A DNA stretch of 64,000 nucleotides from a virus (lineage: Duplodnaviria; Caudoviricetes), in IMG/VR virus record IMGVR_UViG_3300031992_000039, positions 1 through 64,000 of that record; one strand, 5' to 3'. Under the pieces are notes generated by a model. It worked only from the letters and a program-made list of their open reading frames with translations, was not told the origin of the DNA and ran no database searches. The translations under genes and the position numbers were made by a program. This document shows positions 1 through 64,000 of this stretch, one piece after another; within the stretch, counting starts at the first letter, position 1, and each line of letters begins with the position of its first letter.

Positions 1-385
1 GTATGGAGCCATCGCGTGCGGTCCATGACAGATAATGTGTCATGCGCAGCATTATATATCTATTATATCCACTTGCTTTTATATGCTCTAAATAATATAC
101 AAGCCAAGGACGTTTAACCCCATCCTTATTTTTAATAAGAAGAATAGTACCAGAAGGTATATTTATATTAGTAGGGGTTAATAAGTAATGCAAAGTCTCG
201 GTTTCATCCTGCTTATATTTTTCAAAACTACCAACTATTAAATTCCCATCGTACTCAAACTCGGTTTTATAAACGCTTCTGTTTAAATATAGTTGAAATT
301 GCTTTTCCCGCTTAGATTGAATCCTTGACTGGTAATCTGAACCATACCTAGAAAGCCTTAAATTATAGATATCATAATACTCCAT
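1..385 (-). CDS. Partial hypothetical virion (neck/head-completion) protein, runs off the window
   Basis: Open frame MEYYDIYNLRLSRYG... from ATG at 385 to the window edge; AAGGTG RBS-like sequence upstream; lies downstream of the capsid genes. Confidence 0.6.
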   Translation of the reverse strand, partial: MEYYDIYNLRLSRYGSDYQSRIQSKREKQFQLYLNRSVYKTEFEYDGNLIVGSFEKYKQDETETLHYLLTPTNINIPSGTILLIKNKDGVKRPWLVYYLEHIKASGYNRYIMLRMTHYLSWTARDGSI

Positions 386-647
386 TAGACCCACCTTTTG
401 ATAATAAACTCATACAATCAAAAATAGTTTTCCTAAAGTACTCATAATTTAAATATCTAAGTGAATTAATCTTATTGCACAAAGCGATATAATTAATTGT
501 CCTTTGCTTTTCTGGTATTCCATTCAACTCAATTATTATTGCATCTAAGAAAGATTCCCACTCTCCCTTTTTTTCAAACTCACAAAGTAACCCAAATAGC
601 TTGTTTTTTAAGCGATTACGATAACCTTCTTCTACTTCTTTAATCAT
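372..647 (-). CDS. Hypothetical protein, head module
   Basis: 91-aa ORF overlapping both neighbours (translational coupling). Confidence 0.65.
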   Translation of the reverse strand: MIKEVEEGYRNRLKNKLFGLLCEFEKKGEWESFLDAIIIELNGIPEKQRTINYIALCNKINSLRYLNYEYFRKTIFDCMSLLSKGGSNGVL

Positions 648-1074
648 TAATTTGAGTAGCTAATTGACTATATGCAAACGGCTTACTATTAATTGAACGA
701 TAATAAATGCTTTCAAGTCGTAGCGCATTTTTTTGTTCCGCCGCGAGCATCGCATTAAATTTATCAATTAGATTCGCCTGAGAAAAATCTCGTTCTGCAT
801 ACAGTGGTTTAACATTCTCCCAACTGAGGATAGTACGATTAAGCCATTCGCACTTCATATAACAAGCTAAAATTTGAATTTCATTATTAGTTAAATCATT
901 AACAAAACCATCTTTGTTATATTCTAAAGAGGTTCGTGGGAACTTAAATCTCGCTATTGCACCTTGAAGTAAGGTGAACATATCCTTTTCCAAATCGTCA
1001 ATATCCCACTCTTCCCATTCATCATCTAAAATCTTACTTAAAAAAGCGGAATAAATCGTATCAAAAGAGGTCAT
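640..1074 (-). CDS. Putative head-tail adaptor/connector
   Basis: 144 aa, helical, starts MTSFDTIYSAFLSKI; position two genes after the major capsid protein. Confidence 0.5.
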   Translation of the reverse strand: MTSFDTIYSAFLSKILDDEWEEWDIDDLEKDMFTLLQGAIARFKFPRTSLEYNKDGFVNDLTNNEIQILACYMKCEWLNRTILSWENVKPLYAERDFSQANLIDKFNAMLAAEQKNALRLESIYYRSINSKPFAYSQLATQIND

Positions 1075-1075
1075 A

Positions 1076-1558
1076 TTATACCTCCATCTTATTTAACCTT
1101 ATCGCCGCAATAATATCTCTGCCGCATCTTTCTTTGATTAATCTATCGCGTTCAATATCAATCATATTATTATCTATTGCATATTGCGCGAGATCACTTA
1201 CCTGTTCAATGCTAAGCTTATTTATCGTATCAACAAATTGATCAAACGGCAGCTTAATCAAACAATCTCTCTTCTGCTTTTCATTTAATACGATAATATT
1301 AACGGGAGCTTTCGCTTGTTCAGGTTCAAGACCAAGGGCTTGTTTAGTCTCCATCTCTTCAATGTATAATATCCCATTTTCAAACATATACCTTACACCA
1401 GGATCATACATAATTTGATCAAGAGTGTCAAAATCGATCTTTTGAACCGCGCCCCTTCCAATCCATTCTCGTGAAAATGGTAATGACTTTACATTTATAC
1501 TAACGGTATGATCTACCATACACTTTACAGCGATTTTATCATCCGAAACCTTATTCAT
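1076..1558 (-). CDS. Hypothetical protein, head module
   Basis: 160-aa ORF with AAAGGAG RBS. Confidence 0.7.
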   Translation of the reverse strand: MNKVSDDKIAVKCMVDHTVSINVKSLPFSREWIGRGAVQKIDFDTLDQIMYDPGVRYMFENGILYIEEMETKQALGLEPEQAKAPVNIIVLNEKQKRDCLIKLPFDQFVDTINKLSIEQVSDLAQYAIDNNMIDIERDRLIKERCGRDIIAAIRLNKMEV

Positions 1559-1579
1559 TTTACTCCTTTAACTCCTTTA

Positions 1580-1610
1580 AAAATTAGGAGAGGGAGAGAC
1601 TCCCCCTCCC
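1580..1610 (-). terminator. Intrinsic terminator after the major capsid gene
   Basis: GGAGGGGGAG-TCT-CTCCCTCTCC hairpin followed by TAATTTT on the minus strand. Confidence 0.65.
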
Positions 1611-1618
1611 AGTATAAA

Positions 1619-2689
1619 TTAATAGCCGTAAGGCTGATCATAAGTCTGAGTAATACCAGTATTCTGATAAATACCCCAGTTATAATGGGTAAGAATCGCA
1701 CAACCCATCTTTTTATAAGCGTAGACTTCAAGAGAATTGTCCCTATTGGTAAAGTCGCGGATCTGAGTGGCACCCTCAAGAACAACCTTAACTATCTTCT
1801 CATTTCCAGTAGGAAGAATGTAAGCAAGCTGAGGATCAATCCAAGTCTTCGTATTAGTCTCATCAATGAAAGACTGAGGAATTTGGACAATAGGAGCGCC
1901 ACGGAAGATATTGATATAACCAGTCTTATGAATGGCCTCAATATCATCAGGAGAATAAACTCCCTGAATGCCAGCAGCAGCAGGAGAACCATAAGCAGTG
2001 ATAGGAACGATCGCATCAGCGCCCATGGCGGCCACAAACTCAGGGGGCGCGAAAATTACAACATTGTTGCCGTATGCACGAACAACACTCATAAGCTTCG
2101 CCATCTTATCTCCTTCGAAGGTAGAAGAAGTAACCATGTTCGCGCTAGGACGATCAATAGCGGATAACGCTGCGCGCAGAGCACGCTGGACCTCCACAAA
2201 TACAGCATCAGTGAGGCCTTCGGTTATAATATCCATAACCTCGGCAAGAGACTCAGCACCATCAAGCATACGCTCAAAGTCTACCGTCGCACCGCCACCA
2301 ACTGCATGTGCAGCAAGTTCAAAAGTGGTACTATCAAGACGGAAAGTCTCATAAACGCCAGAAAGACCAACCTGAGTTAAGAACTTCTTGGCGCGAGCCT
2401 TACCAACCCTCTGCTTAAAGATAGCCTTTTGACCCTGTGGTACAGTCTGCACCTCAGCAAACATGCTAAGAGCGGAAATAACCTTCTTAGGCATAACCTT
2501 ATCAACGGTTTCAACAATGATATCATAAATATCGTAACGGTTCTTCATGAACTGATTAACGGAACCAGCGAGCTCCTTTAATCCATCAACAAAGGCCGCA
2601 TTTACATCAACTTCCCCGTTGCTGTAGCAAGCAGGAACAGTTCCCTTCGCAGCATGAAGGGCAATTTCTTTTAATTCAGCAATAGTCAT
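1619..2689 (-). CDS. Major capsid protein (HK97-type fold expected)
   Basis: 356 aa, highly expressed codon bias, GGAGGG RBS, followed by a terminator; order portal-protease/scaffold-decoration-MCP as in SPbeta-like phages. Confidence 0.8.
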   Translation of the reverse strand: MTIAELKEIALHAAKGTVPACYSNGEVDVNAAFVDGLKELAGSVNQFMKNRYDIYDIIVETVDKVMPKKVISALSMFAEVQTVPQGQKAIFKQRVGKARAKKFLTQVGLSGVYETFRLDSTTFELAAHAVGGGATVDFERMLDGAESLAEVMDIITEGLTDAVFVEVQRALRAALSAIDRPSANMVTSSTFEGDKMAKLMSVVRAYGNNVVIFAPPEFVAAMGADAIVPITAYGSPAAAGIQGVYSPDDIEAIHKTGYINIFRGAPIVQIPQSFIDETNTKTWIDPQLAYILPTGNEKIVKVVLEGATQIRDFTNRDNSLEVYAYKKMGCAILTHYNWGIYQNTGITQTYDQPYGY

Positions 2690-2704
2690 TTTATCACCCT
2701 CCTA

Positions 2705-3268
2705 TTAGCAAGCATATACCTGGAACTTTACGCCTAAAGTGCCATCAGGCATCGTGGTTTTCTCAATAACACGAAGACAAATGCCCTCAGTCGGTGCGGT
2801 AGCAGTAATAACATGAGAGCCATCAGTACCGGGAGCGGCATAAAGAGGAACCTCTTTATAGCTAGCAAGGGCGGAAATGAAGGCAGACTCAGAAGTCCAG
2901 CCAGTATCAACAGCAGAATCATAACTAATGCAATTAGTTGTATACTTATCACCAACGGCTAAATACCCAAGACGGGGATAAAAATCGTTCGTGCCATTAA
3001 GATAAAAATTCCCTAAACCGGGAGTCCTCTCATCGTACATATGCTCTGCACTATAGTTCAGTGCAATAGGCAGACTGTTGTCAGTAGGAAGAGTAACCTT
3101 TCTATTAACATTGTCGACCGCAAGAAGCATACCATTTTCTACTTTAATATTACTAAAAACGGTGGAATCGGGCGCGCACTGAGCTTCGATACGACCGTCG
3201 CGACGGAAGGCACAGTTGTTAATTTCAACTTGGCCGAATCCATCGATGGTTAACCTAGTAAGAGCCAT
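2705..3268 (-). CDS. Putative capsid decoration/auxiliary head protein
   Basis: 187 aa, beta-rich (ENGMLLAVD), directly upstream of the MCP. Confidence 0.6.
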   Translation of the reverse strand: MALTRLTIDGFGQVEINNCAFRRDGRIEAQCAPDSTVFSNIKVENGMLLAVDNVNRKVTLPTDNSLPIALNYSAEHMYDERTPGLGNFYLNGTNDFYPRLGYLAVGDKYTTNCISYDSAVDTGWTSESAFISALASYKEVPLYAAPGTDGSHVITATAPTEGICLRVIEKTTMPDGTLGVKFQVYAC

Positions 3269-4627
3269 TTATATAACCTCCGTTACTTTATATCTGTCTA
3301 AAATCTTTTTTATGCCAAACCTTTCTTCCTTAGGCACTTTCCCGCCATCACGGGCCTGAGTGAACATTGAAGAACTAACCTTCTTTAATTCGTAAGCAAG
3401 ATGCATATCTAATTCTTCTACCGTATACTCTTCAAGCTTTGACTGATAAGATTCAATAACCTCTTCAGAAAGCATATTGGCGTACTCGGCAATAACAGCC
3501 TCTTTGGACTGATTTTCGATATCCTTCTTATAAGTCCTTAAATTGTTAACTTCTTCAGTAAGCTGCTCATTTTCCGCTTGCAGGGCCGAATATTGAGCTT
3601 TGGCATTTTCTGTCTCTATCTTTAAAGTGGAAACTTCATTATTAAGCTCTTCATTTTTGATGCCAAATTCTGCGCACTCTGCCGCATTCTTTTCAGCATT
3701 AACTAAATTTTCATTTAATAATTCATAATTCCCACCATTTAACTGTTGGAGAGAATCAAGAATCGACTTCTCTTGTTCAGTAACATCAACAATGTAAACT
3801 CTTACATGGTCACCAATTTCAATAGAATCAGATTCATCATTTTTGGAATAATAGATTCTCTCATATGTACAAGACTCAATGTTGAAGGCAATTGCATAAT
3901 CATCATAAATATCACAAATTGAATATCCAACTGTCCAATTGCCTTCTTCATTATATTCGGGATTTAAAAGCTCCCAAATATATCTGTATTTTTGATCGTC
4001 AGAAAGTTTAAAATTAATCTGCATTTCCGATCTTTCCTCCAATTTACTATACTCTTTTATTTTTCGAATCGCATTATCAATAGTATCTTGCAAAGCAAAG
4101 AAGGAGGCACCTTCAAAACAAGGCTCGACCTCATCTCCTAATACCTGTAGCCCTAGAAAACAGCCCTTATCAAAAACGATATACTTCTGTCCTTGAAATA
4201 TCGCTGCGTGATACTTTAATGAATGTTCATATAACTCCATGGATAAGCTTTTTCCTGCTATCTGCCGAGCCTCAGGATATAGGGCGGTATACATATATAC
4301 GTCAGAGCAAGCATACGTTCGCTCTACTCCGTCCTCATCTATATGATTTTCCCACGCAAAATTGTTTGCTTCTGGCACTATACCATAAATTCGCCCTTCG
4401 TCACGACTATTGCCATGATCAGTATAATCTCCATCTTCAAAAATTCCCTTAATAGGAACATAATGAAGACTATTAATTAACATCTCCGCAAATTCATCCG
4501 TAATATAAGTACCGTTTCTATTCGGCCCCTTATAAAAAATGCGACACCGAATTTTTGTTAATATATCGTTAACAGGTTTTGCTTCCCCGTAAATGCTGAT
4601 CGGAAACTCTAATATTGATGTATTCAT
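3269..4627 (-). CDS. Putative prohead protease with C-terminal coiled-coil scaffold
   Basis: N-terminal GPNRNGTYI...SMEL...LGDEVEPCFEGA domain typical of head maturation proteases; acidic coiled-coil C-terminus. Confidence 0.7.
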   Translation of the reverse strand: MNTSILEFPISIYGEAKPVNDILTKIRCRIFYKGPNRNGTYITDEFAEMLINSLHYVPIKGIFEDGDYTDHGNSRDEGRIYGIVPEANNFAWENHIDEDGVERTYACSDVYMYTALYPEARQIAGKSLSMELYEHSLKYHAAIFQGQKYIVFDKGCFLGLQVLGDEVEPCFEGASFFALQDTIDNAIRKIKEYSKLEERSEMQINFKLSDDQKYRYIWELLNPEYNEEGNWTVGYSICDIYDDYAIAFNIESCTYERIYYSKNDESDSIEIGDHVRVYIVDVTEQEKSILDSLQQLNGGNYELLNENLVNAEKNAAECAEFGIKNEELNNEVSTLKIETENAKAQYSALQAENEQLTEEVNNLRTYKKDIENQSKEAVIAEYANMLSEEVIESYQSKLEEYTVEELDMHLAYELKKVSSSMFTQARDGGKVPKEERFGIKKILDRYKVTEVI

Positions 4628-6093
4628 TCGGAGTCCCCCTGATGGTCTAACGATTCTTCATTTTGAATTGTTTTTTTTGCTTTATCTTCTGGCTTCTTCT
4701 CCGGCGCGCCTACTTTACCAGAAGACTCTGTGTAGGAAGAAGACAGAGGAATTAACTTTTCTTTTAGATCCAAAGTTGTATTTTCTAAGTCTTTAATGCT
4801 TATAAGTTCAAGCTGATTTAATCCCATACCCAATGCCGGTAGAAGTAAACTATATCCGCTTTGCGCCAACTTCATTGAATCCGTAATAAAATCACTTCTA
4901 GTATATTCTGTTAAAGGTAATAGACTATATCTAAAACTTAGACTTCCGTTTCCAAATAGATTATTTATAATATAGGTAATAAAACGAGAATATTTATTGC
5001 CCAATATCATCATTAAGGAAAGGTCGTTTTTAATAGATAACATTAAAGATTGGCTGCCTGTGGGTGCAAAGAGTTGAGAACTTACGCCTGCATTAGCATA
5101 TACATTCTGTAACATTTTTTCAAGTGCATTTGATACACTTTCTGAAGCTGTTTTAGATATAATTGCATCTACATCGCCATAAGTGGTTAAAACAGAAAGA
5201 TTCTTATTCCCTTTCATCATACCTACTGCACCCTTATGCATCTCAAGAACTTCATCAGGCTCAAATAAAAGTTGCCCATCAGAAAGATGAGGGATTTTTT
5301 GAACGATAATCTTTCTGATTTCCTCTTCTTCTCTATCTCGTTCTGTATCTACAGAATCATCATATTGAATAGTTGAAGGAATTATATCTAAAAAAAGTGG
5401 GCGGCAATCATCTAAAAAACTAAAACAAACGCCGATTTCTGCTGGCAAGAACACCCAAGGAGTGCTAATCCTTCCTTTCTTATACTTTTTATAATAATCA
5501 GAAATAGTCTTAGGGTAGGTTCTTAAAGCTTCCTTCTTGTCTTCTTCATCAAGAATAGTATCAAAATAATTTACATTAAACTCTACTATTTCGTTTCCAT
5601 ATACGTCTTTAAATCTTGAACGAGTATAGGGAATCGGTAAGTCAAGAATGACACACTCATCTTTATTTAAAGTATGAAGTATACCATAATAACTACCATA
5701 AATCAAAATTTTCAAAGTGATCTTAGTTAATAACTCTGGAAGGCTTAAGTTTTCTAAATATTCTAGCACCGCCCTATACTTTTTAGCTTGACTTTTGGAG
5801 AGTGAGCTACCAGAACTTGGATTAGGAATTAATAGTCCAGTATAGGTTAAAAGCGTTGCATAATATAAAAGAATTCTTTTGTAAAATCCGTTTTTATCAT
5901 AATAAGCGCGAGAAAGTTCTTGCTGAGAACTTAAAGAAGAAGACTTTAAAATATCTTCGACCTCTTTATCCGAAAACTCTCTATAACTTCTATTATAAAA
6001 AATGTCAAACCTGTTCCAAGAAGAGTCATTTTTTGCGACAAGACCGGCTTGAAATTTTTGAAAGGCAAATAAATCATATGTTTTTTCTTTCAT
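4624..6093 (-). CDS. Portal protein
   Basis: 489 aa between terminase and protease; C-terminal SSSYT..GAP charged tail typical of SPbeta-like portals. Confidence 0.75.
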   Translation of the reverse strand: MKEKTYDLFAFQKFQAGLVAKNDSSWNRFDIFYNRSYREFSDKEVEDILKSSSLSSQQELSRAYYDKNGFYKRILLYYATLLTYTGLLIPNPSSGSSLSKSQAKKYRAVLEYLENLSLPELLTKITLKILIYGSYYGILHTLNKDECVILDLPIPYTRSRFKDVYGNEIVEFNVNYFDTILDEEDKKEALRTYPKTISDYYKKYKKGRISTPWVFLPAEIGVCFSFLDDCRPLFLDIIPSTIQYDDSVDTERDREEEEIRKIIVQKIPHLSDGQLLFEPDEVLEMHKGAVGMMKGNKNLSVLTTYGDVDAIISKTASESVSNALEKMLQNVYANAGVSSQLFAPTGSQSLMLSIKNDLSLMMILGNKYSRFITYIINNLFGNGSLSFRYSLLPLTEYTRSDFITDSMKLAQSGYSLLLPALGMGLNQLELISIKDLENTTLDLKEKLIPLSSSYTESSGKVGAPEKKPEDKAKKTIQNEESLDHQGDSE

Positions 6094-6094
6094 T

Positions 6095-6972
6095 TTACGT
6101 CCCTTCTGTATAAAAAATAAGTTTCCGCCCGTTCAGTCTAGAAAAGCGTTTTTGCTTTTGATAAGCCGCTTCTTCTAATTCTTTAATTCTCCATTGACCA
6201 TAAGCAAAAGCAGAGTACTTATCCTTAGGGAAACGAGAATTAATTTGTTCTATTGCTATATCTATTCCAGTTTTCTTCAAACGAAGATTGGCCATTTCAT
6301 CAAATAACTTTGTTGTGAGCTCATGTGGCATAAGGCGCTTAATTCGTTTTTCAAATGGCATCTTCGCGCCTTGTTTAGTATTAAGTAGAGCCGCCCGGGC
6401 CTCTTGCTCTGAAATAAGAAATCTAACCATCCCACTATTTAGACGAGTATAAGCATTACCATGAATTTTCGGGTTATTTTGCCCATTGGCCTTTAAAGAA
6501 TAAAGAATTTGAGGGGCGTCTTTGGGTTGAATTTTTTTATAATCATCGTTATTAAAAAACCCATAGGCCGGATAGGTTTCCCCAAATTCATCAGTCTGCT
6601 CACGTATCATTTGGTCTCCCAATCCAATACCTAGGCCATTTGTGTCTATGACTACTTCACGAGGATTATAGTCTCTAATTAATCTTTTTAATTCTATCGC
6701 TTGCTGATCGAAGGATTTAGTATCTGCTTGCCGTCCAATAACAAAAAGATTAACCAGTGTCGAATAAAATTTATTATCTCGAACATTAACCCTAAATATA
6801 CAAGCTACAGTTTGGTCCGATAATCGTCCTACGTCTGTCGCTATTAAGTAAAAAACATTAGAATCTCCTCTAAATTTTTGCTTCCATTCTGGATTTTTAA
6901 TTTTTCGATATTTTGAAAGCTTTTCAAAATTAAACCAAGATTCTTCAGAACCTCCAAGCCATACGCCCATAT
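6095..6972 (-). CDS. terL: Terminase large subunit, exon 3 (RNase H-like nuclease domain)
   Basis: ATDVGR, VIDTNGLG and KDKYSA motifs; splicing restores FASE-Y-MGVW. Confidence 0.85.
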
Positions 6973-7956
6973 CATTTGTGTTTCACGAGTTCGTTACGCT
7001 CGCTCCCGAAGGCACTTACATTACATAAGTGATCAGACTATATCATCAATTAAAAATTTCCAATAAAAACCGCGATAAGTTTTTATTTTTCCATTACAAC
7101 AATCACTAATTCTATGTCTATCGCCGTGAATTTTTCTACCAGCTTCCGTTAAACTATTATACTTTTCTATCAAGATATCATCACTATTATATTGGCCTAC
7201 TTTTTTTGATGTAGAAAACTCTTTTCTATCACGAATCTTGAAGTTCGGTTCATCTGAATATGACCAATAATATCCATATGATAGAAATTTTTCTTCTGCC
7301 ATAACCTGTTGTTGTAGCCAACTACCATTATGTCCGGTTACTCGACAGCATTCGGCTAAACTAGGATAAATTGCAACTAGTTTTAAATTTTCATCATAGC
7401 AATAAACTTTTTTTGCCCCCATAGAATTATATTTTTCTAATTTTGCTAATTCTTTGTTTTCTTTTGGCGTAATCCATTCTAAATTATTTACATCATTATT
7501 TAACTTGTTTCCATCTTTATGGTGTACTTCTAATTCTTTATTTTTAGTTGGCAAATAAGTTTCTGCAACCATTCTATGGGCATATAATCTATGAGATTCT
7601 CCATCTATACTAATCGAATAAGTTTTATATCCGTTTTTATAGTTGATTTGACCTTTAAGCCATTTATTAGTTTTAGAATTAAATAATTCTCCTTGTGTTG
7701 TAATGTAATATGTAGTAATTTGACCGTTATAAATATATAACTGCATAATTATTACCTCCTTTAATTGTTTTCTTTTTTCGTAACACTTGTTACTACTTTA
7801 GTCGTTGAACCTTTACCTATACGGTACTTGGCTGCTGATTGCACCATTCATTTATTTTTTAGACATTCACGCTTATCGTTTCCAATTACGTTGTAGTATA
7901 AATGACTCTATAGCGTTTTCCAGCAATTTAAAAAATTTAACGTGAACTAATGGTTA
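6973..7956 (-). mobile_element. Group I intron 2 in terL
   Basis: P1 GUGAAU/GUUCAC with a U.G splice-site pair; AAUUGCUGGAAA and AAUCAGCAGC (P/Q), UCAACGACUA (R) and GAUAUAGUCU (S); terminal G at 6973; splicing joins T+AT into an in-frame Tyr codon. Confidence 0.9.
7033..7746 (-). CDS. Intron-encoded HNH homing endonuclease with NUMOD1-like repeats
   Basis: HRMVA...VHHKDGNKLNN...NLEW motif; C-terminal KTYRGFYWK; stop codon overlaps the intron P7 3' strand. Confidence 0.88.
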   Translation of the reverse strand: MQLYIYNGQITTYYITTQGELFNSKTNKWLKGQINYKNGYKTYSISIDGESHRLYAHRMVAETYLPTKNKELEVHHKDGNKLNNDVNNLEWITPKENKELAKLEKYNSMGAKKVYCYDENLKLVAIYPSLAECCRVTGHNGSWLQQQVMAEEKFLSYGYYWSYSDEPNFKIRDRKEFSTSKKVGQYNSDDILIEKYNSLTEAGRKIHGDRHRISDCCNGKIKTYRGFYWKFLIDDIV

Positions 7957-8233
7957 ATTCACTAGCAAAAGTAGCTTCATTATAAGAAGGCGACATTTTA
8001 AGTTCGCGCACATACTTCCCATCTATAAGTCCGTGAATTACAGGAATTCTGTAATCAAGTCCTATACAAAAATTATGTTTAGGGTCTATAATTGCTTTTT
8101 CAAAAGTATCAATTAGCGCCTCATACGAAAAAGAAGATTTCATTCCCGCACTTGTTGCATATATGACTTGCCGATTTATATTTTCATAGGGATTAACTAA
8201 CCCATTGATTTGACGACGTGAAACGTTCATCTG
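7957..8233 (-). CDS. terL: Terminase large subunit, exon 2
   Basis: (Q)MNVSRR...IYATSAG (motif III-like)...FASE between the two introns; 5' boundary 8233 or 8230 (see findings). Confidence 0.8.
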
Positions 8234-9262
8234 TAATAAATATTAATATTTATTGGACTATCTCTTCAACTTTTTTCCAAATGTATCCTTTATGTGTTTT
8301 GGTGCCTTTGTCTCCCTTTAATACGTGCGTAATAGCACTCTGAGTACCATTTACCGCTTCTGCCGCAGCGTGCAAAGTTGGATAAATCGCAATGATCTCT
8401 AATGTAATAGGGTCTATCTGGGCGACTTGAATGGCTTTTTGGGGATTTGGGTTTACTTGATTCACTTCACGAAAATCTCCCTCATATCTCCATTGAAAAC
8501 CATTGGCTGTTATTCTTTCGCCTTGGCAGCAAACCGTAATTTTTGTGGCGCTTGTATTAGTGGCCTTTGCGGCTTCTATAATAGAATCATATCGTGCGAT
8601 AAAATTCCCTAAACTATCATACTGTTTAACTGGACGCCTCTTTGCAGAAATTAGCAGTCCTGTTTCTACCGCATGTCTAGTATTTTCCTGTGGAGTAACC
8701 CACTCTAAATTCTCAACACGATTATTAGATCTATTCCCATCTTTATGATTTACATAAGGCTTATTTTCGGGATTATCTATATAAACCATTGCTACTAAAC
8801 GGTGAACACGAAATTTCTTTAACTTTTTATTAATATGTAATCCTACCGTCTTATAGCCTTGTTCAGTGCCTTGAGATAATAATTTCCCTCGATTATCGTT
8901 ACGTATTTCTCCAATATCACTAACACTATATAAAGTTTCTTCGCCATTAATAATTAACTTTTTCCACATATTTTTATACCTCCATTTCTTTCTAATATTA
9001 AGTAAATATTCATTATGAAGGTTATATATTTTTGAATACATAAGTAAATTTAAAGTTGGGTGGCGCTTCGAATGGCGGCAATCTCCACTCTACTTCCTTT
9101 CGGAATAGTCTCTACACCTTCCTTTATAAATTTTATAAAGGCTTGGCACGGTATTGGGAAACATCCTTTCACCGTTAGCAAATTATAAAAATTTACACCC
9201 CTTGCCAAAGGTTCACCACCTTATTCATTTAATTTTCACAAATTAAAGCCCCCAGTACGTTA
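8234..9262 (-). mobile_element. Group I intron 1 in terL
   Basis: Exon ends CUCCCU and pairs with guide GGGG; GUAGAGACUA (R) and AAGAGAUAGUCC (S) form P7; P9 hairpin AATAAATA-TTAA-TATTTATT; 3' end at 8234 or 8231. Confidence 0.85.
8250..8969 (-). CDS. Intron-encoded HNH (NUMOD4/HNH/NUMOD1-type) homing endonuclease
   Basis: Likely start MWKKLII after GGAGG; [28 protein letters not shown] and KTHKGYIWK motifs. Confidence 0.88.
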
Positions 9263-9910
9263 AGGGAGAATGACTTCCTGAATCATCTGTCCGTCAAGAT
9301 CACGCGCCTCATCCAAAAGAGTTGCATGAGTACGAAGTCCGCGGCCGGAATCTAATGCTCCACCTATAGAAAGTGAAGAGCCATTTTTAAAGAAAAGGGT
9401 TACATAGTCTTTACCAAAATTAGCATGAGGCTCTCCTTGATAAATTTCAAGTTCATTTTTGAGAAGAGGCCAAATACGCCAGATTTCTTCAATCTTTTGT
9501 CGAGCTATCTTCGCGGCCTGACCCTTAGTAGGTGCGACGATAGAGCCTACATGGTTTGGAACAAACATACATTGGAGATATTTTGCAAGAATTGAAAGAA
9601 AGGTCTTTGAGGTAGCTCGTGCAGCGGTTATATATATAGTAGTATATCTCATGCACGCGCGCAAGAAAAGCCTTTGATAGGGGAAAAGATTGAAGTTTGA
9701 ATTTTGAGGTTTGATTAAATCAAGATATATATCTGGATAAGCCGCATATAAACTCCAAAGTTCTTCTAAAAAGCTTTCATTGCGCTCGAGCCAATCTTGG
9801 GTTATAACCACTCCTTTTTCTAATTCTATTCCATCTCGATATAACTTCTTAACCGTTCCAAAGGATTCAGGTGGTTCGCGCAATTTAATTACATCAGGTT
9901 CACTCATCAT
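9263..9910 (-). CDS. terL: Terminase large subunit, exon 1 (ATPase)
   Basis: LFPYQ, Walker A-like AARATSKT and Walker B LLDEAR; start about 9907-9913 overlaps the upstream stop. Confidence 0.85.
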
Positions 9911-10889
9911 CATCTTCCTCTGCAATAAAGTCTTCTTCTTCCTCTATCTTATATCCCTCATTATCATACTCGTCTAAGTCGTATTCTTTCTTAATATCGT
10001 ATATATTTTCTTCTAGATCATTTGCATTTTTTAAACTATTAAGTCGCTGAGTAATCTCATCTCCAATTCCACCTTCATTTATATAAAGCCTTTGATTATA
10101 ATTCTCTATATTTTTAAGAGATTCATCAATTACATCTCTAGTAACATCATCATAGAACTTATTTTGATGCCCTCTTTTCTCAAGCCACATTCCCACTTCC
10201 GCGAAAGAATCAAAATCAACAGCATTTTGTGCGTTTTTAGGAGTGAACTCTGCAATTTTAACTAATTTATCATAAGAAGACAAAAACTTATCGACATCTT
10301 TATCTCCTGCTCTTATCTTGCTATCAATTTCAAGTGAAAACTTGCATAGCTTGCGCGCCTGGTCAATTTGAAGCGCACCGTTTACATTTTGAGTAACTAA
10401 AAGGCCCTTGTATAAATCTTCAAGATACATAAGCTCTTCTTCATCATAATTGGCACCCCAAATTTTATGAAGTTTTCTTAGACGCTCTTCATCTAAAAGT
10501 GGAATTTCTGCCTCTATTAGCCCAGTCTCTTTTAATTTCTGGTATTGACGGAAATAATCTCCCCATCCTAAGGACTTATAAGAATCCGTAGCGAAAACTT
10601 TTGAGTAGATTGACCAAACGTGGTCTTCGCCGTTTAGCTCTAAAAGGCGCTCCCACTCTTTTACAATAAACGGTATCCCCGCATATTGACATAGCTTATC
10701 CACATATTCCCAATCCCAATTATGTTCCGCCAGAAAGTCCCGCGCGCAATCATCGCAAAAAGGAATAACTCCATCTGGGTAAAAGGGGGAATGAGTGCGC
10801 GCGAAGTTCTCCGTAGTTAAAATATTTCCGCAACTTTCACACTTCTTCGTGAGGAATACTTTCTTCGGGATTTTCGGTTCTATCGGCAT
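9900..10889 (-). CDS. Zn-finger protein upstream of terL, possible terminase small subunit
   Basis: CESC...CDDC at the N-terminus, acidic tail; position immediately 5' of terL. Confidence 0.5.
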   Translation of the reverse strand: MPIEPKIPKKVFLTKKCESCGNILTTENFARTHSPFYPDGVIPFCDDCARDFLAEHNWDWEYVDKLCQYAGIPFIVKEWERLLELNGEDHVWSIYSKVFATDSYKSLGWGDYFRQYQKLKETGLIEAEIPLLDEERLRKLHKIWGANYDEEELMYLEDLYKGLLVTQNVNGALQIDQARKLCKFSLEIDSKIRAGDKDVDKFLSSYDKLVKIAEFTPKNAQNAVDFDSFAEVGMWLEKRGHQNKFYDDVTRDVIDESLKNIENYNQRLYINEGGIGDEITQRLNSLKNANDLEENIYDIKKEYDLDEYDNEGYKIEEEEDFIAEEDDDE

Positions 10890-11145
10890 TCTTAACTTTA
10901 CCCTCCTTCTTATTGGCTTCCCTAAGTATTTTTAATAGCTCTCGTTTTCTTTTCCTACTACTTGTTTCATAACTACTTAAAACATCTATATATAAGTCTA
11001 TAAACTCACGAGGCGGGAATTTTCCATCTTCATCTTTTTCTTCCTTTAGAAGAGGAACCTTTAAAATGCGAGCCACACCAATAAAAACCTCAGGTTCCTT
11101 AATTTTAGAAGTCTCTTCTAAAAACTTTAAATTTAATTTATCCAT
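10837..11145 (-). CDS. Hypothetical protein
   Basis: Likely start MDKLNLK after AAAAGGAG. Confidence 0.6.
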   Translation of the reverse strand: MDKLNLKFLEETSKIKEPEVFIGVARILKVPLLKEEKDEDGKFPPREFIDLYIDVLSSYETSSRKRKRELLKILREANKKEGKVKNADRTENPEESIPHEEV

Positions 11146-11146
11146 A

Positions 11147-12472
11147 TTATCTCCTTTTATCTCTAAGTATTTTTTCACATTTCTTACACCGTGGTGAGAA
11201 TCCATCCCCAGAACGGTGCCGGCGCATAAAAGTTTTCTCGTCCCTAAGTAGAATTTCTCCGCAATCCTTACACTTTTTAAAATTCTCAGGGAAAAATAAA
11301 TTCTCCAAAACTTCTCGATGGCGTGCTGCCGCTTCCGCGATTTTTACCAAGCATTTTTTACAATATAAAGTTGAAATATAATTAGGTTGGTAATTCTTCC
11401 CATATTTCTTATTTATAATATCTGCTATATCTTGGTTTAAACGCTTTTGAATTTTTAAATCAAGTATATCAGAATGTATGGGATCAAGGGCTGCCAATGT
11501 CCGATACATGGAGGCCGCGCGCAATAAATAAGGGAGACCGGATTCTAGAGAGGCAGTTTCGCTTTCATCTTGGAGCATCTCTAAGTTTTCAAAGAGCTTG
11601 CAAAGATGATCTGTATTTGTAAAGTCAAAAAAGCGAGGTTCTTGTGTTGAGGGTGCCGGCTCCCATAAAAGTCTTGAAAGATTTTCAAGATCTTCATAAG
11701 AGAAATCAGAAGGATTAGGATATCTTTCTAAATTAAAGACTTTTGAAAAGAAAGGACGATCGTTTTTTGGAATACCAACAGGTTTAACTTTAATTTCTTC
11801 TCCAAAGGTGGGCGGCTCTTGATCTGTATACGAAAAAGTGGGATTTGAAAGAACGGGAGGTGCGTACTCGTCTTTTAGGATGTATTGTTCGCGACGAAGA
11901 TCAACAAGCTTATGGCGCAATTTTAAATAGGCATAAGGAAGAAGAGACTCGGCGCGGGTAGAAATAGAAGATATATCAGAAGGGGAAAAGCGCTTTAAGA
12001 GTTGCGCGCGAGGGGGAAGTTTTCGTTTATTGTGCGCGAGCTCATAGAAATTTAGGAGGAGTTCGGTTTCATCTATTTCGTGCCAAAGAGCCTCTAGAGC
12101 GTTTAAAATGTGCGGGGGAGCGACTTTTCGAGCCCTAGATCGAGAGAAAGGCTCTGAAGGCAGTTTCGTTGGTGGGTCACTAGGGGAACGAAGAAGGGCT
12201 TCCGTAAAAGTAGGGGACTCTATAAGCGCATCTAAAGATTCTAAACGCTTTGAATCCCAAGTTTTGTGGCGAGTTTCGAGTTCTAGGCCTTCTTGGGAGC
12301 CATTTAGATTTGTGGAAGGATTTTTTCCCCAAAGTATATATTTCGCGATTATATCGAGTTCAGCGGGAGTTGGCTTAAAGGGAATTGAGTCTAAGTAAGT
12401 ATTTATAAAGCTAACTCGTTCTGGTTGAGTTTCTAGCTTAAAGTTTAAATTTAAACGGTTTTTATTATCCAT
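11147..12472 (-). CDS. Putative DNA-binding/sigma-region-4-like protein with C-terminal Zn finger
   Basis: ILDLKIQKRLNQDIADIINKKYG HTH-like segment; CKDC...CKKC; has its own sigma-A promoter (TTGACT..TATAAT at about 12500-12532). Confidence 0.45.
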   Translation of the reverse strand: MDNKNRLNLNFKLETQPERVSFINTYLDSIPFKPTPAELDIIAKYILWGKNPSTNLNGSQEGLELETRHKTWDSKRLESLDALIESPTFTEALLRSPSDPPTKLPSEPFSRSRARKVAPPHILNALEALWHEIDETELLLNFYELAHNKRKLPPRAQLLKRFSPSDISSISTRAESLLPYAYLKLRHKLVDLRREQYILKDEYAPPVLSNPTFSYTDQEPPTFGEEIKVKPVGIPKNDRPFFSKVFNLERYPNPSDFSYEDLENLSRLLWEPAPSTQEPRFFDFTNTDHLCKLFENLEMLQDESETASLESGLPYLLRAASMYRTLAALDPIHSDILDLKIQKRLNQDIADIINKKYGKNYQPNYISTLYCKKCLVKIAEAAARHREVLENLFFPENFKKCKDCGEILLRDEKTFMRRHRSGDGFSPRCKKCEKILRDKRR

Positions 12473-12577
12473 TGGAATACTCCAGTAAATTTATTCTAAT
12501 TATAGTATATAGAATTTTGGGGTAAAAGTCAAATTTTAAAAATTAAATAGGATTAAAAATTTAATTCAATTTTAAAA

Positions 12578-12613
12578 AATTTAATTCAGTAGGGAAATTT
12601 AATTCAGTAGGGA
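12578..12613. repeat. Tandem 18-bp direct repeat AATTTAATTCAGTAGGGA x2, plus a partial third copy
   Basis: Read directly in the divergent intergenic region; partial AATTTAATTCA at about 12558. Confidence 0.8.
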
Positions 12614-12788
12614 GATGTGCCAGGGACGCCCATTTCGATCTGTAATAATTCTCATTTTCCGAAAACCCAACCCCGGTTTTCTGTAATAAAACAAAAAAGA
12701 GGATCCCGTTGCATTTTTCTATCCCCCTATAAATATACAATATATTTCTAAAAAAGGGGTAGACAAATCACTTTATAAGGTGTATAAT

Positions 12789-13005
12789 GGGCTTGCCCGA
12801 TGAGGCAAGGGAAAGGGCCTTGATGGGCAGGACGGAAGTTAACCACCACACGCACATTGAAAATTGTATATTGTGTTTCCGTTTTCATGCGATATGTGGA
12901 TATCGACGGCAAGCTGTAAGAGGAACGCTGGATGACGGAATGTAGGTGAGCGTCCCTGCCCAGACTCACCGGCTCAACGACGAATTGTAAGTAGAAAGGA
13001 AGTAT
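12789..13005 (+). ncRNA. Structured 5' leader / candidate cis-regulatory RNA
   Basis: Promoter TAGACA-N17-TATAAT at about 12760-12788; GGGCAGGAC 12825-33 pairs with GTCCCTGCCC 12952-61; GGTGAG 12945-50 pairs with CTCACC 12965-70. Confidence 0.45.
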
Positions 13006-13009
13006 TATA

Positions 13010-13459
13010 ATGTATAAGTACACCAACACAAAGAGGCTAAACACGGTTCAGTATAAGCATAACAAGGGACAGCATTTAGAACAGCTTGCAAGGTATAACC
13101 TAACGGGCGAAATCTGTAACGCTGACAATGTGCCATTTTGGGCTGGGGCGGATGTGATGAATATCCAGCTTAAAAGCTCTAAAGGGCAGGCCGCTAAAGG
13201 CTTAAACATTGACTTTTACATTGAGTCAAACGCCGCTGAGGAGTACGGTTGGTGCTTGCTTGATGAATCGGGTATTATCATAATGAGCCCTGCCGAATAC
13301 AAGGCATTTGTGGCAAGGTTCGCCTTTGAAAGTACCGATTCCAAAGGCTGTCCGATTCTCCGCTTCAAGGCTGAAAGTGATGAAATGCGGGGCTGGTTTG
13401 ATATTCGGCTGAACGGAAAAACCCGCTACAATATGCGATACTGGTATTTGTGGGGCTGA
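13010..13459 (+). CDS. PD-(D/E)xK-like protein, circular permutant of 16421..16879
   Basis: NKGQHLE...DNVPF..GADV..IQLK and LRFK motifs; AGAAAGGA RBS. Confidence 0.6.
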   Translation: MYKYTNTKRLNTVQYKHNKGQHLEQLARYNLTGEICNADNVPFWAGADVMNIQLKSSKGQAAKGLNIDFYIESNAAEEYGWCLLDESGIIIMSPAEYKAFVARFAFESTDSKGCPILRFKAESDEMRGWFDIRLNGKTRYNMRYWYLWG

Positions 13460-13496
13460 AAAGCCCCACAACAGACAAAAGAAAGGAGATCGTAAT

Positions 13497-13634
13497 ATGT
13501 GGTGCTATTACATTGAGAACAAACTGACACTTGAAGCCGATTGTATATTCGGCTACAGCTTCAAAGACGCTTGCAAGCGTGAAAGGCTCAACCCTCTTGA
13601 GTGGCGGGTTGTGGCCGAAGTTTGGGAAGATTAA
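13497..13634 (+). CDS. Small hypothetical protein (45 aa, MWCYYIENK...)
   Basis: AAAGGAG RBS; not in the ORF track. Confidence 0.6.
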   Translation: MWCYYIENKLTLEADCIFGYSFKDACKRERLNPLEWRVVAEVWED

Positions 13635-13671
13635 AGCTAAATTACAATATATAAGAAAAGGAGAAAAGAAA

Positions 13672-13911
13672 ATGAAAGTTTACCTTATTGAAAGAACCGG
13701 CGAAAAGCCCGTTATCACCACCAACCGCACGACCGCCGCCCGCCTCATCAAGGAATGGCTCGATGAAGAAGAAGTCTACGAGTGGCTCGACCTGTGGAAG
13801 ATTGAAGACATCATCCGGCGCGAGAGCGAGGACATAGATGAGCGCTCCACATGGTTCATCACAAGGGATTGTAAAGTGACCTGCGAGGTCATCGAGATAA
13901 TCGAGGGCTGA
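13672..13911 (+). CDS. Small acidic hypothetical protein (MKVYLIE...)
   Basis: AAAGGAG RBS; stop codon inside a hairpin. Confidence 0.7.
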   Translation: MKVYLIERTGEKPVITTNRTTAARLIKEWLDEEEVYEWLDLWKIEDIIRRESEDIDERSTWFITRDCKVTCEVIEIIEG

Positions 13912-13948
13912 AAAGCCCTCAAGGGATTAAGAGAAAGGAGAAAGAAAA

Positions 13949-14191
13949 ATGAACATCTTTTACAGAACATTCAGCCGCGGCGGGATAGACGGCAGGGATC
14001 TTAAAATTGATAACTGGGTAACTGAAGAAGCCGCCCGGGAAGCCGCCCTCAAAGACACTTGGAATAGCGATTATACGCTCTACCGCGTACAGCTAATTTT
14101 TGAATCGAACGGACGAATCACCGAAAAGCAAACTAAAATAGGCGATATTCCCTGCGGGTATGAATTAAAATGGGGTGGTCAAACTCTATAA
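13949..14191 (+). CDS. Small hypothetical protein
   Basis: AAAGGAG RBS; terminator AGAGGGCA..TGCCCTCT-T tract at about 14198-14225. Confidence 0.7.
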   Translation: MNIFYRTFSRGGIDGRDLKIDNWVTEEAAREAALKDTWNSDYTLYRVQLIFESNGRITEKQTKIGDIPCGYELKWGGQTL

Positions 14192-14459
14192 AGTAAAGAG
14201 GGCATTATGCCCTCTTTTTCTTTTTAGAAATTATATATAATATATTTTCATACCGAGAAAAATATATTATATATTCCCGTACCGAACGAGGATTATATAT
14301 AATATATTATATTATATATTCTTCCTCACGCAGAACTTTCTAAAATATATCATATATTTTCTTCCCGGGACGAGAATATATCATATATTTCCCAAAACCT
14401 GTTGACTTCCCGGTCCGGGTGTGGTAGAATTAGGTATACCAAGAAGAGAGGGTTATACT

Positions 14460-14708
14460 ATGATAGTCTATGTTATTTGTCGTTCTTGGGCCGGCGCGCC
14501 CATTGTCGTCTCTGACCTGCGCGAAGCTGCACGCTTTATTTACGACATTTTCAAGAATTTTGAAGCTACAAGCTTGGAACATATCGAAGCTGAACTCAAG
14601 TTCGACCTTGAAGAATTAGGAGACGATAGTCTCTGGAAGTTTACTTATTTCCCCGAAGAAGGATGTGAGGAATACATCCAGATCTATAAGACTGAAATAG
14701 TTGACTAA
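14460..14708 (+). CDS. Cassette hypothetical protein (MIVYVIC...)
   Basis: Own promoter, GAGG RBS and terminator. Confidence 0.7.
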   Translation: MIVYVICRSWAGAPIVVSDLREAARFIYDIFKNFEATSLEHIEAELKFDLEELGDDSLWKFTYFPEEGCEEYIQIYKTEIVD

Positions 14709-14895
14709 GGGGTACCACCCCTTTTTATTTTATAGAATATATAATATATTATTAGAATACATAATATATTTTTAGAATATATAATATATTCTTGTTTCGA
14801 GCATAGAATATATGATATATTTTCCGGGAAAAAGTTGACTTTTTAAGTCCGGTATGGTATAATTTGGGTACAGTAAAGGAAGGGAGATAATTCCT

Positions 14896-15219
14896 ATGAA
14901 AATCAGTGCCCACCGCATAAATGTGCGTACCATGCGCAAGCTTTCCGAAAATGACGGGCTCACGCTGCGCGACGGCTACCCTGTCACCTACAAGAGCGGC
15001 TACCAAGTCGCAACCGAGAGCGAAGTTACCACTACACCTGAAATGGCTATGGTTATGGCTCGCTGCAAAAAGGACTGCGGCATCTGGTACGCTAATGGCC
15101 TGTATTATGTGGACGCCAGCCGCAGGGTTCCCACAAAAAAGGAAGCTCTGAAGCTCGCACGCGAGCACAAACAGGTTTCAATCCTTAAATGGGCGACGAT
15201 GGAACTTATATATTGTTGA
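14896..15219 (+). CDS. Cassette hypothetical protein (basic)
   Basis: Own promoter, RBS and terminator AGCCGTGG..CCACGGCT-T tract. Confidence 0.75.
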   Translation: MKISAHRINVRTMRKLSENDGLTLRDGYPVTYKSGYQVATESEVTTTPEMAMVMARCKKDCGIWYANGLYYVDASRRVPTKKEALKLAREHKQVSILKWATMELIYC

Positions 15220-15394
15220 AATTTTCTGAGCCGTGGGTTACTCCTCCTGACCCACGGCTTTTTGAATCCGTAAATTATATATAATATATTTTAAGTCCGG
15301 GCGCAGAATATATCATATATAATCGAAAAAAAGGTTGCAATTTCCGTCCGGGCATGGTATAATTAAGCATACCAAATGAAAGGAAGTTAAAACT

Positions 15395-15697
15395 ATGAAC
15401 ACCATTACACTCTCCATCTCTGTTGGCGAAACCACCACTGTTATCACCCCCGCTTTCTCCATTGGCGATACGGTTTACGAAATCACCGACAAGCTCAAGA
15501 TAAGAGCTTGGGAAGTAACCGATTATACCATTGTAAAGGAGTTGGGCCCGGCTGAGTATTCCATAGCTTATAACCTCTCCCATGGTCGTAAAACAACCTT
15601 AATTAATAGTTGGTACGATAACCATTCCCTCTTCTCCGACTACAATCAGGCATTGGCAAAGCTGAATGATCGCAAGGCAGAAAAGGAGTTAAAGTAA
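15395..15697 (+). CDS. Cassette hypothetical protein (SH3/KOW-like beta pattern FSIGDTVY)
   Basis: Own promoter, RBS and terminator. Confidence 0.7.
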   Translation: MNTITLSISVGETTTVITPAFSIGDTVYEITDKLKIRAWEVTDYTIVKELGPAEYSIAYNLSHGRKTTLINSWYDNHSLFSDYNQALAKLNDRKAEKELK

Positions 15698-15917
15698 CCA
15701 ATTAAAGTAGCAAGTAATAATACTTGCTACTTTCTTTTTCTTTAAAATTATATATAATATATTATACTATATTTTCTTAAAAATAAATTGTTCTAATATT
15801 TTAAAAAATATATAATATATTTTGATCTCGGGCACAAAATATATAAAATTTTCCCTTGACAACCAATCTCCCTTGTGATATAATATAGTCACAAAAAAGG
15901 AAAGGGGAATACACCAA

Positions 15918-16118
15918 ATGCTTACCTACGAATACTACATCAACATCCACAACGGAAACGAAAAGGTTACCATCGGTTATAATGGTATCGAAGCTGTCTG
16001 GGACGCATACACCTATATGTGCTCTGCTGTATCTGGAACGGAAGCTCGTATCTGTCTCTGGGACGGCGCCACAGGCGAAGTCCTTGACTATAATTGGGAA
16101 GATGAGGAAGAGGCATAA
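15918..16118 (+). CDS. Cassette hypothetical protein (66 aa, acidic tail)
   Basis: Own promoter and RBS; stop codon in hairpin GAGGC-ATAA-GCCTC. Confidence 0.7.
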   Translation: MLTYEYYINIHNGNEKVTIGYNGIEAVWDAYTYMCSAVSGTEARICLWDGATGEVLDYNWEDEEEA

Positions 16119-16420
16119 GCCTCTTCCTCATTTCCTTCGGAAAATTATATATAATATATTATTTTGAAGCTACGCCGCCCTAAAGGAATATATTATATAT
16201 TTTCAATTTTTAAAAATATATAATATATTCTTTTCTCGGATGCAGAATATATTATATATTTCCCCAAATTCGATCCAAAAAAATAATATATTATATACTA
16301 TATTCTATATTTTCCGAGAATTATATATTCTTTTTCCGAGCAAAATATATTCTAAAAAATGGTTGACAAATCCGGTTCTATGGTGTATAATTAGTTACAG
16401 TAAAGAAAGGAGATACCCCA

Positions 16421-16879
16421 ATGAACACCACCATCTACCACGACCTTATCAAGCGTTACGACCACGCTTCCTACACCAATGAGTATATCTTCGGCTTCGA
16501 GTCCAACGGCTCTATTGTCTTCACCTTCGCAAGCTCCGACCTGCTCCCCTACATCTGCAAGCTTGACAGGGCAAGCCGTGGAGCTGGCTACTCCCTCCGC
16601 TTCAAGCCCGACTACCAGCAGAAGGAGCTTCTGAAGCTTCGTTCCTTGACCGTCCTCTGCTCCGCTGACTTCTTCCGCTCCACCGTCAAGGATTCCAAGT
16701 ACAACGCTGGCGAGATTTTTGAGAAAATGGTCACCGAATGGTTCGGGCAGGAATGGAAAAAAGACCACATTCCCTTTACCAAAGCAGGGGATATCGAGAT
16801 TGACGGAATCGCCTACCAGATAAAGTTCGAAAAGGCTACCTTCACCAACGAAAAGACACTCGCAAAGCTCGGGGCGTAA
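16421..16879 (+). CDS. PD-(D/E)xK-like protein
   Basis: YNAGEIFE...DHIPF..AGDI....YQIK motif; strongly C-ending codons. Confidence 0.65.
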   Translation: MNTTIYHDLIKRYDHASYTNEYIFGFESNGSIVFTFASSDLLPYICKLDRASRGAGYSLRFKPDYQQKELLKLRSLTVLCSADFFRSTVKDSKYNAGEIFEKMVTEWFGQEWKKDHIPFTKAGDIEIDGIAYQIKFEKATFTNEKTLAKLGA

Positions 16880-17010
16880 GCCCCTTTCTTTTTGCATAGA
16901 AAATATATAATATATTTTGAGTCCGGGCAAAGAATATATCTTAAAAATCTATTGACTTCCCACAAATATGTGGTATAATTAATGTATCAAAAGAAAAGGA
17001 GATATCCACC

Positions 17011-17244
17011 ATGCGTTACGAAGTTAGATATACAGATGATTATGGTTATGGAAACCAGCGTTTTACGGAAGGATTTGAAACCCTTGAACAAGCACAAAAA
17101 AGGTTCCAAGAACTCAAATCGGGTGGTATGTTGGCGCCAATAAATCTAACTTTAGTTGACACTGTCGAAGAAGCCAAAGAAAGGATTTTACAACTAAAGC
17201 GTCGGATTTCACAGTTAGAAGATTATATACAAAATACAATATAA
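17011..17244 (+). CDS. Cassette hypothetical protein
   Basis: Own promoter, RBS and terminator. Confidence 0.7.
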   Translation: MRYEVRYTDDYGYGNQRFTEGFETLEQAQKRFQELKSGGMLAPINLTLVDTVEEAKERILQLKRRISQLEDYIQNTI

Positions 17245-17390
17245 GGGCGTAATGCCCCTTTTATTTTTAAAATATATAATATATTTGTGTTCCGGGCGCG
17301 AAATATATTATTTTTCTTCCGAAAAAAGACTTGCATTTTCCCTAAAGTTGTGCTATACTATACTCACAGAAAGAAAGAGAGGAAATAAAA

Positions 17391-17825
17391 ATGACAAAAG
17401 AAATTTGGTTCGATATGGACGGCACAATCGCAGACCTTTACGGCGTTGAAGATTGGCTCTCGATGCTCCGCAACTACGACCCCACCCCCTACAAGGTAGC
17501 CAAGCCCCTTCTCCATATGGCAAGCCTCGCCCGCAAGCTCAACGCACTTCAGCGCAAGGGCTACACAATCGGAGTTGTAAGCTGGGTTTCCAAGGTATCG
17601 ACCCCTGAATATGACGAAGCTGTCGCCGCCGCAAAGATTAATTGGCTTCGCACTCACCTCAAGAGCGTTAAGTTTGACCACATTGACATTCTCCCCTATG
17701 GAACTCCCAAGCAGGACGGTCGCAACGGTATCCTCTTTGATGATAACGAGGAAATTAGAGAAGATTGGGCAGATATAGCCTTTACCGAAAATAACATAAT
17801 GGAAGTTTTAAAGGCACTGGCATAA
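17391..17825 (+). CDS. HAD-family phosphatase (5'-nucleotidase-like)
   Basis: WFDMDGTIAD (motif I), VVSW, conserved K and ILFDD (motif IV). Confidence 0.8.
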   Translation: MTKEIWFDMDGTIADLYGVEDWLSMLRNYDPTPYKVAKPLLHMASLARKLNALQRKGYTIGVVSWVSKVSTPEYDEAVAAAKINWLRTHLKSVKFDHIDILPYGTPKQDGRNGILFDDNEEIREDWADIAFTENNIMEVLKALA

Positions 17826-17952
17826 GTGCCTTTTTCCTTTTATTTTATAATATATTTTGAGGCCGGGCAGATAATATATTATAAAAGTAGTTGACATTCC
17901 TATAATCTTGTGTTATAATTCTTATAGAGAAAAGAAAGAGAGGTAAACAAAA

Positions 17953-18243
17953 ATGTTTGTATCTACTATGCGTAAAGGTTTCCATATGACTTTTGAAAAT
18001 GGTCTTACTATTTCCGTTCAGTGGGGCGCAGGCAATTATTGCCAAAATCATTCCAACTTTGACCACAGTAACCCTTTTGGGCACGATATGGAAAGCAAGG
18101 ACGCCGAAATTGCCATTTTCGACGAACACGATGACTTTGTAGACCCTCGCCTTTTTATTGACTGTTACACAGATGGACAGGTCGCAGGATACCTTTCCGC
18201 AGATAAGGTTGCCGAACTCATCTATAAAGTATCAAGGGCGTAA
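17953..18243 (+). CDS. Cassette hypothetical protein
   Basis: Own promoter, RBS and terminator; FENGLTISVQWG..NYC. Confidence 0.7.
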   Translation: MFVSTMRKGFHMTFENGLTISVQWGAGNYCQNHSNFDHSNPFGHDMESKDAEIAIFDEHDDFVDPRLFIDCYTDGQVAGYLSADKVAELIYKVSRA

Positions 18244-18358
18244 TGCCCTTTTTATATATTTTCGCGCCGGGCAGATTATATATTTTAAAAAAGACTTGAC
18301 TTTCCCATAAACTTCTGTTATAATTTACTTGTAAAGAAAAGGAAAGGAAATCAAAAAA

Positions 18359-18664
18359 ATGGAAAAACCCCACATCACCGATGTTTATATGGATATGAGA
18401 AATACTTGGGGCGCAGAAATCGCCGATGAGATAATGGACCGAATCTTCGATACCCCTTCCGCCGATATAACTTGGCAGGAGTTTATATATAATCGTTGTA
18501 TTGCTTGCGGCGGTGCTTGGGTGACTATGATAGCAACAGGCATCCGTTCTATTGCTCCGAGCGTATGGGACGCACTCCCCGACAATATGGGCGAACCCTT
18601 CCACGCTTTTGCCCTTCTCTGTGACCTTGCTATGATTCTGGGAGTTGAACCTCCCCTCGATTAA
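18359..18664 (+). CDS. Cassette hypothetical protein
   Basis: Own promoter and RBS. Confidence 0.7.
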   Translation: MEKPHITDVYMDMRNTWGAEIADEIMDRIFDTPSADITWQEFIYNRCIACGGAWVTMIATGIRSIAPSVWDALPDNMGEPFHAFALLCDLAMILGVEPPLD

Positions 18665-18831
18665 TACCTCCTTTCTTTGGTGAAGGCGCGGTGAGTGGTG
18701 TCCCGCGCCTTCGACTTTAAAAGTATAATATATTCTTCGTCCGGACAAATAATATATTTTAAAAAACTTATTGACTTCCTAATACTAATCGTGTATAATA
18801 TAGATACAGAAAAGAAAGGGAGATTAAAATT

Positions 18832-19098
18832 ATGAAAGAAAAAATCTATGCGGTCACTGATAGAGATTTGAATGTATCCATTCTTACCCATTCTGAAATC
18901 ACAGACTTGGTTTTGGAAGCAGAAGAAGATACAATAGTTGGTTGGTTAGATGACAATTTTTCCACCGCCGAGCTTTTTACAATGTGCGATGATGATAAGG
19001 TATTAGTCGCAGAAAAGTTCATTGAAGAAGTAGAGGCAGGGCGCATTTACTCTTGGGCTTATCGTGAAATTGAAATCGATACGGAGGTAAGAATGTAA
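18832..19098 (+). CDS. Cassette hypothetical protein (acidic)
   Basis: Own promoter, RBS and terminator. Confidence 0.7.
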   Translation: MKEKIYAVTDRDLNVSILTHSEITDLVLEAEEDTIVGWLDDNFSTAELFTMCDDDKVLVAEKFIEEVEAGRIYSWAYREIEIDTEVRM

Positions 19099-19290
19099 AG
19101 CGCGCAAGCGCTTTCTTTTATCCAATTAATCATATATTCTTCTCCCGGGCGCATTATATACAATAATTTTTTTAAAAAAGGGGGTTGACAAATAAACCCC
19201 CTTATGTTATACTTATATCACGGTGAGGGGAGGAAAACCCCACCAATAAATAGGGCGGTGACCAACACCACTAATAGAAAGGAAACTATT

Positions 19291-19644
19291 ATGACTAACC
19301 GTGAATTCTTCGATACCATCGCCTCCAATGAAACTCTCCCCGATGAGCTTCGCACCTTCGCCACCGAAGCCATTCTCAAGATGGACGCCCGCAACGCCAA
19401 GCGCTCTTCCAAGCCCTCTAAGACAGCCCTTGCCAATGAGCCCATTAAGGCTTCTATCCTTGAGTACCTCGGCACTCATACCTGCGCTCCTGCCGCAGAC
19501 ATCGCCGCCGCCCTTGACATTACCACGCAGAAGGCTTCCGCTCTTTGCCGCCAGCTTGTGGAAAGCGGTCAGGTGAATTCCACCGAGATTAAGATTCCCA
19601 AGAAGGGCAAGGTCAAGGCGTACTCCGTCCATATTGCGGAGTAA
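19291..19644 (+). CDS. Winged helix-turn-helix DNA-binding protein (MTNREF family), paralog of 23946..24305
   Basis: AADIAAALDITTQKASALCRQLVESGQV HTH plus KGKVKAY wing. Confidence 0.7.
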   Translation: MTNREFFDTIASNETLPDELRTFATEAILKMDARNAKRSSKPSKTALANEPIKASILEYLGTHTCAPAADIAAALDITTQKASALCRQLVESGQVNSTEIKIPKKGKVKAYSVHIAE

Positions 19645-19874
19645 ACACCGAGGGGAGAATAATCTCCCCTTTTCTTTACACTTATCTTATATATAATATA
19701 CAATTGGTCCGGGCGCGGAATATACAATTTAGATTTTAAATTTGAAATTTTCAAAAATATATGGTATAATATATTCATAGAAAAAAGAAAATATATTATT
19801 TTCCTTTTAAAAAAAGACTTGACAACCGCAAAAAAGTATAGTAAAATAGGGTATCAAAAGAAAGGAGAAAAAAG

Positions 19875-20222
19875 ATGGCAAGCAAGTTCGACAACATTCG
19901 CCTCAACTTTATGAGTGGTATTACAAAGTGGCTTGAGGACAACGGAAATGAGGTTCTCCAGACGGGGTCGCAGGAAATCGCCCTCCCTATCGTGAGCGAT
20001 GACCACGAGGACGAAGGGTGGCTTGTAATAACCTTTAAGATTCCGAAGGGTTCCCGTGATGGTGATGTTTACGATGGTTACTCTATGGCGGAAGATTACA
20101 AGATGAAGCAGGCGGAAAAGGCGGAGAAGAAGCGGGTCGCCGCAGAAAAGAAGGCGGCAAAGATTGCAAAGGATAAAAAGATGCGGGAAGAAAAGGCAAG
20201 GTTAAAAGCGGAAAGGGGTTAA
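19875..20222 (+). CDS. Hypothetical protein with Lys/Ala/Glu-rich basic C-terminal helix
   Basis: Own promoter, RBS and terminator. Confidence 0.7.
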   Translation: MASKFDNIRLNFMSGITKWLEDNGNEVLQTGSQEIALPIVSDDHEDEGWLVITFKIPKGSRDGDVYDGYSMAEDYKMKQAEKAEKKRVAAEKKAAKIAKDKKMREEKARLKAERG

Positions 20223-20328
20223 ACCCCTTTCTTTTCAACTCTTTTATATATAATATATTGCGCGGCCGGGCGCAGAATATATTATTCTAAGGGATTGACT
20301 TCTGACTTGAAAAGTGGTATTATAACAA

Positions 20329-20462
20329 TGCGGGGAGGAACACCGAATAAGGATAGTCAACAGTAGGTTTCCTTGAAATGTGAATACCGAGTGACCCTGC
20401 GGCGTAACTGCCAAGACCCAACTCTGTAATGGATAGTAAACTCATAGGGTTCGCGCCCCGCA
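20329..20462 (+). ncRNA. Candidate structured RNA of about 134 nt in a cassette leader
   Basis: Begins just after a promoter; closing stem TGCGGGG/CCCCGCA; internal AAGGA/TCCTT and GACCCTG/TAGGGTT stems. Confidence 0.5.
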
Positions 20463-20487
20463 ATTAAAAAGAAAGGAAAATAAAATT

Positions 20488-20679
20488 ATGACAACCAGCG
20501 AACGACTTCATTATGAGGGTAAGGCACTCCATTATACTAATCTCTTGCACGATGAAATTAAGGATTTGCCTTGGGATGAGCAGAGATATTTTATTAATGA
20601 ATTTTTCTACTTCTTATCCGAAGAACTCCGCAACACTTTTATAGAAGAAGAAAACGAAAAAAATAAAAGTGATGTATAA
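20488..20679 (+). CDS. Cassette hypothetical protein
   Basis: AAAGGA RBS and terminator. Confidence 0.65.
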   Translation: MTTSERLHYEGKALHYTNLLHDEIKDLPWDEQRYFINEFFYFLSEELRNTFIEEENEKNKSDV

Positions 20680-20823
20680 GGCGCGCAAGCGTCTTTTTCT
20701 TTTATAAAAAACAATTATATATTCTGATCCCGGCCGCAAAATATACAATAATTTTTCCCGAAAAGGTCTTGCAATCTGTCCCAACTTGTGGTATAATTCT
20801 ACTTGTAGAAAGGAGATAAGAAA

Positions 20824-21522
20824 ATGAACCTTGTGATAGTTGACACCGAAACCGCAAATGGTCTTGATTGTCCGTTGCCTTATGACCTCGGATATCGGAT
20901 TATAAACGCCGAGACCTTTGAAACCCTCGTAGAACGCTCGTTCGTAATCGCAGAAATTTTCCTTGATGACGAGCTGATGGCTTCCGCCTACTACGCCAAA
21001 AAGATACCGCAGTATTGGCAGGACATAAAAGACGGAAAGCGCAAACTGGTAAAGGCTTGTACCGCCCGTCGTATTCTCTGGAATGACCTCAAAACCTACA
21101 ATGTGAAAGAGGTCGGGGCATACAACATGGGCTTCGACAAAAGAGCGGTCAAAAATGATATACGATTTATAACCGCTTCTGCCCTTCGTTGGTTCTTCCC
21201 CTACCATATGGAATACTTCTGTATTTGGAACATGGCTTGCACTTCAATCTTGCAGACCGCCGAATATATAGAGTTTTGTTTGGAGAATGGGCTTATAAGT
21301 CCCAAAGGAAATATCCTTACAAGTGCCGAAGCCGTTTATAAGTATCTCACGGGCAACACCGATTTTTCAGAATCGCATACAGGACTTGAAGATGTAGCGA
21401 TTGAAACGGAAATATTCCGAGCGGTAATAGAATCGGGTATGGACTATGAAAAAGAGGTAAAGGGCGCGCCGTGGACAAAAGTAAAAAAGTTTTACAAGAT
21501 GTATTTGGAGATGGGCGAGTGA
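20824..21522 (+). CDS. DEDDh 3'-5' exonuclease
   Basis: VDTET (ExoI), AYNMGFD (ExoII) and HTGLED (ExoIII). Confidence 0.85.
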   Translation: MNLVIVDTETANGLDCPLPYDLGYRIINAETFETLVERSFVIAEIFLDDELMASAYYAKKIPQYWQDIKDGKRKLVKACTARRILWNDLKTYNVKEVGAYNMGFDKRAVKNDIRFITASALRWFFPYHMEYFCIWNMACTSILQTAEYIEFCLENGLISPKGNILTSAEAVYKYLTGNTDFSESHTGLEDVAIETEIFRAVIESGMDYEKEVKGAPWTKVKKFYKMYLEMGE

Positions 21523-21768
21523 TCGCCCTTTCTTTTTTTGTGGGATTATATATTGTGTGACCGGGCGCATTATATATTTTAGAAAAGACTTGATTTTCCT
21601 ATAATTTTATGTTATACTTATATCGTCAAGAGAGATGGAGAGCGAGCACTACGGTTCTTGCCCGAACCACGGACGCGTGGGGTGCAAAATAAAAAATAAA
21701 AAAAGTTTGCAAAATCTCTTGACAAAGTGCAAAATTATGGTATAATAAAAGAAAAGGAGACAGAAAAT

Positions 21769-21972
21769 ATGATTAAGTTCAAGGATTTTGTAGAAACATT
21801 TATGACTATCGCAATAAACGCAACAAATAGAAGTAGAATAGCCACAGAAGAAGAAATAGATAATTATATTGAGGTTGACGCCGAAGAGCGCCTTGTCTAT
21901 CTCTATAATGCCAATAGCGACCAAACCACTTTCTACTTTGACGCAAATGATAATCTTTGTTGGTGGGAGTAA
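21769..21972 (+). CDS. Cassette hypothetical protein (MIKFKDF...)
   Basis: AAGGAG RBS. Confidence 0.65.
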   Translation: MIKFKDFVETFMTIAINATNRSRIATEEEIDNYIEVDAEERLVYLYNANSDQTTFYFDANDNLCWWE

Positions 21973-21984
21973 AGGAGAAAGAAA

Positions 21985-22191
21985 ATGAAAGGAAAGATGA
22001 CATTTCAACTTATAACCGAAGGAGAAGTCGAATTTGACATCCTTGACGAATATGTCGATAACTTTGAAGACCTTAAAGATTTTATTTGGAGTAACTATAT
22101 TGATACTGGAAAATATAAACTGCTAACCGAAACTCTTGATGACAAGGGAACAATTATTACTACTCAAGACGGTGAAGTTCATTATTTTTAA
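21985..22191 (+). CDS. Small acidic hypothetical protein
   Basis: AAAGGAG RBS and terminator. Confidence 0.65.
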   Translation: MKGKMTFQLITEGEVEFDILDEYVDNFEDLKDFIWSNYIDTGKYKLLTETLDDKGTIITTQDGEVHYF

Positions 22192-22324
22192 GGCGCGGAA
22201 GCGTCTTTTTTATTGTAAGATATAATATATTCTATATCCGGGCGCGCAATATATAAAAATAGATGTTGACTTTCCTATAAATTTATGGTATAATTCTCGT
22301 AGAAAAAGAAAAGGAGATAAAAAA

Positions 22325-22501
22325 ATGAATTTAAAGTACGATGAAAGAAATACGGTTTGGCTTATTATCGAAGACACGATTGAAGAAATTTATAAATATG
22401 AACCAAATTTAGATACCATTAATATAGACAAAATCATAGATGATTTAGAACATATACAGAGTTGTATAGATAAAGGTGTTTACAATGAGGAGGAAAATTA
22501 A
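22325..22501 (+). CDS. Small acidic hypothetical protein (58 aa, MNLKYDERN...)
   Basis: Own promoter and AAAGGAG RBS; not in the ORF track. Confidence 0.6.
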   Translation: MNLKYDERNTVWLIIEDTIEEIYKYEPNLDTINIDKIIDDLEHIQSCIDKGVYNEEEN

Positions 22502-22503
22502 AA

Positions 22504-22695
22504 ATGAAAACAATTTATTTGGTAGAGTATGGTTCTAATTTCAGGCCAGAGGATTGGGAAATTATTTGTGCTTTTTCAATGAAAGAAGCGGCGGAAGCGT
22601 TCAAAAAATCCAAAGGTGAAATATCTTCCAGTCTATATCATATTACTCCCGTGAAGTTAGACCCTATGATAAAAGGAGATAAAAATGATGGTTAA
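22504..22695 (+). CDS. Small hypothetical protein
   Basis: GAGGAGG RBS and terminator. Confidence 0.65.
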   Translation: MKTIYLVEYGSNFRPEDWEIICAFSMKEAAEAFKKSKGEISSSLYHITPVKLDPMIKGDKNDG

Positions 22696-22827
22696 GGGGT
22701 TATCCCCTTTTCTATTAATAATATATAATATATTTAATGGCCGGCGCAAGAATATACGATTTAAAAGTATTGACTTCCCATAACTCTTATGGTATAATAA
22801 GTGCATCAAAAGAAAGGAAAATAAAAA

Positions 22828-23031
22828 ATGAACGACTATTTTGAAACCCCTATTTGTCCCAACTGCGGTCATACTATTGTAGAAGATAAGACCACAGTTG
22901 AATATTATAATGTTGATAGCATTGATTTCATCATATCGGGCACTTGCCCCAACTGTGGGAAAAGTTATCATTGGACATACCATTATGCGCGTGATTATAA
23001 TTGTGATTTAGAAGAAGATATGGAGGATTAA
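22828..23031 (+). CDS. Small Zn-ribbon protein
   Basis: CPNCG twice. Confidence 0.7.
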   Translation: MNDYFETPICPNCGHTIVEDKTTVEYYNVDSIDFIISGTCPNCGKSYHWTYHYARDYNCDLEEDMED

Positions 23032-23033
23032 AA

Positions 23034-23240
23034 ATGAAAGTTGTAGCACATTTCGACCAGACAATTGAAATCGAAGTACCCGACAAGTTTTCTCCCATTG
23101 TTTCCAATCCTGATTGGTGGGAGTCCCGTGACGAAAGTGTCGACAAACTTGCAACCGAATTGTGGAATTATGTGTGCAATCGAGTAAACAAAGTCGATTG
23201 TGTAGATAATGAAAACGGCGAAACAATCTTGGAGGCATAA
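23034..23240 (+). CDS. Small hypothetical protein
   Basis: GGAGG RBS; stop codon in hairpin GGAGGC-ATAAT-GCCTCC. Confidence 0.65.
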   Translation: MKVVAHFDQTIEIEVPDKFSPIVSNPDWWESRDESVDKLATELWNYVCNRVNKVDCVDNENGETILEA

Positions 23241-23290
23241 TGCCTCCTTTTAATTCTAAATAATATATTTCTCGCCGGGGCGACTGTATA

Positions 23291-23524
23291 TCATCCTACT
23301 TCATGTCTTTTGTAAGGAGTAAATTCATCGTCCCACGGACGGAATAAGTCGATCGCGGTAACAAAAGTAAGTGTTTTAGAAGAGAACTGGGTGCAAATGG
23401 ATTCAAAACAAGTTTCAATTATACCTTCATCTATTGTACAGCCATCAAACCTTGCTATCGTAATTGATTCTTCTCCTACCTCATAGACAATTGCGTATTC
23501 ATAAATCTCACGGTCAATCTTCAT
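23291..23524 (-). CDS. Inverted cassette, hypothetical protein
   Basis: Own minus-strand promoter (TTGATT..TATAAT at about 23556-23585) and RBS; flanked by two plus-orientation copies of the repeat element. Confidence 0.65.
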   Translation of the reverse strand: MKIDREIYEYAIVYEVGEESITIARFDGCTIDEGIIETCFESICTQFSSKTLTFVTAIDLFRPWDDEFTPYKRHEVG

Positions 23525-23691
23525 TTTGTTTTCTCCTCTCTTTCTCTTATGTACTAATTATACCACTCTTTCTTAAAAAATCAAGCACTTAAAATCAATA
23601 TATTCCTTCTCCGGGCACACAGTATATTATATATTCTCCCACAACTCGTAATACTCCCTATCTACCCCATTCTGTCATAGTTGCGTGCACC

Positions 23692-23846
23692 GTCAAATTT
23701 TACAAGTATATAGCAGCTGCAAAAAGCTGGGAAGCTGTGAATGCGCCCGTGTCAAATTTTTCATATAGCTGGGAAGCTGCGCCGGCTGCAAATTTTGTGG
23801 AGCTGGGAAATTCGCGCAGCTGTCAAATTTTCATCGCAGCTGGGGC
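23692..23846. repeat. Four imperfect units CAAATTTT...AGCTG(GGAA)
   Basis: GTCAAATTTT at 23692, 23751 and 23822, GCAAATTTT at 23788; AGCTGGG at 23725, 23767, 23801 and 23838. Confidence 0.75.
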
Positions 23847-23945
23847 CTTATATTTCCAACTATTATAAATTGTAATAGCTCGCATAAAAAGAAAAGCGGA
23901 GAGAAATTCTCCCCGCCTTCTTATCGGACTTTCTATCCCGAATGG

Positions 23946-24305
23946 TTACGCCCTAGCGTAACCTACCTGCTTACCCTTACCCTTGACCTTTATTTCGGTC
24001 TTAACGACGACGCCGTCCCCAATAGGCGCCTTCAGCAGAGAGGGTATGGACTGAGGCTTTATTTCAACACCCGCTTCCGCGATAAGGGTGGTAGCAGTCT
24101 TAGGTTCATCAGTAATACAGGCCATAATCGCCTCACGGATAGGCGCGCGCTCAGCTTCGCGCTCAATAGCCTTCTTTGCGGTAGCTTCCTTACGCTTCTC
24201 ATTGGTCGCATCCAGCCTCTCAATGGCGGCGGCAGCGAACTCAATAAGCTCGGCGTCAAGGTTTTCCATCTTAGTAATCTTAGTATAGAATTCACGATTA
24301 GTCAT
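23946..24305 (-). CDS. Winged HTH DNA-binding protein (MTNREF family)
   Basis: MTNREFY...EFAAAAIERLDATNEKR...PIREAI...TEIKVKGKGKQVGY aligns with 19291..19644. Confidence 0.7.
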   Translation of the reverse strand: MTNREFYTKITKMENLDAELIEFAAAAIERLDATNEKRKEATAKKAIEREAERAPIREAIMACITDEPKTATTLIAEAGVEIKPQSIPSLLKAPIGDGVVVKTEIKVKGKGKQVGYARA

Positions 24306-24449
24306 ACTTTTTCTCCATTTCTGGCTATAGGGAGCCACCCAAATTTAAGTTTATTTGTTTATCGGTGTTTCACCGCTAAGAGAGGTTTATTTGTTTTCCT
24401 CTCTCACTTTCTATAAATATTATACTAAAAATTTGAGAGAAATTCAAAA

Positions 24450-24920
24450 TTAGGCGCCTTTTGAATTTTCAATCATGGAAGCGTCCACGTCCGAGCCGCA
24501 CTCTATTCCGACATAAACATACTGGTTCATATCCAGCTTATGGCTATACTCGGCCTCGCTTATTATATCCCTTAAAAAGTTACAAAAAGCTATGGCCCGT
24601 TCCGTTTCAAGGAGCTCCTCGCGCAATTCATCTATAAGCTTTAACTCATCATGGATCGCGCAAATTTTTTCCTCGACAGAATTAGAAAACTTTCCAATCC
24701 TATCAATTCGCTCGTTTGCTTTATCAATCTCATTCCTTATATAATCCCCAGTACCTAAGCGCTGAAGCGCACTCTTCAATCGTTCTGTAGTTACGGGCGC
24801 AATCTTCTCCCAAGGCGCCAGAGCTTCAAAGGCTTCGTAAACCTTAGTAGAACGACCATAGGTACCTATTGGCGCAAACTCATCACCTTTGCGCACAAAG
24901 AAATCAATAAAACAGCTCAT
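24450..24920 (-). CDS. Hypothetical coiled-coil protein
   Basis: Own promoter and AAAGGAG RBS. Confidence 0.7.
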   Translation of the reverse strand: MSCFIDFFVRKGDEFAPIGTYGRSTKVYEAFEALAPWEKIAPVTTERLKSALQRLGTGDYIRNEIDKANERIDRIGKFSNSVEEKICAIHDELKLIDELREELLETERAIAFCNFLRDIISEAEYSHKLDMNQYVYVGIECGSDVDASMIENSKGA

Positions 24921-24959
24921 ATTTTCTCCTTTCTCTCATTTTCTATATATATTATAGCA

Positions 24960-25960
24960 GATTTTTCTGGATTTTTCAAAATTTCGCGCGAAAATTTTTT
25001 AGAATTTTTTTAAAACGCCCAAAATTTTTTGGAAAATCTTTTTAGATTTAGTTTTTCCGTAAAAAGGGTTTTGAAATTTTTCCCGAAAATTATATCTTCG
25101 GAAAGAACTAAGAAACTTTTCGGAAGAAAACCCCCTATATAATTATAAGCCAGACCAAGACTGGCTTCTATATATAATTATAAGCCAGTTGAAACTGGCT
25201 TTTAAGCCAGAAAATTTAAAATTTTCAAAATTCACCAAATTTTTTGATTTGTTGAACGAAAATTTTACATACAATATGTAAGCAGGAAACTAATTATAAT
25301 ATATAAGCCTTATATCAACCGAATTAAAATTTGAGTAAAACGAAAGTTTGTGCCTAGTACCTTTTTTCTATCAATAGTACCTCTTCCCTATAAATAGTAC
25401 CTTTTCTCTATCAATAGTACTTATTTTAACCCGTTTTACCCTATTCCCTTTTTCCTTCCATTCTTTTCTCCTTTTTTCCCTTTCTCGCTTTTTCTGCGCG
25501 TATACCTGCCTATCTATGTCCTAAAAATCGATCGAACCCCTCGTCCGTACACTACCAGCTATAGAATAGACCTATACTTATAAGCCAGTTCACGATGCCG
25601 AAAAACTTGAGTTGAATCTCCAAACGCTGCGCGTTTGGGGACTTATAAACGCTACGCGTTTATAAGTCCTATATATAGGAAGAAGCTTCTAGGTCTTTCG
25701 GCTTACGGGTACTTCGATCGCCCATACTGGGCGCTCGGAACCATTGCGCTACGCGCAAAGGTTCATCTATCGAACAAAAGGGAAAGGAATTTAGAGTTAT
25801 AGGCCTAGACCTAGACCTATAGGCTTTCTTATATAGCTTACAGGACTGGCTTACATATTGTATGTAAAATTATGGGCTAAAAACTTAAAAATTTTGAGGC
25901 GTAAATTTTAAAATTTTAAATTTTGGAGAAAAGGCTTAGAAGATTGCTTCTAAGCTTTTC
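24960..25960. other. Gene-free, repeat-rich region; candidate replication origin
   Basis: A/T tracts; AAGCCAG/CTGGCTT inverted pairs; 4 x 20-bp tandem repeats; three CGCTRCGCG-centred hairpins; flanking 23-bp perfect inverted repeat. Confidence 0.55.
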
Positions 25961-25963
25961 GTT

Positions 25964-27696
25964 TTATGCGAGCCCACATCCTGATTTGATTGCGCCGGCC
26001 ATCTCCGGAGTAAGAAAATACGGGCCTACCTCCAAAGGAGTAATCTTAATGCTTATAATTGTATCGCCATAATAAGCCTCTATATCCTCTATAGCTTGCG
26101 CGAGACCTCTTCCGTTCACGAGGACGGTATCATTGACCGTTTCATAGCTATCATTACAAATATAACTGACTTCTACGAGATTTAGATTTGTATTAAAAAT
26201 TTCCATAGAATTCATTTCCCTTAATATCCTCAGAAATATCGACCCACTCTACAAAAATCACAATGGGCTCGAGATTCGTTCCCAAATCTTCGGCAGTCGC
26301 ATAAACTTCCTCGATCGGAATAGTTGCGCCGCAGCATCCGCAGATTATATAGTCTTCGAAGGCGATTCCACCAAGATAGTTATTTGTGTCATCACAAATA
26401 AATTTAACCTGCGTAGGAATTTCGTAATAAAGCTTGCGTTCCATTTTAGTCCTCCTTTATATAAGCATCAGTACACATATCTTCTATATAGCCAATACTG
26501 TGCGCCGTCCATACTCACCGTACCAATGAATTGTAGCCATTTGAAATCTCCTTTCATTGCGCCAGACGCTATAAATTTATATAAAATCTTGTTTAGTGAC
26601 GATCTGCGTTCTTAATCCATTCGCGCAAATAGTCATTATAATAACTCTTATCTCCGCAAATATGCTTTAGTACACAGAGTGCGAGAGCCTTCTCTTCATC
26701 CCATTCATCGTCTTCCGCGCAAACAACCTTGGTGCGGTCGCCCGAATTCCATACCACTACGGTAGCCCTCTTCTCCTTATTGAAGATTACCTTCTTGATT
26801 CCGATCTTCTTGCGCGGAGTCTCATGCGCAGGCTCAAGCTTTGTTATCGTACGGGTGGCTTTGCGCCCAATAGGAGAGCCACTTTTAACTCTATCAAGAC
26901 TAACCAGCTTTACAACGGCTCCCTCATAATCGTACTCGTTATCTACCGTAATACGATATTCTTCTCCAACTTTTGCGTCCAGTTTGGGACTTATAAAGTA
27001 TTCATACTGCTTTTCGCTATAACCACTCTTATTTTTGAATACTACCGTAGCAATCATTTTTATCTCCTTTCATTGCGCGAAGCACTATAAATTACATCCA
27101 ATCGGGCTTTTCGTAAGTAACCTTTGCCCAAGTTTTGAAGAACTTATCTCCATGAAGATACATACACCACATATCATCTCGCTCTTCGCCTTCTCCATAG
27201 ACAGTAAAAATACATTCCGGAAACTGGCGCGCTATCTCCATCATTTCCTCTTCATGATCATACCACTTCGCTTCATAGCCCCAATAACGAAGAGCCATAT
27301 CAAGAGGGTCAGAGGAGTTTTCAATCGAATGAATATAGTCGATCTGGCGCTTATCGTCGTCATCACCTATACGAAACTCGTCGAGTCGTGCGATAGACTT
27401 CGCAACATGGTATTCTGTCTCAGGGTCAAGATCATCCTTATTTTCAATAAATATTGTATAATGCGTATAGTAACCCATTTTAATTCTCCTTATAATAATA
27501 TTTTAACCCTTAAAACTTAAAAGTTATCGTCCCTATCCACTTCTACCTCATCATACCCAAGCTCCTCAAGTTCCTTATCTGTAAGTCCGAAGTCTATAAG
27601 AAACCTTTTTGTCCAACCGCAACCATACATATCATCCATATCAGCGAGACAAGCATCAAGAAGGTCTAAAATACGCTTCTCACTCATAGTTCTCAT
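25964..27696 (-). CDS. Run of small hypothetical genes (25964-26215, 26193-26444, 26593-27057, 27092-27478, 27517-27696)
   Basis: Tightly packed ORFs with GGAG RBSs behind a sigma-A promoter at about 27730-27760. Confidence 0.6.
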
Positions 27697-27791
27697 TTTC
27701 TTTTCTCCTCTCTTTCACTTTCTATATATATTATAGCAGAAATTTTTAGAATTTTCAAGTTATCTTAGCTCCCTCTCAACCGAAATCTTCT

Positions 27792-28356
27792 TTAAAGAAA
27801 AGAAATACATTCTTCTACTTTTTCATTCATATCCGTAATTATTTCGTCCAGACATACGGGATAACAATCGTGTGCATCAACTGCAACATTATACATAAAG
27901 GGAATATCATTATAAAACTTTTCCTTTGAATGGGTATGCCCAAACAAATTACAAGTTACCTTATGAAGACTTTCGGCTCCCAAATTTCCTGTCATAGAAG
28001 GAAAATGAGATAAGAAAAAATGATACTTTCGATAATCAAGTTTAAGCGCCCAGGCCACTTCAACCACATTAGGAAGAACTTTATACATCGCCTCGCGCGT
28101 AGGAGTACAATGATTACCAAGTATAATATGAAGCCTGCCATGAAGGCGCCGGAGGCACTCCATCCCTTTTTCGTTATCGCCAAGCATTAAATCGCCCAAA
28201 ACATACACATCATCATTGGGCGCCACAATACTATTATGCCGTTCAATTATAGCTTCATTCATTTCTTCAATAGAAGAAAAGCCACGAGGCTTATAAATAA
28301 ACTCGCGATCGTGGTTAATTAAAGTGCCAGTCAGAAGTTAACCAAACAGCACCCAT
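27792..28356 (-). pseudogene. Calcineurin-like metallophosphoesterase with a +4 frameshift
   Basis: TSDWHF (motif I) in one frame; LGDL, GNH, SH and GHTH in the downstream frame; TTAA duplicated at about 28315-28322. Confidence 0.75.
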
Positions 28357-28374
28357 TTATTCATCACCTCTCTT

Positions 28375-28710
28375 TTAATTTCTCCTCTTGCAATTCTTCG
28401 GCACAAATTCATCACCTTCAAAGTCCTTGCGCCAACGACTATCAAACCATACAAAATCATCTATGCACCTTTCAATTTTCGGTGCGAATTCTTCTGCTAT
28501 CGAATCTACGTAAAATTCGTGATACTGTCCTGTAAAATTATCCTTAATCTCCATCACACAAAACAGGTAGTTCTTATGTGCTCGATTCCAATGAGACTCA
28601 GTCTGATATACTCTTATATCTCCACCATACTCCTGCGCGAGCTCCTCATTAAAATTTCTTACAATATGATTAAGTTTACGCTGAAGCTTTCTATAGATTT
28701 TATTAGCCAT
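28375..28710 (-). CDS. Hypothetical protein, similar to 32673..33029
   Basis: RKLQRKLN...FNEEL...Q..S.W...D..TG.Y pattern shared with 32673..33029. Confidence 0.6.
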   Translation of the reverse strand: MANKIYRKLQRKLNHIVRNFNEELAQEYGGDIRVYQTESHWNRAHKNYLFCVMEIKDNFTGQYHEFYVDSIAEEFAPKIERCIDDFVWFDSRWRKDFEGDEFVPKNCKRRN

Positions 28711-28734
28711 TTACTTTCTCACTGTCCTCTATAC

Positions 28735-29259
28735 TTATCTCTCAACTATAATCTGACAGCTTTCCATTACACTTAGCGCCGCCTCATGCTTCGCGGGAGT
28801 AGTACCCGCGCAACACTTCGCATCTACATAAATAGGTATATTCGGATAGGTCGCGCGCAGTATAAGCGCATTAGATATTACACAAATATCTGTACAAAGC
28901 CCTACAATTTCTATTTCAGAAGTGGCACCATAATAGTGTTCCGAAAGAAAATAATACCAATCAAGGTACCCAAAGGTATGTTTTTCTACTTCATACTCTT
29001 TATACTCAGAATATATCCCATCCACCAAGTCCCAACCATCAGTATTTATAAGACAATGGAATACGGGAAGAAGCTTGCCTTCATGAGTAGAAAGATAATT
29101 ACCATAATGGGTATCCTTTGTAAAAACTATATCATCACCCGCATTCCTATACTCCTGAATCTTTGCCTTAACCGACTCTACTATTGCCTGCGCTTCAGGC
29201 GTACCGAGCGCGCCAGTCACAAAATCATTCTGCATATCAACAACTACGAGAAGCTTCAT
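28735..29259 (-). CDS. pncA: Nicotinamidase/isochorismatase-family cysteine hydrolase
   Basis: VVDMQNDF, KDTH, HC...G, EK..FG and GLCTDICV. Confidence 0.85.
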   Translation of the reverse strand: MKLLVVVDMQNDFVTGALGTPEAQAIVESVKAKIQEYRNAGDDIVFTKDTHYGNYLSTHEGKLLPVFHCLINTDGWDLVDGIYSEYKEYEVEKHTFGYLDWYYFLSEHYYGATSEIEIVGLCTDICVISNALILRATYPNIPIYVDAKCCAGTTPAKHEAALSVMESCQIIVER

Positions 29260-29329
29260 AAGTTTATTTACCTCTTCCTTTATTTTCTATAAATATTATA
29301 GCGGCTTTTTAAGAAAAATTCAAATTATT

Positions 29330-30062
29330 TTAGCCCTCTTTCTTCATATACTCAATCTCAACCTTTATTAGACAATCACCATATCCGCCAAAAGTAACTT
29401 TTTGCTCGACAATATATCCTGTTCTCCTCAGGGCGTCCGCGACAAGACTAGCGTATGAAAGAGCATCCCAATCCTTTACATATATTTCAGTTTTCATTTC
29501 TCTCTCCTTTCATTTCCCAACAAAATTTAATCATTAAAAACTCTATCTCTAGACACACAAGACAACAGAATTATATCATCAACCAGTTTCCGCAGATCGG
29601 TTTCGCTCAAATTACCCCATATCGGATGCTTTGCCGCAAAAACATTGGTGTTGATATTGCCCTCAATTGCCCACCCGAATAGGTTTCCAACAGAGTATGT
29701 TTCGGTTTTCCATGGACAGTTTGAGTTATAACAATCGTCCGATACAGTTCCCGCTTGCATCGGACAATTAGTTTTTGTGCATCGGTTGCTCATTCTTCAT
29801 TCTTTCCGTCCCACAAAAGCGGACTCCCGTCTGCGTCGACCAACAACGTAAAGTTACCATAAGTATAAGATCCATCAGACACCGCATACATCACTCGCGT
29901 GGTCTTGTGGTAAACAACTAACCAGTTTGGGGCTTGCTCTACAATAACAAACATGCTACGCTCCGCTTCTGCGTCATAATCGGGCATATCGTAATAATTA
30001 CATGCAGTAAATATACTTATAATGAGAATAAATATAAAAATTAAAATGATTTTCTGTTTCAT
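29330..30062 (-). CDS. Three small genes (29330-29497, 29527-29793, and 29790-30062, a probable lipoprotein)
   Basis: 29790-30062 has a hydrophobic signal peptide and FTAC lipobox. Confidence 0.55.
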
Positions 30063-32685
30063 TCTTCACTCCTCTCTGGGTGTTCTTGTGCCCATCTTTT
30101 GACGATGGCAACTGCTTCTTCTGGAAAAAGCATATCATACCACTCGCAAGGGTGGTTAGTAACGCTCGGTGACATTGGACAATTTTCGCAGCATGACTTT
30201 TTTCCCGGGAGACAAAAATCGCACATCCGGCGTTTCTTCTCAAGATACTCCACAGCACTCATAGGTAGTTTAACGGCATGAATATGCTCAACATCATAAG
30301 CATTTATTATTAAGCCACCATCAATTGGATGATGATATGTTTTTGCAAGCACTTCCTCACGAAATACCAAGTCCTTATCGCTCATTCCTCGCTCCTTTCT
30401 TCGCTCCGACGAATTATAGCCTCTGCTTCATCAAGCGTCATCCGATTCGCTTCATACACAGGGCCACGCCTGCGACCGTACCCACTCATTCGCCATGCCT
30501 CATACTCGTCCTCGGGCATCCAATCAGTTATCCAATCGTCAACAATGGACGAGAAGCATCTCCACTCCTTCGTTTGCGGATGTTGAACATTAAATCTCGG
30601 CACTATTCCTCGCTCCTTTCTGGATGCTCCCGCGCCCACTTTTCAACGGCGGCAATGACATCTTCAGTAGTCCACTGAGTTACAGACTTACATGCACCAA
30701 GCAGAGGACAATCCACACACGCCATCATGGTACTGCACATGTGGTGTAGCGACTTAAAAAACTCTCTCGCGGTCATCTCGTGCGGGACGGGAGAAAGAGA
30801 TTTAATTATTTTTTCAAAGATTTCTAAATCCCTTTCGGTTATACTCCCAGTTTCACTACATAAAGTAAACAAGTCACCTAAATGATTTAAAACGTCTTTG
30901 CGGCTCACCGAATCGGTATCTCTGCACTCCTCCTCGCGGATTTCCGCCTCAATTTGACCACAGTAATCCCAATAAGCACGGTCTGTTTCTTCATCCCAAT
31001 ATCCGTTATCGCTCATCGTCTACCTCCATTTCCCAACGCATCCTCGTGTAGTCTGTAACCACTTCGTTCTCAAAGCTCTCAGCGAGCATTTTCTTTTGGA
31101 TATCAGACAACGGTCGTTCCCAATAAGCATTCCAACCATTATCTATAAACTTACTAAAACTAATTCGTACCCAACCTCGTGCGAGTAAAGCCTCATCTTC
31201 CAATTCTAAATCTCTCAAAGGATAGTTATATTGTTTTACAATTTCACACGCTTTCTCCCAGTGACAAAATGAAACGCATGGATAAATGTCACCAAGTGGA
31301 GATAACCAACAATTTTCAAGTTTCATCATTTACCTTCTTCCCAGCCCTATATCCCTGCAGCCAAGACACAATATTTGTACCCAAAACAACAATAATTATT
31401 ATTATTTCCCGCCAAGTCATTTACCTTCCCTCATATCTGCGCCACAATTGGGACAGAAGTTAACGGAATTAGAAAAACTTGTGTGTACAGTTGCACCGCA
31501 TCGATTACAATCTGCACTACTGCTTCCATCTGCTGAAAATCTAACATTCACCCACTCACCCTTTACTACGGACTTTGATTCAGTAGTTAGTGAAGAAATC
31601 GCAACATCAAGCGCTTCGATCGTAGTTTGGTCCCACCCAAAGTCATCCCTAAATCGGACTCGATGCGTCATCAGTACATTAACCGCTTCTTTGTTATCCA
31701 CTCTTTATTTTCTCCCTCATATCCGCGCCACAGTGGGCGCAGAATTCATAAACATCTGCATATTCATCTGCAAATTTATACGGTTCGTCGCAACCACATC
31801 GTGAACAAATACGGGCTCTCTTATGAGGAACGCTTATCCAATGTGCATGAACCACGGGCTTAACATCGGCGGACGGAAGTCTCTGTAAATACTCCGCATA
31901 TGTTTCAATACCCCAAACGAAGTGCTTATTTCCGTTTTCATGGTCAAGATGCTTCGATGGCTCAAGCGCTGCTTCTTTCTCGATGTACACCTTACTCATC
32001 GTTCGCCTCCGCCTCTTCAAGCGTCTCGAAAAACTTTTTCCAACACTTTTCGTATTCGCTGTTGCAATCATCGCAAAAATCTCCGCAATATCGGGTGAAA
32101 AAGTCATCGACGCGCAGTTCTCCAAAAGAAAGGTTGCACGGTGCTCCAAACCATTCTCCCAACTTTTTATATATATACAAGCTCATGCTTCCCTTCACCC
32201 TATACCGCTTCATCGTGGCGTAGGCAGCTTCCGCAGCGTTCGCAGAGTTCGCATATGGCGATGTCGCTCCGCAATTATCACATGCATACCAATACACCTT
32301 GTAGGGCCATAATCGGTCGGCATCTTTTATGTCCATCATATTCCCACAATACGGGCATTTAGGATTCTCGCTCATTATTTACCCTCTCTACTCTACCTTT
32401 ATAAAGCTCTTTCATCATTAAAGTTTTTCCATTCTGTCTCGCGCAAATTATTTGAGTCCTTGCCCCAAAATAGGCCGAAATACGCGAATGGATATTTATA
32501 TCATTTATTTTTCCTACATAGATTTCTTCGCCACATTTAGGGCAAATAGCCGCCAATTCTACATATGAAAAAATTACTCCTTGAATCCCATCGGTCACAC
32601 TATTCGCACTAAGCTCTGGGACTACGTCCTCATTACAACAGTAACAATATGTAGGCTCAAGATTAATAGGTTTTACGGATGCCAT
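30059..32685 (-). CDS. Block of Cys-rich, Zn-ribbon and Lar-like small genes typical of temperate phages (30059-30385, 30382-30603, 30603-31016, 31006-31329, 31417-31701, 31694-31999, 31992-32375, 32359-32685)
   Basis: Paralog pairs (RMC..C..CP...WA.EHPERSEE; W....CS.CG...FC..CGADMR); CPYCG...CDNCGA in a Lar-like protein. Confidence 0.65.
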
Positions 32686-34576
32686 ATAACTTTACTCCAA
32701 TTGGTCTTATCATTCTTAACTTCTTCTATATTATCCCAAACTCCACTTTTATGAGCAATAAATTCATTTACAGGAACTCCGATACCAGTTGACAAAAAAT
32801 ACTCATCTGTGAAAAATTTCATATAATTCCCAGTCTTCTTATCATAAACTACTCCATAAATATATAAAAACCCGTCTCCATTCCCTTCTCCCCAATTCAT
32901 CCAATAAGTCGAAGACTGACTAACTTGGAAACGCCCTCTCCACAACTCATCATTTAAGAGAATACGATTCCATTTTCTAAATTCTTTATTTACTCTGCGC
33001 TGGGCGCTTCTACGCTTTTTATTTCTCATTTTGCAATCCTTACTCCTATCAAAAGTCCAATTTCAAAGAACCCGCAAGCAATAATTATAAGCAACAGAAT
33101 CTTTTCAAGAATCTCCATCAATCTTCCCTCACTTTCTTATCCCTCTTCCTATCATACTTTTTCTTATCCTTAAAAACTGTCGGGCGCGGCATCAATTCCC
33201 TTTCCATGCCTCGCGCGCCAGCCAAGATTTTCAGTAGGTCTTTAGTTTTCTTATCCTGCTTACATATCTTCATCTATCCTTTCCCAGTCTGCATAGTTGT
33301 CATTATACCTATACCGCCCTGGCCCCATAATCCCACTAAGATCAAATCCAAAGTACCATTCCATGAACGCAACTGCTTCCGCCCAATCCCCAAAAATTTC
33401 TCCGCAGAAACTCCCTACATCTAAATACTCAGCCTTTTTATAAGCAATTCTTATTCCCTCAACAGTACCATCTCCTTCAAGTACTGTCACTCCGTCTTCT
33501 GCCCAAAAAGTAAATACTTCGGGGAAATGAGTAATCTTATATTCATATTTTTCACAGGCTTCCTTATAAGGAAAAATCTCGTCGTCAATAGCCTGATAAT
33601 ACTCGATCTTTTTCATACCAATCTCCTCTCTCACTCTCTATAAATATTATACCAAAATTTTTCAGGAAAATCAAATATAAAATTAAGGGTGTCGCACCAG
33701 CAACACCCCTTCTTTTAATCTTCCCTTGTAAGCAAATCCCAAAGATTATCTATTGTCGAAAGAGGCACGTCCTCTCCGTTTTCATCCGTAACCATTCCGG
33801 GGTGCCAATTCCTTCCAAAATCCAAGTCATAAACAAAATATGACAAATCATTATCGTAGTCAGAACTAATATCGCACATCTGCTCAATAAGGCCATAATA
33901 TTCCTGTACCCAACTACTTCCAATCCATTCGGGGCCCGCGGTCAATGCCTCGCCAATATCCCGTTCATCTCGACTCATAATCTCAAGTGCCGCTATCGCC
34001 CTTTTAAACTCTTCCTTTGTAAAACGCATTTATATTTCTCCTTCTCTATATATTAATTATTTTCTTTTTCTTCTATTTCTCCTGTAGATACTTTCTCCTC
34101 CATTTTTAAAACCATATCAGTTATAATTTTATGGATGTATTCTCTTGAATAAGCAGATATAACCTGCCCCGTCGGGGTCGAAGCCTGTATATCGGGAGGA
34201 GAAAAAATAATCTGTTGATATATTCGAAGTGCATCTATTGTATTCATTTAAACGACTTAAGCATGGTCTTTTTAAAAATTTCCCAAGCCTGATCTTGAGC
34301 ACACTGATATATTTTTCTTATATTTTCCATATTATCTGTAAGATCATTGGGATATATTCCGCACTCTCTACAAATTTCTGCAAGAGAAATTAAATCAGAT
34401 AGCTTATATCCTTTATAATATACTTCTTCCGCATTATCAAACTGACAAGACAAAAGTTCAGAATTACGCTTTCTTAAATCTTCATTTGAATCTTTTAATT
34501 TAAAAATAATATCCTTTATTTTTTGATTTGCTATTGTAGCTTCTTGAAGAGCCTCATATATTTCTTCTGCGCTCAT
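32673..34576 (-). CDS. Small hypothetical genes (32673-33029, 33260-33616, 33715-34029, 34053-34247, 34244-34576)
   Basis: ORFs with RBSs; internal promoter at about 33640-33675. Confidence 0.55.
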
Positions 34577-35226
34577 TCTCTCTCTCCTGTAATCAATTCA
34601 CTATAAGGAAGCGTTTCAATCCAATCACAAAAATCCTGCCACTCATTAAGCTTATGGTTTCTGCGCGAGGCATATATATTTGCCAATACCTCATAATTCA
34701 ACATCAAAGTGCGCCGCTGGTTATAACTGGAAGGTAAAAGCTGAATCATTTGCCACCACCACACCTTTTCCTTTGTTTCCAGATAATTGCGCCGAGCCGC
34801 ATTCAACATAGCAATGGTCTGGCGCAGTGAAGTCATAAAATTTATATCATTTCCATCTACATCTTGAAGCGTACGCAAATGTTCACAGGAAAAATCATCT
34901 TCTACAAATTCTTTCTCATGTATCTTATGCATTGTAGAACAACTATTACAAACTGTACCTACTTTATAAGTATCAAACTCTTTGAGCATATAAAGAGGGG
35001 CTATCATGTCAAAAGTAACATTAATCATTCGACGGAACTTTGCGTGAACAGGACCACCCTTCACTAATTTCATAGCGAGCTCGTGATCTTTTTCACCAAA
35101 TATAAAACCTTTTCCACTAAAACCCGCTTCAATACTATCACTTTTATCCCAGGAATTCATAGGATTACGAAGTCCTCTAATTGCAGCTTCCCATCCCATA
35201 ACCCCTACATTTTCAATTTTTATCAT
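34573..35226 (-). CDS. ThyX-like (FAD-dependent thymidylate synthase fold) phage protein
   Basis: H.KF.R, APLY..KEFDTY, NSCSTMH, LLP.SY and RR.H.L.EW pattern. Confidence 0.55.
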   Translation of the reverse strand: MIKIENVGVMGWEAAIRGLRNPMNSWDKSDSIEAGFSGKGFIFGEKDHELAMKLVKGGPVHAKFRRMINVTFDMIAPLYMLKEFDTYKVGTVCNSCSTMHKIHEKEFVEDDFSCEHLRTLQDVDGNDINFMTSLRQTIAMLNAARRNYLETKEKVWWWQMIQLLPSSYNQRRTLMLNYEVLANIYASRRNHKLNEWQDFCDWIETLPYSELITGERE

Positions 35227-35231
35227 TTATA

Positions 35232-35504
35232 TTATACTTTTTTCCCCCGTAATATAATCAACTCTATAAGTCCATCAAGACTATTACCCTCAAGCCTTAC
35301 CGTTTCTTCATCCTTAATCGCATAGAATCCTATACTATTCATATCTTTATATACCTTCCAATCCCAAAGCGTAAACAAAATTGGATCAATATAAGAAACA
35401 CTTTCATTTACAGTTAGAGGGTTCGCGCAATCCCAGCAAACCATTGAACCTTCAGGTACATAGGCACCGCACATTACGCATTTATCGTCCATATTGATTC
35501 CCAT
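35232..35504 (-). CDS. Small Zn-finger protein
   Basis: CVMCG...CWDC. Confidence 0.55.
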   Translation of the reverse strand: MGINMDDKCVMCGAYVPEGSMVCWDCANPLTVNESVSYIDPILFTLWDWKVYKDMNSIGFYAIKDEETVRLEGNSLDGLIELIILRGKKV

Positions 35505-35935
35505 CCTTCTTCAATCTGCGGCATAGTAAACCGCTTACTCTGCGCGAGGACGACCTCGTCAGGAACATGGCGGTCTCGCTTGGACTGATTTTCAATAGCT
35601 CTCGCGCTATCATTACCAGTTACTACACAAATCATATGCGCCATCGTACCAAACTGAGAAATTAAAGTAAATCTATCCCTTAGGCGCAAATTCATCGCAT
35701 CAAAAATTACGGTATTTCCTTCCTCAAGAAGTTTGCGTATCCTATCATATGCAATCTTGAAAACCTTGTCTCCATCTTTCTGTACACTAGCGCTCCCAAA
35801 CAGTTCTTCTCGAATTGCGTCAGTGGAAACAATTTCGGCATTCGCGATAGTTTCTTTTATGCGTTCGGCGTTATAAGATTTACCAGAGCCACTAATACCA
35901 CACATTACATAAAGTGCAGGCAACATTTTAATCAT
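35474..35935 (-). CDS. Polynucleotide-kinase-like P-loop protein (AAA_33 type)
   Basis: CGISGSGKS, STDAIR, FDAMN and R.R.VP..V. Confidence 0.8.
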   Translation of the reverse strand: MIKMLPALYVMCGISGSGKSYNAERIKETIANAEIVSTDAIREELFGSASVQKDGDKVFKIAYDRIRKLLEEGNTVIFDAMNLRLRDRFTLISQFGTMAHMICVVTGNDSARAIENQSKRDRHVPDEVVLAQSKRFTMPQIEEGWESIWTINA

Positions 35936-36110
35936 TTTAACTCCTTTTCTTCTCTTTATCGTACAAGTCTAGCAATATCCATAATCGATTCTCGTATCCA
36001 TAACGCTTCGTCATAATCAACAGGTCCAGCCCATCCTTCCTCACCATATCTGTCAATATCATTAGACTCAAAAATTTCTTTAATAGCCCATAAAAATTCT
36101 ATACAATCCT

Positions 36111-36628
36111 TCATATCGACTCCTTTCTAATAGGAGCATCTATCTTTCCTTTCTCTATCACGGCAAGCTCTTTTGCAATCCAATTTGCTCGCTCTCTCAA
36201 TGTTTCAAATTTTTCTTCGCCAATTTTATTAGCATAACCTCTCCATGTTTCAATCGTCTTATCTGCAATTTTTTTCAAACAAGAAGGACATATATTAAAA
36301 TTTTTAGAAAGCAAATCCTCTTCACATATAATACACTTATTCATTTTTACTTGCCATGTGCTATTAGTACGACATCTGTCGAATGAACTAAATAAAATTC
36401 TCCATCAATCTTAACCTGCAACTGATCACCTTCATAATCATTCCAAGTTTCTACAGTTCCTCGAACAATCGCTCCATCTGGGAGACTTATAATTGCTTCA
36501 TCATATTTCTGAATACCGTCCCAAATAGTCTTATTACAACCATTACACCCAGCGGCGCATCCACAAAATAAACACGACACAATTAAAAGACAAATTATTA
36601 TAAATTTTATGGCTACCTTATACCTCAT
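36111..36628 (-). CDS. Two small genes (36111-36344; 36347-36628, a probable lipoprotein)
   Basis: Signal peptide followed by Cys in 36347-36628. Confidence 0.55.
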
Positions 36629-36640
36629 ACATATTTCTCC

Positions 36641-37867
36641 TTACCCATGATACTTCAGCAAATACTTATTTGAAACCGCCTTGAACGATTTAACACCATC
36701 AAGACTTCTAAATACCAAACCCTCGCGCATACCACCATCTATAAGTGACTTTCCATCCGCAAATGTAACCAAATCCTCACAACTAGTCGGCAAGAAATAA
36801 CTGCGCGCGACTATCGGTACGAAAGGTATCCCAAACTCCTGCATATACTGCTTCCCGTCTATAGGATTCAAACGCTGAGTTGTACCATCCTTATATCCAA
36901 ATATTACATTAAATATGCGCAGGTCATGACCAGTAAGGCCATAATCACGCTTCTGCACACCAGCGCCGTAGACCTCACCCTGAAGCGTTATAAACACTAC
37001 ATCGCGCCCGCTCTCCATTTCAAGCATCTGCGTGAGCTTTTCCTTTATATGATACTTCTCTGCCATCTCGACATAGATATTTGTATCATAAAAACAGGGC
37101 TTATCAGGGTTATCAAACACCACATTGCGCGAACATACATGAAACTCTCGCTTCAGACCAGACTTGCGCATTGTAGCTGTGAAAGAAGAACCATCTATCT
37201 TTTCAGTTACAACCCACTCATCAAGATTGTTCGGAAATAAGAACGGCATGTTCTGCACACGCTCCTCGTCTGTTTTTACGACCCAGGCAGGCCACCCGTT
37301 CTTTTTGTCGCGTTTCTTTCCAAAAAATGCAAACAGAAGCTTCTTGCCCCAGTTTCTCTTCATCATCCAACGCCACCACTTCTTACGCGCCAGCTTCGGA
37401 TGTCTCTGCGCCATCTTCTTATACTTATCGCCAATAGATGCCTTACGCACATTATCCTCAAGTACGGCGTAAGTTACGCCCAGCTCCTTTGTGAGAAAAC
37501 GCGAATCATCTATGAAATCACGAGTGCCATTCGCATTAAAAACACAGGTTTTAGATGGATCTACCTTATAACCAAATGCGCTTACTGGCATAAGGAGTCC
37601 CTGGCTTACAACACCACGAATCTTCTGCGACTTTATCTTAAAGTGCTTCGACGCAAGAAATTCCATTGAGGCAAACGGCTCAACCTCGGGCACCTTCGAA
37701 TCTATCTCAAAATAGACAGCTATGTCGCCTCGCTTAAACTCTCCCTTACCAACAACACAATTCCAACCGCCGACATGCGCACACTCAAGCCTATCAGCAT
37801 CCATCGCACTGACATCATCTACATATACAAGGTAACAAAGCTCTCGCTCGTTTTTTGAGTTAAGCAT
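36641..37867 (-). CDS. RNA ligase, DRB0094/Rnl5-like with N-terminal OB domain
   Basis: ADRLE..W.CVV.KG.F..GD..VYFEIDS, TEKIDGSS (motif I), QGEVYG, REGLV and SFKAVS. Confidence 0.85.
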   Translation of the reverse strand: MLNSKNERELCYLVYVDDVSAMDADRLECAHVGGWNCVVGKGEFKRGDIAVYFEIDSKVPEVEPFASMEFLASKHFKIKSQKIRGVVSQGLLMPVSAFGYKVDPSKTCVFNANGTRDFIDDSRFLTKELGVTYAVLEDNVRKASIGDKYKKMAQRHPKLARKKWWRWMMKRNWGKKLLFAFFGKKRDKKNGWPAWVVKTDEERVQNMPFLFPNNLDEWVVTEKIDGSSFTATMRKSGLKREFHVCSRNVVFDNPDKPCFYDTNIYVEMAEKYHIKEKLTQMLEMESGRDVVFITLQGEVYGAGVQKRDYGLTGHDLRIFNVIFGYKDGTTQRLNPIDGKQYMQEFGIPFVPIVARSYFLPTSCEDLVTFADGKSLIDGGMREGLVFRSLDGVKSFKAVSNKYLLKYHG

Positions 37868-38050
37868 TTATTCCCAATTCTCCTCTCTATATATCTCAAT
37901 ATCATACACTCCAAAACCAAGACCGCAACCAAGATCATATCTATAAAAACCTTCTGGTCCATCATCAGAATAAGTGGTTATTTCTAAATCCATATCGTCA
38001 TATTCTTCTGGAATCTCATTAATCCATTGCTTAAATTTTTTAACAGTCAT
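37868..38050 (-). CDS. Small hypothetical protein
   Basis: 60 aa, AAAGGAG RBS. Confidence 0.55.
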   Translation of the reverse strand: MTVKKFKQWINEIPEEYDDMDLEITTYSDDGPEGFYRYDLGCGLGFGVYDIEIYREENWE

Positions 38051-38061
38051 TTAAATCTCCT

Positions 38062-38583
38062 TTAGGCCGCCGACATCATCATTTCCATAAATGCGTTTGC
38101 CATCATATCAATACTCTCATTCCAAATATCATACAGTTCCACAACCGCACTCTGATTCTCATTTATAAACCTAATTTCCCACTCATTGGCCGCGAGCTCA
38201 TCTGCTACATTCCAATAAGCCATATAGCCTTCCTTTAGCGTCTCTGCGTTATGATAAATCTTTGTCTTATCGTCAGCGCAATTATCAATAAAGCGACAGC
38301 CACCAAACTGATTCATCAGCTTGTGAATCGTACAACTATGACCCACCTCATGGAGAAAACTCAGTATATCAGCAGGGATACCCGCACACCTACAACCCTT
38401 GTTGGTCAGATATTCCTCAAACCATTCATCACTTTCGTCCTCGTTGGAAGTACCAATGTTAATGATGTGGTCAGTAATATTATAAGTAAAGTCCTTACCA
38501 AACTGAACACTCTTAACTTCATTAAGTCCATACTTCTCCAGCCAAGACATGATATTGGATTCGAAATTATCAAAAATCTGCAT
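38062..38583 (-). CDS. HEXXH zinc metallopeptidase-like protein
   Basis: FLHEVGH and downstream ELAAN. Confidence 0.65.
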   Translation of the reverse strand: MQIFDNFESNIMSWLEKYGLNEVKSVQFGKDFTYNITDHIINIGTSNEDESDEWFEEYLTNKGCRCAGIPADILSFLHEVGHSCTIHKLMNQFGGCRFIDNCADDKTKIYHNAETLKEGYMAYWNVADELAANEWEIRFINENQSAVVELYDIWNESIDMMANAFMEMMMSAA

Positions 38584-38647
38584 AGTATCCCCTCACTTTC
38601 TATAAATATTATATCAAAAGTTTAAGAAAAAATCAAATTAAAAGGCA

Positions 38648-39299
38648 TCAAATGATGCCCCTATCCTCAATTATTGTAGCCATTAACTTAGTTAAAACGT
38701 CTATTCGTTTCCAGCATAAGTCCCAATAAATATTACTATCTATAAAATTACAAAGTTTATACCTTTTATGCTTAAAAAGCCATCTACAGAGCTGAAATTT
38801 AAGCCCGTGATGCCATATCTTTTTACCCATCTTTTATCAAAACTCCTTTACCTTTCCACTGAAAATATCAACAAAGCTTATTTTGTAACCATATCCATTT
38901 TCTTTAAGAATTTCTTCATATTTAAAGACTAATTTTCCACGATATCCAATCATAATTCCCGGATATTGAGTTATTATATAAAGTTTTCCTTCACAACAAT
39001 GAAAAGCTATTGTCTCTCGGGGATTTAAACCAGCTTCATTATACCAATCCATAATAATTTCTTTAAGAGTCTTATTAATCATATAATTATTTGTCCTCTT
39101 CTATTTCCTCTGCACTGCAGATTTCTTTGAGTTCAATCCCAAAAGGAACTTGCGCAGTATAATCAATGACTCTAACTGGGGTGTCATACTTTATATTATT
39201 AGCTGTAATTTTGTACTTAGCGCCAGGCCGCAAGGAAAGATTCGTTTTATAAGAATATACTCGATAATAGTTTTCAAACTTTACCCTTACGATTTTCAT
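38648..39299 (-). CDS. Three small genes (38648-38830; 38837-39082, KH-domain-like; 39087-39299)
   Basis: 38837-39082 carries IITQYPGIMIGYRG, resembling the GxxG loop of type II KH domains. Confidence 0.55.
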
Positions 39300-39312
39300 T
39301 TTTACTCCTTTC

Positions 39313-39996
39313 TTAATCAAAAAACCCGCTATAATCAATCATTACAATTCGACCATCATGCATAAAGCCCCAATTTCCATAATGGAGATCATTTATCCCA
39401 TAAGACTCTAAGAAATCAATTAAACAATCCATATCTTCTCCAAGAAAGGCAGTTACATAATCTGCAACTTCGCAGCCAAATATAGCTGATTCGATATATT
39501 TTTCGCGTTCATCTTCGTCTGGATACTCATCTTTGGGATAGCAGCTAGATATATACCTATACATACTACTCTCAAAACTACACTCATCTAATCTCGCACG
39601 CTCTTGAAGATAAACTGCTATCCCATCAACAAAACCACAAAAATACATAGCGGCGAAATATTTATCAAGCCCACTTTCAATTGCGTACTGGTAATTATCA
39701 CATTCAGTTTTACAGTAATTAATACCTGAATTAAATCTTTTAGCACTGCGGTCGATATTAACTTTTATAACCCAATCTTCATTAGGAGTTAAAATACAAA
39801 CTTTAGAAGCTCCCCGCTCAACCCTTATATTAAGGGAATCAAGAATCGAGCAATGCGCCGTACGCCACTCCTCGAACTTAAGGTCTGTATAACCATCGTC
39901 ATATTTCTTATAAGTTATAGCCTCTTCAAAATCAAAAGAAAGGAGAACCCGCATAATACGAAGCGCCTCCTTCTCATCACTTACAGTAGGCTTCAT
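39313..39996 (-). CDS. Protein-kinase-like (ePK/APH fold) protein
   Basis: GASKVC, WVIK, conserved E, DLHYGN (catalytic loop) and IDYSG. Confidence 0.75.
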   Translation of the reverse strand: MKPTVSDEKEALRIMRVLLSFDFEEAITYKKYDDGYTDLKFEEWRTAHCSILDSLNIRVERGASKVCILTPNEDWVIKVNIDRSAKRFNSGINYCKTECDNYQYAIESGLDKYFAAMYFCGFVDGIAVYLQERARLDECSFESSMYRYISSCYPKDEYPDEDEREKYIESAIFGCEVADYVTAFLGEDMDCLIDFLESYGINDLHYGNWGFMHDGRIVMIDYSGFFD

Positions 39997-40060
39997 GCGT
40001 TTTCCCCTTTCTTTATTTTCTATATACATTATAACTAATTTTGAAGAAAAAATCAAATTT

Positions 40061-41737
40061 TTAAAATAGGGCGTATTGTTCTAACTCTTTTAATATATTG
40101 AAATGAGTTTTAATTGTAATACGACTTGAAACTAAATCCTTAAACAAACTTTTATTTTTTTGAAAAGGCTCCCATCCATCTTCACTAGTCTTTGATCTAT
40201 ACCAATAATCTGCAAATAATGGAGAATTAGATTCCCGCTTTTTCTTCGTTTTACCTACAGTAAAACTTTTTGTACGCGTAATTTTTTCTAGGTATTCTTC
40301 ATCACTTTTTCCTTCATATTTAGAATATATATCTAAGTTTTCTCTTAGTAGTAATTCTTGTGAGGCTTCTAAAATTTTTGACGCTGGGACTAAATACCTG
40401 CCAGCGATTAAATAAAAGCCAATATTATCTTCTATCCCTATATTAATTGCCATATTCATAATTTCTCCAAGATATCCTTTAAGCACTTCTATTATTTGGT
40501 TAAAAGTACTTTGTGTCTCTTTTTGAAAACTAGTGTTAAAATAATAGTTAGCTATATACTCTAAAAATTGCTGACCTTGAACCATTTGATTTTTTAATTT
40601 ATCTGGGTGAGAACCTGCTTCAATATCTCTTATAAATTTATCTCTTCCCGCTTCATCTTTGATGATACTAATATTTTTTACCTGTAGCCCTATCGCATCC
40701 GCTATCTGAATATCGGTTTTTAATTGTTCTGAAGTGCCTTTTTTATAAATATTACCAATAATATTTGCGTATTTTGAGGAACCGAGTTCCTGATATAAAT
40801 AAGTAAAAATTAGAGCTGCTTGAAATTCTCCCAATGCACCTTGAACACCGCTTATAAAATTACCACTTCCGCCGCCAGAAAAAAATAAGGCTGGGTTATT
40901 TTCTTCCTTAGAGAAATTTTTCTCCCAAGTAGTATTTATAGCTGTTTGTAAGTTGGCAGAAGCCCCTACTGCAAGGGTCTGCGTAATAAATTTTTTTATT
41001 TTTTCTACAGCCCTTTTAACTTCTAATAAAACTTCATTAGTGTTCTCATTTGGGTTAGATGCTTTCGCATCTACATAAGTTTTCTTGCTTAAACCCCAAG
41101 GAAAATTTGGAATTGTACTAAATATAAATTTTTCTCTATAATCAGGGCTTTCTTTTTTTACTATAGTTGCCTCAAAAGCATCAATACCGGGCGCGGCCAA
41201 TCTGTCAATAAGAGCATCTGCATTTCGCATTATTTCTCTTGAAGTTGAAAAGTTGTGTCCTTTAAAAAAGGTATTTAATACTGATTTAATAGTATTGTAA
41301 TTATAAATAAGATTAATTTTAGGCATATTGGTTTCGATGTCTTCTACCTCAAAAAGGTTTCCCTCTTTATTTCGTAGCGCTTCGCGCAAATCAGCCCCTC
41401 TAATACTAAAATCATCAAGTTTATCTAAATGCAATACTATTTCTACTTCTTGGTTATAGAGTTCGGCGCGGCCAGACCTAAATTTTTCCAACTCTGTTTC
41501 AAGGTTTTTGGGCTCGAATCTTGATAGTACCTTTAGGTCATTTTCTGAAAAAAGCGCTCTTAGTTTTTTTATAAACTCATTATAATCATTCGTATTAAAC
41601 TCTTTATAAAGCTTATCTTCTGAGTTTTTTAATCTACGAATAGAATCTTCTATTTCACTATCGTTTCTTTTCTCAAAAGTTAGATTTATTTCTTTTAATG
41701 CCCAAGCCGAACTTGTATGTAAAATATTACCCTTCAT
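40061..41737 (-). CDS. Large hypothetical protein, possible PD-(D/E)xK-like domain
   Basis: 558 aa; GALGEF...KTDI....LQVKN. Confidence 0.5.
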   Translation of the reverse strand: MKGNILHTSSAWALKEINLTFEKRNDSEIEDSIRRLKNSEDKLYKEFNTNDYNEFIKKLRALFSENDLKVLSRFEPKNLETELEKFRSGRAELYNQEVEIVLHLDKLDDFSIRGADLREALRNKEGNLFEVEDIETNMPKINLIYNYNTIKSVLNTFFKGHNFSTSREIMRNADALIDRLAAPGIDAFEATIVKKESPDYREKFIFSTIPNFPWGLSKKTYVDAKASNPNENTNEVLLEVKRAVEKIKKFITQTLAVGASANLQTAINTTWEKNFSKEENNPALFFSGGGSGNFISGVQGALGEFQAALIFTYLYQELGSSKYANIIGNIYKKGTSEQLKTDIQIADAIGLQVKNISIIKDEAGRDKFIRDIEAGSHPDKLKNQMVQGQQFLEYIANYYFNTSFQKETQSTFNQIIEVLKGYLGEIMNMAINIGIEDNIGFYLIAGRYLVPASKILEASQELLLRENLDIYSKYEGKSDEEYLEKITRTKSFTVGKTKKKRESNSPLFADYWYRSKTSEDGWEPFQKNKSLFKDLVSSRITIKTHFNILKELEQYALF

Positions 41738-41816
41738 TTTATTTACTCACTCGTCCAGCTTACGTCGCGCCAGACTTTTAATCTAATTTATCTAAATATC
41801 TCCAAATGTCCGCTCA

Positions 41817-42638
41817 TTAATCTAATAAATTGCTTAAATTAGCAACTTGACTCCTATGAGTGGTTGGTAAATATACGTATCCAAATAAAGGATGCCCTTG
41901 TAATCTATCCACCATTAATTTAAATCCATTATCTTTATCAAAGACTATGCTGTCGGTCTGCTTATGGTCATCGCCATTCAGCCACAGCTCGCTTCCTTCG
42001 CCAATTCGACTTAATAAAACTTTTGCAATAGAACTATCAATATTTTGAGCCTCGGTAACATAAACTATTGAATTTTCAAAAGAGCGTCCTCGTATAAAAA
42101 GCAAAGGCACCATTTCAAATTTATTTTCTTGCATAAGATGCTGGATCCCATCTTCACCGCCAATTTTATCATATAATGGTGCCATTGTCCAACCTAATTT
42201 TTCTTCTATGCCGCTGGGTAAATATCCTATTTGAGGCACATTAGCAAGTGTTACATTAGGGCGAACGAAAACTATTTTTTCAAAAAGTCCTTCTTCAACT
42301 AAAGATAGGGCTTGATTAAACATAATATAGTCTTTTCCGCTGCCATATACCCCTCGAATCACTTTAACAGGTATAGATTGATTTTTTAATAAATCCATTG
42401 CGCAATGCTGCTGAGAATCAAGAGGCTTGATTTTTCCGCTATATTTGCTTTCAATTATAGGGTATCCAACTTTTACTAATTCGCCCATATGGATCCTATA
42501 ATAATCCATTGCGCGACCAACTTCGTTTTCAATTATTATATATTGATTTTCTTTTAAACTCTTTATATCATAATCGCCTTTATATAAATCACTTATATCC
42601 TTTTCATCCCTTAAAACGATATAACCCGTGTAGTCCAT
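41817..42638 (-). CDS. phoH: PhoH-family ATPase
   Basis: GVYGSGK, IGYLP.G.EEK, FIRGRSF, EAQN, SRIGE.S and HRS. Confidence 0.9.
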   Translation of the reverse strand: MDYTGYIVLRDEKDISDLYKGDYDIKSLKENQYIIIENEVGRAMDYYRIHMGELVKVGYPIIESKYSGKIKPLDSQQHCAMDLLKNQSIPVKVIRGVYGSGKDYIMFNQALSLVEEGLFEKIVFVRPNVTLANVPQIGYLPSGIEEKLGWTMAPLYDKIGGEDGIQHLMQENKFEMVPLLFIRGRSFENSIVYVTEAQNIDSSIAKVLLSRIGEGSELWLNGDDHKQTDSIVFDKDNGFKLMVDRLQGHPLFGYVYLPTTHRSQVANLSNLLD

Positions 42639-42648
42639 TTATACCTCC

Positions 42649-43275
42649 TCAAAGAAAAATATTAATGGAATCTACCCATTCATGAACTATACCTTTATTT
42701 ATAAGTTCTTCACCACGAATATACCAATCAGTTATAATATTATTCTTTACTTCTTCTTCTGTATAGTTTGTATTTTCTATATAAAATTTTTCCATCTTCC
42801 CAATCTGCGCCTTGTAATCTTCCATCGCCGCTGCGATTTCGTTATAATTGCCTCCCAAATTTTGACAAGAGCCACGATGAAAGATAAAATAAGCATTGGG
42901 AAGCGCAAATCTTTTATGACAACTTAAATATATAAGACTCGCCGCGGAGGCAACCATACCGAGCGCGATCCCATAGACTGGGGTTTTAGAGAGTCTAATA
43001 ATAGAAACTAAAATTTCTTCAACGTCTAAACTGCCACCGGGGCTATTAAATAAGATTCGAATGGGCTTTCTTTCCTCGATTGAGAGGTTTTTATCATCTT
43101 GGTTCCATCGAATAATCTTTGAAACAACATCAAGAGTCATCCCATCAATCTCTTCATCAATCCAAATAGTTCGATTCTCTACATCATGGTAATACTGAAG
43201 TAAAGAAGGGTCCGGAAGTAAGAGAGAAGGGTTAATATCTTTTCCAACTAATAGGTCTATGAAATCTTTATCCAT
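42649..43275 (-). CDS. clpP: ClpP-like serine protease
   Basis: NSPGG, ASAAS (catalytic Ser), FIFH and TDWY; likely start MDKDF. Confidence 0.85.
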   Translation of the reverse strand: MDKDFIDLLVGKDINPSLLLPDPSLLQYYHDVENRTIWIDEEIDGMTLDVVSKIIRWNQDDKNLSIEERKPIRILFNSPGGSLDVEEILVSIIRLSKTPVYGIALGMVASAASLIYLSCHKRFALPNAYFIFHRGSCQNLGGNYNEIAAAMEDYKAQIGKMEKFYIENTNYTEEEVKNNIITDWYIRGEELINKGIVHEWVDSINIFL

Positions 43276-43378
43276 GAATTCACCTCCTATATTTTCTAAC
43301 ATAAAGTAAAATAATAAATTATAAAATAAATAAAAATGGTGAGTTACGTCATGTAACTCACCACTAGAAAGAGAGGTA

Positions 43379-43684
43379 TTAAAGCTTGAAAAACTCGTCA
43401 AATAAAGTATCGAAGAAGGGCGTATCTATCGAATCTGAAATCGACATATGAAAGGAACCGTAATCTTTTACAAAATCATTAATAAGCTTATGATATGTAT
43501 CCTGTGCTTTTCGCACATTCTTAAAAGCTTCTTCTACCTCTTTAGCACGAGTTTTACGCTCAGTAGCCAACTTATTCTTTCGCTCCTCTTCTTCCTTTTC
43601 GCGCGCGAGACATTTCTCTTCTTCTTCTAAGCATTCCTGCTCAGTAGAGAAAAACTTCCTTAATTTGTCTGAATAATACTTCAT
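43379..43684 (-). CDS. Hypothetical coiled-coil protein
   Basis: 101 aa, AGGAGG RBS. Confidence 0.65.
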   Translation of the reverse strand: MKYYSDKLRKFFSTEQECLEEEEKCLAREKEEEERKNKLATERKTRAKEVEEAFKNVRKAQDTYHKLINDFVKDYGSFHMSISDSIDTPFFDTLFDEFFKL

Positions 43685-43733
43685 TTAAAAGCCTCCTATT
43701 GCTTTTTTAAGAAATATGGCGTCCTATCGCCAT

Positions 43734-43806
43734 TGGAGGCGGGCACCGACTCGAACGGCATCTAAGGATAATGAGTCCTTTGTGTTACCAGTTACACTAA
43801 CCCGCT
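43734..43806 (-). tRNA. tRNA-Met(CAU), slightly atypical
   Basis: Cloverleaf; loop CTCATTA; A1:C72 mismatch; short T/acceptor junction; CCA encoded. Confidence 0.75.
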
Positions 43807-43810
43807 ATAT

Positions 43811-44291
43811 TTAATCTCTACAGGCTTTTAAAATGCGCTCAGCCCAATTGGGCTCTTCAGCTAAAATATAATCCCATTCAATAGGAGCCTCGTCCAAATT
43901 TACTTCTCCAGAATAATCGTAAAATCTTTCACTATCACCCACAATAAAATGCCCATCAATAGGAAGGTAGTATAATTTTAAATATGGGAAACGCATTAAA
44001 AGGATTTGCGCGAACCAATAACAATTTCCAGATGTCCAGCGCGCATTGGTATCTTTAAAGCGCCGATTTATAAATTCAACGACCTTATTCATCATAAAGG
44101 AATCTCTCACGAATATGCTTATACAGCCCAGGCATCGCACCCTCTTCAACCATTATATCATAAGAAGGTTCCTCGTTTTGTTCAAATGTTCCATAGGCAT
44201 CTACAATATAAACATATCCAGTCTCAACTTCATTACCAATCTTAAAGGAAACAACATCATTTTCCTTATATTTAGGCTTTCCAATCATCTT
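43811..44291 (-). CDS. Two small genes (43811-44092; 44085-44291)
   Basis: GNCYWFA..GHF motif in the first; KOW/SH3-like pattern in the second. Confidence 0.55.
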
Positions 44292-44312
44292 AAATCTGCC
44301 CTTTCTTATTGT

Positions 44313-44389
44313 TGGCACTCCGAAAGGGGCTCGAACCCTTAACCCACGACTTAGAAGGTCGTTGCTCTATCCTACTGAGCTATCGGAGC
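44313..44389 (-). tRNA. tRNA-Arg(UCU)
   Basis: Cloverleaf, loop CTTCTAA, GCCA end. Confidence 0.93.
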
Positions 44390-44393
44390 GAAT

Positions 44394-44479
44394 TGGTGCG
44401 GTTGGAGGGATTTGAACCCTCAAGGATTTCTCCCGACGGATTTTAAGTCCGTTGTGTATGCCTGCTCCACCACAACCGC
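44394..44479 (-). tRNA. tRNA-Leu(UAA)
   Basis: Loop CTTAAAA, long variable arm, ACCA end. Confidence 0.93.
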
Positions 44480-44770
44480 ATTTAAAAGTCAGTATCTGCC
44501 TACAAGTTACTCTTCTCTTTTGTCGTTTTAAAAGGTACTCTTCGCTTCAATTCGGCAAATACTGACTTAATTTGGTACCAGTGACGCAACCTTTCCGGAC
44601 TAAGCTATTAACGGACGGTCTGATCCGACATTAATTTTAAGGGATAATGTAAACCTCCAGTAACCATCCACTTACTGGCGTGCCAACATCCCCTATGCTG
44701 GGAGGAGTCGTTTACTTCTTCAAAAGGGTTTCTCTCCTTTTGGATACGGCGCGGGGACTACCGCGCAGTT

Positions 44771-44829
44771 TTACTCCAGCCGGACTCGAACCGACGACCT
44801 CAAGCTCTCGCCATCTGAGCTATGGAGTA
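44771..44829 (-). ncRNA. tRNA-like RNA lacking the anticodon arm
   Basis: TACTCCA/TGGAGTA acceptor, GCTC/GAGC D arm and GTCGG-TTCGAGT-CCGGC T arm, joined by only TTGAGGTC. Confidence 0.7.
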
Positions 44830-44834
44830 ATAAT

Positions 44835-45277
44835 TTTGCCTCGCACTCTTAAATTAATTAGAATTACAGGGAACGTGGCTCTCCTGCGTATTCTTTTTTG
44901 TTGCCCAAGGCGTCCCACTCGCTTACTCTAGTCCTACCTTATCATCAGATTCAAAGCATTTTATTGGCGAAATAAATACTTTTTCCTAGAACCTTGGCAA
45001 TAGCAGCAACCTCACAATAAGCTGAAATCTGCTTGGCCCGAAGAGCGCCACTCTTGAGCGGCCTTTATCTACACATACACGGTAGAAAGGTTTTTGAATC
45101 CTTAAATTCGCTTTAGTCTGTTCCACGGCTTCCTTGCTGCCTCTCGGCGAGCTATAGCCGAAATTTCACGCGTAACAGGTACTGTTGTATTAGAGTTCGC
45201 TTCCCTAACTGGGGGGCATCCAGTAGACCTCTCTTCTACTTCTTCCGCGGTAAGTAGAAGTTGATATTGCGAATTTT
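44835..45277 (-). ncRNA. Large structured ncRNA candidate A (about 440 nt)
   Basis: Own sigma-A promoter at about 45300-45330; no credible ORF; long-range stems and crossing pairings. Confidence 0.6.
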
Positions 45278-45403
45278 CTTTTTCCTTTTCTTATGTATAT
45301 ATTATATAAGAAATTTAAAACTTTTTCAAATTTTTAAATACCTTTCTCATATATCCGCAAATATTGAGCTTTCACCGTCAGTCGCGCGAACTTCGGAGGG
45401 CAT

Positions 45404-45479
45404 TGGAGCCAATGAACGGAATCGAACCGTTGACCTGATACTTACAAGGCAACTGCTCTGCCTGCTGAGCTACATTGGC
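45404..45479 (-). tRNA. tRNA-Thr(UGU)
   Basis: Loop CTTGTAA, TCCA end. Confidence 0.9.
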
Positions 45480-45595
45480 ATTATAGCAGACTTCTCCCAA
45501 CAAGTGTGGATACGGCTTGTACCGCAGAGCCCTGTCGTCTTCTCCGTATCTGCCAGAGGGCTAAACCCAACGGGGTACTCCTAGGATGTACTAAT

Positions 45596-45673
45596 TGGCG
45601 CCTCCACTTGGACTTGAACCAAGGGCCTACGGTTTAACAGACCGTCGCTACCAACCAGCTGAGCTATAGAGGC
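45596..45673 (-). tRNA. tRNA-Asn(GUU)
   Basis: Loop CTGTTAA, GCCA end. Confidence 0.9.
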
Positions 45674-46018
45674 ACGCGCCCTACTTCTTTTTTTAATGAG
45701 GTTGCTTGTAGGATACATTCCTCAGGCAAGGGAAAGGTAATTATCCCTTTGGTAGATAAGCTAATGGTTAACCGGTGGAACCATTATCCCCGCAGGTGGG
45801 TTTTTCTCGAGACCGGAACCCTCTCCATATCAATATACAATTTAAGTAGGAATGAATTGTAGCGAACTACTTAAAAGGAACAGCACTCTTTGAGATTCTC
45901 TGCTGTTTGAACTACGAGATGCTTGCGTTGCCTTACTTATGGCTGGTCGCCTGATTACCCTCCAGCGGTGCTGCTCACTTTCGTGATACTATTGAACTTT
46001 CTCACACTTGGAGCCTTG

Positions 46019-46124
46019 TCGGGCGGGCAGGACTCGAACCTACCACCGCAGCTCATACTTCTCCTCCTATAACTCACTCGCCAAGAGGATTTTCGCAGCC
46101 TCGTTACCGTTACGATACGCCCGA
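46019..46124 (-). ncRNA. tRNA-like RNA with a greatly extended anticodon arm
   Basis: TCGGGCG/CGCCCGA acceptor, TCGT/ACGA D arm, GGTAGG-TTCGAGT-CCTGCC T arm, and an arm of about 55 nt containing TCCTCTT/AGGAGGA. Confidence 0.65.
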
Positions 46125-46129
46125 TAAAA

Positions 46130-46203
46130 TGGAGCAGGAAACGGGACTTGAACCCGCAATGTCGCCTTGGAGGGGCGAAGTGTTACCATTACACTATTCC
46201 TGC
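46130..46203 (-). tRNA. tRNA-Gly(UCC) with C33
   Basis: Loop CCTCCAA, TCCA end. Confidence 0.88.
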
Positions 46204-46325
46204 AATTAAGATGCGGACTGATGAATCTCCTACCACAGCCGCGAGGCCCATATTATATTATACTGCACCTCGTATCTGATAGATGCGACACCGTCGTGTT
46301 GGGAGAATGGCCATCCGTGCAGTTC

Positions 46326-46399
46326 TGGCGGGGGATGGTGGTATCGATCCACCACCGTGACAGTCAAAGTGTCATGTGCTACCACTACACCAATCCCCT
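46326..46399 (-). tRNA. tRNA-Gln(UUG)
   Basis: Loop CTTTGAC; T loop ATCGATA; GCCA end. Confidence 0.88.
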
Positions 46400-46454
46400 A
46401 TATCTTCTATTATTAAGCAGAAAAATAATAATATGATTCTATAAAATTGAACCT

Positions 46455-46510
46455 CAAAATTCGAACCGCGAGTATTTTTAACTGCGCCTTAGGCCTCTTG
46501 GCTACACCGC
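46455..46510 (-). pseudogene. Degenerate tRNA remnant
   Basis: GCGGTG-TAGCCAAGAGGCCTAAGGC D arm and GGTTCGAAT, but no anticodon or acceptor pairing. Confidence 0.5.
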
Positions 46511-46516
46511 AATAAT

Positions 46517-46966
46517 TTATGTTAGACAAGTTATACACTCACCGGGAGATATTTGCATATGCACCCAAGCTTCTAGTTGGTCGTAAATACACTCTTCTGA
46601 ACTATTCCAAAAATTCGTACACCCTCCAAAAGTCATTACTGAGGTAGGCTTATCCGTAACCTGAAACACATAAACAGGTTTCCCAATTCCAAAAGCATAT
46701 CCCTGCTCCCAATTAGTGCCGGCTGTACTCTCTCGTCCAGTTGATATAACTACCATCATATCACAATTTTTTATTTGATCTATATCGGTCTTAAATACTT
46801 TAAGTGCCCATAGTTCTTGGGTCATATCCCAAGCATTAGGGACCTTAAAATCAAAGGGACAATATACTATCAATCCCTTTTTACGAAGAAAGGCCGCGAT
46901 ATTCTTCATTCGTGTCCTATCATTTGAATCACAAGAGCCCGCGAGGTATACCTTACCAGTTCTCAT
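46517..46966 (-). CDS. Nucleoside 2-deoxyribosyltransferase-family protein
   Basis: VYLAG, D...I..CD and GTNWEQGYA..GKPV; likely start MRTGK. Confidence 0.8.
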   Translation of the reverse strand: MRTGKVYLAGSCDSNDRTRMKNIAAFLRKKGLIVYCPFDFKVPNAWDMTQELWALKVFKTDIDQIKNCDMMVVISTGRESTAGTNWEQGYAFGIGKPVYVFQVTDKPTSVMTFGGCTNFWNSSEECIYDQLEAWVHMQISPGECITCLT

Positions 46967-47147
46967 CATCTTCTTCTCCCTCAAAGAAATTAAATCCACA
47001 AATGGGACATTCATTAAGAAGTTCGTGCTTAAAATCGCATTTATATATGGGCTCCCAGCATTCGGGACATTCAAAGAATTCCTCTTCCCAATCAACAAAG
47101 GCGCCGTAGTTTTCCTCTACATACTTTGCAGCTTCTCCCCAATTCAT
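46953..47147 (-). CDS. Small Zn-ribbon protein
   Basis: CPEC...CPIC; own promoter. Confidence 0.7.
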   Translation of the reverse strand: MNWGEAAKYVEENYGAFVDWEEEFFECPECWEPIYKCDFKHELLNECPICGFNFFEGEEDDENW

Positions 47148-47244
47148 TTTTATCCCTCACTTTCTATATAAAGTATACCAAAAATTTTAGGAAAAATCAA
47201 ATTTATAATCATCTTTGTTAAAGTTCTACTATAAAGATTAAATG

Positions 47245-47330
47245 TGTAGACGGTGGGATTTGAATCCACGAATGCTCATCACATCATCTGTTTTCAAGAC
47301 AGACGCCATAGACCTCTCGGACACGTCTCC
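47245..47330 (-). tRNA. tRNA-Ser(UGA), partly degenerate
   Basis: Loop CTTGAAA and long variable arm; mismatches in acceptor and T stems; no CCA. Confidence 0.75.
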
Positions 47331-47334
47331 ATGA

Positions 47335-47846
47335 AAAACAGCGGTAACCGCCAATAAGTGTAACCCGCTGCTGATCCGGTCATCACCCCACACCAGTACA
47401 CTGGGATGCATCTTCTAGATCTTTTCGCTCTTACTCTCGCTCGTCAATTGCGATGCGGGAAGCGACGGTTGTATGCGAATGAAGTTAGTTAATTTCTAGC
47501 GGCCGCTGATATCTTCCTTTCATGCCGCATTTAGACAGCAGCTACCTGTCCCCAGCTAATGGCTCGTTTCGTTACAATGACCAGGCTCCGAGCCATTTCC
47601 CACCTGTAACTTCATTCGCGTGCGGGTCTGGTTTTAGCACCCCGCATGATCGGCCTCAGCAAATTCCTACCGACTTTCCTGCCTAATTAGCAGGTCTAGT
47701 TGCACTTAATAGTCTACCGGAAGTTGATCGAGTTCCCGGAGGTGGCGGACTCACCTTTGCGTGGGAGTTTGTGTCTATATAGGCACTTGGGCGGTTTACT
47801 CGAACACAAGTTACTTGCAAACTGTGTTCTAAGATTGCTCCCACAA
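47335..47846 (-). ncRNA. Large structured ncRNA candidate B (about 510 nt)
   Basis: Fills the gap between two tRNAs; 13-bp and 9-bp perfect stems and many hairpins; GC-rich; no credible ORF. Confidence 0.65.
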
Positions 47847-47847
47847 A

Positions 47848-47941
47848 TGGCGGAAGTGGCAGGGTTCGAACCTGCAAAGTGGTGACGTCAAACCACAGGG
47901 ATTTAGAATCCCCCGCCTTTAACCTATTTGGCTACACTTCC
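47848..47941 (-). tRNA. Amber suppressor tRNA (CUA) with a Ser-like body
   Basis: GGGGA-TTCTAAA-TCCCT anticodon arm, long variable arm, G73, GGAAGTG/CACTTCC acceptor and CCA. Confidence 0.88.
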
Positions 47942-47979
47942 ATAACAGCCTTGGTCTTTGTTGGTCGAGGCGGTAAGAT

Positions 47980-48055
47980 TGGTGCGCCCTCCGGGGCTCG
48001 AACCCGGGGCACGCGGATTAAAAGTCCGCTGCTCTACCACCTGAGCTAAGGGCGC
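47980..48055 (-). tRNA. tRNA-Lys(UUU)
   Basis: Loop CTTTTAA, ACCA end. Confidence 0.93.
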
Positions 48056-48064
48056 ATATAAATC

Positions 48065-48253
48065 TTAATACTTCGCCGTCCTATGAAGCAGCAAAATAAT
48101 AAGAGGAACGAATATAAGTAAGATTTCTCCACCATACAGTGACGGATCAGCCCTGTGCACCATCGCATAGGGTCTCGCGCAGAAAAACAATCCCACACCA
48201 AGTGCTGCAGCAGCAAGGTAACTACTCACCACTTTTAAAAATCTCATATTCAT
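48065..48253 (-). CDS. Small two-TM membrane protein
   Basis: Two hydrophobic stretches; own promoter. Confidence 0.6.
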   Translation of the reverse strand: MNMRFLKVVSSYLAAAALGVGLFFCARPYAMVHRADPSLYGGEILLIFVPLIILLLHRTAKY

Positions 48254-48307
48254 TCCCCTTTCTTTTCAGTATAAATATTATATAAAAAATTTAATGAAAA
48301 TTCAAAT

Positions 48308-49177
48308 TTACTTCTCCGCACTAAAAAATAAATTTATAAACAAATCTTCATTATAATAAGGTATCGTACTTATCCAGCCATAAAACTCATTAGATAATCC
48401 ATCAAAAATACTATCGAATCTATTATGGTAGACAACCTTTTTCCCAAAAAGCATACGAGGTGAATCGTCGTCTATTTGGATGAAAGTAGATATCTCTAAA
48501 TTTAGACGATATAAAAGGTCTTCTCTAATTCTATCAAATTCTTGGGGTTCAACCTCTTGGTTAAAAATTCGATAGCGCGCACCATCAACTCCATGGCAAA
48601 ACAAACAATTCTCTGAGTTAATCACAAAACCACAAAAATAACAACTGGTCAATTCTTTACACTTATATAAAAATCCTCCATCATCTATATCTGAAGAACT
48701 TATAATACAATTCCCCCAAGTCACATCTTTGCTGTTTACAACATTAAATGAGGTACTTATGCGCTCCGAGTCTATAATTTTTTCGCTCGCTCTTACATTA
48801 GATGAGCCATGAATGTATTTAGATTTAGTAATAAAAGAACTATTATTTATACTATTAGAATCCTCTACATTTTTCGATCTAAACACATAATTGCTTTTAT
48901 TTATATCCTCTGAATAAGAAACAAAACTACTATTTTTTACTCTACTACTATATAGTACAGACACACTTTTCTCTATTTCACAAATTTTGTTATATATCTC
49001 TTCCTCTTCTTCAGAAAGTTTAAAATAAATTTTTATAAAATAGAAGAACTCTTTATCAAACTTGGGATTATTAAATACTTCAAGAATTTCCGCGCCTTCC
49101 GGATATTCCTTTTTAAAAAGTTCAATATCAGGCTTATTTGCCGCAAATTTTTCTAAATTCTCAACTGTTATTCTCAT
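48308..49177 (-). CDS. Beta-solenoid repeat protein
   Basis: Hexapeptide-like S..I/V..S repeats and C.FC repeats. Confidence 0.6.
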   Translation of the reverse strand: MRITVENLEKFAANKPDIELFKKEYPEGAEILEVFNNPKFDKEFFYFIKIYFKLSEEEEEIYNKICEIEKSVSVLYSSRVKNSSFVSYSEDINKSNYVFRSKNVEDSNSINNSSFITKSKYIHGSSNVRASEKIIDSERISTSFNVVNSKDVTWGNCIISSSDIDDGGFLYKCKELTSCYFCGFVINSENCLFCHGVDGARYRIFNQEVEPQEFDRIREDLLYRLNLEISTFIQIDDDSPRMLFGKKVVYHNRFDSIFDGLSNEFYGWISTIPYYNEDLFINLFFSAEK

Positions 49178-49827
49178 TTACCTTAAAAGGAATTCTATTA
49201 ACTCCTCCTTCACTATCCTCAATGTATTCAAATGGAAAATCTCGTTCATTCATTATGAATTCCATTCGCTTATTTAAAAGTCTAATAAAAGCCTCTGTAT
49301 TCTGATTTTTTTCATAATAGGCCACTACATATTTATGATTTTTCCCAATTAACTCCGCGCCAAGACGATCCCGCGCATACCGCAAATAACTTGTATAAGA
49401 AAGATTTAAAATTCTTGCGGGGAGAACGGTATAAGAACCCTTTGTTCCCTTAGGAAAAAGTTCTTTTGGAGGATTAAAGCGAATTAAATACTTACTCTTA
49501 TAGAGAGGGCTCTCATCAAAATAAAAATACTTCTCCACTTTAAACCTCCAATTCGTCCCAAAGAGTTTCTATTTCTTCCATTTCTTTACTCGAAAGCTCG
49601 CATAGCCCACCCCAATCATCCATCCTAAAAATAGAGCTATCGAATTCAGGGAGGGGCTCATCAAAACGGATTATATTCTTTTCTTCAACAACCTTATAAT
49701 CGGGAATTACATACTTCTTTACGGTAGAAGGACTGAATCCAGTAGCTCTGGCTACCGCGGCGTATGTCTTAAGTTCACAGTATAAACGATTTATTTCTTT
49801 TATATCCGCATTAGTAATTACTCGCAT
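49161..49827 (-). CDS. Two genes (49161-49538 hypothetical; 49540-49827 HTH protein)
   Basis: YAAVARATGFSPSTVKKY HTH in 49540-49827. Confidence 0.65.
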
Positions 49828-50068
49828 TTATCTCATCCCCTTCATTTCTATATATAGTATAGCAAAACTGAGTAGAAAATTCAAATTTTGGAAATCTTTT
49901 CCTAATAAAAAACGGGCGCGTGCGTGCGCCCGAGTATATAAGAAATTTTTTTAAAAGTCAAATTTTAGGAGAATTTGTTATATAGGGAGTGAGATACGGC
50001 ATTATACAGTCTCCTTTTAATTCTCCTTATCAGTGATAACAACATTGTATGTTTATTCGGTTAAGCGA

Positions 50069-50542
50069 TTAACCTTTCGGTGTAATCGCTACATTGAACG
50101 TGCGGTTCAGAATTGGAACGGCATCTACAATTCTAAACTCATACTTTTTATTATCAAACGGAATCTGGGTTTCGTTGATAAACACATTAAATAGATTATC
50201 ATTAGGCCACTCTATATAAAGTGAGAACATATATTCTATTCCGCTAGGAGTTTGTGCCTTACTTTGAAATCCATAATATGTATATTCACGATCTGGTCTT
50301 AACGCAGGATTATCAACACTAATCGGTACACCATCTTTCATTGCTACAAATGCAGTATCTCCACTGCTTATAGGTATCAATTCACCCTCGGTGTCAAAAT
50401 TGCCAACTGTGATATTGATCACATTAGATTCAAGACCACCGGACGGCTTCGTATCCATCCCATCAAGCAAACTTTTTAAAACCGCAGGATTTGTATTCTC
50501 AGGGCTCTTCATTACATATTCAATAACTTTATCTACGCTCAA
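50069..50542 (-). CDS. Hypothetical protein with N-terminal YV..SP.NTN motif
   Basis: TTG start coupled to the endolysin stop; motif shared with 59913-60128 and 60204-61427. Confidence 0.6.
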   Translation of the reverse strand: MSVDKVIEYVMKSPENTNPAVLKSLLDGMDTKPSGGLESNVINITVGNFDTEGELIPISSGDTAFVAMKDGVPISVDNPALRPDREYTYYGFQSKAQTPSGIEYMFSLYIEWPNDNLFNVFINETQIPFDNKKYEFRIVDAVPILNRTFNVAITPKG

Positions 50543-51474
50543 AGTCCAATGACCTCCTTTAAATATTTCATACTACTATATCCATTTCCATCGGCAAGTA
50601 CAGCCCAACCATTTACAATCGCGCCAACCTCTACAATAGTACCTTTCTTAATCTTTCCACAAATATCATATTTAGTAGAAACGCCATTCCTTATATTTAA
50701 ATTTCCCGTCGCTACATAACTCTTAGGCTTCAGCGCGACAAAATGGAAATATTTATTTTTTACATTAGAGGTATAAGCGTACCCATCTATAGTTATAATT
50801 TTATACCAACCGTCAGGATAAATTTCTAAAACCTTAACTTGCTCACCCTTCTTAATTTCTCCTACGACTTGGCTATTTAAATTGGCTTCTGAACGAATCC
50901 TCATCTTTTGTTTGGCATATGCCGTACCAATTACCTTTCGTTCCTCAGCTGTAATCTCTCCATCATTCAGTACAATTGCTGTATGGCCAGTTGTACAAGT
51001 AACTAAAATATCACCTTTCATAAGATATTTAGATGTATCAGTAATTGCTTTATCAGTTATAATATCGAACTCACCCGTTGCACGTAATATGCTAGCCTCA
51101 TTTCCAGTATAAAAATCACCTACAAAAATTCCCGCATAGGCGCAACAGAGCCTTACAAGCGCGGAACAGTCTACTTCGACTGGCTCTGTAATAGAACCGG
51201 GATCATAGTTTCCACCATTCTTTTTCTTACACCAATTATATGCAGTGTATCTCTGGTCTTTATCATACCCGATATTATCATTTTCGCAGGCCCGGCGCAT
51301 TGCATAAGCTAATTTCTCTCTAATATCTTCGCTTTTCGCGCGAATGATATTCCATCCCTTCTTATTAGGATACCAATCTTCTATGCAGACCTCGAATCCA
51401 TCTTGATCGCCTGCTTGACCGCCGCGGCCCTTTCCATTTTCATCGCGTTTCGCGGAACCAATTTTAACCTTCAT
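50539..51474 (-). CDS. Endolysin: NlpC/P60-like peptidase with two SH3b domains
   Basis: GY.K..R, DCSALV, GDIL and GHTAIV; MRIRSEA and LNIRNG..GWA SH3b repeats. Confidence 0.85.
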   Translation of the reverse strand: MKVKIGSAKRDENGKGRGGQAGDQDGFEVCIEDWYPNKKGWNIIRAKSEDIREKLAYAMRRACENDNIGYDKDQRYTAYNWCKKKNGGNYDPGSITEPVEVDCSALVRLCCAYAGIFVGDFYTGNEASILRATGEFDIITDKAITDTSKYLMKGDILVTCTTGHTAIVLNDGEITAEERKVIGTAYAKQKMRIRSEANLNSQVVGEIKKGEQVKVLEIYPDGWYKIITIDGYAYTSNVKNKYFHFVALKPKSYVATGNLNIRNGVSTKYDICGKIKKGTIVEVGAIVNGWAVLADGNGYSSMKYLKEVIGL

Positions 51475-51489
51475 TTATTTCACCTCAAT

Positions 51490-51882
51490 TCAAATCTTAT
51501 TTTTATTTACTTCGGCTTCTATGCATTCCTCAATATATTTAGTCAAGTCGCCATAAATGCTTTCTAGATACTCGCGCGCATCATCTGATAAGATAGCTAA
51601 AATAGCTTCATAAGTACGCTTAAAAGCTTCTTTTTGAGCTTCCCCATCAAAAATATTTTCTCCTTTAAGTGCATCTACATATGTTTGATTTGTTGCAATA
51701 ACACAATTACAAATCGTATCTGTTAACAAACTTATATACTTATTTGCTAACTCATTATCTGATCGTGTCTTAATGTTTTCCACTTTCGCTCGAATAACCT
51801 TAATCAGATAAACCGTAAGTAAGCTTAAAAGAGGCACGATAAATATAGTGAAGATTTCATTTAAAATTTTTATCCAATCCAT
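51490..51882 (-). CDS. Putative holin
   Basis: N-terminal TM, ATNQTYVD.LK, IEAEV; upstream of the endolysin. Confidence 0.7.
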   Translation of the reverse strand: MDWIKILNEIFTIFIVPLLSLLTVYLIKVIRAKVENIKTRSDNELANKYISLLTDTICNCVIATNQTYVDALKGENIFDGEAQKEAFKRTYEAILAILSDDAREYLESIYGDLTKYIEECIEAEVNKNKI

Positions 51883-51884
51883 TC

Positions 51885-52193
51885 TTAACCCTCTGCATCC
51901 TCTAAATTATTGGTATTCTCATATTCAAAAGGAACACCATCACTATTAATGCCATATTTATTACGACTATTCTTTAATCCCATCTGATATAATAAATAAC
52001 TTAAAAGCGAGGCTATAACGGTACTTACATTAACAACCGCCAGTGTTGGCTCAGGCATCTCCGAACTTGTTTCAATAGCAAGTCTACAGAGAGTATAATA
52101 CTCTATTCCACACCAAATACCATAAACCGCGAAAATGGCGGCAATTAAGGAACAAAATAACTTCGACCATTCAATTTTTTTCTTCTTTTTCAT
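51885..52193 (-). CDS. Two-TM membrane protein (lysis cassette)
   Basis: Basic N-terminus and two hydrophobic helices. Confidence 0.6.
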   Translation of the reverse strand: MKKKKKIEWSKLFCSLIAAIFAVYGIWCGIEYYTLCRLAIETSSEMPEPTLAVVNVSTVIASLLSYLLYQMGLKNSRNKYGINSDGVPFEYENTNNLEDAEG

Positions 52194-52325
52194 AGTCTAC
52201 CTCCTTATACTCCTATAAATAAGTAAAATAAATAATTTATCTCTCTATAGTTCTGAAAACTTGAATTTAGAATAAAAAAGGTATATAATTAAAAAGAAAA
52301 AAGATATTTAAAAGGGGTTGATGTT

Positions 52326-52688
52326 GTGTACAAAGAAGATTTGATGGATGCGATAGTTCATGTTACCATTCAGGATCTATTTGTGTTATCAAAAGATGGA
52401 AAAATTATAAAACTTTCAAATTTTTCTTTTAAAAATAAAAGCCACTTAGCTATATTATCTATCTCGGCTCTTATGCGAAATATATTTAATTTTGATATAG
52501 AAATTGAAAGTGATTTTTTCTCTTATTGGTTTTATAATTTGAAGCATAAGTATAAAAAGTTTTGTAAGCGCGTACCAAAAGTGGGCGATGGAATAAATGT
52601 AGATTTACTTATAAATAATATAGAAAATTTAAATAACCTTCCTTCCATTTTTTCAGAAATTTATGAAAAGTATTATAAAGGAGAATAA
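52326..52688 (+). CDS. Hypothetical protein
   Basis: ORF behind a sigma-A promoter at about 52261-52290; start codon uncertain. Confidence 0.55.
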   Translation: MYKEDLMDAIVHVTIQDLFVLSKDGKIIKLSNFSFKNKSHLAILSISALMRNIFNFDIEIESDFFSYWFYNLKHKYKKFCKRVPKVGDGINVDLLINNIENLNNLPSIFSEIYEKYYKGE

Positions 52689-52689
52689 G

Positions 52690-53136
52690 ATGGTAATCTA
52701 TACAGATGGAGCCACCTCCAATAATGGATATGATGGCGCGCGAGGTGGCTGGGCGTATATAGTTCTTGAAGGAGATAAAATTATTAAAGAAGAGAGCGGT
52801 TATGTGCCCGAGGCTACTAATAATAAATGCGAACTAATTGCGCTTATAAATGCATGTAAGGCAATTTATAACATTTGGGGAGAACATATAATTTATAGCG
52901 ATAGCGCATATTGTATTAGATGTTGGAAGGAAAAATGGTATGAAAGATGGGAGAGAAATGGCTGGAAGACTTCTAATAAAACCCCTGTTGCAAATAAAGA
53001 GCTCTGGCGCGAATTAATCCCATTTTTTAGAAATTCTCTTTTAAAATTTGAAAAAGTAAAAGGACATTCCGGAGATAAATGGAATGAATATGTAGATAAA
53101 TTGGCCGTAAAAGCTAAAGGAGTTTTAAATGGTTAA
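52690..53136 (+). CDS. rnhA: Ribonuclease HI
   Basis: YTDGA, TNN..EL.A, SDS.Y, N..LW and KVKGHSG...NE.VD.LA. Confidence 0.92.
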   Translation: MVIYTDGATSNNGYDGARGGWAYIVLEGDKIIKEESGYVPEATNNKCELIALINACKAIYNIWGEHIIYSDSAYCIRCWKEKWYERWERNGWKTSNKTPVANKELWRELIPFFRNSLLKFEKVKGHSGDKWNEYVDKLAVKAKGVLNG

Positions 53137-54109
53137 TCTTATAATTCCTGTGTACAAGGCGCGGGAGACCTTGCCGCGAGCATTAGATTCTCTTGTCGCG
53201 CAAACAAAAAAAATGTTTATTGTTACAATAGTTCAGGATTGTGATGGAGAAGATTATAAGAAATTAATAGAAGAATATAGACGACGAGGTTTAAAGATTC
53301 GTCATTTAATTACTCCAGAAAATCTTGGCCCAGGTGGCGCACGGCAGTATGGGATAGACTCTGATGATATGTGCGACTACTTTATGTTTTTAGATGCGGA
53401 TGATATGTTATATCCTCGCGCGATTGATGCCCTTTACCATGAAGCTAAATTACACAATGCTGATGTTATATCTTCTAGCTTTATGGCTGAGGATGAACAC
53501 ACTACTATAAATTTTCCTGTTGAAGATACTCCTGTTACATGGACGCATGGGAAAATTTATCGAGCGAAATATTTAAAAGATAATAATATAAGATTTTTAA
53601 AAAATCTTCGACTAAACGAGGATTCTTATTTTAACCTTGTAGCTATAAATTGTACAAAAAATAAGTTTAAACTACGAGAGTATACTTATTTATGGAGAGA
53701 AAATAAAAATTCCTTAACTAGAAAAGAAGATAGAGTATCTTTTTTAGAAAAAAGTTGGAGCCAATATGTTTATTCTCAAGTTCAAGGATTGTTGGACATA
53801 CTTAAATTAAAGGGCGATCTAACTCCCTCACTTATCGCCGCGACTTTAAATAATATTTATTCTCAGATGATGGAGGCTATATATTATAAGATTCCCATAG
53901 AAAGCGTGAAACCAGTATGCAGTCAGTTGGGAGAGAATAAAGTAATATTGGATTTAATAGATACTGAAGAGTTTTGGAGGACAATTTATAATGTTGTAAA
54001 ACCTTCTTTACTAACGAATAATACCCTTATATTTTTTAAAATGCGTTTTTGCGATTGGCTTAATGAATATATATTAGGAGAAGATGGAAATGAAGTTATT
54101 TATAGTTAA
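53129..54109 (+). CDS. Glycosyltransferase family 2
   Basis: IIPVY, N.GPGGARQ.G, FLDADD and NEDSYFN. Confidence 0.88.
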   Translation: MVNLIIPVYKARETLPRALDSLVAQTKKMFIVTIVQDCDGEDYKKLIEEYRRRGLKIRHLITPENLGPGGARQYGIDSDDMCDYFMFLDADDMLYPRAIDALYHEAKLHNADVISSSFMAEDEHTTINFPVEDTPVTWTHGKIYRAKYLKDNNIRFLKNLRLNEDSYFNLVAINCTKNKFKLREYTYLWRENKNSLTRKEDRVSFLEKSWSQYVYSQVQGLLDILKLKGDLTPSLIAATLNNIYSQMMEAIYYKIPIESVKPVCSQLGENKVILDLIDTEEFWRTIYNVVKPSLLTNNTLIFFKMRFCDWLNEYILGEDGNEVIYS

Positions 54110-54605
54110 CGGCGCGCCGGGCGCAGGGAAAACGACCTTTGAAAATATGGTGCAAGATGTATTTTTAGAGGAATACCCTGATTCAAAATATTGCTATATT
54201 TTTTCCACGATTGATTTTATAAAAGATATCGCTTATAAATGTGGATGGGATGGTACAAAGACAGGTAAAAATCGAAAATTTTTATCTGATTTAAAGGATC
54301 TTTTAACTGAATGGGATGATGTTCCTTATCAGCATATACTTACTCAAATTGAATACATACCATCATATTTAAAAGAAAAAGATATAATAGTTTTTATAGA
54401 TAGTCGTGAACCACAAGAAATAGAGCGATTTAAGCGCGAGTTAGATGCGAAGGCTCTACTTATTCGACGCGATGAAAATCAAACCGAAATCACAAATCAC
54501 GCAGATAGAAATGTGGAAAATTGTAAATATGACTATATAATTGAAAATAATGGAAGTCTTGTAGATTTATACGCGCGCGCACGAGAATTTTTAAAAGAGA
54601 TATAA
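54090..54605 (+). CDS. P-loop (deoxy)nucleotide monophosphate kinase-like protein
   Basis: NGAPGAGKTT, IDSREP.E, NHAD and IIEN.G. Confidence 0.7.
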   Translation: MKLFIVNGAPGAGKTTFENMVQDVFLEEYPDSKYCYIFSTIDFIKDIAYKCGWDGTKTGKNRKFLSDLKDLLTEWDDVPYQHILTQIEYIPSYLKEKDIIVFIDSREPQEIERFKRELDAKALLIRRDENQTEITNHADRNVENCKYDYIIENNGSLVDLYARAREFLKEI

Positions 54606-54641
54606 ATAAAACCCAGTAGAGCGTCTTCTACTGGGCCTTTT

Positions 54642-55076
54642 TTAATCTTCAACAAGATCTTGATAGGAAATCGTATCAATTTCCCATTTACAAATCTCTT
54701 TATATAATAAAGAAGCGTAGCTATTTCCGTTATATTTATTTGTGTAAAGTTCGTAAGTTAAATCCGCCGTTTTTCGTTGATATAAAGGAATTTTTTTATC
54801 TTTTTGATATTTATAATAAATATCTTTAAGTATATTTCTACACTGCTGTTTTGTAAATTCCTCTCCTGTTTCTACTTTTAATAATAGCCTATCAAGAATA
54901 GTTTTTATTTCTTCTATGTCTTGAGTTTGTTGGCTATTTTGTTCATAAAGGTCTTTCGTATTTTTAAGAACTATATTCTTAATAAAATTGCGTCCGCCCT
55001 TTGTGCATAAAGTGATTAAACTAATAACGGAAAGAATACATCCTATAATAGCAGCTATATTTTTTATAACTTCCAT
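54642..55076 (-). CDS. Membrane-anchored hypothetical protein
   Basis: N-terminal TM and coiled coil; late-type motif upstream. Confidence 0.6.
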   Translation of the reverse strand: MEVIKNIAAIIGCILSVISLITLCTKGGRNFIKNIVLKNTKDLYEQNSQQTQDIEEIKTILDRLLLKVETGEEFTKQQCRNILKDIYYKYQKDKKIPLYQRKTADLTYELYTNKYNGNSYASLLYKEICKWEIDTISYQDLVED

Positions 55077-55131
55077 AGAAAATCCTCCTTATCCGACTTC
55101 TCCCAATATAGAAGTAGATTTCTTATGGTTG

Positions 55132-55530
55132 CTATCTATCTTTTTGATGTGTTCGCCACACTTCATCATTATGAAATTTTGAAAGAGCAAGGAATTTTTT
55201 AGAAGTTATTTCTTTAAAAGAGGATAAGTTATCTATCTCCCAATATGGGATACAGTATAAAGCAATGTTGTGCGCGAGACAGTATGAAATTTTTTGACGA
55301 TCGCGCTCCTTTGCTTTTAGGAAATCGGAGCGTTTTTTATAAAAAAATTTATTGAATTCGTAGTGGTGAGGCCCATTTATCTCTAGACATGTATTGCGCG
55401 AAGGGATATAAAAATCATAGCGATATAAGCCATTTTTTAAATCTCTAAAAGTTTTTTCCTGAACAAAAGATAAGTCCTCCTGACGAAGAATTTTATATAT
55501 CTTCTGTTCAAAAGAACTCATTTTACTCAT
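55132..55530 (-). CDS. Vsr/DUF559-like endonuclease
   Basis: E..I, RYDFYIP, EING.HH, D..K..YC and IPYW; TAG stop. Confidence 0.75.
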   Translation of the reverse strand: MSKMSSFEQKIYKILRQEDLSFVQEKTFRDLKNGLYRYDFYIPSRNTCLEINGPHHYEFNKFFYKKRSDFLKAKERDRQKISYCLAHNIALYCIPYWEIDNLSSFKEITSKKFLALSKFHNDEVWRTHQKDR

Positions 55531-55532
55531 AT

Positions 55533-56639
55533 TTAATTTTCTCCAAAAATCCTGTACCAATCAGTGTCTCGTGCAGTCAAATCTGGACGCCAATTTTTAA
55601 ATTTCGGATGGCGAATACCCTTTGTTTCTCCAAAAACTTGCATTCCGGTTATCTCAGCCACTCTTCCCTTATAATCCCTCCAATTAGAAAGGACTTCTTC
55701 TGTAAGTCCACTTAATGAGCCAATCACAACAAGTTTATCATCCTTTTTCGCACCTATAACCAAACTTCCAGCCCAATCATTCCAATAAGCCTTAGTAACT
55801 GGTTCGATAGACATACCATCACTATATTCTTTATAGAGTTCTCCTTCTAACTTTTCACCTGTTCGTATATTTTCCCAATACTTCCAAGTTAGGATCTCTT
55901 TTCCTCCATATAAGCGTGTAGGTGGATTCGCATCAAGTATAACTACATCAAGAGTCTCTTGAAGCTCTTTTTTAATTTTTATACTGACTTTGGCCGGAGT
56001 TCTTTTTTGGTATACAATAGCATCCTTTCTCATTATCACTACCCCTTCCTTACCTTCAGATAGATAAGTTTGAATATTTTCCCAAAGTTCTTCACCCTGA
56101 TAATATTCGGCATATTGTATATAACTAGAACCATATTTTTTACTTATTTCTTTTAGAATGTGTACCCTATCCTTAAATTTTGTATAAAGATAATTTTCTC
56201 CACTATATGCCATTACATCAAAAATATAAAAGTTTAATGGAGTCTTTTCTTGACGAAGGATAGCTTTATCTTTTAGACATCCTAAAATACTCGTAACTTT
56301 ATTACTACCCTCATTATTTGGTAAATAACACTCACTTAACAAACAAGTGCCATTGGGCAGATCTTTTAACCAATCTGTTAATTGCGGAACCCATTCAATT
56401 TTATTGACCACTTCCCCGTGTACATTTCGTGATCTAGCTATCATGAAACAATTACCATCTTCATCTTTAATAATTCTTTGATAATAACCGTCTACTTTAA
56501 GTGCACCAATATAGTCTAGGCTAAAAATTGCATTTTTAACTATTTCATGCCTTTGTTGCTGTGAGGTAGATGTCGTAAATGACCAATATTTCATTGGTTC
56601 TATATTTATCCAATCAATATTATTTATATATCCTTTCAT
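55533..56639 (-). CDS. ATP-dependent DNA ligase
   Basis: LKVDG (motif I), IFDV, EGVVI, IKIK and C-terminal OB domain (RHPKF). Confidence 0.85.
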   Translation of the reverse strand: MKGYINNIDWINIEPMKYWSFTTSTSQQQRHEIVKNAIFSLDYIGALKVDGYYQRIIKDEDGNCFMIARSRNVHGEVVNKIEWVPQLTDWLKDLPNGTCLLSECYLPNNEGSNKVTSILGCLKDKAILRQEKTPLNFYIFDVMAYSGENYLYTKFKDRVHILKEISKKYGSSYIQYAEYYQGEELWENIQTYLSEGKEGVVIMRKDAIVYQKRTPAKVSIKIKKELQETLDVVILDANPPTRLYGGKEILTWKYWENIRTGEKLEGELYKEYSDGMSIEPVTKAYWNDWAGSLVIGAKKDDKLVVIGSLSGLTEEVLSNWRDYKGRVAEITGMQVFGETKGIRHPKFKNWRPDLTARDTDWYRIFGEN

Positions 56640-56753
56640 ATTGCCTCCTTTTATATATAAATATTATATAACTTTTTTGATAAAATTTCAAAATTTCAAC
56701 ATTTTTATGTATAACTAGCTGGACAAATTCACTTTAATATAGGAGGTGATAGA

Positions 56754-57590
56754 ATGGGTTACATTTATAAAATCACAAATTTAATTAATAATAAATTATA
56801 TATAGGGAAAACAGTAACCTCTATAGCACATCGTTGGGATCAACATAAATCTGCCGCCAGAAATGGAGTAGAATGGGCCTTATATAAAGCAATTAGAAAA
56901 TATGGAGAGGATAATTTTAGTATAGAGATGATCGAAGAAGTAGATGATAATAGTTTAAGTAATAGAGAAATATATTGGATTAATTATTATAATTCTTATA
57001 AAAATGGATATAATATGACATTAGGAGGAGATGGGAGAATAAATTTGAACCGTAATAAAATAATAGAATTATGGAATAATGGATGTTCAGCTCAAACTAT
57101 TAGTAAAAATTTAAATTGTTGGGTAAGTACCGTTATAGATATTTTAAAAGAACAAAATATATATGATCCCGAAAGAATTAAAAAAGAAAGAATGATTAAT
57201 ACTGCCAATTCGCAATCACAACATAAAATTATTCAATATAGTGAAAATGGGGAAATTATAAATATTTTTAATTCTTGTAAGGAGGCTGCGGAACATATAG
57301 GTGGGCTTTCAGACACAATACATGGTGGAATAACTACTAAAGGAAGTCGCTATGGTTATTATTGGGCGTATGAAGATGCTAAAGAACTACCTAATTTTAA
57401 ACCAATTAAAAGATCTATTATAAGAGAAGTATATCAATATTCTTTAAATGAAGATTTTATAAATTGTTTTAATAGCGCAGCAGAAGCACAAAGAAAAACA
57501 AATATTAATAGCTCTTCAATTTTAAGAGTGTGTAAAGGACAACGAAAAACTGCTGGTGGATATAAATGGAGCTATGATTTAATAGAATAA
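56754..57590 (+). CDS. Free-standing GIY-YIG homing endonuclease with NUMOD1 repeats
   Basis: GYIYKITN..N.K.YIGKT, conserved R, E..WI, GYN.T.GG and TAGGYKW. Confidence 0.88.
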   Translation: MGYIYKITNLINNKLYIGKTVTSIAHRWDQHKSAARNGVEWALYKAIRKYGEDNFSIEMIEEVDDNSLSNREIYWINYYNSYKNGYNMTLGGDGRINLNRNKIIELWNNGCSAQTISKNLNCWVSTVIDILKEQNIYDPERIKKERMINTANSQSQHKIIQYSENGEIINIFNSCKEAAEHIGGLSDTIHGGITTKGSRYGYYWAYEDAKELPNFKPIKRSIIREVYQYSLNEDFINCFNSAAEAQRKTNINSSSILRVCKGQRKTAGGYKWSYDLIE

Positions 57591-57792
57591 AACCCTTCAT
57601 ATCTATACTCCTTCTATTTTATATATAGATTATACCATAGATTTAAAAGAAGTTCAAATTTTTAAATATTAATTAACCTCAAGAGCTTCATCAGATAGAA
57701 GTGAGCGGTATTCTCTTTTTCTTTAAAAAATTTGAAATCTATTTAAAAATATATTATAATATAAATAGAAATAAAATAGGAGTTTTATATAA

Positions 57793-58815
57793 ATGAAGGA
57801 CATTAATTATATAGTTGGATTTGTTTTAAGTGGAATTATAATACTTATAACTTTAATTGCCTATATATCTGAAAAAAGAAAATTTAAAAAACTTAATAAA
57901 GAAATAAAAGAAGAAAAAGAAAAAATTCAAGAAGATTGGCTTAAAGAAGCACAACAAAAATATCTTTTTGAAATTCAAGATAAAATAAATGAGTTAAACT
58001 CTATAGAAGAAAAAATAAAAGAAAAAGAAAACGAAATAATTAAAGTAGAAAAAGAGCTTTCCGAGAAGAAAAATTTTAATTCTTCCCTTTTAAAAATTCG
58101 AGAAGAAGAATTAAATAGATTAATTGAAGAGAAGCGTCAAAAGCGTGAGAGTGAACTTGAATTTGAAATTGAGGAATGGGCGCAATCTGCGCAAGAGGCC
58201 GCCACATATCAGCGCGACCAAATTTTTAAGCAATATCAAAAAGATATTGACGAACAATATGAAAAATTAAGAAATCTTTATCTTGAAATTAATGAATATA
58301 AAGAAAAGCGCGACGCTATGAATCAAGAAATTATGCGCGCTCGTGCAATCGAAGAAAAACAGGACTTTTATCGAATTCAAATTCCGGATGGATATCGTCA
58401 TGATATAGAACTCTTAAATGAAATTCGTTCCCAATTTTCAAAAATTGAAATTCTTGATAAACTTATTTATGATAATTATATAAAAAAGCCAGTTGATGAA
58501 ATGATAAAGAGAATTCTTGGCGGACGCGCTCCATCTGGTATATATAAAATAACCCGTTTGAAGACTGGGGAGGTTTATATAGGTAAGTCTACTGATGTAA
58601 AAACTAGAATTCAACAACATTGTAAAACTTGCTATCATTGTGGTACAATAAGTCGTTCTACTCTTCACGATGTAATGGATAGAGATAAAATTTGGAATTT
58701 TACTTTTGAACTTTTAGAAGAAGTTCCAAAAGAAAAACTCGGAGAAAGGGAAAAATATTGGATTAATTTTTATGATTCTAAAAAATTTGGGCTTAATGAA
58801 AAAAATGGAGGATAA
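57793..58815 (+). CDS. Membrane-anchored coiled-coil protein with C-terminal GIY-YIG domain
   Basis: N-terminal TM, long coiled coil, GIYKIT...YIGKS...R..QH...E..WI. Confidence 0.8.
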   Translation: MKDINYIVGFVLSGIIILITLIAYISEKRKFKKLNKEIKEEKEKIQEDWLKEAQQKYLFEIQDKINELNSIEEKIKEKENEIIKVEKELSEKKNFNSSLLKIREEELNRLIEEKRQKRESELEFEIEEWAQSAQEAATYQRDQIFKQYQKDIDEQYEKLRNLYLEINEYKEKRDAMNQEIMRARAIEEKQDFYRIQIPDGYRHDIELLNEIRSQFSKIEILDKLIYDNYIKKPVDEMIKRILGGRAPSGIYKITRLKTGEVYIGKSTDVKTRIQQHCKTCYHCGTISRSTLHDVMDRDKIWNFTFELLEEVPKEKLGEREKYWINFYDSKKFGLNEKNGG

Positions 58816-59865
58816 ATGGAATTTTCAAAATTACAAGAAGAGGTATTGAGAGCGCCAGACGATAAAATTGTTGTGATGTCATGCGCGGCTTCGGGCAAAA
58901 CGACTATTATGACAGAGAAAACTCGGCGTTTATTGCGCGCAGGTGTATCGCCTAAAGATATGGCAGTTATCACATTCACGACAATGGCTGCGACAGAATT
59001 GCGTCAACGACTCGGAGATGATTACAAAGATGGGCTATTTGTAGGTACAATCCACGCTCTTGCAAATTATTTTCTCTTATCCTCTGGAATAGATACAAAA
59101 GATCTTTTAGATGAAGAGAACTTTGATAAACTTTTTGATAGAGTCGCGCACAATCCACGCTGTATAAAAAGTATAGATTACATAATTCTCGATGAGGCAC
59201 AGGACACGGATAAGCTCCAATTTAAATTTTTACTTGAAATGATAAACCCACGACACTTCTTTATAGTCGGTGATGTGCGCCAATCTATTTATAGATGGAG
59301 AGCGGCGCGCCCTGACCTTTTACTTGAAATAATGAAGAGATCGGATGTGCGAGTTTTTGATATGAATGAAAATTATCGAAATGGGTCTAATATTCTAATG
59401 TTTGCTAAAGGGCTTATAAGTCCTACTGGTCTTAATGATACATCAATCTCACGCAGTCCGCAAAAAGGGGAAGTTATACGAACCTCATACTCACCCACTC
59501 AAATTATAGAAATTTTACGAGAAAGCCCCGACCTCTATAAAGATTGGGCGATTCTAACTCGCACAAACAAAGAAATTTGGGATATATCTATAGTTTTGAA
59601 AAAGAACGGGATTCCTTTTGAAACTTTTAAACAAGGAGATCTTTCAAAAGATGAATTATTGGAGAAGATGGAAAAGAATACAGTTAAATTATTAACTGTT
59701 CATAGCGCGAAAGGGTTAGAGTGGAAGAATGTAATTGTTATTGGGATGAAGTATTATGATGATGAAGAGAGAAGTGTATGTTATGTAGCCGCGACAAGAG
59801 CAAAAGAACGACTTATATGGATGGGTTATCCACCTAAAAGTAGAAAGAATAGGTATAGTTTTTAA
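58816..59865 (+). CDS. Compact UvrD/Rep-like SF1 helicase
   Basis: AASGKT, TFT, TIH, DEAQD, GD..QSIY, NYR, TVHSAKGLE and YVA.TRA. Confidence 0.9.
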   Translation: MEFSKLQEEVLRAPDDKIVVMSCAASGKTTIMTEKTRRLLRAGVSPKDMAVITFTTMAATELRQRLGDDYKDGLFVGTIHALANYFLLSSGIDTKDLLDEENFDKLFDRVAHNPRCIKSIDYIILDEAQDTDKLQFKFLLEMINPRHFFIVGDVRQSIYRWRAARPDLLLEIMKRSDVRVFDMNENYRNGSNILMFAKGLISPTGLNDTSISRSPQKGEVIRTSYSPTQIIEILRESPDLYKDWAILTRTNKEIWDISIVLKKNGIPFETFKQGDLSKDELLEKMEKNTVKLLTVHSAKGLEWKNVIVIGMKYYDDEERSVCYVAATRAKERLIWMGYPPKSRKNRYSF

Positions 59866-59912
59866 AATAAAAAAGAAAGGTTTGAACCTTTCTTTTATTT
59901 TTAGATTTTATT

Positions 59913-60128
59913 TTACGCCTTAGCTGATTCTTCTTGTTTGGACTGGTTAAATTTTTGAAAGATTGCTTTTATAATTGCGGGATTCACATTATTAGGTGTT
60001 TCAAGCACATAAGTAATTATCGCATCTTCTAATGAAAGAACTACTTCCGCTGCCGCTTCCTGCACCACTTCAGGCTCACTTTCGAGGCCTGGAGCATTGT
60101 CATCTATTTCAAATTCTCTTTCTTCCAT
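59913..60128 (-). CDS. Small acidic protein with YV..TP.N.N motif
   Basis: AGGAGG RBS; terminator at about 59870-59895. Confidence 0.65.
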   Translation of the reverse strand: MEEREFEIDDNAPGLESEPEVVQEAAAEVVLSLEDAIITYVLETPNNVNPAIIKAIFQKFNQSKQEESAKA

Positions 60129-60203
60129 TTAATTTTCCTCCTATATAAAATTTTATTACTTTTTCTCTTCATTTCGGATGGGACATCGAGATTAATCAAA
60201 AGA

Positions 60204-61427
60204 TTAACCCAAACAGAAGCCGGGCACAACACCGTTAGCATTGGAAGCATCGTCGCCGCCGCCGCTACCGTCACCGAAGACGATCCCGAAGCCGCTGGCA
60301 CCAGTCTTCTCGTCGAAAAAGCCAGATCGCAACCGCCAGAAAATTGGACTACTATCCAGCAAATTAGGTTTGCGTCTAATTCGAGTTGACGGGCTATACA
60401 CTGGACCGGTAGATTCGTAGATGCCAAATATCTCACGAGTTGACGGTATCCAAATAGTTTCCACAGACGACATCTCAGTGAATACTTCACCGGATGCAGT
60501 AAATCCGATGCTATGTTTCACAACGGGAGTGAGATTAGTTCGCACAACTTCAGGTAGCAGTGCTTTAATGGTTGTATCGAGGTATGTTTTCATTTCAGAC
60601 GCAGGATAACCGCCTAAACAACCCGTACCCGAAGTACCTGCTGAATACGCCGGATTCATTCGATGTGTAGTTGTAAGGGCCTGTTTCGCAAGGAATGAAA
60701 GCGGAACTACATCACCATTCTCTTTGACATCCTTATCAATTCCGACAATTTCATATCTGATAGTACCTTCAGCACCCATGTCGATCGTTTTGTAGTCATG
60801 CAGGTGATACTTTGTCGCATAAGTGCCGTCCTGTGTCGCTGAAATTATCTGTTCCCAAGTATCTGTGATTTCTACTCCCGCGTCTTCACCGTAATGGATA
60901 ATAGCGTTAGTGGCTCCCCAAGGAGCTCCCGCAACTGCACCACTTGCCCATGGGACATATATATCAGCTAATGCTGTAAGTCCTTGGAACGCTAGGTTAG
61001 AAATGAATGAAGGAGTTCCGCGGAATGTGACAGACGCGAGCGCTGTATCTCCGCTGAACGCCTTCTCCGAGATCTGGACACAATTAGCGGGAATAGTGAA
61101 GGAAGTAAGCGCGGTCAATCCTGCCAGACCGCCTAACGCGATTCCATACAAGTTATCGCATTCTAGTTGAGTCATGTGAGACAACTCGAGTGTAGGAAGA
61201 ACTAATCCGTTGATTCCGGTTCCGTACGTACCAATGTACGCTGAATTGACAACAGCACCCTTAGTGATGTTACCGCTGGAATCCTTCTCAAGCGCAACAA
61301 ATCCACGAACGGACGATGTATCGCCACACTCTTCTGGTAAATTATCTACTAAACTTTTTAAGACCGCATAGTTTGTATTATGAGGTGTATTCATTACATA
61401 ATTTATAACTTCTTCTTTTGTACTCAC
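60204..61427 (-). CDS. BspA-type LRR plus C-terminal CLec-like (WxLRS...GVVPGFC) protein; DGR-target-like adhesin
   Basis: LTSFTIP..I...AF repeats; C-terminus rich in NNC codons. Confidence 0.7.
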   Translation of the reverse strand: MSTKEEVINYVMNTPHNTNYAVLKSLVDNLPEECGDTSSVRGFVALEKDSSGNITKGAVVNSAYIGTYGTGINGLVLPTLELSHMTQLECDNLYGIALGGLAGLTALTSFTIPANCVQISEKAFSGDTALASVTFRGTPSFISNLAFQGLTALADIYVPWASGAVAGAPWGATNAIIHYGEDAGVEITDTWEQIISATQDGTYATKYHLHDYKTIDMGAEGTIRYEIVGIDKDVKENGDVVPLSFLAKQALTTTHRMNPAYSAGTSGTGCLGGYPASEMKTYLDTTIKALLPEVVRTNLTPVVKHSIGFTASGEVFTEMSSVETIWIPSTREIFGIYESTGPVYSPSTRIRRKPNLLDSSPIFWRLRSGFFDEKTGASGFGIVFGDGSGGGDDASNANGVVPGFCLG

Positions 61428-61570
61428 TTATTTTTCCTCCTAATTTAATCTATCTCATATATAAAAGTAGATTTCAAAGCCATTTACTCTATAAATTTGA
61501 AATTTCCTTAAATTTATATTATAATATATATAGAATATAAAAGAATTATATTAAAAGGAAGTAAATACTA

Positions 61571-63415
61571 ATGAGTTATGGTATAGACGATATAAAATCG
61601 CTTTCATTTCGCGATGGTGTGCGCGAGCGCATACAGATGTATCTTGGAAGTGATGACCTTGAAGGAACATATCAGGCTTTTAAAGAAATTATAAATAATT
61701 CTACTGATGAAGCAATTGCGGGATTCGGTAAGAAAATTGAAATTTCAGTAGATGAAAAGGTAAATGATATAAAAATTCGTGATTATGGCCGTGGGGTTCC
61801 TTTTGGAATTAGAGAAGATGGAGAAAATGTACTTGTATCAATCTATTCAAAATCCCACACAGGCGGAAAATTTGAGGAAGGCGCGTACAAGAACGCATCG
61901 GGTCTCAATGGTATAGGAGCTAAATGCGTATGTTTAAGCGCAAAAGAGTTCCAAGTTTTTTCTTTTAGAAGTGGGACTTTAGGATTTGCTTATTTTAAGA
62001 AAGGTGAACTTGTAGAATATAAAGAAGTGCCCACTAATGAGCCTAATGGTACGCTTATTCATTTTATACCTGATCCCGAAGTTTTTAAGACTGGAGAAAT
62101 TGGATACTCGTATGAAAGAATTTGTAATGACATAAAAAATATATCTTATTTATATAGCGGTATAACTTTTGAAATTACAAATGCTGTGACTAAAGAAGTA
62201 AAAACTTATTGTGCAAAAAATGGTATAGTAGATTATATACGAGATAATGTACCCAATCCTCTTCATAAGCATATTATAACCGAAGTAGTAGAAGATGAAA
62301 CTGATCGTCTTGAAATTGCTTTTCAATGGGGTAGTAAAAAAGAGGAGTCACGCGTATTCGTAAATGGACTTCTTTGCCCAGAAGGCGGCAGTCCTATAAC
62401 TGGAGCAAAAACAGCAATAACTCGTACATTTAATTCACTCTCCAAACAAAACTTCGATGGCGATAGTATAAGAGAAAATTTATTTTATGTAATAAATTGC
62501 TCTGTTGCCCAGCCCAGTTTTGCAAATCAAACAAAAACAAAAATTAATAATACAAATTTACGCACAATGGCGTCAAATGCTTTTTCAAATGCGTTAAAAC
62601 AAATGAATTTAAAGTATAAAGATGAATTCGATACTATTGTAGAATTACTAAAAAAGGTCGCTCGCGCAGAGGCCGCCGCAGAGAAGGCGCGTCAGCAAGT
62701 TTTGAACGCAACAAAAGAAATTGAGAAGAATCAGAAGAAGAAAGTTTTCGCATCAGATAAGTTGAAGGATGCAGAGTTTTTAGGTGAAGATTCTACTTTA
62801 CTTCTTGTTGAGGGATTAAGTGCTGCCTCTTCAATGGCGCAGGCGCGCGATGAGAAAAAATATGGAATTCTCGCACTTCGTGGTAAGCCAATAAACGCTT
62901 TCTCAAATCCCGATGAGAAGATTTACGAAAATGAAGAAGTTAAATTGCTTTTGAGCGCGATGAACATCATACCGGGCAAATACAACGCATCTAAGTTGCG
63001 CTATGGAAAGATTGGCATAACCGTTGATGCAGATGCGGACGGGTACTCAATCGGGCTTCTTATAATGTGTCTTTTGTATAAGTTCGCACCACAATTTATA
63101 GAAGAGGGACGCTTATGTTGGCTTAGATCGCCGCTTTATATTGTTTCGTCTGGAAAGAAAGAATATTATTATTTTACAGATGAAGAATATAATAAGCGTA
63201 CAGTAAAAGGCGTCACAACTCGCGCGAAGGGATTGGGCGCTTTGTCCGCGGACCAGGCTCGTCGTTCCATGTTTACAGAAGAATTCCAGCGTATGGATAA
63301 GCTTATGCCAGATGAAGAATCTTTGAACTTATTGCTTGATTTAATGGGTAAGGATTCCGAGCCAAAGCATAACTTTATTTGGGATAATATAGATTTTTCG
63401 GAGATAAAGGAGTGA
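61571..63415 (+). CDS. gyrB: Type II topoisomerase subunit B (GyrB/ParE-like)
   Basis: R.R..MY.G, EII.NS.DE, DYGRG.P, H.GGKF, GLNG.G, VEGLSA, LRGK and DADADG. Confidence 0.93.
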   Translation: MSYGIDDIKSLSFRDGVRERIQMYLGSDDLEGTYQAFKEIINNSTDEAIAGFGKKIEISVDEKVNDIKIRDYGRGVPFGIREDGENVLVSIYSKSHTGGKFEEGAYKNASGLNGIGAKCVCLSAKEFQVFSFRSGTLGFAYFKKGELVEYKEVPTNEPNGTLIHFIPDPEVFKTGEIGYSYERICNDIKNISYLYSGITFEITNAVTKEVKTYCAKNGIVDYIRDNVPNPLHKHIITEVVEDETDRLEIAFQWGSKKEESRVFVNGLLCPEGGSPITGAKTAITRTFNSLSKQNFDGDSIRENLFYVINCSVAQPSFANQTKTKINNTNLRTMASNAFSNALKQMNLKYKDEFDTIVELLKKVARAEAAAEKARQQVLNATKEIEKNQKKKVFASDKLKDAEFLGEDSTLLLVEGLSAASSMAQARDEKKYGILALRGKPINAFSNPDEKIYENEEVKLLLSAMNIIPGKYNASKLRYGKIGITVDADADGYSIGLLIMCLLYKFAPQFIEEGRLCWLRSPLYIVSSGKKEYYYFTDEEYNKRTVKGVTTRAKGLGALSADQARRSMFTEEFQRMDKLMPDEESLNLLLDLMGKDSEPKHNFIWDNIDFSEIKE

Positions 63416-63419
63416 AGAT

Positions 63420-63794
63420 ATGCAATTTATTCGATATGATCTGGATTATAATCCTAATCCTTTACACCCTCAAGAGGCAATTAAGGAATTAGGTTTTAAA
63501 GTAATTCATGGCGTACCCCAGTCTATATATAGCTGTTGGTGGTTTTGCGTAGAAGATTATGATTTTAATATCGAAGAAAGGGCAAAAACTGATTATAGGT
63601 ATAAATATGTCTCAGTAATGCTTCCTTATTCATTAAAATATTGGCGTGATCATTGCTTTAATAATTGTGAATATTTTGAAAAATCTTTTAATGTACAAAC
63701 CCAAACTCATAATTGGGAATGGTGTTGTTATGGAGGCGAGCGTTGTTTTAAAGAAGGAGATAAAAATGGAACAAAATTTAACACCGATAATTAA
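63420..63794 (+). CDS. Hypothetical Cys/aromatic-rich protein between the topoisomerase subunits
   Basis: 124 aa, AAGGAG RBS. Confidence 0.55.
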   Translation: MQFIRYDLDYNPNPLHPQEAIKELGFKVIHGVPQSIYSCWWFCVEDYDFNIEERAKTDYRYKYVSVMLPYSLKYWRDHCFNNCEYFEKSFNVQTQTHNWEWCCYGGERCFKEGDKNGTKFNTDN

Positions 63795-64000
63795 AGATAG
63801 CTTCCTTCAGTTTAGTGGCGCGGTTCTTCAAAGTCGTGCCCTTTCTGATGTGCGCGATAACTTTAAGCCGTCTGCGCGCCAGATCTTTTACTGTATGTAT
63901 ACGGATAAGTTTATCCATTCAAAACCGTTTCAGAAAACTCTAAAGTCGATTGGCTCTGCTTTCCGTATGTATATACACGGTGATGCAAGTGCCGAAGGCG
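63766..64000 (+). CDS. gyrA: Type II topoisomerase subunit A (GyrA/ParC-like), partial
   Basis: MEQNLT...SRAL.DVRD..KP..R...YIHGDAS; runs off the window. Confidence 0.9.
   Translation, partial: MEQNLTPIIKDSFLQFSGAVLQSRALSDVRDNFKPSARQIFYCMYTDKFIHSKPFQKTLKSIGSAFRMYIHGDASAEG

Follow-up and report, generated by a model that had tools for sequence, protein, structure and literature searches.

The early gene block and its repeated element

The window analysed here is a stretch of 64,000 nucleotides, numbered from its first letter, of a sheep-rumen phage whose genome measures 111,327 bp. Its early block comprises 24 small genes, most of them without a PHROG or Pfam family, and a comparison with the loci of 20 relatives gave homologues for only seven of them. 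Four genes are common to several of these loci, encoding a 152-aa protein, a nucleotidase, a winged-helix (wHTH) protein and an exonuclease; for the exonuclease-like gene the nearest cultured homologues (~40 % identity) are found in Enterococcus phages of 134-142 kb. The two winged-helix proteins at 19291 and 24305 are true paralogues and are regarded as candidate binders only. Promoters and Shine-Dalgarno sites look Firmicute-like, and a consensus scan returned 60 promoter-like and 28 terminator-like sites, against shuffle expectations of 33 and 11, respectively.

The linkers between these genes carry a repeated element, which is preceded in most copies by a terminator (GC hairpin and T-run) lying upstream of, and apart from, the promoter. 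A near-consensus sigma-A-type promoter with extended -10, TTGAC-N17-(TG)nTATAAT, follows 3' of 17 copies; for two copies, 23262 and 16222, the usual spacing leads to no promoter. Promoters of a second class, without the element, occur elsewhere in the genome. We found no description of this element in the literature searched.

It had been predicted that about twenty copies of two AT boxes (WATATATT and WATATAY) and a GC core occur here, the core beginning at +14 and box two at +24 in the clean copies, and none had been seen elsewhere in the window. These observations were confirmed. With up to three mismatches allowed, the pattern gave 37 matches, which reduced to 20 sites at 14.2-23.6 kb after merging of matches on both strands, where 100 dinucleotide-preserving shuffles gave an expectation of 0. 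These 20 copies align without an indel over 31 nt, with core and second box at the predicted offsets. When a relaxed pattern was scanned over the entire 111,327-bp genome, matches were seen only within 14,352-23,627, and the 22 occurrences of ATAATATATT all lie inside the element region. The copies and associated parts are listed below.

Table 1. Element copies, solitary palindromes and candidate binder genes, with core and -35 positions and spacing class
Feature	Position	Strand	Details
Lone 15-bp palindrome AATATACAATATATT, no core	12732..12746	.	13 nt upstream of the island's first plus-strand promoter (-35 12760)
Four solitary 15-bp palindromes	14232..14320	.	Starts 14232, 14261, 14294, 14306; after terminator 14195-14217
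Element copy	14344..14389	+	Two full palindromes; core CCGGGA 14365; -35 14402; long class
Three palindromes at 20-bp spacing, then element copy	14736..14821	+	Degenerate core TCGAGC 14797; full second palindrome; -35 14835
Element copy	15276..15321	+	Core CCGGGC 15297; full second palindrome; -35 15335; long class
Element copy	15807..15844	+	Core TCGGGC 15828; -35 15856; short class
Long linker, about seven palindromes and two decayed copies	16146..16352	+	Boxes 16222, 16322; cores TCGGAT, CCGAGC; -35 16363
Element copy	16902..16939	+	Core 16923; -35 16952; short class
Element copy	17271..17308	+	Core 17292; -35 17331; long class
Element copy	17842..17879	+	Core 17863; -35 17891; short class
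Element copy	18246..18283	+	Core 18267; -35 18296; short class; terminator truncates first palindrome
Element copy	18720..18757	+	Core CCGGAC 18741; -35 18771; short class
Element copy upstream of wHTH gene	19124..19161	+	Core 19145; -35 19185; long class; both palindromes degenerate
Element copy, then tandem promoters	19688..19725	+	Core 19709; -35 at 19742 and 19819
Element copy	20245..20282	+	Core 20266; -35 20295; short class
Element copy upstream of conserved exonuclease-like gene	20709..20746	+	Core CCGGCC 20730; -35 20769; long class
Element copy	21540..21577	+	Core 21561; -35 21590; short class
Element copy	22217..22254	+	Core 22238; -35 22266; short class
Element copy	22720..22757	+	Core CCGGCG 22741; -35 22770; short class
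Orphan weaker element copy	23255..23292	+	After terminator 23231-23247; no promoter either side
Last element copy	23590..23635	.	Core 23611; -35 23584 of minus-strand promoter, gene 23524-23291
Small winged-helix protein, 117 aa, FaeA/PapI/MarR-like	19291..19644	+	Candidate binder only
Winged-helix paralogue, 36 % identity	23955..24305	-	Driven by second promoter class; candidate binder only

Dyad symmetry and distance to the promoter

On examination of the aligned copies, each AT box proved to be the inner half of a perfect 15-bp palindrome, AATATAT-N-ATATATT, and the element is therefore nearly dyad-symmetric, with two such palindromes placed around a central CC/GGGC on the dyad axis over a length of ~46 bp. 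The recurrent spacing between palindrome centres, 31 bp, amounts to three helical turns and thus sets both palindromes on the same side of the DNA. With up to one mismatch, about 26 palindrome copies are present in the island, including that at the island's first promoter, and none in the rest of the 111-kb genome. Plus- and minus-strand matches to the element are offset by 1 and the only asymmetry resides in the GC extension of the core. The earlier description of the element as polar has no functional support: the site comes close to a palindrome, and the copy at 23597 is used the other way round.

Mean pairwise identity among copies is 0.77 for the first palindrome, 0.83 for the core and 0.90 for half of the second palindrome, compared with 0.79 for the -35 and 0.76 for the -10 hexamer, 0.31-0.43 for the spacers and 0.26 for background. 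Conserved blocks held at fixed spacing by spacers near background indicate selection on specific blocks, a pattern which recent duplication does not explain; boxes and core as conserved as promoter hexamers point to a protein-binding site.

The distance between element and promoter falls into two classes, with the core starting 27-30 nt before the -35 hexamer in 10 copies and 37-40 nt before it in six, in agreement with the bimodal distances from the second box (18-20 or 27-30) given in the original prediction. Measured from the dyad centre the classes are 25-28 nt (short) and 35-38 nt (long), which corresponds, from the hexamers and assuming a standard transcription start site, to a centre near -62 or -72. 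The long class has about 8-10 bp extra between the second box and the -35 hexamer, and this additional DNA completes the palindrome next to the promoter: its second half is intact at 14375, 14807 and 15307 and degenerate at 17302, 19155 and 20740.

The view that the element is helically phased with the promoter can be retained in part: the step of 9-10 bp is real, but it tracks the second palindrome half in this phage, and phasing is weak across the clade. For this phage and seven relatives' loci, the distances from core to -35 are quantised with R 0.63 at 9.75-10 bp, whereas 359 unique spacers gave a best period of 10.25-10.5 bp at a weak R of 0.15-0.17 (p 0.0003 for R 0.17). The sharp quantisation of the small sample is partly due to paralogous linkers.

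Of the two copies around the inverted gene, both had been thought to keep the plus orientation. The one at 23262 is indeed without a promoter on either side, but that at 23597 serves the minus-strand promoter of the inverted gene at 23584, from which its dyad centre is separated by 28 nt, placing it in the same class as plus-strand promoters with 25-28 nt.

A related site in other rumen and gut phages

Exact GCCCGGGC occurs in three relatives (G001-G003) in 10, 18 and 9 copies, all inside early arrays, where it sits between terminator and promoter and is flanked by other, lineage-specific palindromes; phages L098 and L122 have ~46-bp dyad arms of their own. The 8-bp core stays exact even between phages with only ~50-60 % identity in the proteins they have in common. 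There is no exact GCCCGGGC in the array of the phage studied here, but nCCGGGC(G) is kept at the homologous place, the linker upstream of the orthologous exonuclease gene included. No close relative of this phage was present in the collections searched. Judged from these sequence comparisons, the element is a derived local variant of a GCCCGGGC-centred site common to many large rumen and gut phages.

Regulator site, recombination seam and other readings

Taken as a whole, the element is most likely, as far as sequence can tell, a regulator-binding site and in addition a seam for gene swapping. The specific form we favour, at roughly an even chance of being right, is that of a predicted dyad-symmetric operator for a putative regulator at most early promoters of the plus-strand block. 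The earlier proposal of a dedicated protein-binding site remains the best-fitting one and is partly supported by spaced conserved blocks, confinement to the early block, dyad symmetry and a rough helical phase, the binding itself being predicted. The element would have arisen from the clade-wide GCCCGGGC site, with the 8-bp core now half decayed and conservation shifted mainly to lineage-specific AT arms. The binder would be a dimeric or tetrameric protein, centred at the -62 or -72 position and acting on the host RNA polymerase at the adjoining promoter. Since near-consensus promoters need no activator, the outcome we favour is that immediate-early transcription would be tuned or shut off in a coordinated way. 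As a side effect, twenty direct repeats may supply short homology for loss, duplication and exchange of cassettes.

The model for such shut-off is phi29 p4, whose sites are AT-rich inverted repeats ~15 bp apart, a geometry similar to that of the element. Bound upstream of a strong early promoter, this protein makes contact with the alpha-CTD of RNA polymerase and prevents promoter escape (PMC6524683). A dimeric phage protein that binds upstream and represses by a block of promoter clearance would be the shared feature; on the other hand, no match to the p4 family (PF05464) was detected at E <= 1, about 20 sites are present here versus few for p4, and nothing in the p4 system corresponds to the GC core. 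Activator sites of class I (CRP/CAP) are centred near -61.5, -71.5, -82.5 and -92.5. They too are dyad-symmetric, and the element would, given a standard start site, be centred near -62/-72 in this phage and at ~10-bp steps farther upstream in relatives, whereas its sequence is unrelated, its length is double, its promoters come close to consensus as they stand and phasing in the clade is weak. A general description of class I sites is available in PMC6524683. For the gene block as a whole, a possible SPO1-like role in host takeover is a reasonable analogy, although we know of no punctuating dyad in SPO1. The likeness to SPO1 (1998 work, cited in PMC6873191) consists of a block of small early genes with strong host-type promoters and terminators in a large Firmicute-type phage.

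A reading in which the element is primarily a recombination seam, for gain, loss, swapping or flipping of cassettes, with any effect on transcription secondary, is less likely. Exchange could proceed through short homology, in the manner of the T4 linkers described below, or through a putative enzyme by which the palindromic core is cut or paired. Between related loci of other phages of the clade at least 88 % identical, 23 of 278 homology ends fall within 10 bp of a core, compared with 3.7 expected and a maximum of 12 in 2000 randomisations, and the spike is sharp (-5 to +9 around the core), which supports the idea of a recombination boundary in the clade. Moreover, an 843-bp unit common to L057, L134 and L152 has two cores exactly at its limits, and the arrays of relatives end in similar promoter-less cores, for which a boundary or joint role fits better than a promoter role; the copy at 23262 is promoter-less too. 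Cassettes of this phage are mostly ORFans, shared genes are partly reordered among relatives, and terminator hairpins occur repeatedly as families. A precedent is provided by the promoter-early stem-loop (PeSL) cassettes of T4-type phages (Arbiol et al. 2010, PMC2839356; Comeau et al. 2014, PMC4122927). These too are repeated terminator/promoter linkers with strong host-sigma promoters and AT-rich upstream DNA, and most of them precede ORFans of a hyperplastic early region; PeSLs act as exchange points between otherwise unrelated genes. PeSLs differ in consisting only of a promoter and an often overlapping stem-loop, without a separate dyad element, whereas here a ~46-bp symmetric site with a GC core and fixed internal spacing lies between a classical terminator and the promoter; besides, PeSLs belong to T4-type phages, and the promoters of this phage look Firmicute-like. 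Against a primary role in recombination, more than 80 % of homology ends lie away from cores, and the whole genome has no match to the tyrosine recombinase/integrase (PF00589) or serine recombinase (PF00239) families. Homology-driven exchange would favour contiguous identity rather than conserved blocks with free spacers of fixed length, and since the core is the longest word that every cassette shares, a site with no function other than binding would also be expected to collect breakpoints.

Doubtful, in our judgement, is the suggestion that no dedicated binder exists, the AT boxes boosting strong promoters as UP elements or bendable DNA and the core and first box being inherited passengers of a duplicated linker module. 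The promoter-side box, at about -48 to -57, does occupy the position of a distal UP subsite, with A-tracts at -38 to -46, and part of the box conservation could stem from this overlap with an AT-rich UP-element position; recurrence of spacer motifs such as TTCCYATAA at several promoters suggests common descent of the linkers. Yet the first palindrome and core, at -60 to -85, lie past UP elements and are conserved like hexamers, UP function needs no palindromic symmetry, and spacers have diverged to near background, so that simple inheritance is insufficient for the conserved blocks; the 8-bp core, too, is exact among the divergent phages compared above. It is highly improbable that a phage-specific transcription factor (alternative sigma or phage RNA polymerase) uses the element as its promoter or entry site, or that the element is an attC-like or N4-like hairpin site formed in single-stranded DNA. 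The first palindrome does include TATAAT when its centre base is A, and the element stands upstream of each gene in one orientation, but no -35-like partner lies at a fitting distance. Neither sigma-70 region 2, for which divergent phage sigma factors could escape the search, nor a T7-type polymerase, in a search that had no positive control, was found in the genome. Six copies folded as single strands gave weak structures that did not agree with one another (-1.6 to -9.2 kcal/mol, z +0.9 to -2.3). Integron attC sites resemble the element as imperfect palindromes at each cassette boundary, but no integrase is present here, the cassettes have their own promoters and terminators and single-strand folding is weak.

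A more far-reaching and unlikely possibility combines the operator with the seam. The GCCCGGGC dyad would be the recognition site of a putative protein family, belonging to a large clade of rumen and gut phages, that sets the activity of dozens of immediate-early promoters by phased contact with the host RNA polymerase and also makes or guides exact cassette joints, a phage counterpart of the integron without a known recombinase. Around a persistent core, the arms would acquire a specificity of their own in each lineage.

In large uncultured phages of rumen and gut, 10-20 kb is taken up by arrays of tiny early genes, and a conserved symmetric site at most linkers offers a handle on them, as bait for the regulator. 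With the same site, sequence alone could serve to predict immediate-early regulons, and exchangeable units could be delimited. A half-decayed core beside new arms conserved like promoter hexamers suggests that much of the recognition resides in the arms, and that their specificity can change. If the predicted binding and phased contact with RNA polymerase are true, phages of anaerobic Firmicutes would have in the element a new switch of early transcription, and if the core is a joint made by an enzyme, a new mechanism of cassette exchange.

Anatomy and constraint of the element

The element, repeated across the early-gene island, is genuine, confined strictly to this region and under strong constraint. 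The original prediction had counted about 20 copies, and its pattern returned 37 matches representing 20 sites, with 0 expected by chance; most of these sites match on both strands, offset by one base. A relaxed pattern, run as a check on the whole genome, matched only within 14,352-23,627, in agreement with the element not having been noticed elsewhere in the window, and all 22 occurrences of ATAATATATT lie within the element region. The spacing proved as rigid as had been proposed, with the 20 copies aligning over 31 nt with zero indels to give the consensus aATATaATATATT-N6-CCGGGC-gcAg-AATATAt. Mean pairwise identity among 15 copies was 0.77 for the first palindrome, 0.83 for the core, 0.90 for half of the second palindrome, 0.79 for the -35 hexamer and 0.76 for the -10 region, as against 0.31-0.43 for the spacers and terminator region and 0.26 for the background. 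Such a combination of blocks kept a fixed distance apart and spacers free to diverge is the signature of sequence-specific recognition; neither recent duplication nor selection for contiguous homology would yield such a pattern.

On examination of the two AT boxes (WATATATT and WATATAY), each proved to be the inner half of a perfect palindrome of 15 bp (AATATAT-N-ATATATT). With at most one mismatch, this palindrome occurs about 26 times in the island (including copy 12732, at the island's first promoter) and not at all in the remainder of the genome. The palindromes recur 31 bp apart centre to centre, that is, three helical turns, and the midpoint between them coincides exactly with CC|GG of the core. 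The element is a near-symmetric dyad of ~46 bp and not polar as had been claimed, its polar look being due solely to the GC extension of the core. At copy 23597 the dyad centre lies 28 nt from the -35 of the minus-strand promoter 23584, the plus-strand promoters being at 25-28 nt; since the inverted promoter stands at an equal distance, the arrangement is better explained by a symmetric site working in either orientation than by a polar site. Reported to lack a promoter, copy 23262 is a true orphan.

Other identities were considered for the element and set aside: a stable hairpin or cruciform, as its single-strand folds are weak; an ordinary sigma-70 promoter within it, as a -35 partner at a fitting distance is absent; and, for the palindrome, a likeness to the known CodY and Fur/PerR 7-1-7 boxes of Firmicutes, as the half-sites mismatch.

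Genomic setting and other regulatory features

The whole IMG/VR phage record measures 111,327 bp, and the window covers its initial 64 kb. A terminal repeat of 127 bp in the record resembles an overlap left by the assembly. The island (12.5-23.6 kb) holds about 24 small plus-strand genes, for most of which no family was found, organised as single genes or coupled pairs, nearly every one of these units with its own promoter and terminator. The promoters are near-consensus (TTGAC-N17-(TG)nTATAAT) and the terminators consist of a GC hairpin followed by a T-run. These hairpins recur as sequence families, which points to a shared history of whole linkers beyond the dyad alone. Rfam searches of 12.4-24.4 kb at both thresholds gave nothing credible, including for unusually long 5' leaders ahead of three cassette genes, and the leader at 20324-20480 did not fold better than its shuffles (z -1.26).

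Several side features were also observed. The GTCCGG(G/T) word in the spacers of the first three cassette promoters resembles the element core, and the repeats directly beyond the last element, before the terminator of the minus-strand winged-helix gene, look iteron-like. Elsewhere in the genome stand promoters of a second class that lack the dyad element; they read TTGATTTTT-N-TGnTATAAT, with a conserved ATTTATAGARAGTGAG at the start of the transcribed sequence, and the class is present in relatives too (L009, L010 and L022). Tandem promoters, a TATACT-type followed by a second promoter within ~100 nt, have in the window phage and in relatives a short leader starting with the conserved GTCAAGRGRAG, possibly a small RNA or regulatory leader. 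One of ten clustered tRNA genes has the anticodon CTA and was labelled tRNA-Pyl by ARAGORN; it would be an amber suppressor, a hint that some of the genome uses recoded TAG.

Coordinates of features in the window phage and its relatives
Feature	Sequence	Position	Strand
Extra solitary palindromes and decayed copies, three long linkers	window	14232-14320, 14736-14790, 16146-16352	
Direct repeats (2-3) of AATTTAATTCAGTAGGGA, divergent promoter region opening the plus-strand island	window	12560-12625	
Long 5' leaders	window	12790-13009 (~220 nt), 19214-19290 (~80), 20324-20487 (~160)	
Terminator hairpin families GGGCGTAATGCCC; GCGCGCAAGCGY	window	17243-17260 and 18234-18250; 19097-19114, 20678-20695 and 22190-22207	
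GTCCGG(G/T) within -35/-10 spacer, just 5' of extended -10	window	14402-14430, 14835-14863, 15335-15363	
GTCAAATTTT x4, alternating with GCTGGGAAGCTG-like words, ~40-nt spacing	window	23690-23850	
Exonuclease-like protein, 232 aa	window	20824-21522	
Winged-helix protein, 117 aa	window	19291-19644	
Winged-helix paralogue	window	24305-23955	
Second-class promoters	window	24430, 24960, 33674, 38636, 47200	minus
Second-class promoters	genome	68526, 74648	plus
Tandem promoters	window	21590-21720	
Tandem promoters	L010	about 1291, 3856, 9939	
Tandem promoters	L022	about 7758, 12461	
tRNA, anticodon CTA	window	47848-47941	minus
Hairpins ahead of GCCCGGGC cores	L010	about 6770, 9250, 9765, 11530	

Related phages and the tie to the promoter

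The exact element gave 0 matches in IMG/VR, only four singleton matches in JGI metagenomes, all without the palindromes and read as chance, and none by blastn in the phage collection, and thus these collections yielded no close relative for breakpoint mapping. Using the exonuclease-like protein as query, 20 loci were recovered at 49-59 % identity, and each of the 20 bears a dense plus-strand promoter array. The closest three (L009, L010 and L011) are without the AT palindrome; in them the exact 8-mer GCCCGGGC sits between terminator hairpin and promoter, flanked by other palindromes, namely TGGAAA-N3-TTTCCA, AATTGTC-N-GACAATT, AGTTAGY-N4-RCTAACT and GTTAA...TTAAC. Their whole genomes (134-181 kb) carry 10, 18 and 9 copies, respectively, all within the early array, and in 4/4 phages, the window phage included, the core is found upstream of the orthologous exonuclease gene. 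A scan for the core-plus-promoter pattern detected at least 120 loci, indicating a large clade, and across 359 sites the conservation is limited to cGCCCGGGCg. Some phages, L098 and L122 among them, have symmetric arms of their own (TGGTAA/TGGAAA; TGGTAAnTTnTGGAAA...), resembling the AT arms of the window phage. The window element is thus a derived local form: half of its core has decayed (nCCGGGCG), and its arms have recently become fixed on almost every linker.

The 15-bp palindrome was not beyond chance in 148 clade-relative loci, and a palindrome cluster in L116 was rejected, being an AT microsatellite where the contig ends. Several hairpins ahead of the cores in L010 read CGAAC-N4-GTTCG, which matches the Gram-positive LexA (Cheo) box; the likeness could be a coincidence arising from a shared terminator stem. 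Literature searches on GCCCGGGC in phage and on the promoter-early stem-loop cassettes (PeSLs) of T4-type phages brought up neither the GCCCGGGC site nor its AT-armed form.

The distance from core start to -35 is bimodal, as had been noted, with 27-30 nt in 10 copies and 37-40 nt in 6. Its reading as a helical-turn step holds in that the stretch from box 2 to the -35 is ~8-10 bp longer in the long class, but a structural difference accompanies the step: in three copies the additional sequence is the second half of the palindrome on the promoter side, intact, and in the other three a degenerate version of that half. When the window phage and seven loci were taken together, distances from dyad centre to -35 clustered at 24-28, 35-38, 43-46, 52-57 and 74-79 nt, corresponding with a standard start site to about -62, -72, -82 and so on, and were periodic at 9.75-10 bp. 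A uniform null reached this in 0/5000 draws (p < 0.001), but the R of 0.63 is inflated because the linkers are paralogous. A re-test on 359 unique spacers gave a best period of 10.25-10.5 bp with an R of only 0.17 (jitter null, p 0.0003), and R was 0.15 (p 0.011) with similar spacers collapsed. Helical phasing is detectable yet modest, and the case for the element does not lean on a sharp 10-bp quantisation of the eight loci.

Proposed regulatory site or recombination seam

The best-supported reading, for which we see about an even chance, is that of a putative operator for a dimeric or tetrameric regulator of immediate-early promoters. Its main rival, a primarily recombinational role, seems unlikely to us. 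Ends of homology in the clade do gather at the core: among 278 such ends (points inside the loci where blast alignments of two clade loci, at least 88 % identical, stop), 23 fall within 10 bp of a core where 3.7 were expected and no more than 12 were reached in 2000 randomisations. The spike at the core is sharp (-5 to +9), and three loci (L057, L134 and L152) share an 843-bp unit with both limits exactly at cores. More than 80 % of the homology ends are away from cores. These data support an exchange of units at the palindrome, and equally the view that most recombination happens elsewhere. No serine or tyrosine recombinase was recognisable in the window phage genome. Moreover, no word shared by all cassettes is longer than the core, so that breakpoints would arise there even if it were a mere binding site.

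As for the binder of the putative operator, the 117-aa winged-helix protein looks FaeA/PapI/MarR-like and has one paralogue in the window phage (36 % identity) and 1-3 in relatives; it is a reasonable candidate and no more than that. No homologue of p4, the phi29 regulator of early promoters, no sigma-70 region 2 and no T7-type RNA polymerase were found in the window phage genome. The putative regulator would most likely repress or tune the immediate-early promoters in the manner of phi29 p4, a model for such control (PMC6524683). The element repeats may at the same time double as seams for the exchange of cassettes, like the PeSLs of T4, which serve in this role (PMC2839356, PMC4122927).

Follow-up and report, generated by a model that had tools for sequence, protein, structure and literature searches.

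The question raised by this locus is whether the DNA that separates two tRNA genes of a phage holds one large structured RNA, a smaller RNA with relatives in other phages, or simply spacer. The phage genome is complete at 111,327 bp and has direct terminal repeats; the window analyzed here is its first 64 kb, with genes for a portal protein, topoisomerase II, an RNA ligase, a ClpP-type protease, and a sigma factor, and the sequencing runs that contain this sheep-rumen phage are of sheep and bovine gut origin. An island of ten tRNA genes with long, G+C-richer spacers lies on the minus strand at 43.7 to 48.1 kb, and the stretch 45277-44835 (G+C 0.43 to 0.46 versus approximately 0.35 for the genome) fills most of the spacer between tRNA-Thr and tRNA-Leu, with an RNA ligase and a kinase-like protein coded nearby. 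The first-pass annotation described this stretch as an RNA of two domains with its own promoter and two crossing pairings, ending just before a tRNA-like element that lacks an anticodon. That observation is partly confirmed here, and its interpretation is partly supported: the evidence favors a structured, untranslated minus-strand RNA with its own promoter, but not one RNA of 443 nt held together by two pseudoknots. What is well supported is that the segment 45276-45104 (minus strand) is a member of an uncatalogued family of structured RNAs, approximately 170 nt in length, that is present in the tRNA arrays of rumen and gut phages.

The non-coding character of the stretch stands, as no open reading frame of note is present under translation table 11 or with TAG read as glutamine. 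The latter code was checked because the island carries a tRNA with a CUA anticodon; the open reading frames of the window are not visibly longer when TAG is read as Gln. The CUA-anticodon tRNA is located at 47848-47941, and such tRNAs are common in related arrays (L029, L033, L041, L045, L047, L051, and L055), with UUA-anticodon tRNAs also observed in L028 and L041. The promoter also stands: a sigma-70-type element at 45329-45301 on the minus strand has a −35 box TTGAAA (45329-45324), a 17-nt spacer, and a −10 box TATAAT (45306-45301), with 11 of 12 matches. The first helix described below begins 25 nt after the promoter ends, the promoter sequence is identical in the closest related locus (L009), and the block that bears it (45296-45334) is found on many contigs in all four of four runs and at other places in related loci. 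A promoter block of approximately 40 to 55 nt recurs in the window at 45296-45334, 47154-47210, and 48256-48309 and on many related phage contigs, with very high contig depth in four of four runs; it probably represents the promoter consensus for a single temporal class of genes in this phage group.

All of the pairings proposed at first pass are present on the minus strand (AAAUUCGC/GCGAAUUU, GAUUCAAA/UUUGAAUC, GCAGCAA/UUGCUGC, and UUGCCAAGG/CCUUGGGCAA). By our estimate, a sequence of 443 nt should contain one to two perfect 8-bp matches by chance, and the folding is no more stable than that of dinucleotide shuffles (whole stretch, z = 0.16; 3' 273 nt, z = 0.07; minimum-free-energy z-scores of approximately 0 for either strand). 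On their own, the pairings thus carry no weight. Since z-scores this close to 0 are uninformative, they are not counted against the family described here. Comparison with known RNA families was likewise silent, as a search with Rfam 15 over 43500-48500 left the stretch without any match even at E values up to 10, and no Rfam family overlaps the new RNA in the window or in the other loci.

Relatives of the stretch were sought first through loci anchored on the neighboring ClpP gene. This yielded one close relative, L009, which is 89% identical in nucleotide sequence to window 45410-44405, versus 74 to 77% for the flanking protein-coding DNA; the stretch is more conserved than the neighboring genes, and the identity is a mosaic in which blocks of 96 to 99% adjoin blocks of approximately 75%. 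No copy of the stretch was detectable in the ClpP-anchored loci L010 to L017. An nhmmer profile revealed a much-diverged copy of the first approximately 170 nt in L004, where domains 2 and 3 of the stretch are absent. Common to the window, L009, and L004 is a core of the form AUACAACAGUACC ... AAUUYCGGCUAUA ... GGRAGCCGU-RGAA, and a gapped pattern built from this shared core was searched in metagenome contigs, with matches in 36 loci; a looser pattern gave one match, on a 130-kb sheep-rumen MAG contig, where the covariance model described below also detects a copy. L056, from an Owenweeksia MAG, was rejected as a member, being a chance match to the loose pattern with no hit to the covariance model.

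As MAFFT alone misaligned the variable 5' half, the alignment was built from a covariance model (R1) of a three-sequence seed followed by Infernal realignment. R1 recovers 42 credible copies on approximately 40 rumen or gut phage contigs. L039 contributes two of these, and divergent ones come from L001 and L002, which are IMG/VR relatives of the phage; the score of the window itself (195 bits) arises by construction, as the window supplied one of the three sequences of the seed. The genome has no second copy of the family RNA, which is therefore unrelated to the large RNA at 47.3 kb, in agreement with the lack of similarity already noticed at first pass. The core pattern was absent from IMG/VR viral contigs and, in its strict form, from GTDB genomes, and blastn of the family RNA against a cultured-phage collection gave no match. 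The DNA patterns GAGGCAGCAAGGAAGCCGTGG, which falls within the hypervariable segment of the RNA, and GGTTGCTGCTATTGCCAAGG were both absent from viral contigs, the second also from metagenome contigs. Searches with neighboring proteins were no more productive, with four matches and no new loci for a YunG-like protein and none in IMG/VR for a 289-amino-acid protein. In the literature, we found no description of the core sequence or of similar RNAs. A likeness of ACAGUACC...CGGCUAUA to the P4 region of RNase P RNA was considered and rejected, as the segments are not contiguous in the same manner and no RNase P model matches.

The structure that emerges from R1 and its pair counts covers 173 nt (45276-45104) and corresponds to domain 1 of the first-pass annotation. 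As predicted from the alignment, the RNA is a closing helix, P1, around a multi-helix core of P2 to P5 and P7. P1 (45276-45269/45111-45104) is the helix named at first pass as closing domain 1, with 93% of cells paired in the family, and the inner long-range helix P3 (45229-45225/45119-45115) has 97% of cells paired; both keep a constant position with respect to the conserved 3' motif, with double changes in every pair. The hairpins proposed at 45233-45260 and 45208-45224 correspond to P2 (45260-45252/45241-45233) and P4 (45224-45220/45212-45208) of the model, respectively, and like P1 they show many compensatory changes among relatives, with all P2 pairs kept in L009. R1 further places P5 at 45207-45203/45195-45191 and P7 (CGGCU/AGCCG) at 45160-45156/45130-45126. 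P7 is conserved across the family and covaries in divergent copies, where it becomes UGGCG/CGCCA or GUGGG/CCCAC. In L009, P1 changes from AAAUUCGC/GCGAAUUU to AAAUCAC/GUGAUUU, with one G-C pair replaced by A-U and one whole pair deleted.

Across the family, 94.3% of cells hold a standard pair, compared with 59.6% when partners are shuffled and 30 to 40% when partners are slid, and the covariation score is 0.647, against 0.154 and less than 0.1 for the same two controls; changes on both sides are seen in 35 of 36 pairs, so that all six helices have covariation behind them. The alignment behind these counts was fitted to the model structure, which inflates the pairing somewhat, although the slid and shuffled controls are far lower and a parse of the raw sequences by eye yields the same helices. 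The counts supersede a broader test of cognate versus non-cognate helices, in which P3 gave p = 6e-9 and the A/U-rich P1, with large windows, a weak p = 6.5e-4. The strand of the RNA is fixed because G-U pairs are frequent. Approximately 35 unpaired or junction nucleotides are near-invariant, including the unpaired core AUACAACAGUACC (45190-45178), which is altered only in the divergent copies L001, L002, and L055 and is invariant in the pattern-found copies, partly by construction, because the search pattern behind most copies demanded the core motif. The conserved core, with P7, is present in the window at 45190-45122. By contrast with these conserved positions, the segment between GGCUAUA and GGRAGCCGU is hypervariable in both length and sequence, and the RNA ranges from approximately 145 to 195 nt in size.

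When the family is placed in its genomic context, a consistent link with tRNA genes is apparent. All 157 tRNAs within 2 kb of family copies are on the same strand as the copy, with none opposite, and 34 of the 42 copies have a tRNA within 500 nt. Six copies start at most 7 nt after a tRNA, and three end at most 16 nt before one. Where the copy does not follow a tRNA, a strong promoter is often present, with its end 7 to 25 nt before P1, as in the window and L009, L019, L037, L030, and L040/L048. Given either a promoter or a tRNA just before P1, the mature 5' end is probably near P1 in both arrangements. The copy in the window is flanked on its own strand by tRNA-Thr, 128 nt upstream, and by tRNA-Leu, 625 nt downstream.

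On the 3' side of the stretch, a tRNA-shaped element at 44829-44771 has acceptor, D, and T arms without an anticodon arm, matching RF00005 with 40.5 bits over 59 nt. Its acceptor and T stems, and also the hairpin that follows, are kept in L009 by compensatory changes. Neither ARAGORN nor Rfam (RF00023 and the permuted forms) finds a tmRNA in the window, and unlike a tmRNA the element is contiguous and has no tag frame. We consider it likely that this element is an RNase P/Z processing signal on the 3' side of the RNA, and processing at tRNA-shaped elements is plausible in general because members elsewhere abut tRNAs within 0 to 16 nt. A sheep-gut metatranscriptome contains a 1332-nt contig that matches 44579-45700 without a difference at a depth of 159, and the adjoining contig (44300-44533) has a depth of 5.5; this suggests an abundant RNA, although contigs cannot prove transcription, ends, or processing. 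For the same reason, an adapter-tagged contig end at 44579 in run X3, although it hints at an RNA end, is not counted as evidence.

Several elements in this neighborhood and in related arrays can be recorded beside the tRNA-like element. Short elements of 58 to 80 nt that are kin to it occur at L042:2279-2359 (minus strand), L028:7046-7125 (plus strand), and L041:7134-7191 (minus strand) and match only the tRNA-like ends of tmRNA models, or the tRNA model without the anticodon arm; those in L041 and L042 lie 40 to 120 nt downstream of a family RNA. The approximately 290 nt between the tRNA-like element and tRNA-Leu (44770-44480, minus strand) are approximately 96% identical in L009, recur in runs X5, X6, and X8, and begin with a covarying hairpin (GCGCGG..CCGCGC to GCGCAG..CUGCGC); L004 has a related piece (7612-7702) ahead of its family RNA, and the segment is probably another conserved RNA module.

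A further feature of the family, and the one most suggestive of how it might act, is a pair of palindromic sites. The first in the window is CCGCGG in the loop of P2 (45250-45245), and the second is ACGCGU (45173-45168), which lies between the core and AAUUUCGG, with its center 5 nt before the latter. The second site is family-wide. A palindrome of at least 6 nt is found there in 20 of 24 non-redundant members, where 2.7 are expected and none of 2000 shuffles gave more than 9, and in all 24 at least 4 nt form a Watson-Crick palindrome; in 26 of 34 copies its center is 5 to 6 nt before AAUUYCGG. Approximately 20 different palindromes occupy this site, such as GUGCAC, UGCGCA, GAGCUC, GGUACC, GACGUC, UUGCAA, CCGCGG, GCUAGC, and UUCGCGAA in addition to that of the window. 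L009 has only a wobble-containing palindrome (AUGCGU), and one subgroup has only GCGC with complementary flanks and a bulge. The P2-loop palindrome is carried by a subgroup with a GAGA junction, to which the window belongs, and is absent from approximately half of the family; at least 6 nt are palindromic in 10 of 19 non-redundant members, against 1.8 expected. Here too the sequence varies, from CCGCGG in the window to CCAUGG in L009, CUGCAG in run X5, and GAUAUC in L004, with AGCGCU, CCUAGG, and UGUACA elsewhere.

The inner bases of the palindromes thus change between phages with the symmetry kept, and as the bases at the center of a 6-nt palindrome are adjacent and so unable to pair within the same strand, this points to pairing between two copies of the RNA. 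Pairing of the first site with the second within one molecule was considered and rejected, since no more than two lineages have a 4-nt core common to both sites, and no covariation links one site to the other. There is precedent for reading symmetry in this way: covariation of palindromes was taken as support for symmetric kissing loops revealed by cryo-EM of OLE and GOLLD (Kretsch et al., PMC12286853), and a 2026 review places palindromic pairing among the contacts of RNA multimers. The palindromic pattern accordingly suggests, at the level of sequence, that the family RNAs may form homo-oligomers.

Taken together, the explanation that we favor, with reasonable though far from complete confidence, is that the locus encodes a member of an approximately 170-nt family of tRNA-array RNAs that is released by tRNA-processing enzymes, pairs with itself through its palindromes, and in this lineage carries a 3' extension. 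The family RNA would be cut from the array transcript by RNase P and RNase Z; in the window, the cuts would fall at the flanking tRNAs and at the tRNA-like element that lacks an anticodon. Each palindrome could then pair with the same palindrome of another copy, such that members with a single palindrome would form homodimers, and those with two, including that of the window, could form rings, cages, or chain-like homo-oligomers in the manner of ROOL and GOLLD. By analogy with what has been proposed for those two RNAs, the most likely field of action would be phage tRNA and translation biology during infection.

ROOL and GOLLD are the known RNAs that the family most resembles in niche and in its predicted tendency to self-assemble. 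Both are non-coding, highly structured, and located in phage or prophage tRNA arrays; ROOL has been found in rumen samples, and both form homo-oligomers, partly through symmetric kissing loops. They differ from the new family in size, at approximately 580 and 800 nt, being three to five times larger, and share no sequence or structure match with it; further, their assembly has been observed, whereas that of the new family is predicted from sequence symmetry. ROOL (RF03087; 574 positions, gathering score 99.1 bits) gave no hit in 43500-48500 at E values up to 10, nor elsewhere in the genome of this phage, and GOLLD (RF01998) gave no covariance-model hit in the window or the other loci. The same Rfam search recovers true ROOL RNAs at 264 to 310 bits in related loci, and six of these loci have ROOL and the new family in the same array: L001:7843-8450, L002:6804-7400, L028:489-1137, L029:5598-6197 (minus strand), L041:156-757 (minus strand), and L048:9532-10132. 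In L001, ROOL lies only approximately 195 nt upstream of the family copy.

Other comparisons each capture one aspect of the family. The dimer initiation site (DIS) of HIV-1 is a 6-nt palindrome (GCGCGC or GUGCAC) with purine flanks in a hairpin loop, which drives homodimerization and varies in sequence between strains while remaining palindromic. The logic of a palindromic loop is the same in both cases, although the DIS is part of a retroviral genome, offers a single site instead of two, and is unrelated in sequence and context. Bacteriophage T4 encodes RNA C and RNA D (species 1 and 2), small stable non-coding RNAs that lie among the phage tRNA genes and are cotranscribed and processed with the tRNAs. 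They are the classical precedent for stable RNAs within a phage tRNA cluster, but are smaller and are compared here by description only, and we know of no palindromic signature in them. The pRNA of phi29, a phage RNA of approximately 120 to 170 nt, forms rings through loop-loop pairing, as reviewed elsewhere; in that case the loops are complementary hand in hand rather than self-complementary, the gene lies beside the packaging genes, and no similarity to the new family is seen.

The alternative that survives best is that the family RNA is real but monomeric, as a ribozyme, a binder of a protein or ligand, or a decoy for host nucleases directed at tRNA, with the palindromes serving as DNA sites for a dimeric protein or as tiny hairpins. 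The approximately 35 near-invariant junction nucleotides do resemble a catalytic or binding core, the longer palindromes (8 to 10 nt) could make mini-hairpins of 2 to 3 bp, and the nearby RNA ligase and kinase-like protein would fit a role in tRNA repair. Most palindromes, however, are 6 nt in length and unable to fold on themselves, and their differences among close relatives argue against recognition by a sequence-specific DNA-binding protein. As the P2 palindrome also sits in the loop of a covarying RNA hairpin and no Rfam ribozyme or aptamer model matches, we hold a monomeric RNA to be unlikely, while still a serious competitor to the self-pairing family RNA.

A bolder form of the self-pairing explanation can also be envisaged, in which the family would join ROOL and GOLLD as a third class of self-assembling phage RNAs, of much smaller size. 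With two independent self-complementary contacts, the 170-nt subunits could generate closed dihedral rings or cages, or filaments, and in the lineage of the window such an assembly would bear a tethered arm of 270 nt and an anticodon-less tRNA mimic, comparable to the embedded tRNAs of some GOLLD RNAs. It could be speculated that the assembly in this way concentrates or shields tRNA-shaped RNAs during infection. We regard this extended proposal as doubtful, at about one chance in five.

Less probable again is the first-pass model itself, a single RNA of approximately 443 nt in which two domains are locked by two pseudoknots and released at the tRNA-like element. In its favor, besides the presence of all proposed pairings, the whole stretch is conserved in L009 and spanned by a single metatranscriptome contig, and both strands of one crossing pairing, GCAGCAA and UUGCUGC, are unchanged in L009. 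Against it, only the first 173 nt have relatives beyond near-identical copies, and domain 1 occurs without domains 2 and 3 in L004 and approximately 40 other loci. The remaining 273 nt (45103-44831), comprising domain 2 and the rest of the stretch, are approximately 96% identical in L009 and otherwise match only near-identical contigs in other runs. When domains 2 and 3 and the region downstream were searched as nhmmer profiles, the matches were confined to L009 and a short piece in L004. A single compensatory pair is seen there, in the hairpin GGCC..AAGAGUGGCGCUCUU..GGGCC. In DNA runs X5 and X6, from two studies, position 44830 is joined to 44896 with AA in place of 44895-44831, so that the 65 nt directly 5' of the tRNA-like element form an optional module and this portion of the 3' part is dispensable.

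The helix proposed to close domain 2 is present in the sequence, but its outer two of eight pairs are lost in L009 and its 5' strand is variable in run X5. The pseudoknot 45134-45140/45003-45009 places its GCAGCAA strand in the hypervariable segment, which has deletions in run X5, and shows zero covariation. The pairing 44992-45000/44901-44910 is invariant in the few relatives, as is the hairpin 45062-45090. The hairpin proposed at 45144-45161 is probably wrong, because it competes with the conserved P7 for the 5' strand of that helix and keeps only three of its five pairs in L009. Covariation among homologs thus bears out P1, P2, and P4 and fails to do so for either crossing pairing; together with a fold energy equal to that of shuffles, this makes the 443-nt RNA quite improbable. 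Segment 45103-44831 is instead a lineage-specific extension that may be a tether to the family RNA or a separate RNA.

The last reading, a functionless spacer or leader of the tRNA transcript conserved through recent phage recombination, is very unlikely: the mosaic identity to L009 is what recombination would give and domains 2 and 3 lack a thermodynamic or covariation signal, but domain 1 covaries across distant phages. For domains 2 and 3 the reading is less improbable, although related versions occur in the runs of several studies and the G+C content is raised.

Natural RNA-only assemblies (ROOL, GOLLD, and OLE) were first seen in 2024 and 2025. If the self-pairing reading of the family is true, the tRNA-array niche would hold several unrelated self-assembling RNA families, of which this one has an unusually clear, sequence-readable self-pairing signature at one or two sites. 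A small and easily synthesized RNA in the same niche could be a tractable system in which to study the assembly and role of tRNA-array RNAs, and the approximately 40 variants with different palindromes amount to mutagenesis already carried out in nature, from which orthogonal RNA building blocks could also be developed.

Further observations concern other contents of these phages. Within the same arrays, orphan RNAs that are already catalogued (drum, RAGATH-33, and DUF3800-XI) occur at L021:1493-1608, L041:2999-3123 (minus strand), and L002:4236-4286. L004 contains two unusual tRNA-shaped genes. That at 7985-8108 resembles tRNA-Leu(UAA) with a 51-nt insertion at the anticodon arm and is not called by ARAGORN; a group I intron was considered for the insertion and rejected, as it is too short. 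The second, at 7180-7295, is of type II, with the acceptor GGUGUAG/CUACACC, a long D loop, and a structured insert of approximately 60 nt in place of the anticodon region. In the window itself, the long region 12500-36000 has few open reading frames of more than 150 amino acids under table 11 or with TAG read as Gln, and it probably holds many small genes.

Follow-up and report, generated by a model that had tools for sequence, protein, structure and literature searches.

A candidate modular non-coding RNA in the tRNA operon of a ruminant-gut phage

Introduction

Does the 517-nt stretch between the amber-suppressor tRNA gene and the tRNA-Ser gene of a ruminant-gut phage encode a structured RNA, and does such an RNA belong to a known family? 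A preliminary description of the locus had proposed a large non-coding RNA, either a member of the ROOL or GOLLD class or a new RNA released by tRNA processing. As background, it had placed ROOL and GOLLD in the tRNA clusters of phages, which is correct (bioRxiv 10.1101/2024.12.08.627333), and ROOL is likewise found in relatives of the present phage. ROOL (RF03087) was treated by Weinberg et al. 2017 (PMC5737381) and by cryo-EM (bioRxiv 10.1101/2024.12.08.627333). GOLLD is about 800 nt long and has a conserved 3' half (PMC5737381; bioRxiv 10.1101/2024.12.08.627333). Few known natural RNAs are as elaborate as these large structured RNAs of phage tRNA islands, for which no function is known.

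The phage and its tRNA island

The window analyzed here covers the first 64 kb of a virus record that is 111,327 bp long, carries direct terminal repeats, and has a genome GC content of 37.3%. The phage genes in the record code for a Clp-type head protease, PhoH, an endolysin with SH3 domains, and a nucleoside 2-deoxyribosyltransferase (NDT). The sequencing runs that contain the 517-nt stretch originate from the gut of sheep, cattle, and goat. Three diverged copies, each from a different study, were compared with it: X5 (bovine), X7 (sample type unrecorded), and X16 (goat).

Ten tRNA genes, all on the minus strand, lie between 43734 and 48055, and the minus strand carries every gene over the 10 kb around the stretch. 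The position given earlier, between the suppressor tRNA and tRNA-Ser, is confirmed, the gap (47331-47847, 517 nt) being flush with both tRNAs. The features of this part of the island are the following:

48277-48305, minus strand: sigma-70-like promoter (TTGAAT-17-TATAAT), heading the 62-aa ORF, tRNA-Lys, tRNA(CUA), the 517-nt RNA, and tRNA-Ser
48065-48253, minus strand: 62-aa ORF, hydrophobic by reading, with no family match
47980-48055, minus strand: tRNA-Lys(UUU)
47848-47941, minus strand: tRNA(CUA), an amber suppressor whose variable arm is long and whose CCA is encoded; the 3' end of this tRNA sets the 5' end of the 517-nt RNA
47331-47847, minus strand: candidate non-coding RNA, whole, 517 nt
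47244-47330, minus strand: tRNA-Ser(UGA); its 5' end (presumed RNase P site) sets the 3' end of the 517-nt RNA
47172-47200, minus strand: promoter-like site, heading the Zn-ribbon-like ORF (47147-46953) and the NDT gene (46969-46517)

An AT-rich box similar to the 48277-48305 promoter appears again at 45296-45318 and at 47167-47189. The Zn-ribbon-like ORF (46953-47147, minus strand) codes for 64 aa with two CxxC pairs and overlaps the start of the NDT gene. It is probably a real small gene because a 66-aa ORF lies at the same place in three related phage loci (L018-L020). For the flanking 289-aa protein, no relative was found in IMG/VR.

The genome uses the standard genetic code, with no recoding of TAG, TGA, or TAA. 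The amber-suppressor tRNA(CUA) is thus found in a standard-code genome; hardly any ORF becomes longer when TAG is read as sense, and TAG is the rarest stop, ending 4 of 90 long ORFs.

Coding capacity and composition

The stretch had been described as GC-rich and free of any ORF led by a ribosome-binding site, and both statements hold. Its GC content is 49.7% compared with 37.3% for the genome, and it ranks among the top 1.6% of windows of 517 nt. The block of the phage with the highest GC content is found beyond the window, at 90354-92900 of the genome, where windows of 517 nt reach 56.5% GC compared with 37% for the genome. Each of the six frames of the 517-nt stretch holds at least seven stops; no frame is open under table 11, and no change of code clears one. 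The sole mini-ORF led by a Shine-Dalgarno motif, with 21 codons at 47596-47531, was rejected as a gene, as a UGA is gained in the copies X5 and X7. When two spurious ORFs of the stretch were used as bait, nothing was found in an index of 5.8 billion proteins.

Predicted structure

All the pairings listed in the preliminary description are present in the sequence. The longest is a perfect 13-bp stem (47475-87/47607-19), within which a 9-bp stem (47558-66/47589-97) is nested. A 7-bp stem (47761-67/47838-44; GUGGGAG/CUCCCAC) closes an 84-nt three-way junction. Three hairpins complete the set: TGCGGG/CCCGCA (47621-26/47641-46), CCTGC/GCAGG (47677-81/47689-93), and CAGCGG/CCGCTG (47339-44/47365-70). 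The chance baseline for inverted repeats was set with 300 dinucleotide shuffles. The longest perfect inverted repeat measures 13 bp compared with a shuffle mean of 8.1, and this length was reached in 1 of the 300 shuffles. Moreover, 34 inverted repeats of at least 6 bp were counted against 21.9 +/- 4.7 in shuffles, a number reached in 4 of 300. Taken singly, the 9-bp and 7-bp stems are within chance (a 9-mer arose in 86 of 300 shuffles).

Four modules are predicted. In the direction of the minus strand, they are:

47759-47847, minus strand: D1, three-way junction closed by GUGGGAG/CUCCCAC; outside the aligned parts of X7 and X16, which end at 47757/47758
47620-47758, minus strand: D3, with 47622-47707 free of listed differences in X5, X7, and X16; flanked by unlike sequence on both sides in X16
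47473-47621, minus strand: D2, multi-branch, closed by the 13-bp stem and holding the 9-bp stem and two hairpins; 47481-47559 unchanged in relatives
47331-47472, minus strand: D4, variable 3' part with a hairpin at 47384-47408, the X7 deletion at 47437-47454, and a terminator-like hairpin followed by U5 at 47353-47334

The folding energies are unequally distributed over these modules. For the whole RNA, the z-score of the minimum free energy is -1.64 on the minus strand, which is not significant, and -3.91 on the plus strand; the X7 copy reaches -0.46 on the minus strand. D1 (47759-47847) has z-scores of -2.6 (minus) and -2.8 (plus), and D2 (47473-47621) of -3.6 (minus) and -5.2 (plus). The energies of D3 (47620-47758; minus -0.7) and D4 (47331-47472; minus -0.4) are not significant, with z-scores of -0.4 to -1.0. 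The word "ornate", used for the whole RNA in the preliminary description, is borne out only for D1 and D2, which fold better than shuffles, D3 and D4 folding no better than these. More structure than in random sequence of equal composition is demonstrable for only about half of the 517-nt RNA.

Comparison with known RNA families

The proposed membership in ROOL or GOLLD did not hold up. All 4227 models of Rfam 15, with ROOL, GOLLD, raiA, and OLE among them, were run, and at gathering score only tRNAs were matched in the window. Inside the 517-nt stretch, no model stood above noise at E<=10, the matches with E<10 being noise of 13-14 bits. None of the models for OLE, raiA, HEARO, group I and group II introns, RNase P RNA, tmRNA, 6S, YrlA (Y-RNA-like), or tRNA matched in the stretch, and ARAGORN called no tRNA or tmRNA within it. 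The ROOL model RF03087 (gathering threshold 99.1 bits) gave no match at E<=10, neither on an 801-nt segment nor in the whole 111-kb genome. ROOL consensus blocks, for instance CAGUGAAGA, GUAAUCAAUC, GGGGUAAGAAG, and UCAGACUUAUCUCCC, were sought by eye on the minus strand, and none was seen. No Rfam model match was obtained for GOLLD, and the 517 nt found here compare with about 800 nt for that RNA.

Two loci of related rumen phages, L013 and L014, found through their Clp protease (62% and 57% identity), served as a positive control for the search. A full-length ROOL is present in each (L013:7843-8450 and L014:6804-7400; 268 and 275 bits), a short way upstream of the genes for tRNA-Met and the protease. 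A DUF3800-XI RNA (RF02975, 49.4 bits) was also observed inside the tRNA island of L014, at 4236-4286.

A ROOL or GOLLD diverged beyond the reach of these models would fit the tRNA-island context, the rumen origin, and the size, and the presence of ROOL in L013 and L014 points the same way. Against it stand the lack of any ROOL match in the genome at E<=10, of any Rfam match, and of any ROOL consensus motif. Furthermore, the ROOL of the relatives adjoins tRNA-Met and the Clp protease gene, a place held in the present phage by another spacer. Such a diverged member is extremely unlikely.

This other spacer (44480-45403, minus strand), which occupies the place of ROOL in L013 and L014, is conserved in the two closest assembled relatives (L017:3300-4153 and L018:6600-7074; nhmmer E 5e-169 and 6e-73). 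A conserved promoter belonging to the spacer precedes an RNA of ~440 nt, in which compensatory changes are visible (CTTCTACTT..AAGTAGAAG vs CTTCTGATT..GGTCAGAAG). No Rfam match was found for the spacer. A 59-nt tRNA-like element within it (44771-44829, minus strand) scores 40.5 bits with the Rfam tRNA model. As it lacks the anticodon arm, the element was not called by ARAGORN. L017 has a conserved version of it, in which the T stem shows compensatory changes. Since this spacer is conserved with compensatory changes, the spacers of the island do hold real RNAs. The evidence for the 517-nt RNA is weaker than that for the spacer RNA, in which such changes are seen.

Variation among diverged copies

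The copy in X7 is a 602-nt contig that aligns to 47248-47757 with ~92% identity and covers almost all of tRNA-Ser and the RNA up to 47757. It differs by 38 substitutions, an 18-nt deletion (47437-47454), and one insertion. The copy in X5 covers 47461-47729 with 6 differences. The copy in X16 is limited to 47621-47758, with 2 differences, and its contig runs on in unlike sequence on both sides. The variation is clustered: 11 substitutions and the insertion fall in 47386-47403, and 6 substitutions fall in 47708-47721. Two cores, in contrast, are free of listed differences, the 79 nt of 47481-47559 in X7 and X5 and the 86 nt of 47622-47707 in X7, X5, and X16. In further runs (X6, X8-X24), a fraction of 0.08-0.23 of the sampled words is present; these runs are leads and not evidence.

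Homology ends at 47621 and at 47757/47758, where borders between domains are predicted, which suggests separable modules, the break at 47758 being firmly defined by X16 only, as the 108 unaligned bases of X7 can be assigned to neither end of its contig. A different account can be given of the break at 47621. D2, with 145 bp and 13-bp terminal inverted repeats, could be a short mobile element of hairpin type that entered an older spacer. Its inverted ends are perfect, the homology of X16 stops precisely where the right arm has its outer edge, and the X7 substitutions at 47619 and 47621 cluster at this edge. However, D2 is present as a single copy, and no 12-mer elsewhere in the genome matches any of its parts; no target-site duplication is visible, and X7 and X5 have D2 at the same place. 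A mobile origin of D2 is very unlikely.

As for the pairings, some of the changes respect the predicted structure. With the substitutions 47560 T>C and 47566 G>A, common to X5 and X7, two pairs of the 9-bp stem become G.U, which holds for the minus strand only. The 47384-47408 hairpin has 7 bp, with one U.G on the minus strand. In X7, it carries 11 substitutions and one insertion and is nevertheless rebuilt as a perfect stem of 6 bp, the 5' arm being kept and the loop and 3' arm replaced. The 18-nt deletion of X7 takes out one whole 4-bp hairpin. Other changes do not respect the structure. The transversions at 47480 and 47596 break pairs within the 13-bp and 9-bp stems, and the change at 47619 removes, on the minus strand, the terminal pair of the 13-bp stem, while that at 47474 makes a new adjacent pair. 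Five of the six substitutions in D2 are in its two long stems and not in the loops. Overall, three changes that break high-confidence pairs stand against two that preserve pairing as G.U, a rebuilt hairpin, and a deletion the size of one hairpin, among copies that are 92-99% identical and thus too similar for covariation or other statistics. A long-range helix linking the variable clusters (47393-47402/47711-47720; p about 0.4) was dropped, as it is uncompensated in X7.

Transcription and strand

A sheep-rumen metatranscriptome, X3, contains 86% of the sampled words. One of its contigs, exact and 535 nt long (47389-47923, depth 27), runs from inside tRNA(CUA) through most of the 517-nt RNA, and an exact 313-nt contig (depth 7.7) lies over the next promoter and the Zn-ribbon ORF. 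The remainder of the 2 kb is without exact cover, and the uncovered parts are no evidence of absence. The cover is uneven, which argues against uniform DNA carry-over, and the bridging of tRNA(CUA) and the 517-nt RNA by one contig fits co-transcription. These contigs carry no strand, end, or abundance information and are support, not proof, of expression. The flush borders, the bridging contig, and the probable sharing of the tRNA strand together place the stretch in a tRNA operon.

A short terminator-like hairpin with U5 (47353-47334, minus strand) ends the 517 nt just before tRNA-Ser. On the plus strand, one promoter-like site only was seen, within the tRNA(CUA) gene (47882-47909), and one weak terminator-like site only. 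With modest certainty, the tRNA orientation, the promoters, and the terminator-like hairpin point to a minus-strand RNA.

It may be asked whether the active form is instead a plus-strand antisense RNA, or whether the palindromes act at the DNA level as protein-binding or cruciform sites. The z-scores are better on the plus strand (-3.9 for the whole and -5.2 for D2), and the long stems are perfect Watson-Crick helices without G.U. Moreover, a few wobble pairs favour this strand (D1 palindrome, 47474/47620), and the X7 changes at 47474 and 47619 keep pairing on it only. The advantage in z-score, however, comes mostly from a weaker baseline, as shuffles of the C/U-rich plus strand fold poorly. 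The long stems, being perfect Watson-Crick, are uninformative on the strand. The changes in the 9-bp stem and the wobble of the 47384-47408 hairpin favour the minus strand. The lone plus-strand promoter-like site, the weak terminator-like site, the minus-strand orientation of the genes over the surrounding 10 kb, and the RNA contig that bridges into the tRNA further argue against a plus-strand or DNA element, which is quite unlikely.

Distribution and related phages

Searches of IMG/VR, JGI metagenomes, GTDB genomes, and GenBank phages yielded no homologue of the 517-nt stretch. Blastn in distant mode against GenBank phages and nhmmer against 28 loci of related or pattern-matched phages gave no homologue. 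Exact 20-21-mers of the invariant cores gave no homologue in IMG/VR and four chance matches in the JGI metagenomes. In the GTDB genomes, their single match, on a Flavobacterium chromosome (L029), was rejected, as there is no wider similarity. Patterns specific for tRNA-Ser and tRNA(CUA), aimed at the neighbours, retrieved tRNAs only. Single-sequence covariance models of D2, D3, and D1, built in a pipeline whose control gave a self-match of 119.7 bits, found no homologue in all the loci and five whole related phage records.

The closest assembled relatives (L017-L020) have an NDT that is 64-66% identical, and the genes for NDT, adenylosuccinate synthetase, Clp, PhoH, and RNA ligase are syntenic. 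In L018-L020, the position of the 517-nt stretch is taken by two tRNA-Arg genes directly before the Zn-ribbon ORF, with no such RNA, and the tRNA island is therefore very plastic. In L018, the closest relative, a gene for a DUF2828/DUF7788 protein (2087-3613) was observed inside the tRNA island, between tRNA-Trp and tRNA-Thr. As far as can be seen from these searches, the element appears confined to a narrow lineage of ruminant-gut phages.

The most serious competing explanation is a functionless mosaic spacer. The tRNA island would be a recombination hot spot, and the 517 nt would be what shuffled modules have left behind, transcribed only by virtue of their place in the tRNA precursor and then degraded, the stems being partly chance and partly relics. 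The tRNA content and the spacers are wholly different between close relatives, the homology is block-wise with sharp breakpoints, and there are uncompensated changes in stems. Half of the stretch folds like shuffles, and the four collections searched gave no homologue. The invariant blocks could also come from recent recombination between phages and not from selection. On the other hand, a GC content of 0.50 is kept in a 0.37 genome, the 13-bp stem exceeds chance, the depth in the RNA library is above that of the next gene, and identical cores are found in runs X5, X7, and X16 from different studies. A functionless spacer is a possible, somewhat doubtful explanation of these observations.

Proposed interpretation

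The preferred reading is that the 517-nt stretch is a new, uncatalogued modular structured RNA of the phage tRNA operon, to which a probability of roughly 0.5 is given. The earlier idea of a new large non-coding RNA released by tRNA processing is retained in part: it agrees with the anatomy, with the finding of the stretch in an RNA library, and with its partial conservation, but part of the stretch folds no better than shuffles. In the proposed scheme, minus-strand transcription would start at the 48305-48277 promoter and take in tRNA-Lys and the amber-suppressor tRNA as well. An RNA of ~517 nt would then be freed by the 3' maturation of tRNA(CUA) and by a presumed RNase P cut at the 5' end of tRNA-Ser. 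This RNA would fold into separate modules in the order D1, D3, D2, and D4, of which D1 and D2 seem clearly structured; D3 and the inner part of D2 are the sequence-conserved cores. It may act in trans as a stable RNA during infection, and the conserved, apparently unpaired cores might bind a host or phage partner. Within the phage genome, a search for a trans target gave one 12-mer complement elsewhere, which equals the chance expectation. The acting form could be one RNA or a chain of smaller RNAs.

A more ambitious version of this modular RNA can be formulated. The stretch would be the first known representative of a family of ornate, modular RNAs in rumen-phage tRNA operons, with swappable modules, two invariant cores, release by tRNA processing, and action in trans. 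Such an RNA could either assemble with itself, like ROOL or GOLLD, or serve as a decoy or scaffold with the adjacent Ser-type amber-suppressor tRNA and the phage RNA-repair genes. This version as a whole is speculative and rather unlikely. Self-assembly as in ROOL and GOLLD, considered by analogy, is possible.

Significance

The present phage lacks ROOL, which related phages carry, yet its island holds this candidate RNA and at least one other conserved uncatalogued RNA. If the 517-nt RNA is real, it would represent a further class of tRNA-island RNAs and point to interchangeable modules. It would also help to tell what is essential in such RNAs, for instance the position in a tRNA operon and the conserved cores, from what is dispensable. 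With 0.5 kb, it offers a compact target for structure work. If the stretch is a mere spacer, it shows how well hairpin-rich, GC-rich, transcribed DNA can mimic an ornate RNA.

Comparison with known systems

Stable RNAs other than tRNAs have a precedent in the tRNA cluster of phage T4. This cluster yields species 1 and 2 (rnaC/rnaD), which are about 120-140 nt long and of unknown function; they are co-transcribed with the phage tRNAs and freed by tRNA-processing enzymes. The 517-nt candidate is, like them, a non-tRNA RNA in a phage tRNA operon, but the T4 RNAs are shorter, and a relation in sequence is not expected.

In kind, the candidate resembles ROOL and GOLLD, as a large RNA of a phage tRNA island that would be a member of neither family. 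It shares with GOLLD the character of a large phage or prophage RNA adjoining tRNAs, which in GOLLD are sometimes embedded in the RNA. The likeness to ROOL extends to the rumen origin, the phage-encoded location in or near a tRNA island, the size of about 0.5-0.6 kb, the non-coding nature, and a GC content that is high relative to the genome. There are also differences: the 517-nt stretch has no covariance-model match to ROOL, shares no motifs with it, and has no long terminal closing helix. ROOL forms a homo-oligomeric nanocage. Finally, ROOL is one globally closed fold, in contrast to the independent modules predicted for the 517-nt RNA.
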